Below are positions 1-6,025 of a DNA stretch of 6,025 bases, piece after piece. The DNA lies in the IMG/VR virus record IMGVR_UViG_2695420792_000002; one strand, written 5' to 3'. Under the pieces are notes generated by a model. The model worked only from the letters and a program-made list of their open reading frames with translations. It made no database searches and had not been told where the DNA came from. This stretch comes from a virus. Taxonomy: Duplodnaviria > Heunggongvirae > Uroviricota > Caudoviricetes. The translations under genes and the position numbers were made by a program. Within the stretch, counting starts at the first letter, position 1. Each line of letters opens with the position of its first letter.

Positions 1-249
1 TTCGGGGGAAAAACGAGTATTTTTAGTCATCCTGTTTACCTCTTTCTCAGGAAGTTTAGTCTCCAGGATTCCCGGGGCGGTTCAGATATCACCACTATCC
101 AGTCGTTACGCCATACCTCCGATCTTGATACCGGAGAGATGTATGTCTTCCTGTGTAAGGTTGAAGCCTGGGCGGTGAATATTGGCTGCCACCTGACTAT
201 TCCGCAGAGCTGCGAGTTCCAGCTGCTCCGCGACAAGCAGGAGGCGTAA
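1..249 (+). CDS. 3' part of a nin-region ORF whose start lies upstream of the window; hypothetical protein in the position of ybcN in DLP12
   Basis: Frame 1 is open from base 1 to TAA at 247-249 (82 sense codons). Its stop overlaps the ninE ATG as TAATG, preceded by GGAGG. The listed minus-strand ORF 36..284 is its antisense shadow. Product identity not recognised from sequence. Confidence 0.5.
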   Translation, partial: FGGKTSIFSHPVYLFLRKFSLQDSRGGSDITTIQSLRHTSDLDTGEMYVFLCKVEAWAVNIGCHLTIPQSCEFQLLRDKQEA

Positions 250-419
250 TGGCTACACCGCTTATTCGTGTCATGAACGGACACATCTACAGAGTATCAA
301 ATCGTCGTAAGCGTAAGCCTGAGCTGAAGCCATCCGAAATACCAACACTGCTCGGATATACCGCTAGCCTGGTTGATAAAAAATGGTTGCGACTGGCAGC
401 AAGGAGGAATCATGGCTGA
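249..419 (+). CDS. ninE: NinE-family small protein (56 aa)
   Basis: ATG at 249 with GGAGG upstream; translation [56 protein letters not shown] matches my recollection of DLP12 NinE. Below the size cutoff of the ORF track. Overlaps ybcO start by 8 nt. Confidence 0.7.
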   Translation: MATPLIRVMNGHIYRVSNRRKRKPELKPSEIPTLLGYTASLVDKKWLRLAARRNHG

Positions 420-702
420 TTTGAGAAAAGCAGCGCGTGGTCGGGAATGCCAGGTAAGAATCCCTGGCGTATGTAATGGCAATTCTGAAACGTCTGTACT
501 GGCACATATCCGGCTGGCTGGATTGTGCGGTACCGGTATCAAACCGCCAGACCTGATTGCCACCATTGCATGTTCTGCCTGCCACGACGAAATCGACCGC
601 CGCACACATTTTGTCGATGCTGCATATGCAAAAGAATGCGCGCTGGAAGGTATGGCGAGAACACAGGTTATCTGGCTGAAAGAGGGGGTTATTAAGGCGT
701 GA
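412..702 (+). CDS. ybcO: YbcO-like DUF1364 protein (96 aa), Cys-rich, putative metal-binding nuclease
   Basis: AAGGAGG at 401-407 then ATG at 412; translation [23 protein letters not shown]...[11 protein letters not shown]... matches recalled DLP12 YbcO. The track start at 373 (TTG) is an upstream extension with no SD. Confidence 0.8.
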
Positions 703-1061
703 ATACCTACAGTATCACATTACCCTGGCCTCCGAGCAATAATCGCTATTACCGCCATAATCGCGGGCGCACGCACGTCAGTGCAGAGGGGCAGGCATAC
801 CGCGATAACGTCGCCCGAATCATTAAAAGCGCAATGCTGGATATCGGCCTGGCTATGCCTGTGAAAATCCGCATTGAGTGCCACATGCCGGATCGCCGTC
901 GCCGTGACCTGGATAATCTGCAAAAAGCCGCTTTTGACGCACTCACTAAAGCAGGTTTCTGGCTGGATGATGCTCAGGTCGTTGATTACCGCGTTGTGAA
1001 GATGCCTGTTACCAAAGGTGGGAGGCTGGAACTGACCATCACCGAAATGGGGAATGAATGA
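699..1061 (+). CDS. rusA: Holliday junction resolvase RusA (crossover junction endodeoxyribonuclease), 120 aa
   Basis: Translation [37 protein letters not shown]... is the RusA family signature. GTG start at 699 overlaps the ybcO stop (GTGA), indicating translational coupling. Confidence 0.9.
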
Positions 1062-1198
1062 TGTTTGAGTTTAATATAGCAGAACTTCTTCGCCACCGCT
1101 GGGGGCGTCTGCGCTTATATCGTTTCCCCGGTTCTGTTTTGACCGATTACCGAATACTGAAGAATTACGCCAAAACCCTGACAGGAGCAGGAGTATGA
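1058..1198 (+). CDS. ylcG: YlcG-like small protein (46 aa)
   Basis: ATG at 1058 overlaps the rusA stop (ATGA). Translation [46 protein letters not shown] matches recalled DLP12 YlcG. Absent from the ORF track because it is short. Confidence 0.6.
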
Positions 1199-1283
1199 AG
1201 TCAGAGATAACAATCAACTAATACTGTTTTATTGATTTTTGCTTGTAATTGGCGTTCTGGTCTGATTTTTGTGGAGTAAGTTG

Positions 1284-1667
1284 ATGCGTGATATTCAGAT
1301 GGTTCTTGAGCGTTGGGGAGCGTGGGCGGCTAATAATCATGAAGATGTGACCTGGTCGTCCATTGCCGCCGGTTTTAAGGGATTAATTCCTTCAAAAGTA
1401 AAATCTCGCCCGCAATGTTGTGACGATGACGCGATGATCATTTGCGGGTGCATGGCCCGTCTGAAAAAGAACAACAGCGATTTGCACGATTTATTAGTAG
1501 ATTATTATGTAGTTGGTATGACATTCATGTCACTGGCAGGTAAGCATTGCTGCTCTGATGGTTATATCGGGAAAAGGTTACAGAAGGCTGAGGGCATAAT
1601 TGAAGGGATGTTAATGGCATTAGATATCCGGTTAGAGATGGATATCGTTGTTAATAACTCTAATTAA
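1284..1667 (+). CDS. quuD: Late-gene antiterminator Q homolog (127 aa), QuuD-like
   Basis: GGAG at 1273-1276 then ATG at 1284; translation [26 protein letters not shown]...[16 protein letters not shown]... matches recalled DLP12 QuuD. The track start at 1269 is a TTG extension. Position immediately upstream of the lysis cassette fits Q. Confidence 0.8.
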
Positions 1668-1684
1668 TACGCCAATTATTTACT

Positions 1685-1718
1685 AAAAGTTATTAAAAAT
1701 GGGGCGTTGAAACGCCCC
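1685..1718 (-). terminator. Candidate intrinsic terminator for minus-strand transcripts (distal end of the porin 3' UTR)
   Basis: Perfect hairpin GGGGCG-TTGAAA-CGCCCC at 1701-1718. On the minus strand it is followed by AUUUUUAAUAACUUUU (complement of 1685-1700). Confidence 0.35.
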
Positions 1719-1745
1719 CAAAAATAAAGGGTAATATATAACAGA
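1707..1745 (+). promoter_or_regulatory. Speculative late promoter (pR'-like) and Q-utilisation region just downstream of Q
   Basis: TTGAAA at 1707-1712 and TAATAT at 1732-1737 (19-bp spacer), about 40-70 bp past the Q stop, the distance at which lambdoid phages place pR'. Weak match, position-based. Confidence 0.2.
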
Positions 1746-1806
1746 AGGTTTGTATAGTTAGAAGCAAGGTTGTGCTTCTAAAGGAAGTGGCTTGAGGGAG
1801 CCACTT

Positions 1807-1847
1807 ATATGTTGGGGAGGCAAAGCCTCCCACAACATATCTTTTAG
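1807..1847 (+). terminator. Candidate intrinsic terminator for plus-strand transcripts (tR'-like); also sits immediately 3' of the porin stop
   Basis: 15-bp stem with one bulge: ATATGTTGGGGAGGC / AAA loop / GCCTCCC(A)CAACATAT at 1807-1840, followed on the plus strand by CTTTTAG. Confidence 0.35.
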
Positions 1848-1855
1848 TAATCAAA

Positions 1856-2938
1856 TTAGAACTGGTAAACCATACCTACAGCAACGATATCATCGGTAGC
1901 AACGCCAGATGCTTTCGTGAAATCGCTCTTATCAATCAGGTTGATTTTGTAGTCAACAAAAGTGGACATATTTTTGTTGAAGTAATAGGTTGCACCTACA
2001 TCAACATATTCAACCAGGTCCTGATCACCCCAAACACCCAAGTCTTTTCCTTTAGAATGCAGGTAAGCAACGGATGGACGCAGGCCGAAGTCGAACTGAT
2101 ATTGTGCAACAGCTTCGAAGTTTTGTGCTTTGTTGGCAATATGGTTATTACCAAAAACAGTCATGTTCTGGGTTTCAGAATAGGTGGTGGCCAGATAGAT
2201 GTTGTTCGCATCATATTTCAGACCAGCTGCCCATACTTCAGCATTTTGACCAGAAGCATTCAGACCGTTGTTACCGTAGATAACCTGATTATTAGTGCGA
2301 TCAGATTTAGCATAGGTTGCACCTACACCGAATCCTTCATACTCATAAGTAGTGGAGAAACCGAAACCATCACCATTAGCTTCAGTTACGTCAGTGCGGT
2401 CATTTTTACCCTGATACTGAGCAGCAAAGTTCAGACCATCAACCAGACCAAAGAAGTCGTTGTTACGATAAGTTGCAACACCAGTGGTGCGACCAGTCAT
2501 GAACACATCTGTTTGAGTCCAAGTGTCACCACCGAATTCTGGCAGGACGTCAGTCCACGCACCGATGTCGTATGCTACACCGTAGTTACGGCCGTAATCG
2601 ATGGAGCCGTAGTCACCGAATTTCAGGCCAGCGAAGGCAAGACGGGTTTTATCTTTGGAGGAACCTTGAGATTCAGCGCGGTTGCCTTTGAATTCATATT
2701 CCCACTGACCGAAACCAGTCAGTTGATCGTTGATTTGGGTTTCACCTTTGAAGCCAAGACGGGCATAAGTAGTATCACCATCATCTGCATCATTAGAGGA
2801 GAAGTAGTGCTTAGCATTAACTTTCCCGTACAGATCCAGCTTGTTACTGTCTTTATTATAAATTTCAGCTGCCTGAGCAGACATCGCCATCAGTACTGAT
2901 GCAGCTACAGCAGAAATTGCCACTGTTAATTTTTTCAT
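1856..2938 (-). CDS. nmpC: OmpC/OmpF/PhoE-family general porin (360 aa), NmpC / Lc-type prophage porin, apparently intact
   Basis: Translation begins [23 protein letters not shown] (signal peptide) then [16 protein letters not shown]..., with the C-terminal ...VGMVYQF typical of 16-strand porins. Matches recalled NmpC N-terminal region. No internal stop or IS interruption across the full-length ORF. Confidence 0.9.
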
Positions 2939-3300
2939 CGTGAGCCCTTTTTTTTGAACTATTATTAAAAAATGATGTCACTGCGCGATAAATATTCATC
3001 TAATCAATGTGATTATTTCAAGATGTAAGTTTTAGTTTCTCATTTAATTTGTGAAGTAGATCTCTATTTTTATCTGAACTTTTTCTATCGAAACCTATTT
3101 ATGGCTCTTATTTGAACAAAAATAAACCTATTAGCTAATTTATATTAATGGCTGTTATTTATGGGGGGTCTATAATTCGATGGTTTAATTTAAATTAACT
3201 AAAAATAACGCCGGAAATTATTTATTGGTTATTTGTTGAGGTTTTCTTATGTATTTGTGGTGGTGTTTTGAACACTCGGTAGCATTCTCATAAATATCAT
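2939..3300 (-). promoter_or_regulatory. AT-rich upstream region of the porin gene (promoter and probable regulator-binding sites)
   Basis: Strongly AT-rich, ORF-free sequence immediately 5' of the porin start codon on the minus strand, with many A/T tracts. Boundaries are approximate. Confidence 0.3.
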
Positions 3301-3526
3301 TCAGTGGTTTACGTACGTAAAAAATTGGTTATGCTGTTAAGAGTGGTTACTTCGTCACACAGCTTAAACCCGCCGTCGAGCTGGTTTTTCCATTTTTTGA
3401 GTCTCGATATTAGCTGATAACTCAATACCTGAGTTATTCACTGACTCCGAGTCTGTTACGTTTCTGCTTTTTTGCGATACGTTGTATTCCCTCAATTTAC
3501 ACCCGCTTTGTCTGCGAGGTGGGGTT

Positions 3527-3742
3527 ATGAAATCCATGGATAAGTTAACAACGGGTGTCGCCTATGGCACCTCAGCAGGTAGTGCCGGTTACTGGTTTTT
3601 ACAGCTGCTCGATAAAGTCACGCCCTCACAGTGGGCAGCAATAGGTGTGCTGGGTAGCCTGGTATTTGGCCTGCTGACGTACCTGACAAACCTTTATTTC
3701 AAGATTAAAGAAGATAAGCGCAAGGCTGCGAGAGGTGAATAA
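3527..3742 (+). CDS. essD: Phage-21-type class II holin (pinholin S21 homolog), 71 aa, with dual-start motif
   Basis: GAGGTGGGG then ATG at 3527; translation [71 protein letters not shown] closely resembles S21. Met1 and Met4 give the antiholin/holin dual start. The track start at 3482 is a TTG extension. Confidence 0.9.
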
Positions 3743-4239
3743 TGCCTCCATCATTACGAAAAGCCGTTGCTGCTGCTATTGGTGGCGGAGCAATTGCTAT
3801 AGCATCAGTGTTAATCACTGGCCCAAGTGGTAACGATGGTCTGGAAGGTGTCAGCTACATACCATACAAAGATATTGTTGGTGTATGGACCGTATGTCAC
3901 GGGCATACAGGAAAAGACATCATGCTCGGTAAAACGTATACCAAAGCAGAATGCAAAGCACTCTTGAATAAAGACCTTGCCACTGTCGCCAGACAAATTA
4001 ACCCATACATCGAAGTCGATATACCGGAAACAACGCGCGGCGCTCTTTACTCATTCGTTTACAACGTGGGTGCTGGCAATTTCAGAACATCGACGCTTCT
4101 TCGCAAAATAAACCAGGGCGATATCAAAGGCGCATGTGATCAGTTACGTCGCTGGACATATGCTGGCGGTAAGCAATGGAAAGGTCTCATGACTCGTCGT
4201 GAGATTGAGCGTGAAATCTGTTTGTGGGGTCAGCAATGA
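3742..4239 (+). CDS. rrrD: SAR endolysin (phage-21 R-type lysozyme, T4-lysozyme-like, GH24), 165 aa
   Basis: ATG overlaps the holin stop (TAATG). N-terminal Gly/Ala-rich weakly hydrophobic segment [20 protein letters not shown] (signal-anchor-release domain), followed by the E...D...T catalytic region ([24 protein letters not shown]). Confidence 0.9.
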
Positions 4240-4697
4240 ACAGAGTAACCGCGATTATCTCCGCTCTGGTTATCTGCATCATCGTCTGCCTGTCATGGGC
4301 TGTTAATCATTACCGTGATAACGCCATTACCTATAAAGCCCAGCGCGACAAAAATGCCAAAGAACTGAAGCTGGCGAACGCGGCAATTACTGACATGCAG
4401 ATGCGTCAGCGTGATGTTGCTGCGCTCGATGCAAAATACACGAAGGAGTTAGCTGATGCGAAAGCTGAAAATGATGCTCTGCGTGATGATGTTGCCGCTG
4501 GTCGTCGTCGGTTGCACATCAAAGCAGTCTGTCAGTCAGTGCGTGAAGCCACCACCGCCTCCGGCGTGGATAATGCAGCCTCCCCCCGACTGGCAGACAC
4601 CGCTGAACAGGATTATTTCACCCTCAGAGAGAGGCTGATCACTATGCAAAAACAACTGGAAGGAACCCAGAAGTATATTAATGAGCAGTGCAGATAG
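4236..4697 (+). CDS. rzpD: Rz inner-membrane spanin (i-spanin), 153 aa
   Basis: ATG at 4236 overlaps the endolysin stop (ATGA). N-terminal transmembrane helix ([20 protein letters not shown]) followed by a charged coiled-coil-like periplasmic domain. The track start at 4224 is an upstream extension. Confidence 0.85.
4456..4638 (+). CDS. rzoD: Rz1 outer-membrane lipoprotein spanin (o-spanin), 60 aa, fully embedded in the +1 frame of Rz
   Basis: AGGAG at 4443-4447 then ATG at 4456; lipobox-like LVVVGC with Cys20; proline-rich mature part ([15 protein letters not shown]). Entirely inside Rz in another frame, the classic Rz/Rz1 architecture. Confidence 0.85.
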
Positions 4698-4728
4698 AGC
4701 TGCCCATATCGATGGGCAACTCATGCAA

Positions 4729-5022
4729 TTATTGTGAGCAATACACACGCGCTTCCAGCGGAGTATAAATGCCTAAAGTAATAAAACCGAGCAATCCATT
4801 TACGAATGTTTGCTGGGTTTCTGTTTTAACAACATTTTCTGCGCCGCCACAAATTTTGGCTGCATCAACAGTTTTCTCCTGTCCAATTCCCGAAACGAAG
4901 AAGTGATGGGTGATGGTTTCCTTTGGTGTTACTGCTGTCGGTTTGTTTCCAACAGTAAACGTCTGTTGAGCACATCCTGTAATAAGCATTGCCAGAGCGG
5001 CAGAAAACAACATTTTTTTCAT
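4729..5022 (-). CDS. bor: Bor lipoprotein (serum-resistance / Iss-family outer-membrane lipoprotein), 97 aa
   Basis: Translation from the ATG at 5022: MKKMLFSAALAMLITGCAQQTFTVGNKPTAV... with lipobox LITGC. Matches recalled lambda Bor. The track start at 5070 is an upstream extension. Confidence 0.85.
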   Translation of the reverse strand: MKKMLFSAALAMLITGCAQQTFTVGNKPTAVTPKETITHHFFVSGIGQEKTVDAAKICGGAENVVKTETQQTFVNGLLGFITLGIYTPLEARVYCSQ

Positions 5023-5222
5023 CTTATTATCCTGCATTGTTAAAAACGGCAGAATCCTATGTGACAACAATTAAACGATAGTTAAATGGATTGATGAAAA
5101 TTAAAACTATATAGGTGTACGCTCAGACTATTGGAGGAAGTTGGGGACACTCAGAATCCTGTGGAATGAAATAAACCGGTCTATCCGTCTATTACCCTTT
5201 TAGCTGCGCTGTATCGTCGCCG

Positions 5223-5287
5223 TATTCCCGCATTAACCATGACCGTAGCCCGACGGGGAATTCCTTCTGCGTGAGTGTGCGGGAATA
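5223..5287. repeat. Perfect 10-bp inverted repeat (TATTCCCGCA / TGCGGGAATA) flanking a 45-bp spacer in ORF-free DNA
   Basis: Read directly: 5223-5232 TATTCCCGCA and 5278-5287 TGCGGGAATA are exact reverse complements. The spacer contains a GAATTC palindrome. Confidence 0.5.
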
Positions 5288-5384
5288 ATCAAAAACGATG
5301 CACACCGGGTTTTACTGTGCTGACAGACGCAGGGTTACCCTCATAGTCGCTTTTCCGGTGCGATGGTGGAAGAAACCGGGATGT

Positions 5385-5579
5385 TCATCCATCATCACTT
5401 TGGATTGATGTATATGCTCTCTTTTCTGACGTTAGTCTCCGACGGCAGGCTTCAATGACCCAGGCTGAGAAATTCCCAGACCCTTTTTGCTCAAGAGCGA
5501 TGTTAATTTGTTCAATCATTTGGTTAGGAAAGCGGATGTTGCGGGTTGTTGTTCTGCGGGTTTTGTTCTTCGTTGACAT
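5385..5579 (-). CDS. ylcI: Small basic DUF3950 / YlcI-like protein (64 aa), function unknown
   Basis: Translation MSTKNKTRRTTTRNIRFPNQMIEQINIALEQKGSGNFSAWVIEACRRRLTSEKRAYTSIQSDDG resembles the small conserved protein encoded next to cos in lambda-like phages (my recollection of YlcI). Start codon preceded by AGG. Transcribed divergently from the terminase. Confidence 0.6.
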   Translation of the reverse strand: MSTKNKTRRTTTRNIRFPNQMIEQINIALEQKGSGNFSAWVIEACRRRLTSEKRAYTSIQSDDG

Positions 5580-5743
5580 GAGGTTGCCCCGTATTCAGTG
5601 TCGCTGATTTGTATTGTCTGAAGTTGTTTTTACGTTAAGTTGATGCAGATCAATTAATACGATACCTGCGTCATAATTGATTATTTGACGTGGTTTGATG
5701 GCGTAGATGCACGTTGTGACATATAGATGATAATTATTATCAT

Positions 5744-5778
5744 TTTGCGGGTCCTTTCCGGCGATCCGACAGGTTACG
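5744..5778. other. cos right-end flank including the probable cosQ region
   Basis: TTTGCGGGTCCTTTCCGGCGATCCGACAGGTTACG immediately 5' of cosN matches my recollection of the lambda genome right end. Confidence 0.6.
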
Positions 5779-5790
5779 GGGCGGCGACCT
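5779..5790. other. cosN, the 12-nt cohesive-end sequence GGGCGGCGACCT (terminase nicking site)
   Basis: Exact lambda cohesive-end sequence GGGCGGCGACCT, flanked by lambda-like left-end sequence (CGCGGGTTTTCGCTATTTATGAAAATTTTCCGG). Confidence 0.85.
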
Positions 5791-5942
5791 CGCGGGTTTT
5801 CGCTATTTATGAAAATTTTCCGGTTTAAGGCGTTTCCGTTCTTCTTCGTCGTAACTTAATGTTTTTATTTAAAATACCCCCTGAAAAGAAAGGAAACGAC
5901 AGGTGCTGAAAACGAGCTTTTGGGCCTCTGTCGTTTCCTTTC
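5791..5942. promoter_or_regulatory. cosB: terminase small-subunit binding sites R3, R2 and R1 with an intervening AT-rich IHF-like site
   Basis: CGTTTCC motifs: R3 at about 5831-5848 (CGTTTCCGTTCTTCTTCG); R2 and R1 form a perfect 15-bp inverted repeat GAAAGGAAACGACAG (5888-5902) / CTGTCGTTTCCTTTC (5928-5942); AT-rich TAACTTAATGTTTTTATTTAAAATA between R3 and R2. Confidence 0.75.
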
Positions 5943-5967
5943 TCTGTTTTTGGCCGTGGAATGAACA

Positions 5968-6025
5968 ATGGAAGTCAACAAAAAGCAGCTGGCTGACATT
6001 TTCGGTGCGAGTATCCGTACCATTC
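5968..6025 (+). CDS. nu1: Terminase small subunit Nu1, N-terminal 19 codons only (continues beyond the window)
   Basis: ATG at 5968; translation MEVNKKQLADIFGASIRTI is identical to the lambda gpNu1 N-terminus as I recall it; located just downstream of cosB. Confidence 0.85.
   Translation, partial: MEVNKKQLADIFGASIRTI

Follow-up and report, generated by a model that had tools for sequence, protein, structure and literature searches.

The window analysed here, the whole stretch of 6,025 nucleotides, comes from an E. coli prophage, lambdoid and of the DLP12 type, of which it represents the late region. On its plus strand ybcO, rusA and ylcG lie upstream of the Q antiterminator gene, and Q is convergent with a porin gene homologous to lc of PA-2 and nmpC of P7, for which the RefSeq name beside quuD is porin OmpC. 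Beyond the porin gene follow, in order, the holin gene, the lysozyme gene, Rz/Rz1, bor and the cos/terminase end. The two convergent genes and the features found between them are given below, with the stem-loops numbered along the RNA and the hairpins numbered along the window.

Upstream of Q, plus strand: ybcO/rusA/ylcG
1284-1667, plus strand: Q antiterminator gene of the quuD type, 127 aa (Phage_antitermQ, E 8.5e-54; quuD is annotated in K-12), given as context and lying outside the element
1693-1858, minus strand: ipeX, a gene for a small RNA, of 166 nt in this window, bounded by the porin stop codon UAA and the last base of the terminator U-tract (both included) and forming the 3' UTR of the nmpC-type porin mRNA
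1693-1718, minus strand: Rho-independent terminator ending the porin/IpeX transcript, made up of hairpin 1 (stem 1701-1718) and the tail AUUUUUAA at 1700-1693
1721-1751, minus strand: conserved linker, IpeX nt 108-138, single-stranded both in the MFE fold and in the RNAalifold consensus
1758-1781, minus strand: IpeX stem-loop 3 (hairpin 2), 9 bp
1785-1806, minus strand: IpeX stem-loop 2 (hairpin 3), 8 bp, loop CCCUCA at 1793-1798
1807-1840, minus strand: IpeX stem-loop 1 (hairpin 4), IpeX nt 19-52, 8 + 7 bp with a one-base bulge
1856-1858, minus strand: porin stop codon
1856-2938, minus strand: intact nmpC/lc-type porin gene, 360 aa (Porin_1, E 3e-152), whose mRNA is the parent of IpeX

The stretch 1600-1920 was present in 2504 of the 5426 complete E. 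coli genomes (about 46%), at a median of one place and a maximum of three places per genome, and quuD and the porin gene were neighbours in every one of the matches listed. It was also matched in 41 phage records, PA-2, 434B and P7 included.

The hairpin array and the ipeX gene

We searched the interval 1668-1855, in which the original prediction had placed four stem-loops, for inverted repeats. All four were recovered, with coordinates good to one base. Hairpin 1 lies where it had been placed (arms 1701-1708/1711-1718), its stem being effectively 7 bp of G+C with a 4-nt loop and not the 6 bp first given, and hairpin 2 has the expected 9-bp stem and start (arms 1758-1766/1773-1781) and ends at 1781, the earlier 1782 being one base too far. 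Hairpin 3 at 1785-1806, with its 8-bp stem (arms 1785-1792/1799-1806), and hairpin 4 at 1807-1840, with 15 bp and one bulge (arms 1807-1817/1830-1840, inner arms 1815-1821/1825-1831), were found as described. Folding with RNAfold, which had been proposed as a check on both strands, showed that the 188-nt interval is far more stable than its shuffles, with z about -9 on either strand: the plus strand reached -71.6 kcal/mol against -39.7 ± 3.5 for the shuffles (z -9.1) and the minus strand -67.5 kcal/mol against about -35 (z -8.7), with 0 of 200 shuffles as good in both cases. The hairpins are real and far beyond chance.

The two U-tracts assigned to the ends of the array were also present, one after hairpin 1 on the minus strand and the other, CTTTTAG, after hairpin 4 on the plus strand. 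The sole call of the terminator scan in the interval was hairpin 1 on the minus strand, GGGGCGTTTCAACGCCCC followed by ATTTTTAATA. With seven pairs, six of them G-C, a 4-nt loop and then ATTTTTAATA, it fits a Rho-independent terminator, and a U-rich stretch precedes it in the transcript.

Read on the minus strand from 1858 to 1693, the window showed 95.8% identity over 167 nt to the annotated ipeX gene of K-12, which lies at 574365-574531 on the reverse strand and has 167 nt (supplementary table, PMC8313858). In NC_000913.3 this span begins with the first base of the nmpC stop codon and takes in everything up to the last base of the U-tract behind hairpin 1. The same intergenic region lies in MG1655 between the end of quuD (574339) and the stop codon of the nmpC 3' fragment (574529-574531), and ipeX reaches to 26 nt past the quuD stop. 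The PA-2 sequence 3' of lc (J02580) aligns over the entire element and is identical to K-12 within the aligned block. The covariance model R1, built from 12 lambdoid variants, scored the window ipeX at 197 bits. Resting on the K-12 coordinates of the PMC8313858 supplement, the interval is very probably the sRNA gene ipeX, which is already described and already known and which stands here beside an intact porin gene. The RNA strand is the minus strand, given the K-12 annotation and the polarity of the terminator, and the IpeX 5' end placed at the stop codon appears to follow a convention of annotation and not a mapping. Among the three readings first offered, the third, a structured porin 3' UTR yielding a small RNA, was the right one; the accompanying claim that the three could not be told apart from sequence did not hold, as comparative sequence separates them. 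Identification through Rfam, which had also been proposed, gave 0 families at E <= 1 in 1668-1858 (cmscan, Rfam 15), and the whole window gave at the same threshold just two chance matches to miRNA models, both outside the interval.

The element shares with IpeX of DLP12 (qsr')/PA-2 its locus between the nmpC/lc stop codon and quuD, its strand, its terminator and its sequence. A few substitutions and one single-base indel distinguish it from K-12 ipeX, and they are located in the 5' tail, in the bulge and loop of stem-loop 1, in the linker and in the terminator loop. The porin gene also differs, being intact here, while nmpC of K-12 and of 434B is broken by IS5 after codon 346; with an intact nmpC, the porin promoter can drive IpeX, as in PA-2.

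Published sources describe IpeX as a 167-nt RNA of DLP12, a product of the porin promoter within the porin transcript that is processed from a precursor and controls OmpC (PMC12197685). They place it on PA-2 (PMC8065619) and give its targets as ompC and ompF (PMC5069750, PMC3333887). According to the secondary literature OmpC and OmpF are lowered post-transcriptionally by IpeX, and these sources conflict over its Hfq dependence. The supplements of one term-seq paper and of one Hfq CLASH paper have no ipeX entry. The sRNA of DLP12/PA-2 was described by Castillo-Keller, Vuong and Misra (J Bacteriol 188:576, 2006), who reportedly state in their abstract that the part of ompC needed for the effect shows no complementarity to IpeX, that OmpC was lowered independently of Hfq, and that multicopy ipeX RNA alone, without porin, lowered OmpC and OmpF.

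Conservation of the element and its linkage to the porin gene

The P1-like phage P7 provided the most informative comparison, as its nmpC adjoins ssb and has no Q nearby. Window 1726-3001 aligns to P7 at 75%, and all four hairpins are kept 3' of the P7 nmpC stop codon with different stem sequences, as follows.

P7 stem-loop 1: ATATGCGGG...CCCGCATAT
P7 stem-loop 2: AGGTGGCA-CCCTCA-TGCCACCT
P7 stem-loop 3: GAAGAGGCA...TGCCTCTTC
P7 terminator: GGGCGC...GCGCCC, then seven T

The terminator is kept in all lambdoid variants, and P7 has a different G+C hairpin with U7 in its place. Further variants were obtained by a DNA-pattern scan of viral contigs and from one E. albertii locus; when viral contigs were scanned by protein, all porins recovered were 99-100% identical and no diversity was added. 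The original prediction had made its case depend on the conservation of the hairpins in relatives, and we found them kept, with stems that covary across 14 distinct variants. A structure-blind MAFFT alignment of these 14 gave in RNAalifold the same four helices and an unpaired linker. In the alignment of the 14 variants made with R1, 98.5% of the cells form standard pairs; this alignment is fitted to the model and favours structure, and the independent RNAalifold result agrees with it. Eleven of the 39 pairs were changed on both sides: six (of 15) in stem-loop 1, two in stem-loop 2, both seen in P7, and three (of 9) in stem-loop 3. None of 500 shuffles equalled the fraction paired, the number of both-side changes or the covariation score, and sliding the partners by 1-3 columns brought pairing down to 40-49%. 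The linker, in all about 39 nt (IpeX nt 102-140), is unpaired and sequence-conserved, and in stem-loop 2 the loop CCCUCA is the same in 13 of the 14 variants, with CCCUUA in E. albertii.

We also examined 80 genomic porin loci, one per species. By BLAST and by R1 the element was found only in E. coli and E. albertii, the 78 chromosomal porin loci of other Enterobacteriaceae having no IpeX-like 3' UTR. The chromosomal ompD-like genes of other enterobacteria encode proteins of 76-80% identity, and in the 14 such loci inspected, which include Citrobacter, Salmonella, Enterobacter, Lelliottia and Klebsiella, one strong short terminator lies 20-40 nt past the stop codon. Matches to R1 were confined to the prophage loci of E. 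coli and E. albertii and to P7-type loci. The hairpin array travels with the porin gene and not with Q, and by these sequence comparisons the element is specific to phage-borne porins.

Predicted pairing of the linker with the ompC and ompF leaders

We then compared the linker alone with porin leaders, using shuffled linkers as controls. It is antisense to the ompC leader from -32 to -6, with 15 + 9 bp and a duplex energy of -26.4 kcal/mol; shuffled linkers gave -10.3 ± 2.6 kcal/mol against ompC and 0 of 500 reached the observed value. IpeX nt 108-122 (AACCUUCUGUUAUAU) would pair without interruption over 15 positions, one of the pairs being G.U, with ompC -20..-6 (AUAUAACAGAGGGUU), a region that covers the Shine-Dalgarno sequence, and nt 128-136 (CCUUUAUUU) are predicted to pair with ompC -31..-23. 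A 15-bp helix with G.U allowed is only moderately unusual in A+U-rich RNA, the longest helix in 1000 shuffles having a mean of 9.7 bp and a maximum of 17 bp, and the energy-based test is the stronger one. Against ompF -15..+9 the linker reached -18.6 kcal/mol (p 0.006), and against the leader of the phage porin itself just -12.3 kcal/mol (p 0.05). Cofolding of full-length IpeX with each leader gave the same order, with ddG of -21.0 kcal/mol for ompC, -20.6 for ompF and -10.8 for the phage porin, and in the cofolds all four hairpins were retained and the linker duplexes were formed. The pairing persists in the variants of K-12, of E. albertii and of a third lambdoid type, and in P7 it is shifted toward the start codons.

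The opposite strand of the linker resembles a porin leader, as seen when window AAATAAAGG....ATATAACAGAAGGTT is set against the ompC leader. In P7 the antisense strand GGTAATAAATAACATGAAGTTAAA corresponds to the Shine-Dalgarno region of ompF joined to the start codon and first codons of ompC. These resemblances point to an origin of the seed in a porin start region that was copied in inverted orientation. Stem-loop 2 has in its CCCUCA loop an anti-Shine-Dalgarno-like sequence, which is a possible second contact. A kissing interaction of this loop with the ompC leader hairpin was considered and set aside as speculation, that hairpin exposing GAGG only.

From these data we propose the following course. 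Transcription of the porin gene on the minus strand would pass the stop codon, three stable stem-loops and the unpaired linker of about 39 nt, and would end at hairpin 1 with its U-tract. The structured tail of about 166 nt would be IpeX, either attached to the porin mRNA or, presumably by processing, cut from it. The linker would act as the seed, pairing with the Shine-Dalgarno/start regions of the ompC and ompF mRNAs and blocking their translation, and the phage porin's own leader would go unmatched. A lysogen would thereby swap its host porins for that of the phage. Most probably the role of the three upstream hairpins is to protect the RNA and give it its shape; the U-tail and the U-rich sequence ahead of the terminator are together similar to an Hfq-binding module. 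Tentatively, IpeX may regulate by direct antisense pairing, with a seed left over from a porin translation-initiation region in inverted orientation, a reading to which we give a little less than an even chance. Such a pairing mechanism, drawn from sequence, may conflict with the reading reported by the original authors.

In its layout IpeX resembles the sRNAs derived from 3' UTRs, such as CpxQ, SroC, MicL and UhpU, which likewise come from an mRNA 3' end, use the intrinsic terminator of the parent as their own end, and have an unpaired seed 5' of the terminator hairpin as well as a U-rich sequence ahead of the terminator. It differs from them by its three extra stable hairpins and by its place in a mobile phage cassette. 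With MicF and MicC it shares predicted target sites that overlap the Shine-Dalgarno/start regions of ompF and ompC, and the same outcome, lowered OmpF and OmpC. Unlike them, it is co-transcribed with a replacement porin and has no regulated promoter of its own, and it has no sequence relationship to micF or micC.

Alternative readings and biological meaning

The array could instead be a bidirectional termination or insulation zone between convergent units, with no role in trans, in which hairpin 1 stops porin transcription and hairpin 4 with CUUUUAG stops transcription from the Q side. The flanking genes are indeed convergent, the minus strand has in hairpin 1 an intrinsic terminator of textbook form, and on the plus strand the 15-bp hairpin 4 is followed by CTTTTAG in the window and by CTTTTTCG in K-12. 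The bidirectional zone of the original prediction holds in part: hairpin 1 is the terminator of porin and IpeX on the minus strand, and hairpin 4 may be one on the plus strand. The U-tract of hairpin 4 is lost in P7, where TCTTACC follows, and the plus-strand terminator scan made no call at hairpin 4. Two more hairpins and a conserved unpaired 39-nt linker would be superfluous for termination, and the invariant loop would go unexplained; one short terminator suffices for the chromosomal porin genes inspected. The trans effect of IpeX RNA in published work also argues against insulation, which we consider unlikely.

A second alternative is that the hairpins are cis-only 3' stabilisers, REP-like, that guard the porin mRNA against 3'->5' exonucleases, the effect on host porins being indirect, through competition for export or assembly. 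Stable 3' stem-loops often protect mRNAs, a highly expressed porin can depress others indirectly, and a REP-prediction tool flags ipeX as REP-containing. The identification as a REP or BIME element was nevertheless rejected, since the many dispersed copies were not found: the element occupies a median of one and a maximum of three places in the 2504 E. coli genomes and has no similarity outside porin cassettes. Stabilisation in cis would also leave aside that the linker and the loop of stem-loop 2 are conserved in sequence while the stems covary, and that the linker is specifically antisense to the start regions of ompC and ompF. In addition, ipeX RNA alone reportedly lowered OmpC/OmpF in multicopy, according to the original abstract. 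We regard this alternative as decidedly improbable, although the hairpins taken by themselves may well act as stabilisers in cis.

The interval could also be the late control region itself, with pR' and the Q-utilisation site, and yield a short, terminated plus-strand transcript of the 6S kind, as one of the first readings had it. It is the first intergenic DNA past Q, and in lambda and in the Stx phages pR' lies directly after Q. In Stx phages whose Q is about 76% homologous to the window Q, a putative pR' and a Rho-independent terminator are annotated directly 3' of it, as in the phages 06-3462 and Ss-VASD. But the promoter scan gave no promoter-like site in 1668-1855 on either strand, and the stretch homologous to the Stx-phage pR' and early terminator is window 3307-3389, beyond the porin gene. 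It belongs to the following feature.

3308-3392, plus strand: displaced late-promoter region, 77% identity to the putative pR' and Rho-independent terminator of 06-3462 and Ss-VASD

The pR' homologue within it, TTTACG-16 nt-TATGCT at 3308-3335, has the porin start on one side and the holin gene on the other, and downstream of TATGCT a conserved initial transcribed stretch is followed by the terminator-like AAACCCGCCGTCGAGCTGGTTTTT (3367-3392). With pR' in this place, the porin gene and ipeX (roughly 1690 to 3300) are a moron inserted between Q and pR'. Two other phages also speak against a late control region in the interval: in P7 the hairpins accompany nmpC beside ssb and there is no Q, and in Lambda_2E9 a Q gene of about 87% DNA identity is followed at the same place by a different convergent moron, blc, without this sequence. 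The interval thus shares with the pR'-qut-6S RNA-tR' module of lambda its position directly downstream of Q and nothing else, differing by the missing promoter, by a pR' homologue 1.6 kb further on and by hairpins tied to the porin. The late-region reading did not survive this comparison, and we give it very little probability.

A small protein is scarcely credible, whether from the minus-strand ORF at 1693-1854 (53 aa, TTG start), present in the mechanical listing, or from ORF1, annotated on the plus strand in the PA-2 record of 1986 (J02580): Pfam gave no match, the minus-strand frame is broken by one-base indels between close variants, the substitutions are compensatory in the stems and not synonymous, and P7 carries a large insertion.

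Returning to ipeX as the 3' end of a phage porin transcript, what is of interest beyond the known gene is the explicit pairing model, the origin of the seed from an inverted porin start, and the porin-ipeX cassette found in lambdoid and P1-like phages. For the annotation of prophages, a hairpin array just past Q need not be a late control region, since morons between Q and pR' bring their own 3' structures. If direct pairing is true, and if the original report found no complementarity, as its abstract reportedly says, the mechanism of IpeX would have to be revised. For the lysogen, the locus would represent a lysogenic conversion by RNA, in which a prophage porin and an sRNA lowering the host major porins are produced from one transcript. 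OmpC is the receptor of phage PA-2, so that IpeX would also exclude superinfection. As the locus is present in about 46% of complete E. coli genomes, it may influence the permeability of the outer membrane and the uptake of antibiotics in many clinical strains. If true, the proposal would define a mobile cassette, a replacement porin together with an sRNA against the host porins, that is common to lambdoid and P1-like phages.

Position of the porin-ipeX unit relative to the late promoter

The gap from the porin start to the holin gene was found to contain the following element, recognized by its likeness to what is annotated in Stx phages as a putative pR':

3308-3392, plus strand: pR' homologue, initial transcribed stretch and terminator-like hairpin

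The pR' homologue reads TTTACG-16 nt-TATGCT; next to it on the 3' side come an initial transcribed stretch that is conserved and then a weakened terminator-like hairpin (AAACCCGCCGTCGAGCTGGTTTTT). As the pR' homologue lies in this gap, the porin-ipeX unit is a moron whose insertion point lies between Q and pR'.

Conserved elements of IpeX and the porin loci

Comparison of 14 ipeX variants and alignment with porin leaders pointed to two elements of the small RNA gene:

1793-1798, minus strand: loop CCCUCA of the second IpeX hairpin
1719-1751, plus strand, and 2504-2528, plus strand, in phage P7: porin-start-like sequence opposite the IpeX linker

The loop was unchanged in 13 of the variants, with CCCUUA in E. 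albertii, and in P7 the stem beneath it covaries while the loop is kept. It is complementary to UGAGGG, a sequence present both in the Shine-Dalgarno region of ompF and in a hairpin of the ompC leader. The strand opposite the linker resembles the translation-initiation region of a porin gene: in the window it aligns with ompC -32 to -6, and in P7 it reads GGTAATAAATAACATGAAGTTAAA, which corresponds to the Shine-Dalgarno region of ompF joined to the start codon and first codons of ompC. The resemblance suggests that the linker arose when a porin 5' end was duplicated in inverted orientation.

We examined about 200 nt after the stop codon of each chromosomal ompD-like porin gene (L006-L022; Citrobacter, Salmonella, Enterobacter, Lelliottia and Klebsiella; 76-80% protein identity), and within this distance no IpeX-like extension was present; these genes showed one strong terminator 20-40 nt past the stop. 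The window nmpC is uninterrupted, whereas those of K-12 and 434B are split after codon 346:

2092-3286 in K-12 and 3320-4514 in 434B: IS5 in nmpC

In both, ipeX lies only some 60 nt downstream of IS5 and is itself unbroken.

Other repeats and the cohesive end

1623-1646, plus strand: inverted repeat GATATCC...GGATATC within the Q coding sequence, at its 3' end
5779-5790: lambda-type cohesive-end sequence GGGCGGCGACCT, which we take to be cos
5884-5946: long inverted repeat, imperfect, shortly before the Nu1-like start at 5968

In a simple scan the first repeat was flagged as a terminator-like site of the plus strand; G-C pairs make up only 3 of the 8 in its stem, its T-tract is weak, and the likeness is probably due to chance. 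The long repeat was the source of an Rfam match to mir-578, rejected as fortuitous.

Genes near Q in other lambdoid phages

Different morons occupy the Q-proximal region of other lambdoid phages:

2335-2859 in Lambda_2E9, convergent with Q: blc lipocalin gene, directly after a Q gene of about 87% DNA identity
1162-2121 in 434B, opposite strand: lpxR-like lipid A deacylase gene, upstream of ylcG

Host-envelope genes appear to have a hotspot here, close to Q.

Follow-up and report, generated by a model that had tools for sequence, protein, structure and literature searches.

The nmpC/lc-type porin gene and its place in the qsr′/DLP12/PA-2 phages were already known in the 1980s, and superinfection exclusion by PA-2 lysogens belongs to the older literature. 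IpeX was published as an RNA of 167 nt of the prophage DLP12, which is made as part of the porin transcript, and the loss of OmpC and OmpF has been attributed to this 3′UTR. Since 2006 IpeX has been described as a porin regulator that works without simple base pairing; according to reviews, base pairing is not its mode of action, or at least not the only one.

Here we analyzed a stretch of 6,025 nucleotides of phage DNA (Caudoviricetes; IMG/VR record IMGVR_UViG_2695420792_000002), hereafter called the window, which harbors a porin gene of this kind. As a feature, the gene is already known and in itself offers nothing new, and the exact protein has been deposited in public records of phages and genomes. 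We conclude that the window probably contains the lysogenic-conversion porin module of DLP12/PA-2-type lambdoid phages. A possibly new point is the complementarity of the IpeX linker to the initiation region of ompC and, in P1/P7-type homologs, to that of ompF. The positions of all features are compiled in Table 1.

Table 1. Features of the porin module and of its surroundings in the window
Feature	Position	Strand	Basis and remarks
quuD, Q antiterminator, left border of the module	1284..1667	plus	Phage_antitermQ (E = 9.7e-54) and RefSeq annotation of identical sequence
IpeX sRNA region, 3′UTR of the porin mRNA (166 nt)	1690..1855	minus	three hairpins, unpaired linker, intrinsic terminator
Intrinsic terminator of the porin/IpeX transcript	1701..1718	minus	GGGGCGTTTCAACGCCCC followed by ATTTTT; terminator scan
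IpeX linker, predicted seed against the ompC/ompF initiation regions	1720..1759	minus	ACUAUACAAACCUUCUGUUAUAUAUUACCCUUUAUUUUU; unpaired in MFE and centroid folds
Porin gene, nmpC/lc-type	1856..2938	minus	single unbroken ORF, ATG start, 360 aa, intact
Sigma-E-like motif of the late (essD) promoter	2956..2982	plus	GAACTA-N16-TCACT, read from the sequence; inferred start at about 2987
Candidate porin promoter	2992..3021	minus	TTGAAA-N18-GAATAT, read from the sequence; putative
Proximal CRP site	3047..3067	minus	misc_binding in the PA-2 record J02580; exact match in the window
Distal CRP site	3342..3362	minus	misc_binding in the PA-2 record J02580; exact match in the window
essD, P21-type holin, right border of the module	3527..3742	plus	Phage_holin_2_1 (E = 3.5e-35) and annotation
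bor/iss homolog	4729-5022

The porin gene and its relatives

The porin precursor consists of a signal peptide of 23 aa and a mature part of 337 aa. It matched Porin_1 (Pfam PF00267) in full length (1-337/337, E = 3e-152), scoring 507.3 bits where the gathering score is 23.7, and PHROG 410 at 1-360/360 (E = 1.6e-224). Since the solved porins OmpK37, OmpC, PhoE and OmpF could be aligned with it end to end (E values of about 1e-120 to 1e-136), we infer that the protein is a classical 16-strand trimeric general porin, for which pore activity is predicted. The first 23 residues agree completely with the sig_peptide in the annotation of PA-2 lc, and the mature protein begins with AEIYNKD, which fits the AE(I/V)YNKD N-terminus of general porins. 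Alignment with OmpC, OmpF, PhoE and OmpN disclosed the PEFGGD motif of loop 3 and a C-terminal YQF, ending with Phe. The initial annotation, which had described a full-length ORF for a complete OmpC-family porin with signal peptide and C-terminal Phe, was thus affirmed. Neither a frameshift nor a truncation was detected by alignment with Lc, NmpC, P7 NmpC, OmpC, OmpF, PhoE and OmpN, and the shortfall of five residues compared to Lc and NmpC (365 aa) is caused by in-frame indels in the loops L4 and L5.

The nearest relatives of the window porin are porins of phages and prophages, as had been proposed with its assignment to the NmpC/Lc type. The porin of phage PhiR70_1 is 100% identical, followed by those of ev099 and ev243 (99.4%) and of Perceval (94.7%). 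PA-2 Lc exhibits 90.7% (tblastn) or 91.9% (global alignment) identity, K-12 NmpC rebuilt without IS5 91.9%, P7 NmpC 84.4% and Salmonella OmpD about 80%, whereas the K-12 core porins reach only 68.0% (OmpN), 64.8% (OmpC and PhoE) and 62.5% (OmpF). With an identity of at least about 90% to Lc or NmpC, and with lower values for all core porins, the protein falls into the NmpC/Lc clade.

In RefSeq the window porin is labelled by PGAP as 'ompC: porin OmpC'. It indeed passed the cut-off of the NCBIfam model NF007841 'porin OmpC' (514.7 against 484 bits), which is a subfamily model and not an equivalog, while the NCBIfam equivalog models of PhoE and OmpF were not passed. In view of the low identity to OmpC, of the subfamily level of the matching model and of the true ompC locus, which lies elsewhere (micF-ompC-rcsD), we rejected the name OmpC. 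The name OmpD, used in several phage records, was rejected as well. OmpD of Salmonella enterica and the orthologs from Citrobacter have a similar length (358-362 aa) and about 78-81% identity, but their genes reside in a fixed EamA-porin-GFA-MFS locus of the chromosome, encode a different signal peptide and possess a short 3′UTR made up of the terminator only. OmpD is a sister clade of the window porin and not its ortholog. In the outer membrane of many clinical E. coli, prophage porins of the NmpC/Lc kind are abundant, and their routine naming as 'OmpC' in RefSeq can mislead studies on permeability, phage receptors and vaccines.

Altogether 2501 out of 5426 complete E. coli genomes (about 46%) contained at least 80% of the locus. 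This count refers to coverage, which alone is no proof that the ORF is intact. Intact copies are the rule, and the IS5-split copy of K-12 is the less typical one. In DLP12 of K-12 the region corresponding to window 85 to 5076 is collinear with an identity of 94.3% once IS5 is removed. As stated in the initial annotation, nmpC of K-12 (b0553) is interrupted near its 3′-end. IS5B, which is absent from the window, is inserted after codon 346 (fragment 1 comprises 1040 nt), and the interrupted reading frame stops after 355 codons. DLP12 also differs by the genes ybcV and ybcW downstream of bor, both of which are missing from the window.

Within the porin gene, the first approximately 400 nt are 100% identical to nmpC of K-12 at the DNA level, while beyond this point the identity amounts to 63-88% and K-12 NmpC bears another set of loops; the same 3′UTR (IpeX) follows in both. 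With respect to the lysis genes, the lc gene of PA-2 (J02580) is located and oriented like the window gene. The first approximately 180 residues of the two proteins are identical except for R99H and V154F, the two annotated CRP sites show no difference, and the IpeX sequences downstream of the genes are nearly identical. The two proteins differ in L4 (3-residue deletion), in L5 (indel and substitutions), in L6 and in several C-terminal residues, and the 3′ approximately 600 nt of lc share only 63-88% DNA identity with the window gene. In L4-L6 the window porin is more like the Citrobacter sequence P0053 than like Lc. To judge from these alignments, the window porin gene is a recombinant with surface loops L4-L6 of a different type. 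The allele differences gather in these loops via recombination, as would be expected under selection by phages, colicins or antibodies.

Genomic position and transcription signals

The porin gene is flanked by Q and the holin gene essD, which is in line with the initial annotation, and the lysozyme and Rz genes follow essD. For the Phage_antitermQ feature on the plus strand, the start is given as 1269 or 1284 and the end as 1667. The gene had also been placed inside the late region, which holds true for its position; it is, however, located on the opposite strand to Q and the lysis genes and diverges from the late promoter. The order Q-porin-holin with the porin gene on the opposite strand was also found in K-12 DLP12, PA-2, PhiR70_1 and L019/L023, and about 36 phage records show the same arrangement as the window. 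Homology with phages lacking the porin ends at position 1643 of the window and resumes at 3511. In phage 1H12, a gene for the lipocalin Blc occupies the porin slot after a Q region of 93.5% identity. As in other morons, the porin gene is therefore absent from or replaced in homologous phages. These breaks and the replacement in 1H12, together with its own terminator and the conserved annotated CRP sites, suggest that it is a self-contained unit outside the late transcript. The terminator has no T-run on the plus strand and hence is one-directional. A scan of the window for tRNA genes yielded none. In one genome, which contains a sequence identical to the window, the element is a defective prophage.

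A late promoter in front of essD has been reported in the literature, and control by RpoE and Q is cited for it. For the lysis promoter of DLP12, a primer at -121 has been described. It maps to positions 2866-2885 and the site of the reverse primer to about 3632-3650, resulting in an amplicon that fits -121..+650. The reported promoter is therefore located at about position 2987 of the window, beside the start codon of the porin gene, and points away from it, so that late transcription should not cross the porin gene. Comparison with 1H12 was uninformative on a Q-dependent promoter, as there is no homology past the Q gene. A tR′-like terminator between the late promoter and essD was considered and rejected: the region 3340-3420 did not fold better than its shuffles (z = 0.31) and the scan revealed no terminator on the plus strand.

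On the porin side, the consensus scan scored no sigma-70 promoter within 2939-3526, including the candidate TTGAAA-N18-GAATAT. From this candidate, a transcription start near 2993 on the minus strand is predicted, and the proximal CRP site would be centered at about -72.5. In a weaker reading, the porin promoter and the sigma-E/Q late promoter may overlap back to back at about 2955-3035. Provided that they do so, firing of the late genes and expression of porin and IpeX would exclude each other.

The IpeX 3′UTR and its predicted pairing with host porin mRNAs

Over about 170 nt, only a few substitutions distinguish the 3′UTR of the window from the sequences downstream of K-12 nmpC and PA-2 lc. 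Its assignment to IpeX is based on this identity and not on an Rfam family model; a scan of the whole window with Rfam 15 (E up to 1) gave two chance miRNA-like matches, none of which was located at the porin 3′UTR. The region has a minimum free energy of -58.5 kcal/mol (z = -8.5 versus shuffles). Comparison with eight divergent homologs disclosed structural covariation, as 13 of the 28 consensus pairs keep pairing through two-sided changes, and the terminator stem covaries too. An ORF of 53 aa (1693-1854, minus strand) within the 3′UTR was dismissed as non-coding since it covers the IpeX hairpins and the homologs keep the structure, not the frame.

Multi-hairpin 3′UTRs of this type were found in porin genes of lambdoid and P1/P7-type phages. 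Both chromosomal ompD genes examined (Salmonella, Citrobacter) lack it, which suggests that the element was acquired by the phage lineage. P7 NmpC has a similar signal peptide but belongs to another phage family, in which the gene is neighbored by ssb and lyz, and its loop L4 is longer. In P7 and the P1-like plasmid prophages, the layout of hairpins, linker and terminator is the same as in the window, with compensatory changes. The linkers differ in that the P1/P7-type is almost continuously antisense to the initiation region of ompF, whereas the window linker is mainly so to that of ompC.

Duplexes of full-length IpeX with targets of 120-150 nt were uninformative because intramolecular structure is ignored. 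They were replaced by duplexes of the linker only, by cofolding and by a genomic background of about 3000 windows. The linker and positions -32..-6 of ompC are predicted to form a duplex of -26.4 kcal/mol, a value reached by none of 1000 shuffles and none of 2980 genomic windows. It comprises a 15-bp block over the Shine-Dalgarno (SD) sequence and a 9-bp block further upstream, and it persisted as an intermolecular duplex when full-length IpeX was cofolded with the target. The segment predicted to pair with ompC is UCUGUUAUAU, with UGUUAU lying within the linker, and the ompC positions that would face it are -21..-7 or -21..-12. For P1/P7-type linkers and the ompF initiation region, values of -31 to -36.7 kcal/mol were obtained (0/500 shuffles), while the lambdoid-type IpeX paired only marginally with ompF, being matched by 57-67 per 1000 shuffles and 1.1% of the genomic windows. 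With the initiation regions of ompA, phoE, ompN and of its own porin, the linker performed no better than shuffles.

On balance, these predictions tip slightly towards IpeX being an ordinary antisense 3′UTR sRNA, whose linker would occlude the SD sequence of ompC. In phages of the P1/P7 type the target would be the SD sequence of ompF, the lineages having tuned the seed to different host porins. The phage porin would itself escape IpeX because its own initiation region contains no complementary sequence. Should the pairing prove true, the 20-year-old claim of a novel mechanism would be settled, and it would be explained how a single phage transcript can add a porin and also remove those of the host. 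The seed and its defined target nucleotides provide a concrete and cheaply testable prediction for the silencing of ompC and ompF.

Proposed function of the module and comparison with known systems

According to the reading as a conversion module, leftward transcription of the intact nmpC/lc allele would start at a promoter of its own, which carries the CRP sites annotated in PA-2 and lies in the AT-rich spacer separating porin and holin, and it would stop at the terminator of the module shortly before the end of Q is reached. Via its signal peptide of 23 residues the porin would be exported as a general porin, while the last 166 nt of the mRNA, i.e., IpeX, would diminish the production of host OmpC and OmpF, perhaps by antisense pairing of the linker with the SD regions of ompC and ompF. 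In this way the lysogen would swap host porins for the phage porin. As a consequence, the OmpC/OmpF receptors for superinfecting phages and colicins would be lost and the permeability of the outer membrane would be altered. The expression of such porins in lysogens and the repression of OmpC/OmpF by IpeX are taken from literature on related alleles. The initial annotation had ascribed the exclusion of porin-using phages to the phage-borne porin. This has to be modified, as exclusion would not be a property of the porin alone; the idea itself is sustained by the presence of IpeX, which is credited in the literature with the loss of OmpC and OmpF.

Alternatively, the porin might mainly be a channel for nutrients or under stress (uptake at high cAMP-CRP, heat resistance, host adaptation), phage exclusion being incidental or absent. 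We regard this as unlikely, even though the two conserved CRP sites upstream of the gene agree with it, as do the heat resistance of strain AW1.7 caused by NmpC overexpression, the reported induction of NmpC at body temperature and the high frequency of the locus among both commensal and pathogenic E. coli. A channel function is compatible with the conversion module and not exclusive of it. Moreover, the phage-specific 3′UTR directed against ompC and ompF indicates selection for the removal of host porins, not merely for the gain of a channel, and the concentration of the allele differences in L4-L6 by recombination resembles the outcome of phage, colicin or antibody selection.

It is rather improbable that the gene is intact but silent in its host, e.g., by H-NS-type silencing of the upstream region, and causes no phenotype in the lysogen under ordinary conditions. 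The GC content of 0.27-0.30 across 2851-3300, the result of the sigma-70 scan and the defective prophage mentioned above would fit such silencing, and an intact gene need not be expressed, since nmpC of E. coli B is called 'quiescent' in the title of a paper. Close alleles are, however, expressed. NmpC of the LF82 prophage Perceval was expressed 10-fold above the local background, 89% of UPEC isolates had NmpC in their outer-membrane proteomes, and in CFT073 nmpC is favored at 37 °C and ompC at 23 °C, with a strong induction of nmpC at 37 °C on the RNA and protein level. Furthermore, ORF, signal peptide, annotated CRP sites, terminator and 3′UTR are unbroken across many phages, which argues for selection on function. 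That an ortholog of OmpC or OmpD, as a core porin of the host, by chance resides beside phage genes has next to no probability and, in spite of the PGAP name and the NF007841 score, is already refuted by context and identity, since besides the distance to OmpC and OmpD, their different loci and the IpeX 3′UTR, the identical protein is encoded by phage PhiR70_1, for which E. coli C is recorded as host.

The proposed porin module resembles the lambda morons bor and lom in probably being a small autonomous unit expressed from the prophage and in encoding an outer-membrane protein on the opposite strand amid late genes; a bor/iss homolog is located in the same window. The porin belongs to another protein family, and its module additionally contains a trans-acting RNA. 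For this RNA the closest counterparts are MicF and MicC. IpeX is predicted to share with them an unpaired segment that pairs with the 5′UTR/SD region of a major porin mRNA, though for IpeX the pairing is a prediction and reviews do not class it as a base-pairing sRNA. Common to all three is the linkage of the sRNA gene to another porin gene (ompC-micF, ompN-micC). In contrast to MicF and MicC, which are encoded by divergent genes, IpeX is phage-borne and constitutes the 3′UTR of the porin mRNA itself.

Intactness of the porin gene and its surroundings

The porin gene is uninterrupted in the ORF list and encodes 360 amino acids. Its product matched the Porin_1 profile completely in the Pfam scan (1-337/337, E=3e-152), as well as the phage protein family PHROG 410 from end to end (1-360/360). 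Residues 1-23 are identical to the signal peptide annotated for lc of phage PA-2, residues 24-360 align with many solved porins, and the motifs AEIYNKD (mature N-terminus), PEFGGD (loop 3) and YQF (C-terminus) were found. The initial annotation, which had described a complete, full-length OmpC-family porin with signal peptide and C-terminal Phe between Q and the holin, was thus confirmed as real and correctly read, and neither a frameshift nor a truncation was detected in the end-to-end alignment. It was also right that the K-12 homolog is split by IS5: IS5B resides after codon 346, and the annotated record of phage 434 exhibits the same insertion.

The map of the window draws on the ORF list, on Pfam scans and on RefSeq features of a genome matching it at 100% identity from 85 to 6025. 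The genes belong to a lambdoid phage of the DLP12/PA-2 type and make up its late region. K-12 DLP12 is collinear with 85-5076 (94.3% identity with IS5 removed).

Features of the window and their coordinates
Feature	Position	Strand or remark
ybcN, partial	left end	
ninE	249-419	
ybcO	412-702	
rusA	699-1061	
ylcG	1058-1198	
quuD, Q antiterminator	1284-1667	
IpeX	1690-1855	minus
Intrinsic terminator	1718-1701	minus
IpeX linker	1759-1720	minus
IpeX hairpin 2	1791-1812	minus
Porin gene	1856-2938	minus, opposite to neighbours
CAGUGGC, porin codons 5-7	2919-2925	minus
GAACTA-N16-TCACT	2956-2982	
Candidate porin promoter	3021-2992	minus
Proximal CRP site	3047-3067	exact match to PA-2 GenBank annotation
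Distal CRP site	3342-3362	exact match to PA-2 GenBank annotation
Lysis cassette	3527-4697	plus
essD, P21-type holin	3527-3742	
rrrD, lysozyme	3742-4239	
rzpD	4236-4697	
rzoD	4456-4638	embedded in rzpD
bor/iss lipoprotein gene	4729-5022	minus
ylcI	5385-5579	minus
cosN	5779-5790	
Inverted repeat	within 5887-5943	
nohD start	near 5968	

The lysis genes form a cassette of the phage-21 type: a holin with a dual start (MKSMDK...), an endolysin whose N-terminal segment is hydrophobic and SAR-like, and Rz, in which an ORF for the Rz1 lipoprotein is embedded. A second opposite-strand outer-membrane moron encodes the Bor/Iss lipoprotein (97 aa, lipobox LITGC), named "increased serum survival lipoprotein Iss" in RefSeq. 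The window spans the ends of the packaged genome, since it contains lambda cosN (GGGCGGCGACCT) and base 5778 is where the records of phages ev243 and 2G7b stop. Between cosN and the nohD start there is a 26-nt inverted repeat (85% complementary). Mosaic joints were seen at 1-84 and 5077-5367. The first stretch, inside ybcN, differs from its counterpart in all genomes that reach 100% identity over 85-6025, while the second is not collinear with K-12, whose ybcV and ybcW are missing in the window. In NZ_CP148385.1 the identical sequence belongs to a DLP12-like defective prophage (locus 3300-26500) harboring emrE, ybcK, ybcL and ybcM as well as a truncated integrase and terminase and tail genes. 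This prophage is flanked by ybhC and ybhB-bioA, at the attachment site of lambda; K-12 DLP12 is integrated elsewhere, at argU.

Transcription and exchange of the porin block

The strand of the porin gene, absent from the initial annotation, is directed away from the lysis genes. According to Pasqua et al., the lysis operon is regulated by Q, RpoE and Hha. The positions of their primers (forward on 2866-2885, reverse site about 3632-3650) place the start of this operon near 2987 on the plus strand. At this inferred start the motif GAACTA-N16-TCACT is located. The sigma-E consensus is GGAACTT-N16-TCnnA, which the motif appears to match. From the start and the motif it follows that the late promoter adjoins the first codon of the porin gene and directs transcription away from this gene. 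The gene is thereby placed between Q and the target promoter of Q, so that the earlier assignment to the late region holds for its location but not for the late transcript, outside of which it lies.

The spacer between porin and holin is very AT-rich (GC 0.27-0.30). Judged from its sequence, TTGAAA-N18-GAATAT may serve as the porin promoter, which would put the proximal CRP site near -72.5; the consensus promoter scan did not report this element.

Porin-less phages with the same holin share sequence from 3511 onward only, and phages with a similar Q share it up to 1643 only. In phage 1H12 (NC_049947.1) the same slot, preceded by a 93.5% identical Q region, contains the lipocalin gene blc on the opposite strand (3050-3574). 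Because of these breaks in homology and the Blc gene in the 1H12 slot, block 1644-3510 behaves like a module that can be exchanged, and it would qualify as a moron as defined by Hendrix. The slot after Q seems to be a preferred site for outer-membrane cargo genes.

The 3′UTR IpeX and its predicted targets

The 166 nt after the porin stop show few base differences from the 3′ regions of K-12 nmpC and PA-2 lc and can, on this similarity, be assigned to the sRNA IpeX as part of the feature; an Rfam search gave no match at this position. Three hairpins are followed by an unpaired AU-rich stretch (the linker) and an intrinsic terminator with a T-run on the porin strand only. The fold reached -58.5 kcal/mol (z=-8.5 versus shuffles). 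We compared the window with seven other porin genes, from K-12, P7, a P1-like plasmid prophage, the E. fergusonii chromosome, two further lambdoid prophages (porins of 364 and 365 aa) and a transposase-flanked copy. Hairpin 1, hairpin 2, linker and terminator were present in all homologs. Hairpin 3, found in most of them and missing from one (L021), aligned poorly and was kept out of the consensus structure, 13 of whose 28 pairs are retained through two-sided changes in at least one sequence. This covariation, drawn from only eight sequences of roughly four lineages, is supportive, though not conclusive, of a conserved structure. In chromosomal ompD of Salmonella and Citrobacter the stop codon is followed by a terminator alone; within the set of genes examined, the structured tail is specific to phage-borne genes.

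The E. fergusonii locus (CP058057.1, 869-3800) encodes an nmpC-like porin of 370 aa with 86% identity, and its 3′UTR resembles IpeX. The porin gene is accompanied by a second porin gene (351 aa) and a TrkH-family gene, and no phage genes were found within 2.5 kb. This copy may have been domesticated or may be a remnant.

Both the MFE and the centroid fold leave the linker unpaired, and its core UGUUAU...CC.UUU is kept in nearly all homologs. In block 1, 5′-AACCUUCUGUUAUAU-3′ of the linker faces 5′-AUAUAACAGAGGGUU-3′ of K-12 ompC (-21 to -7) with 15 contiguous pairs, one of them G-U, spanning the GAGGG Shine-Dalgarno sequence. In block 2, 5′-CCCUUUAUU-3′ faces 5′-AAAUAAAGG-3′ (-31 to -23). The ompC duplex of the lambdoid-type linker (-26.4 kcal/mol) was equalled by 0 of 1000 dinucleotide shuffles (mean -13.5, sd 2.9) and 0 of 2980 unrelated 80-nt genomic windows, and it was retained when full-length IpeX was cofolded with the target (ddG -22 kcal/mol). 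For ompF the same linker gave -18.6 kcal/mol, a value reached by 57-67 per 1000 shuffles and 1.1% of genomic windows. The P7 and P1-like linkers, which are almost continuously antisense to ompF from -14 to +8, gave -31.0 and -36.7 kcal/mol (0/500 controls). Values for ompA, phoE, ompN and the porin's own mRNA (-8.6 to -14.1 kcal/mol) were no better than those of shuffles. Even in the two most divergent homologs the same ompC segment is complementary, partly via different bases. As a separate observation, the loop CCCUCA of hairpin 2 shows no change across the eight divergent homologs, and its stem covaries. The loop complements the GAGGG Shine-Dalgarno sequences of ompC and ompF, but the linker pairing model gives it no part.

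A 2006 abstract on IpeX reportedly stated that OmpC and OmpF are repressed and OmpA is not, the OmpC effect, unlike the OmpF effect, being Hfq-independent. The long ompC duplex and the imperfect ompF duplex fit this pattern. Action of IpeX by linker pairing is put forward as a prediction, not as a discovery, and it conflicts with published descriptions, of which one denies action through base pairing and another says "not only" through complementarity.

OmpC serves as receptor for PA-2, and in PA-2 lysogens OmpC and OmpF are reportedly replaced by "protein 2" (Lc), the classical exclusion phenotype. The best-supported reading is that porin and IpeX would form a two-part conversion module: the phage porin would be added, and the mRNA that encodes it would remove host porins through its tail. 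The main rival explanation, that the window copy is silent in its host, we consider unlikely. As to close alleles, 89% of UPEC isolates had NmpC in their outer-membrane proteome, in CFT073 nmpC genes were strongly favoured at 37 °C and ompC at 23 °C, and heat resistance has been linked to NmpC overexpression. Regarding control of the porin mRNA, CAGUGGC lies at codons 5-7, and the motif GCAGUGGC of these codons recurs in the ompC and ompF leaders. We take CAGUGGC to be complementary to the 5′ seed of RybB, a sigma-E-dependent sRNA. One paper reported nmpC mRNA as a RybB target.

Allele, prevalence and relatives of the porin

The porin is closest to phage and prophage porins, with identities of up to 100% (PhiR70_1), 99.4% (ev099 and ev243) and 94.7% (a group including Perceval). 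Global identity was 91.9% to both PA-2 Lc and K-12 NmpC rebuilt without IS5, and 84.4% to P7 NmpC, versus 68.0% to OmpN, 64.8% each to OmpC and PhoE, and 62.5% to OmpF. Along with the intact frame, these identities decide both refuting checks of the initial annotation in its favour. In a large protein search the porin was assigned to a cluster of 2741 sequences at the 90% level, the representative of which (360 aa) is 98% identical.

Residues 1 to about 180 match Lc and NmpC almost exactly, the differences being R99H and V154F in Lc and G149Q and T151A in K-12 NmpC. The others reside in three indel-rich segments and at scattered C-terminal positions. These segments are the sites of length variation across all porins in the family alignment, and we take them to be the external loops L4, L5 and L6 of the OmpF/OmpC structures. 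At the DNA level, nt 1 to about 400 are 100% identical to K-12 nmpC, beyond which identity drops to 63-88%, indicating a recombination joint within the gene. The loop sequences are closer to a Citrobacter OmpD-type porin (P0053) than to Lc. By this comparison, at least two loop sets circulate on otherwise alike phage porin genes, as would be expected if exposed loops were selected by phages, colicins or antibodies.

Of 5426 complete E. coli genomes, 3547 contained the porin-plus-UTR segment and 2501 had at least 80% of it at one site; 34 records were at least 99% identical. The whole window was covered to at least 80% in 1387 genomes. The nmpC/lc porin is textbook material, very common and already known. 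Added here are the strand and promoter geometry, the recombinant allele, the IpeX 3′UTR as part of the feature, conserved with covariation and on phage-borne genes only among those examined, and a specific, testable base-pairing model for IpeX.

RefSeq/PGAP names the gene "ompC: porin OmpC" because the subfamily model NF007841 was the only one past its cut-off, and many E. coli genomes therefore appear with two or more "ompC" genes. An ompC ortholog was ruled out by the low identity and the different locus. OmpD, the name used in several phage records, is no ortholog either (about 80% identity, different locus): Salmonella OmpD and its Citrobacter relatives are about 78-81% identical to the window porin and, unlike it, reside in the conserved chromosomal locus EamA-porin-GFA-MFS.

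Follow-up and report, generated by a model that had tools for sequence, protein, structure and literature searches.

A porin control region and a phage late promoter region probably lie back to back in the 588-bp spacer upstream of the lysis genes of a DLP12/PA-2-type lambdoid prophage

The 588-bp AT-rich spacer located between the porin gene nmpC and the holin gene essD of a DLP12/PA-2-type lambdoid prophage very probably consists of two adjoining control regions that are independent of each other and diverge, one serving the porin and the other serving the late gene cassette of the phage, at a locus in which the antiterminator gene Q and its late promoter pR' are separated by cargo. This interpretation is built on sequence homology, on the positions of the elements, on the co-variation of a palindrome with the type of Q protein, and on the conservation of a hairpin, from which the exact start sites, the binding of Q to the palindrome, a pause element, and termination at the hairpin are predicted for the DNA studied here. 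The spacer looks oversized because a porin-bearing segment (1644-3306) has been inserted in reverse orientation between Q and pR', and the late promoter, which was overlooked in the original prediction, explains both the length of the spacer and the missing plus-strand terminator.

Composition and distribution of the spacer

The stretch of DNA analysed, referred to below as the window, is the 6,025-nucleotide sequence of the IMG/VR record IMGVR_UViG_2695420792_000002. Its open reading frames (ORFs), together with their Pfam and RefSeq matches, identify it as the late region of a DLP12/PA-2-type lambdoid prophage. On this basis, the gene order runs from rusA (699-1061) and ylcG through the antiterminator gene quuD (1284-1667, plus strand) to the intact porin gene nmpC/lc (1856-2938, minus strand) and, beyond the spacer, to the lysis genes essD, rrrD, and rzpD/rzoD (3527-4697), which lie downstream of pR' on the same strand. 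The product of rrrD is a SAR endolysin and those of rzpD/rzoD are spanins, followed by bor/iss on the minus strand and, at the right end of the window, by a lambda-type cos site and the start of nu1.

The start codon of the porin occupies 2936-2938 on the minus strand and the ATG of the holin begins at 3527, which leaves exactly the 588-bp interval 2939-3526 that had originally been singled out as an AT-rich spacer without a credible ORF, a description that holds in every respect: the GC content is 33.5%, as opposed to 44.8% for the whole window, and the only ORFs, of 37, 38, and 57 codons, all lack a Shine-Dalgarno sequence. The GC content is unevenly distributed within the spacer, amounting to 28.3% at 2939-3306 and 42.3% at 3307-3526. 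The spacer occurs in 3168 of 5426 complete genomes of E. coli, with 100% identity in several chromosomes, and 36 phage records, PA-2 and plaque-forming isolates among them, contain its full length; it is thus no chance feature. Variation among its 31 distinct alleles is concentrated at 3095-3115 and 3160-3200, the segment 3307-3463 being nearly invariant and 3307-3526 being conserved at 97-100%; a 16-bp indel at 3464-3479, within the leader of the late operon, divides the 588-bp alleles from the 572-bp alleles of the K-12 type.

The probable late promoter, its Q-linked palindrome and the transcribed leader

The right-hand part of the spacer very probably forms a late-gene control cassette of 220 bp on the plus strand (3307-3526, 42% GC), in which the putative promoter pR' was located by alignment with the pR' of Stx phages. 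It consists of the -35 hexamer TTTACG (3308-3313), a 16-bp spacer, and the -10 hexamer TATGCT (3330-3335), and in the alignment it falls on the pR' annotated in a 933W-like Stx2 phage (locus L004, 1502-1529). A search of phage genomes revealed that 3307-3389 matches about 290 Stx-phage records at 76-87% identity, at the 3' end of Q. In phage 06-3462, the homologous stretch is annotated as pR' together with a first rho-independent terminator, and the Q of that phage is described there as 'similar to Q protein of H19B and DLP12'; the record of H-19B contains no promoter annotation. The pR' of Stx phages is a constitutive late promoter, the transcript of which has been mapped by dRNA-seq and Term-seq (Sy et al. 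2020). In the window, TTTACG-N16-TATGCT scores 8/12 (4/6 for each hexamer), these weak hexamers falling under the threshold of a simple promoter scan, and a TAnnnT -10 hexamer is found at the same position in every variant of the family. As for transcript mapping at the locus, the K-12 Term-seq supplement has no entry for essD, nmpC, or quuD, and the RegulonDB start-site supplement lists just one irrelevant site internal to nmpC.

The -35 hexamer is overlapped by the palindrome GTTTACGT/ACGTAAAA(A) (3307-3323, plus strand), which is present in one copy in the window and sits at -35 to -19 relative to the predicted start. Across 101 loci, the sequence of this palindrome follows the cluster of the Q protein, being GTTTACGWWCGTAAAAA for the QuuD/933W cluster and ACGCGTACGCAAAAA, GCGGTCCGCAAAAA, TTGTGGAATTCCAAAAA, TATTCGTTACGAAT, and TTGTGTTATAACAAAAA for other clusters. 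The family was retrieved with a pattern for the transcribed core (GTTAAGAGTGGTTAC...), which yielded 120 IMG/VR viral contigs, and in those 101 loci a gene for a Q of the QuuD family is found upstream in the same orientation. The other loci have too short an upstream sequence, the exception being L063, where a search of 3.9 kb upstream gave no match to a QuuD-family Q. The position of the -10 hexamer and the transcribed core stay fixed while the palindrome changes with the Q cluster, the invariance of the core being partly due to its use as the retrieval pattern, outside which the palindrome, the -10 hexamer, and most of hairpin B are situated. Such co-variation is the behaviour expected of a Q-binding element, and the palindrome is probably that element. 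Its location agrees with the Q21 papers, which put the Q-binding element within -40 to -1, ahead of a pause element and a terminator. A second copy of pR' directly after quuD was considered and rejected, as the window holds one copy of the core GTTAAGAGTGGTTAC and one of the palindrome.

The spacer's late promoter is paired with quuD, which would act on it in trans. Its product, named QuuD in RefSeq, is an antiterminator of the Q21 family (PF06530, E=8.5e-54) and belongs to the same Q family as the proteins of the Stx phages (933W, Sp5/Sp15, and H-19B; the source of the StxS RNA), with which it shares 75-79% identity. The -35/palindrome, the -10 hexamer, the start region, and hairpins A and B are all homologous between these phages and the window (76-87% over 83 bp), and the same logic is expected in the window, namely a promoter that is always active, a transcript that ends early, and read-through that depends on Q, although pR' overlaps the 3' end of Q in Stx phages, whereas here it is found 1.64 kb away behind the reversed porin. 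The relationship with the Q21/pR'21 cassette of phage 21 is only distant, QuuD sharing PF06530 with Q21 and matching the Q21 chains of the PDB entries 6P18 and 6JNX at E=7.6e-8. Both cassettes combine a binding element within -40 to -1 with a promoter-proximal pause element and a terminator (these three being predicted in the window), and both have an S21-type holin as the first late gene; according to the Q21 papers, two 8-bp subsites in direct repeat make up the element of Q21, whereas the putative element in the window is an inverted repeat of 2 x 8 bp. The arrangement Q-pR'-6S RNA-tR'-S of phage lambda is similar in offering a long noncoding stretch from Q to S with a late promoter, a qut site, a short terminated RNA, and a leader. 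In lambda this gap measures about 680 bp, so that a long gap upstream of S is normal in lambdoid phages. Lambda differs from the window in its unrelated Q family, in the lack of sequence similarity, and in that nothing is inserted between Q and pR'.

In the mechanism proposed for the window, sigma70 RNA polymerase would initiate at pR' near 3342, the start A3342 on the plus strand being predicted from the alignment. Upon induction, Q would be made, would bind the palindrome at 3307-3323, and would load onto polymerase paused just downstream, and the Q-modified polymerase would then read through into essD, rrrD, rzpD/rzoD, and the remainder of the late operon.

A different origin of the lysis transcript is offered by the published sigmaE promoter essDp next to the start of nmpC, which could drive the lysis cassette through a leader of about 540 nt and would reduce 3307-3398 to an internal attenuator or a relic; we consider this unlikely. 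PMC7918800, in which Rueggeberg 2015 is cited for control by RpoE, reports the use of a fragment from -121 to +650, and the primers of that study map to window positions 2866 and about 3650, which places the +1 of essDp near 2987. A match to the sigmaE-type sequence GAACTA-N15-GTCAC is present there on the plus strand, its deduced position being 2956 for the -35 and 2977 for the -10 element. An RNA termed 'essD.5UTR' in RIL-seq tables also fits this explanation, and essDp and pR' are not mutually exclusive. However, essDp lies inside the porin cargo and is consequently missing where, in relatives, a Q of the same family adjoins pR', and the RpoE genomic SELEX table does not contain essD. Furthermore, antiterminators of the Q family are loaded next to their DNA site, at a promoter-proximal pause that depends on sigma70, and the element that co-varies with Q is situated 350-355 bp downstream of the essDp start. 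By analogy with the Q21 mechanism, essDp is therefore unlikely to be a site of Q loading, but it may genuinely respond to stress and feed the same leader as pR'.

The initial transcribed region that follows pR' (3342-3398, plus strand) is homologous to the pR' transcript of Stx phages from +1 to +48. It contains the -10-like TACTTC at 3348-3353 (+7 to +12), a candidate sigma-dependent pause element that is without the final T of a -10 hexamer; the Stx homologue, TACATT, fits TAnnnT. Two hairpins can be formed in this region, namely hairpin A (3343-3358) and hairpin B (3366-3387), the latter being a candidate tR' that extends to 3398 with its U run, and the U-rich tail UUUUUCCAUUUUUU (3385-3398) overlaps the stem of hairpin B. 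In the absence of Q, most transcripts would stop at this hairpin and U run (3366-3398), giving an RNA of about 45-57 nt. RNAalifold applied to a MAFFT alignment of 27 pR' transcripts returned hairpin A only, as indels misaligned hairpin B, and folding was hence carried out sequence by sequence, whereupon a stable hairpin B (about -10 kcal/mol or better) was obtained in about 41 of 54 distinct family sequences. Its stems vary, with ACCCGC/GCGGGU, CCUCGC/GCGGGG, GCCUCG/CGGGGC, ACCCUGCC/GGCGGGGU, and CCGCC/GGCGG among them, and a U run follows the hairpin in the family examples read.

A simple scan reports hairpin B as the sole terminator-like site between pR' and the holin in both the DLP12 of K-12 and phage SfII. 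The earlier statement that no convincing plus-strand terminator could be found is correct for the allele of the window under this same scan, the reason being a G-to-T change at 3382 that breaks hairpin B. This change (G3382T) introduces a C-U mismatch into the stem, weakens the predicted fold of the 59-nt RNA from -13.9 kcal/mol (G allele) to -8.4 kcal/mol (T allele), and leaves a hairpin B fold that is no better than that of shuffled sequence (z=+0.28), while T3382 allows 3360-3365 to pair with 3378-3383 in an alternative hairpin of 6 bp that immediately precedes the U run. Of 2456 E. coli records, 600 carry the T allele, as do the phages PA-2, Turner, ev099, ev207, and PhiR29, and it is accordingly compatible with lysogeny. 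In Stx phages, polymerase passes the homologous hairpin and reaches a terminator 258 nt downstream (Sy et al. 2020). Hairpin B may thus be only a partial terminator, or may act in another role.

Whether the short transcript could itself be a trans-acting regulator was weighed in two forms, a micF-like antisense RNA divergent from the porin and a StxS-like Hfq-binding RNA derived from pR', and on the evidence available either is improbable. A constitutive pR' would be expected to yield a short RNA ending in a hairpin and a U tail, the pR' transcript of Stx phage is processed to the regulator StxS (Sy et al. 2020), and chimeras of the essD 5' UTR occur in the RIL-seq data of K-12; nevertheless, the sRNA score of essD.5UTR in the RIL-seq table is very low. 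In Stx phages, a terminator is mapped at +258 and StxS (74 nt) is derived from the transcript, the functional RNA being the 3' part of the transcript, whereas the homology with the window ends at +48 (3389), without a counterpart of StxS in the window, the holin follows 185 nt on, and hairpin B is the sole terminator candidate. A scan of the whole window with Rfam 15 at E<=1 gave no match in the spacer and two chance miRNA-like matches outside it, in agreement with the earlier failure to find a micF-like sequence. The ompC-micF locus resembles the window in that a porin gene with a long upstream region faces a divergent short transcript, but it has no sequence or Rfam similarity to it, and the divergent transcript of the window is the leader of a phage late operon and no antisense regulator of another porin. 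The divergent small RNA that had been thought conceivable comes close, by accident, to a predicted plus-strand RNA of about 45-57 nt running from pR' to the hairpin, a by-product of antitermination and no analogue of micF.

Beyond the U run, the leader of the late operon extends over 128 nt on the plus strand (3399-3526). It folds into a long, imperfect hairpin at 3400-3454 (-18.3 kcal/mol) and into a second hairpin at its end (3499-3525; -13.1 kcal/mol), and the Shine-Dalgarno sequence GAGGTG of essD sits in the 3' arm of the latter. In SfII-type phages with a different holin, the leader is 73-78% conserved over approximately 3432-3521, with the same CACC(U)C/GAGGUG helix but another inner helix. 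The first late gene, essD (3527-3742, plus strand; PF04971, E=2e-35), encodes a class II holin of the S21 type with a dual start at Met1 and Met4, and the record of phage 434B annotates both starts, as the S71 antiholin and the S68 holin. In this leader, the hairpin at the end would cover the ribosome-binding site of the holin. Upstream structures of such a kind set the ratio of the two start codons in lambda S and S21.

The porin control region

The porin-proximal 368 bp of the spacer (2939-3306, 28% GC) form the upstream region of the porin and are part of the porin cargo. The 5' UTR of nmpC spans about 48 nt on the minus strand (2939-2986), with a Shine-Dalgarno sequence AAGGG near 2944-2949. 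The start of nmpC has been assigned to a G by 5'-RACE (PMC11677980), and in the window it is predicted from the sequence to be G2986 (or 2984). According to the same paper, PnmpC is a sigma70 promoter located within 199 bp of the start codon, and deletion of -199 to -1 abolishes its activity. The core predicted from sequence on the minus strand, which comprises the -35 hexamer TTGAAA (3021-3016), an 18-bp spacer, and the -10 hexamer GAATAT (2997-2992), falls within that 199-bp segment and remains under the threshold of a simple promoter scan. The PA-2 record J02580 places a CRP site, TGTGA-N6-TCTCT, at positions corresponding to 3047-3067 (half-sites 3050-3065), where the window is identical; the half-sites match at 8 of 10 positions, this being the sole match of at least 8/10 in the spacer, and the centre of the site lies at about -71.5 from the predicted start of nmpC, which is a class I position upstream of the predicted sigma70 promoter. 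PMC11677980, citing Blasband 1986 and Coll 1994, states that PnmpC is activated through two CRP operators and repressed by OmpR, IHF, and MprA, and the OmpR regulation from upstream sites that had been anticipated is documented in the literature as repression (Coll 1994).

These observations carry over to the window, as the promoter region of lc in phage PA-2 and of nmpC in DLP12/qsr' represents the same locus, the window being 95% identical to PA-2; the CRP site, the start site, and the regulation by OmpR and IHF (Blasband 1986; Coll 1994) would be shared, and the difference is that nmpC is intact in the window, whereas that of K-12 carries IS5. [quoted passage not shown]

The distal part of the porin upstream region (3068-3306) is AT-rich, is the most variable part of the spacer, and lies inside an H-NS-bound 'promoter island', no specific element having been identified in it. 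In K-12, the spacer between nmpC (minus) and essD (plus), with a table entry of 354 bp, belongs to a set of 78 'promoter islands', all of which are reported to be associated with H-NS on the basis of a re-analysis of ChIP-chip data (PMC3661553), and a genomic SELEX study found a peak of the RpoS holoenzyme in the insH/essD spacer. The idea that the spacer is DNA of the type bound by H-NS agrees with the 28% GC of its left part and with this association in K-12, but it receives no help from sequence tests for motifs and curvature, with 6 matches to the H-NS high-affinity motif TCGATAAATT at <=2 mismatches against 8.2 expected, and with A-tract phasing at 9-12 bp not above random.

The documentation of PnmpC regulation and of the H-NS-associated promoter island (PMC11677980, PMC3661553) would also suit a reading in which all 588 bp serve porin regulation and nothing else, through silencing by H-NS and control by OmpR, CRP, and IHF, and the PA-2 record places a second 'CRP site' at 3342-3362. 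This is very improbable. Deletion of 199 bp already abolishes the activity of PnmpC (PMC11677980), and 3307-3526 has a normal GC content, is 97-100% conserved, and is homologous to the late promoter regions of porin-free phages; moreover, 3342-3362 corresponds exactly to +1 to +21 of the conserved pR' transcript, so that its conservation needs no explanation by CRP. The earlier assignment of the spacer to porin regulation accordingly applies to the porin-proximal 368 bp, but it does not account for the length, since 220 of the 588 bp belong to the late promoter, terminator, and leader.

That the spacer encodes a small protein can be practically dismissed, for although automated phage annotations call one to three of its ORFs 'hypothetical protein', no ORF has a Shine-Dalgarno sequence, the 57-codon ORF (3364-3537, minus strand) is frameshifted in K-12-type alleles by the 16-bp indel, the 37- and 38-codon ORFs both overlap the late promoter core, where conservation is explained at the DNA/RNA level and relatives diverge fully after hairpin B, and neither RefSeq nor the curated 434B record annotates a protein there.

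The cargo between Q and pR' and its implications

The porin belongs to a cargo segment (moron) of 1.66 kb on the minus strand (1644-3306, 39.6% GC), which comprises the last 7 codons of Q, a structured region at the 3' end of nmpC, nmpC/lc itself, and the AT-rich porin upstream region. Both of its junctions are defined by homology: on the left, the similarity with other Q genes stops at 1616-1643, right after the LEMD codons, and on the right, the similarity with loci of the same Q cluster begins with GTTTAC at 3307. IpeX, which we take to be the porin-repressing sRNA of this cargo, is situated at the other (3') end of nmpC. The Q21 paper describes a cassette in which the Q gene is followed by the pR' transcription unit. 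This canonical adjacent layout is absent from the window, where Q stops at 1667 and the -35 hexamer begins at 3308, with 1.64 kb of reverse-oriented cargo in between. Insertion of the porin cargo exactly between Q and its pR' would have brought the regulatory DNA of the porin into contact with the late promoter. As Q acts in trans, the separation of Q and pR' is no argument against function.

Displacement of this kind is common among relatives of the locus. Q lies within 80 bp of the core in 25 of 104 related loci and is displaced in the other 79, in which Q and pR' are separated by 0.6-2.9 kb of cargo that is low in GC, highly diverse, and for the most part in reverse orientation. Examples of cargo include the porin with its structured 3' RNA, a KAP-NTPase candidate defence gene, an HNH nuclease, gene pairs containing membrane proteins, and a lipoprotein; 2 of 10 cargo proteins tested matched candidate defence families. 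It may be, with the balance of probability tilting neither way, that the junction between Q and the late promoter in lambdoid phages of the Q21 family serves as a dedicated hypervariable cargo slot, which receives low-GC, reverse-oriented genes expressed in the lysogen, keeps them outside the late transcript, and is buffered against pR' by AT-rich, H-NS-bound DNA. If so, the spacer studied here would represent the right-hand edge of such a slot. A search of the searchable literature library for a described cargo hotspot between Q and pR' retrieved nothing relevant.

The porin promoter side of the spacer was documented before, and the biology of the spacer as a whole is ordinary, pR' at this locus being without annotation in RefSeq and in the PA-2 and curated 434B records. 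The gap that looked oversized is explained by known parts, and 3307-3398 is assigned as the late promoter that responds to Q in DLP12, PA-2, and qsr'-type prophages, within a spacer family found in over half of the complete E. coli genomes. This placement bears on work dealing with the lysis cassette of DLP12 in biofilm, vesicle, and cell-wall phenotypes, for which the promoter fragment has been defined from the sigmaE site about 350 bp upstream, and on the 'CRP site' annotated in 1986, which coincides with the predicted start of the late transcript. With regard to the family as a whole, cargo can be inserted between Q and pR', and not just downstream of pR' as is the case with stx, and cargo in the former position would stay under lysogenic, rather than late, control.

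Initiation and early leader of the late transcript

The predicted start of the late promoter pR' lies at 3342, within the spacer between the nmpC/lc porin start and the essD holin start, and it casts an older annotation in a different light. In the PA-2 record J02580, the second annotated 'CRP binding site' (3342-3362 in the window; 1730-1750 in compared locus L001) coincides exactly with the first 21 nt (+1 to +21) of the conserved transcript from pR', a segment that holds a candidate pause element and hairpin A (3343-3358).

The conserved, terminator-like hairpin B (3366-3387) is polymorphic, with a G-to-T allele at 3382 that introduces a C-U mismatch, weakens the predicted energy from -13.9 to -8.4 kcal/mol and, in the predicted fold, creates an alternative hairpin pairing 3360-3365 with 3378-3383. 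This allele is found in approximately 24% of module-carrying E. coli records, as well as in the plaque-forming phages PA-2, Turner, ev099, ev207, and PhiR29, while two further variants of the 3' arm, GAGCGGA and GAGTGGG, were also identified. Further downstream, within the late leader (3399-3526), a 16-bp indel, CTGCTTTTTTGCGATA at 3464-3479, distinguishes spacer alleles of 588 bp, as in the window and PA-2, from those of 572 bp, as in K-12 DLP12, and removes a small hairpin that is retained in SfII-type leaders.

Flanks of nmpC and the cos end

At the nmpC start, the published sigmaE-type essDp (2956-2987, plus strand, +1 near 2987) and the predicted PnmpC (2986-3021, minus strand, start near 2986) would stand back to back, their start sites 1-3 bp apart. 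At the other end of the gene, the 3' flank (1690-1858, minus strand) contains four predicted hairpins and has a strong terminator at its end, GGGGCG-UUUC-AACGCCCC followed by a U run, with a fold of -58.5 kcal/mol (z=-7.7 relative to shuffles). An Rfam scan of this flank returned no match; its size and position fit those of the sRNA IpeX, which is reported to lie downstream of nmpC and to repress OmpC and OmpF.

A lambda-type cohesive-end sequence, GGGCGGCGACCT, is located at 5778-5789 and is followed by a long inverted repeat (5884-5946) that lies shortly before nu1, whose start is ATGGAAGTCAACAAAAAGCAG at 5968. This arrangement corresponds to the left end of phage lambda, and the window therefore extends to the cos site. 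The Rfam match of the inverted repeat to mir-578 was counted as chance.

Variable cargo between Q and pR'

Judged from locus comparison, the Q/pR' junction behaves as a hypervariable cargo slot. A low-GC insert (31-46% GC) of 0.6-2.9 kb separates the QuuD-family antiterminator gene from the conserved late-promoter core in 79 of 104 related loci, and Q adjoins pR' directly in the remaining 25. The cargo includes the porin (approximately 37 loci), a KAP NTPase of 443 aa (PADLOC PDC-S20), a nuclease of the HNH type (PDC-M68A), a lipoprotein, an esterase-like protein and further kinds, as well as several gene pairs in which one product is a membrane protein; most of these genes are encoded on the opposite strand (compared loci L007-L126 and window 1644-3306). 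Phage phiP27 is an exception to this mostly reversed orientation, as a plus-strand GIY-YIG nuclease gene fills the stretch from its Q-like gene to the pR' core (L006 239-1468).

The C-terminal end of QuuD differs in length: at 1635-1667, a conserved LEMD motif is followed by only seven codons, whereas the Q proteins of relatives with an adjacent pR' carry longer, variable tails of up to approximately 30 residues that overlap the promoter. Given this difference, Q seems to have had its tail replaced through insertion of the cargo.

Follow-up and report, generated by a model that had tools for sequence, protein, structure and literature searches.

A conserved non-coding module with a putative plus-strand hairpin structure at the lysis/packaging boundary of DLP12-type and other lambdoid phages

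Here we describe the interval between bor/iss and a ylcI-like gene in a stretch of viral DNA of 6,025 nucleotides (IMG/VR record IMGVR_UViG_2695420792_000002), which is referred to as the window throughout. The window represents the late region of an E. coli prophage of the DLP12 type (lambdoid) and carries, in order, rusA, Q, a porin gene on the minus strand, S/R/Rz, bor/iss (minus), the interval, the ylcI-like gene (minus), cos, and nu1. Strain ML35 and two further strains match positions 4700-6025 at 100% identity, and the window arrangement, scored at 80% or more of the 4700-6025 query, is carried by 951 complete genomes. The PGAP labels in these records are iss, ylcI, and nohD, with nothing between them; the iss label comes from identical E. 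coli records. Within the interval lies a conserved non-coding module of ~175 nt (5205-5383) comprising a long hairpin and two further hairpins, H1 and H2. The locus is organized as follows.

4729..5022, minus strand: lipoprotein gene bor/iss, placed as a moron between Rz and the module (ORF list, PGAP name, and tblastn context)
5056..5088, minus strand: putative bor/iss promoter (alignment with the lambda bor upstream region)
5092..5204, unstranded: bor-upstream spacer of the 434/21/DLP12-B type, unrelated to lambda (pairwise BLAST)
5205..5312, plus strand: conserved 108-nt block with the long imperfect hairpin P1-P4 (alignments and covariance model)
5368..5387, unstranded: junction of H2 with the ylcI stop codon (TCA, 5385-5387), where lambda and K-12 carry ybcV-ybcW (BLAST and alignment)
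5385..5579, minus strand: ylcI-like gene with DUF3950 (ORF list and domain match)
5779-5790: cosN
5959: start of nu1

The ORF list bears out an earlier, sequence-only reading of this DNA in that 5071-5384 contains no ORF of 60 aa or more. The ORFs found there are only 30-37 aa long, at 5192..5305 on the minus strand and at 5298..5408 and 5363..5458 on the plus strand. The true start of bor/iss is at 5022, and a TTG-extended form of its ORF reaches 5070. Upstream of this gene, the minus strand carries, at 5072-5088, the direct repeat cATTTA-actat-cGTTTA, which is PhoP-box-like, and, at 5056-5061, the -10-like CATAGG. Both elements match, position for position, TGTTTA-gggtt-TGTTTA ... CATACG upstream of lambda bor, and the window version deviates in both half-sites from the PhoP-box consensus. 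A sigma-70 consensus scan returned no site at 5056..5088. BorD is a member of the PhoP regulon (PMC5740661). Based on homology to the lambda bor upstream region, it is plausible that part of the bor promoter sits at the left edge of the interval. Pairwise BLAST found no lambda or K-12 counterpart for the adjoining 5077-5201, a spacer common to 434-type and phage 21 records.

Comparison with lambda and K-12 delimits what has been gained or lost here. Using pairwise BLAST and alignment, we determined that 4401-5076 corresponds at 93-94% to the Rz-bor region in both lambda and K-12 DLP12, that 5202-5312 matches lambda 46,865-46,974 and the K-12 borD-ybcV intergenic region at 82-83%, and that 5368-5778 matches lambda 48,092-48,502. 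From these matching blocks it follows that ~1.1 kb with lambdap78/ybcV and lambdap79/ybcW is missing here relative to lambda and K-12 DLP12. The sequence-only reading is correct in placing ybcV and ybcW between borD and ylcI in K-12, where the order is borD, ybcV (minus strand), ybcW (plus strand), ylcI (minus strand), nohD. The BLASTN comparison with DLP12 and lambda that it proposed, run as pairwise BLAST, showed ybcV/ybcW to be absent and the repeat block to be kept in both. The gene-loss junction falls at ~5368-5384, near 5380, within or beside hairpin H2, where GGAAGAA(A)C is shared. This position, rather than one at the inverted repeat described below, is indicated because the ybcV-ybcW cassette of lambda and K-12 sits at the right edge of the module. 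In lambda, a degenerate second H2-like copy adjoins the ylcI-like stop, so that ybcV-ybcW has an H2-like repeat on either side; in the window there is only one H2, and it is joined to the ylcI stop. The ybcV/ybcW-less arrangement is not private to this prophage, since phage 434 and 24 other phage records share it.

The suggestion that the interval is a deletion scar holds for its right end only, at the ybcV-ybcW junction, and fails for the repeat, which lies ~100 nt to the left. A reading of the repeat as purely a by-product of ybcV/ybcW loss could draw on the absence of these genes relative to lambda and K-12 and on the sequence shared at the junction. However, the repeat is kept, with a compensatory change, in lambda and K-12, which retain ybcV/ybcW. 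On this sequence comparison the pure-scar reading is refuted, and we give it practically no credence.

The perfect 10-bp inverted repeat noticed in the sequence-only reading is present exactly as described, with TATTCCCGCA at 5223-5232 and TGCGGGAATA at 5278-5287, 100% complementary across a spacer of 45 nt. It is locally unusual, as only 20 of 2000 dinucleotide shuffles of the 314-nt segment (1%) produced a perfect 10-bp inverted repeat with a gap of 3-100 nt; over the whole 6-kb window, the expected number of such repeats is ~0.7. Inverted repeats of 6 bp are at chance level, with 10 observed and 5.7 expected. The 10-bp repeat forms helix P2 of an imperfect hairpin of ~93 nt (5210-5302). The predicted helices and loops of this hairpin and of the segment downstream are listed here.

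5210..5217, plus strand: P1 5' arm, pairing with 5295-5302 (MFE fold, RNAalifold, and covariation)
5223..5232, plus strand: P2 5' arm, the first repeat arm (exact repeat and covariation)
5244..5258, plus strand: P3 5' arm, 5244-5248, and apical P4, CCC 5249-5251 with GGG 5256-5258 (tentative)
5267..5271, plus strand: P3 3' arm (covariation analysis)
5278..5287, plus strand: P2 3' arm, the second repeat arm (exact repeat and covariation)
5288..5294, plus strand: A-rich 3' internal loop AUCAAAA, nearly invariant (alignments A2, A3, and A5)
5295..5302, plus strand: P1 3' arm (RNAalifold and covariation)
5303..5308, plus strand: CACCGG arm (partner 5355-5360), in no conserved helix (broken pair and H2 competition)
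5315..5334, plus strand: H1-equivalent small hairpin, weak and shifted in the window (alignments)
5355..5379, plus strand: H2, with CCGGU at 5355-5359, a 15-nt loop, and ACCGG at 5375-5379 (64-variant alignment)

Over 61 distinct variants, the proposed P1-P4 pairs are paired in 97.5% of cells, compared with 30-67% when the partners are slid. Five pairs in P1-P4 show double compensatory changes, a number reached by 0 of 500 shuffles, in a control that ignores phylogeny among closely related homologues (mean column identity 91%). This close relationship is also why compensatory events are few, at six pairs including H2. Three of the pairs are in P2, with changes from C-G to G-C (lambda), from C-G to U-A, and from U-A via U·G to C-G. 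For example, the lambda version of the repeat is TATTCCCGGA/TCCGGGAATA where the window has ...GCA/TGC..., a C-G to G-C swap that keeps the pair. In P1, pair 7-98 changes from G-C to A-U, and pair 8-97 occurs as U·G, U-A, and C-G; in P3, pair 41-68 changes once from C-G to U-A. P4 has a fixed stem and a freely varying 4-nt loop, and in one lineage a 9-nt deletion takes out exactly the P4 hairpin with P3 kept. P3 and P4 are tentative only, since single-sequence MFE folds of some common variants prefer another apical pairing. The possibility raised earlier, that the 10-bp repeat belongs to a structured RNA, is thus supported by its conservation and by compensatory changes in lambda, Stx phages, and others, and the proposed search for such changes in the repeat arms across relatives found them at the three P2 pairs. 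The alignments appear to provide the covariation-backed pairing that characterizes a structured cis-regulatory RNA in the generic sense.

Downstream of the long hairpin, H1 has the form ACCGCG-loop-CGCGGGU in most variants, with a hypervariable loop and 84% pairing across variants. H2 spans 25 nt, is carried by all variants, is 98.8% paired, and contains the invariant GGAAGAAAC in its loop. Its central pair, 162-184, is G-C in 31 and U-A in 27 of the 64 variants. The CACCGG at 5303-5308 and the CCGGTG at 5355-5360 are where the sequence-only reading placed them. The pairing of the two that it implied did not withstand the alignment: 30 of 64 variants break its central pair, and H2 competes for the same CCGGU arm. 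The CCGGT arm pairs instead, with covariation, with ACCGG at 5375-5379. A third alternative helix from the MFE fold, between the tail CCGGGUUU and GAAACCGG, is contradicted by the G-to-U/C-to-A covariation that supports H2. Across the module, stretches that are unpaired yet nearly invariant point to a partner with sequence specificity more than to a hairpin that merely confers stability.

The plus strand is the sense of the Q-dependent late transcript. Cells that depart from Watson-Crick pairing are of the G·U type on this strand in 137 cases and of the A·C type in 18, and U·G is the majority state at two pairs. This excess of G·U-type cells favors a structure in the late-transcript sense. The plus-strand fold is also the more stable one in 61 of 64 variants, with a mean MFE of -30.7 versus -25.5 kcal/mol. 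Relative to shuffles, the folding energy is unexceptional, with z-scores of -0.72 and -0.39 on the plus strand and -0.79 and +0.20 on the minus strand. Tolerance of G·T is equally compatible with a single-stranded DNA hairpin of the plus strand.

A cmscan of the whole window against Rfam 15 (E<=1) returned nothing in 5071-5384 and two chance microRNA matches elsewhere. The promoter/terminator scan gave no terminator-like site in 5205-5384 on either strand and no promoter-like site that would explain the element. An intrinsic terminator was rejected: the stem is long and irregular, and no U-tract follows P1 on either strand, the sequence there being CACACCGGG on the plus strand and GCGCAGCUAAAAGGG on the minus strand.

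The element is non-coding. Codon periodicity is absent (variable columns 20/19/21 by phase), variants differ by frame-breaking 1-nt indels and a 9-nt apical deletion, and the sole candidate ATG alternates with GAG across variants. Stop-free frames give arginine- and cysteine-rich translations that are unlike protein and have no consistent start. A Pfam search returned no match, and the 37-aa ORF at 5192..5305 on the minus strand, called a "hypothetical protein" in some phage records, was also without a PHROG match. VT2-Sakai orf48, a plus-strand ORF over the element, matches PHROG 6954 "Rz-like spanin" end to end (E=3.6e-53). These automatic annotations, together with the long stop-free plus-strand frames of some variants, are what speaks for a protein encoded by the 37-aa ORF or by the plus-strand ORF of Stx phages. 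Against the tests above, and with PGAP leaving the region blank in nearly all E. coli genomes, we consider such a protein highly improbable. The PHROG 6954 label over the element is most likely an annotation artefact. A moron in the sense of a promoter-gene-terminator cassette was rejected as well, there being no credible ORF inside the element.

We next consider how widely the module is distributed. The 108-nt block is found at 82-100% identity in 432 of 50,697 phage records. Carriers include lambda, 434, 21, and many Stx1/Stx2 phages (VT2-Sakai, vB_EcoS_P32 of the 933W species, phi24B), as well as a few Shigella and Salmonella phages. The lambda copy of the module is at 46,868-47,032, and a copy is also present in K-12 DLP12. 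In complete E. coli genomes, the 179-nt segment 5205-5383 occurs at 11,833 places in 4,579 of 5,426 genomes (84%), with up to 11 per genome; among the matches listed for these genomes, nearly all copies are unannotated. The module is present at 99% identity or more in 1,294 E. coli records. Covariance model R1 detected one copy each in the window, lambda, K-12, phage 21, and VT2-Sakai, at 104-138 bits. It detected no copy in the searched right-end segments of HK97 and HK022, so the element is not universal among lambdoid phages. A contig scan with a 14-mer anchor listed matches in unrelated taxa, as expected by chance.

The genomic position of the element is constant. Based on tblastn of neighbor proteins at ~140 loci, it always lies between Rz and the packaging genes, and bor is optional. 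In VT2-Sakai and L072-type phages, which lack bor here, the block begins 11-20 nt past the Rz stop, and in VT2-Sakai the end of H2 is ~115 nt before terS. On the right, the neighbor is ylcI directly (the window and 434), ybcV with or without ybcW (lambda and K-12), or a plus-strand TonB-C cassette (phage 21). The flanks on either side of the module are unrelated between lineages. Since the neighbors vary both left and right, the module is a fixed point, with slots for insertion on either side. A single plasmid copy, located outside a phage, was inspected, and its P2 is visibly degraded.

Published RNA data show that the homologous K-12 region is transcribed. In uninduced K-12, direct RNA-seq detects plus-strand RNA in the 800 nt that include the element; a Rho-termination peak at 579,345 separates 218 upstream reads from 34 downstream ones, and with bicyclomycin the two counts are 311 and 113 (Adams et al. 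2021, supplementary file 2). The Rho-dependent peak lies ~170 nt past H2 in K-12. The sequence-only reading had asked whether the interval gives rise to any transcript, and over the homologous K-12 region plus-strand RNA does exist. The K-12 Term-seq tables hold no curated 3' end at 578,500-579,399, a weak test given the low expression there; on this basis the hairpin does not appear to be an efficient terminator in K-12. Gene-level RNA-seq gave 127 RPM for borD in sense and ~1 RPM or less for antisense within borD or ybcV; the p19/rnc dataset consists of gene-level counts only, and the strand column of its Table S1c conflicts with Table S1b. By Hfq RIL-seq, the small RNAs of lambda are PreS/LPR1, LPR2, and 6S only, with LPR2 near 6S in the late operon. 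Lambda 46,860-46,919 had no match in the accessible portion of the lambda RIL-seq supplement. The borD/ybcV papers searched contain nothing on the intergenic region, and the prophage small-RNA literature searched does not describe the element (AgvB/AsxR/EcOnc, the Pas RNAs, and LPR2 lie elsewhere).

The best-supported reading of these alignments is that the roughly 175-nt module represents a conserved structured element of the late transcript at the lysis/packaging boundary. A selected plus-strand structure is likely, and we infer that the module functions as RNA. As a whole, a conserved plus-strand hairpin module acting in cis is the best explanation available, and we hold it with somewhat less than even confidence. 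A function as a cis-acting processing or stability element of the late mRNA is inferred from these features and is offered tentatively. Lambda-like and Stx phages have the module where the lysis cassette ends, at its 3' end, and the simplest arrangement, Rz stop, module, terS, is seen in the latter. In other phages, accessory genes are placed at the exact module edges, with bor/iss on the left and ybcV/ybcW, the TonB-C cassette, or ylcI on the right. The structure would be read on the plus strand in the Q-dependent late mRNA. It may be an entry site for a double-strand-specific, RNase III-type enzyme, or it could act as a barrier to 3' exonucleases that separates the lysis-gene segment from the downstream packaging segment. 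An internal loop of 5 x 7 nt lies between P1 (8 bp) and P2 (10 bp), and P3/P4 follow further up the hairpin, an architecture compatible with an RNase III substrate without being diagnostic of one. A further possibility, which we regard as speculative but worth stating, is that the module is an undescribed functional RNA domain with a specific partner (a nuclease, an RNA-binding protein of phage or host, or an RNA) that reads it via the invariant loops.

The main rival is a neutral or DNA-level patch at a mosaic junction, kept by recombination or recent ancestry, with a hairpin that has no RNA function; we consider this rather unlikely. The module boundaries do coincide with the element edges, recombinant arm combinations occur (e.g., L047 and L030), breakpoints fall inside the element in L029, L137, L128, L296, and L328, lambda has two H2-like repeats around ybcV-ybcW, and the folding z-scores are unremarkable. 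However, neither a neutral patch nor a double-stranded DNA site would be expected to show compensatory double changes at six pairs, or one-sided changes of which nearly all can wobble on one strand but not on the other. The stems are also kept while the loops of P4 and H1 are hypervariable, and the plasmid copy outside a phage has degraded in P2. On the minus strand, the element might terminate or insulate ybcV/ylcI transcripts or regulate the bor/iss promoter from upstream. Such a function would fit the location of the element, which on that strand follows ybcV or ylcI and precedes bor by 115-185 nt, as well as the bor promoter at the left edge of the interval. VT2-Sakai and L072-type phages nevertheless carry the element without bor and without any minus-strand neighbor, and the hairpin has no U-tract behind it when read on the minus strand. 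Reading that strand also turns most variant pairs, and the two pairs that are U·G in the majority, into A·C mismatches, and it makes the fold the less stable one in 61 of 64 variants. We therefore regard a minus-strand function as very unlikely. Direct tests disfavor the minus-strand, coding, and pure-scar readings alike.

The module could also work in trans or by binding a protein, as a small RNA, sponge, or decoy recognized via the invariant loops AAUAAUCAAAAAC and GGAAGAAAC. Such an RNA would either be set free from the late transcript or start at a promoter upstream of bor. Sequence varies little in the unpaired segments, the 3' internal loop has ARN-like triplets, plus-strand RNA is present in the K-12 intergenic region while borD/ybcV antisense is negligible, and other lambdoid moron sites encode small RNAs (PMC4104026). 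Against this, no promoter is conserved, since only 5 nt of the block precede P1 and the flank upstream of it differs by lineage. A terminator hairpin followed by a U-tail is absent as well. The element is also absent among the Hfq-bound lambda small RNAs. Target complementarity in the window is not above chance: among complements of the conserved loops within the 6 kb, the best is a 9-mer at 5677, about chance by estimate. An Hfq-dependent small RNA with its own promoter and terminator was rejected in view of the unconserved upstream flank and the lack of a terminator. The invariant loops hint at a specific partner and so lend some weight to a trans-acting or protein-binding role, which we judge quite unlikely.

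The module is a real and widespread feature that the sources searched do not describe, and any function is putative. Although the lambda late operon has been much studied, this ~175-nt module has no Rfam family and is blank or mislabeled in genome records. In particular, the PHROG 6954 annotation should be corrected as a probable artefact, per the non-coding evidence. Should the module prove to work as RNA, it would give access to the question of how functional stability comes to differ between segments of the 26-kb late mRNA, and it would bear on the balance of lysis and morphogenesis genes, also in Shiga-toxin phages. If it is an RNA domain read by a partner, it would control the balance between lysis- and packaging-gene expression or touch host systems during lytic growth. 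The module also defines a fixed boundary where virulence-linked morons such as bor/iss insert.

Several known systems resemble the module in part. AgvB, AsxR, StxS, the Pas RNAs, and STnc100 are small RNAs at moron sites of lambdoid prophages (PMC4104026; bioRxiv 10.64898/2026.05.13.724894), and like them the module is a non-coding RNA feature, as proposed here, of the Q-dependent late region at moron boundaries. Those RNAs lie directly downstream of Q/pR' and upstream of the lysis genes in EHEC and EPEC, and the anti-sRNAs among them are 51-60 nt long with mapped primary 5' ends (PMC4104026). AgvB, AsxR, and STnc100 are also Rfam families (bioRxiv 10.64898/2026.05.13.724894). In contrast, the element described here lies after Rz and has neither a terminator-like site nor an Rfam match. 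The intrinsic terminators that flank morons likewise place a stem-loop at a moron boundary, but the stem of the element is long and irregular rather than short and GC-rich, with no U-tract and no K-12 Term-seq end. The PHROG 6954 "Rz-like spanin" corresponds to the same DNA in Stx phages, judged here to be non-coding.

The put sites of HK022 are just downstream of the early promoters and confer antitermination. As with put RNA, a multi-hairpin element acting in cis in the nascent phage transcript is proposed here; unlike put, the element is absent from the searched right-end segments of HK022 and HK97, and an antitermination role for it would be pure speculation. RNase III processing hairpins are found in phage polycistronic mRNAs, for example the T7 R1.1-type sites, lambda sib, and the N-leader sites. 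The element shares with these an irregular intergenic hairpin within a long phage transcript, 3' of the last gene of a functional block, and two stacked helices, P1 and P2, with an asymmetric internal loop. It differs in having no sequence similarity to them and in its extra apical helices, two additional hairpins, and invariant loops. By position and shape, the module most resembles the intercistronic processing or stabilizer hairpins of phage mRNAs.

In lambda (L004 2166-2226, corresponding to 48,065-48,125) and in K-12 DLP12 (L005 4708-4768), a degenerate second H2-like sequence, CCTGTTCGGAGGGAAGAACGCGGG, adjoins the stop of the ylcI-like gene, and ybcV-ybcW is therefore flanked by H2-like direct repeats. 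Such repeats are a likely substrate through which the cassette could be gained or lost.

Breakpoints of mosaicism were seen within the element itself in a few phage contigs (L029 10748-10854, L137 4558-4664, L128 1638-1743, and L296 and L328, 5' of H2). Their positions are past approximately block column 70, at the border between the block and H1, or within H1, and the modules carrying them are truncated, with only part of the structure retained. One viral contig, L013, contains two copies of the module (5057-5163 and 6007-6113) spaced by approximately 950 nt. Among the 11,833 places where the module was matched, in 4,579 of 5,426 complete E. coli genomes, 695 are located on plasmids. The iss locus of plasmid pLH13-b-A (NZ_CP100526.1; L291 1036-1604) is a phage fragment, in which an Rz/Rz1 remnant is followed by iss, then by the hairpin block and finally by an IS3 element. 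Several changes in this copy of the block break P2 pairing.

In Stx phages, the element is labelled as a protein (L169 2478-2738, which is VT2-Sakai orf48, and L170 2535-2738) and described as an “Rz-like spanin” of PHROG 6954. Its translation does not resemble a protein, and the frame is not kept across variants. The label probably reflects an artefact of annotation, now propagated through databases.

Published direct RNA-seq of uninduced K-12 shows a plus-strand transcript at approximately 578,545-579,345 of NC_000913.3 (L005 ~3046-3846), which is ended by Rho within antisense-ybcV. Since gene-level data contain almost no antisense RNA inside borD, this transcript may begin within the borD-ybcV intergenic region. 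On the minus strand, a PhoP-box-like direct repeat lies 5' of bor/iss within window 5056-5088, reading cATTTA/cGTTTA versus TGTTTA/TGTTTA in lambda and K-12. Because both half-sites deviate from the lambda/K-12 box, PhoP control of the iss allele in the window may differ from that of borD.

The porin gene of the window (nmpC/lc-type, 360 aa; 1856-2938, minus strand) is intact. The same gene is split by an IS5-family element in both K-12 and ML35, the latter being otherwise identical to the window in its right-hand region.

A long inverted repeat, AGAAAGGAAACGACAG ... CTGTCGTTTCCTTTCT, occupies window 5884-5946, between cosN and the nu1 start. An Rfam model, mir-578, matched this repeat, and we attribute the match to chance. 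We take the repeat to be the counterpart of the inverted gpNu1-binding R sites in lambda cosB rather than an RNA gene.

Follow-up and report, generated by a model that had tools for sequence, protein, structure and literature searches.

The window, the whole 6,025-nucleotide (nt) stretch of DNA that we analysed, is a standard lambdoid right arm with nin, Q, lysis and bor genes, followed by cos and then by the start of Nu1. The genes that precede cos are as follows.

249–419: ninE
412–702: ybcO, positioned as in locus L001 of Escherichia coli strain Z1323HEC0011; its start in the open reading frame (ORF) listing is TTG 373
699–1061: rusA
1058–1198: ylcG
about 1284–1667: Q, of the quuD type
1856–2938, minus strand: intact 360-amino-acid porin of the nmpC/lc type, between Q and the holin gene; annotated as OmpC/OmpD in relatives
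about 3527–3742: holin
3742–4239: endolysin
4236–4697: Rz, positioned as in L001; its start in the ORF listing is GTG 4224
4456–4638: Rz1
about 4729–5022, minus strand: bor/iss
5385–5579, minus strand: ylcI-like gene (DUF3950), the final gene before the right end of the virion genome; an ORF with a Pfam PF13132 match, annotated as YlcI/YnfO in relatives

The position of the ylcI-like gene next to cos is conserved, recurring in 10 loci. The interval of about 310 bp that separates it from bor (5071–5384) has no ORF of at least 40 amino acids; the same interval holds ybcV and ybcW in the K-12 prophage DLP12 and lambdap78/p79 in lambda. The porin gene is intact here, whereas its K-12 DLP12 homologue is broken by IS5. 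At the other end of the window, positions 1–84 are the end of an IS3-family insertion sequence (IS629/IS1203-like) inserted inside ybcN, with the inverted-repeat end TGAACCGCCCCGGG reading leftwards from 84 and the start of transposase orfA (MTKNTRFSPE) running from 31 on the minus strand. The IS/ybcN junction (window 61–120) found no exact match among GTDB species representatives, and window 1–400 found no single-piece match in 5,426 complete E. coli genomes.

The cos site consists of cosQ, cosN and cosB (PMC4669245). The nicking site cosN is about 22 bp long and is separated from cosB by I2, lambda bp 18–50, an AT-rich static bend that sets the cosN–cosB distance (PMC4856287). cosB occupies about 120 bp in the order R3–I1–R2–R1, with R2 inverted (PMC4669245); R3 lies at lambda bp 50–65, R2 and R1 have one 16-bp sequence in common, and lambda Nu1 begins at bp 191 (PMC9026076). 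To place these elements, the last 360 bp and the first 247 bp of the lambda record NC_001416 were joined and aligned to window 5418–6025, and cosQ was positioned by conservation across lambda, N15 and phi80. The resulting features are listed below.

5749–5755, plus strand: cosQ, GGGTCCT, identical in lambda, N15 and phi80; the subsite needed for packaging termination
5769–5790, no strand assigned: cosN, nicking site of about 22 bp, 22 of 22 positions matching lambda 48493–48502 plus bp 1–12
5778/5779 on the top strand and 5790/5791 on the bottom strand: cosN nicks, leaving 12-nt 5′ overhangs GGGCGGCGACCT
5796–5828, plus strand: I2 spacer, lambda bp 18–50, identical to lambda in sequence and length
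5828–5843, plus strand: R3, the critical binding site for the terminase small subunit TerS (gpNu1), lambda bp 50–65, identical to lambda (coordinates from PMC9026076)
about 5850–5880 (approximate), no strand assigned: I1, AT-rich, putative IHF-binding and bending segment between R3 and R2, lambda-identical except at 5851 and 5880
5887–5902, minus strand: R2, AGAAAGGAAACGACAG, TerS binding site inverted relative to R3 and R1, unchanged from lambda
5928–5943, plus strand: R1, CTGTCGTTTCCTTTCT, accessory TerS binding site, identical to lambda
5851, 5880, 5912, 5922 and 5953: cosB substitutions relative to lambda, at bp 73 (A>G), 102 (T>C), 134, 145 and 176, respectively
5968–6025, plus strand: start of Nu1, encoding TerS, with its ATG at 5968; the 58 nt to the window end correspond to lambda 191–247

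The alignment to the joined lambda ends is collinear over 608 nt, with 17 substitutions and 1 internal indel (about 97% identity), and places lambda bp 1 at window 5779. A lambda-type cohesive end had been predicted at this very position, and GGGCGGCGACCT at 5779–5790 on the plus strand is indeed the lambda cohesive end without mismatch; the cos site annotation of the DE3 record covers the same 12 bases. Even with one mismatch allowed, the window contains no other match to this 12-mer, with about 0.01 matches expected by chance, as estimated from 200 dinucleotide-preserving shuffles. The stretch 5764–5850 matches lambda 48488–48502 and bp 1–72 with no mismatch, and the exact 72 bp after the nick comprise the right half of cosN, I2 and R3. 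The original prediction of a complete cos at 5779–5942 was right that a complete lambda-type site is present, but its limits were too narrow: it left out the left half of cosN (5769–5778) and cosQ (5749–5755), both of which are intact, and the whole site spans about 5749–5943. The accompanying proposal that the prophage is permuted relative to the virion, its right end (bor and the ylcI-like gene) joined to its left end (Nu1), agrees with the contiguous run of bor, ylcI-like gene, cos and Nu1 around the position of lambda bp 1. Joined ends are the expected arrangement for an integrated or circular lambdoid genome.

The offset of cosQ from the nick is equal in the window, lambda, N15 and phi80, and the phi80 record annotates the corresponding region as cosQ. 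In lambda the subsite lies at bp 48473–48479. Two nearby bases differ from lambda, 5747 (A>G) just before cosQ and 5762 (T>C; lambda 48486) between cosQ and cosN, and phi80 has the same base as the window at each. A highly conserved element of 7 bp (PMC4669245), cosQ together with the left half of cosN makes the site competent for termination as well as for initiation.

Within cosB, the cosN–R3 distance is exactly that of lambda, and the elements follow in the order R3–I1–R2–R1 with R2 inverted, as in a lambda-type cosB. The lambda alignment recovers the predicted succession of R3, an AT-rich segment, R2 and R1. The R3 core, CGTTTCCGTTCT at 5831–5842, recurs in R1 (92%) and, in inverted form, in R2; a repeat finder independently reports R3/R1 as a direct repeat, CGTTTCC(G/T)TTCT, at 5831–5842 and 5932–5943, and R3/R2 as an inverted one. 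R2 and R1 had been described as a perfect 15-bp inverted repeat. The repeat is perfect, but it is 16 bp long, R2 being the reverse complement of R1 over all 16 bp and R1 ending at 5943 rather than 5942; when mismatches are allowed, the arms reach 26 nt at 85% complementarity. Folded as single-stranded DNA, the R2–R1 segment reaches −19.4 kcal/mol against −7.2 ± 2.0 for shuffled sequences (z = −6.2), a value that simply restates the inverted repeat, the R elements being known to act as duplex protein-binding sites. A promoter and terminator scan of the window did not call the R2/R1 hairpin terminator-like, and an Rfam search of the window gave no match. The putative IHF site appears to be inherited, since 5852–5879 is identical to lambda. 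IHF consensus matches lie on the minus strand at 5852–5864 (2 mismatches) and 5857–5869 (1 mismatch), in a permissive scan that gave 106 matches in the window against 79 expected and is not significant by itself.

Compared with lambda NC_001416 (48473–48502 plus 1–166), the window thus has the same elements in the same order, spacing and orientation, with cosQ, cosN, I2, R3, R2 and R1 identical, and differs by several further substitutions upstream of cosQ. Between 5764 and the window end there are 5 substitutions and 1 indel, none of them in cosN, I2, R3, R2, R1 or the Nu1 coding start. The indel is a G at lambda bp 138, in the R2–R1 spacer (window 5915/5916), that is present in NC_001416 and missing from PV340536, KT232076 and the DE3 record NC_042057; all 14 of the 14 aligned relatives also have no such base. 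With three lambda/DE3 records and 14 relatives lacking this G, the R2–R1 spacing of the window equals that of resequenced lambda, and the extra base reflects either variation between strains or something peculiar to NC_001416. A real 1-bp deletion in the spacer of the window was rejected on the evidence of the three other lambda/DE3 records.

Translation of the visible part of Nu1 gives MEVNKKQLADIFGASIRTI, with all 19 codons as in lambda, and the predicted identity to lambda extends over all 58 nt visible. Its ATG corresponds to lambda bp 191, or to bp 190 by direct count, the window lacking the reference G at bp 138. The window ends within the recognition helix (residues 17–24), which is cut at residue 19. 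In a chromosomal relative that is 100% identical over 85–6025, the full Nu1 matches lambda gpNu1 at 179 of 181 residues, with residues 1–60 (the DNA-binding domain) and the recognition helix identical. Taken together, the cos site and its cognate small terminase are predicted to have lambda specificity.

The mechanism established for lambda would carry over to this site by sequence identity. The large terminase subunit gpA (TerL), anchored on cosN at 5769–5790, would introduce nicks 12 bp apart to give the 5′ overhang GGGCGGCGACCT; terminase would stay on the cosB/Nu1 end, and DNA would be pumped into the prohead rightwards, past the right edge of the window, until packaging is ended by the cosQ and cosN of the next cos on the concatemer. 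In lambda, packaging takes cosN and cosB to start and a second, downstream cosQ and cosN to finish (PMC4669245), and termination needs the cosQ, cosN and I2 of that downstream cos (PMC4669245, PMC4856287). Helper-packaging experiments have used two tandem cos sites, in dilysogens (PMC4669245). The suggestion that an intact cos would let a helper package the element is accordingly incomplete: the cos is intact, but a second cos or excision is also needed. Because starting and finishing need two cos sites, a lone chromosomal cos would be cut and would yield no normal virion; for normal virions to form, the element would have to excise and multimerise, or another cos would have to lie about a genome length downstream.

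To place the site among known phages, we searched 5560–6025 by megablast against 50,697 phage records. The cos was found in 95 of them at a coverage of at least 80%, nearly all from lambda-like coliphages. The best phage match is PhiR34_1 (PV340559, listed host E. coli MG1655), identical to the window over 5744–6025, from cosQ through the Nu1 start, and 98.1% identical over 85–6025. It has the same right arm as the window (ybcN-ninE-ybcO-rusA-ylcG-Q-porin-S-R-Rz-bor-ylcI-like-cos), and after cos come Nu1, A, W, B, Nu3, D and E, with a complete Nu1-A-W-B-C-D-E set. Unlike the window, PhiR34_1 has no IS in ybcN, and two differences separate the sequences upstream of cosQ (at 5723, and an extra T at about 5743). 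PhiR34_1 is a complete, plaque-forming phage, whereas the element in the window is known from its right arm and cos only. Four other phages, PhiR26_1, PhiR42_1, Turner and 2H10, are 98–99% identical over the cos region.

DLP12 (qsr′) of K-12 shares this layout as well (ybcN-ninE-ybcO-rusA-ylcG-quuD-nmpC-essD-rrrD-rzpD-borD-...-ylcI-cos-nohD). Over the 326 nt around cos it departs from the window at about 9 positions, among them one in R3 (C>T at lambda bp 53) and the base immediately before cosQ; IS5 interrupts its nmpC, and ybcV and ybcW are additional genes. The locations differ too: argU for K-12 DLP12, and ybhC/bioA (att-lambda) for the closest relatives of the window. The cos/nu1 region of K-12 DLP12 works once recombined into lambda (PMC3945230). 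Phage 21, N15 and phage-inducible chromosomal islands (PICIs) share cosQ and cosN with the window, and 21 and N15 also I2, but their cosB and TerS/Rpp are of other specificity, in contrast to the lambda-specific cosB seen here (PMC4669245, PMC9026076).

Judged by its sequence, the cos in the window almost certainly belongs to a DLP12 / PA-2 / PhiR34_1-type lambdoid prophage that has lambda packaging specificity. That it resembles cos by chance, or is a look-alike without function, is excluded by a lambda match that runs for 608 nt at about 97% identity and takes in every subsite, and by a cohesive-end 12-mer expected only 0.01 times. There is hardly any likelihood that the site belongs to a PICI or another hitcher that hijacks the terminase of a lambdoid helper. 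Such a reading draws on the cosQ and cosN of E. coli PICIs, which are nearly identical to those of lambda (PMC9026076, PMC6739421). However, a PICI cos has no phage cosB R elements and is followed by rpp rather than Nu1 (PMC9026076), whereas the window has R3, I1, R2 and R1 as in lambda and then the lambda Nu1 start, all after a full nin/Q/lysis/bor arm. A PICI-type cos was rejected on the presence of the cosB R elements and the Nu1 start.

On whether the prophage is intact, the evidence is more evenly balanced. The cos DNA site would very probably be functional, because the plaque-forming PhiR34_1 shares this allele all the way from cosQ into Nu1; counting against this, the module adjoins an IS3-family element at 1–84, a hint that its surroundings are decaying or rich in IS elements. 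We judge the window's own element about as likely to be defective as not, and we give the same even weight to a relic cos in a defective DLP12-like cryptic prophage, in which the site is intact, the terminase large subunit and head genes have been lost and self-packaging would not occur. The only importance left to a relic site would be that terminase from a superinfecting lambdoid phage could act on it and that, being a hot spot of recombination, it would let incoming phages acquire the lysis/cos/Nu1 module. This possibility refines the lambdoid-prophage explanation with respect to the state of the prophage and leaves the identity of the site the same. Among the complete genomes examined, Z1323HEC0011 and TUM3755 alone match the window at 100% over 85–6025, and both favour this possibility. 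Their copy of the module belongs to a defective prophage flanked by ybhC and ybhB/bioA: in both, TerL breaks off after 243 bp and runs into tail-fibre remnants (L001 26404–27602 in Z1323HEC0011), and integrase and Gam are truncated in Z1323HEC0011 (the TUM3755 stretch fetched stops short of those genes). In locus L014, also 100% identical, Nu1 is cut at 44 amino acids and is followed by OspG-kinase (NleH-like) and Cif effector genes and then by an int/xis pair (7461–9612). The interruption of ybcN by an IS in the window and the cryptic state of K-12 DLP12, which has the same layout, point the same way, as do lambda–DLP12 recombinants, which are viable and cluster at cos (PMC3945230). Against it, complete Nu1-A-W-B-C-D-E sets follow in strain 442/2 (99.8% identical), in locus L008 (99.9% identical over 1424–6025 and 100% over 5700–6025) and in PhiR34_1, with its identical cos and 98.1% overall identity; moreover, ybcN is non-essential, and an IS there does not inactivate the phage. 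Near-identical relatives are thus both defective and complete, so the identity of the module does not predict the state of what lies downstream. Where deletions do follow, the same right-arm/cos module runs into different ones in different strains, as in L014 compared with Z1323HEC0011 and TUM3755.

A more speculative extension, which we consider improbable, is that the cos–Nu1 joint, should it sit in a defective remnant as it does in the 100%-identical relatives at ybhC/bioA, is kept because it is used, either by the terminase of a superinfecting or co-resident lambdoid phage cutting it or by the resulting break promoting recombination. Its sole specific support is the known stimulation of lambda–DLP12 recombination at cos (PMC3945230). 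The role documented for the homologous region of K-12 DLP12 is distinct from helper packaging: the DLP12 cos lies inside the longest lambda–DLP12 homology, half of the recombination junctions adjoin cos, and recombinants with DLP12 R, Rz or nu1 are viable (PMC3945230). If it were true, packaging could start rightwards into bio-uvrB-moa in a cos-driven event, lateral-transduction-like or of the docL type, and a double-strand break could help to pass the lysis/bor/cos/Nu1 module to incoming phages.

The lambdoid prophage cos described here is an already known, ordinary element that the original prediction recognized correctly, and it raises no new biological question. Most complete E. coli genomes, 3,982 out of 5,426, have a lambda-type cos at a coverage of at least 80%, with a median of two matching places per genome with any match; in 783 records the best match reaches at least 99% identity. 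A GTDB scan with the window-specific cosB allele gave a single context, L022, an unrelated one that matches over 609 nt at 96.9%. The site is useful chiefly for annotation: with it, the virion ends of this prophage type can be placed at 5778/5779 and 5790/5791, lambda packaging specificity can be assigned to the element, and the late-gene right arm can be delimited from the morphogenesis genes. When genomes are scanned, an intact cos is no guide to a live prophage, identical modules adjoining both complete and deleted head-gene regions.

Two further prophages, L005 and L011 (about 9757–9880, corresponding to window 5700–5823), match the window without a difference over cosQ, cosN and most of I2, up to a switch point at lambda bp 45/46, just short of R3, beyond which their cosB is unrelated. 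Their cos thus shows a swap of the kind that sets phage 21, N15 and PICIs apart from the window. L011 combines the other cosB with a 169-amino-acid TerS of the Nu1 family; the gene calls for L005 include no Nu1. The switch point is a clean mosaic joint between shared cutting and termination signals and the specificity module.
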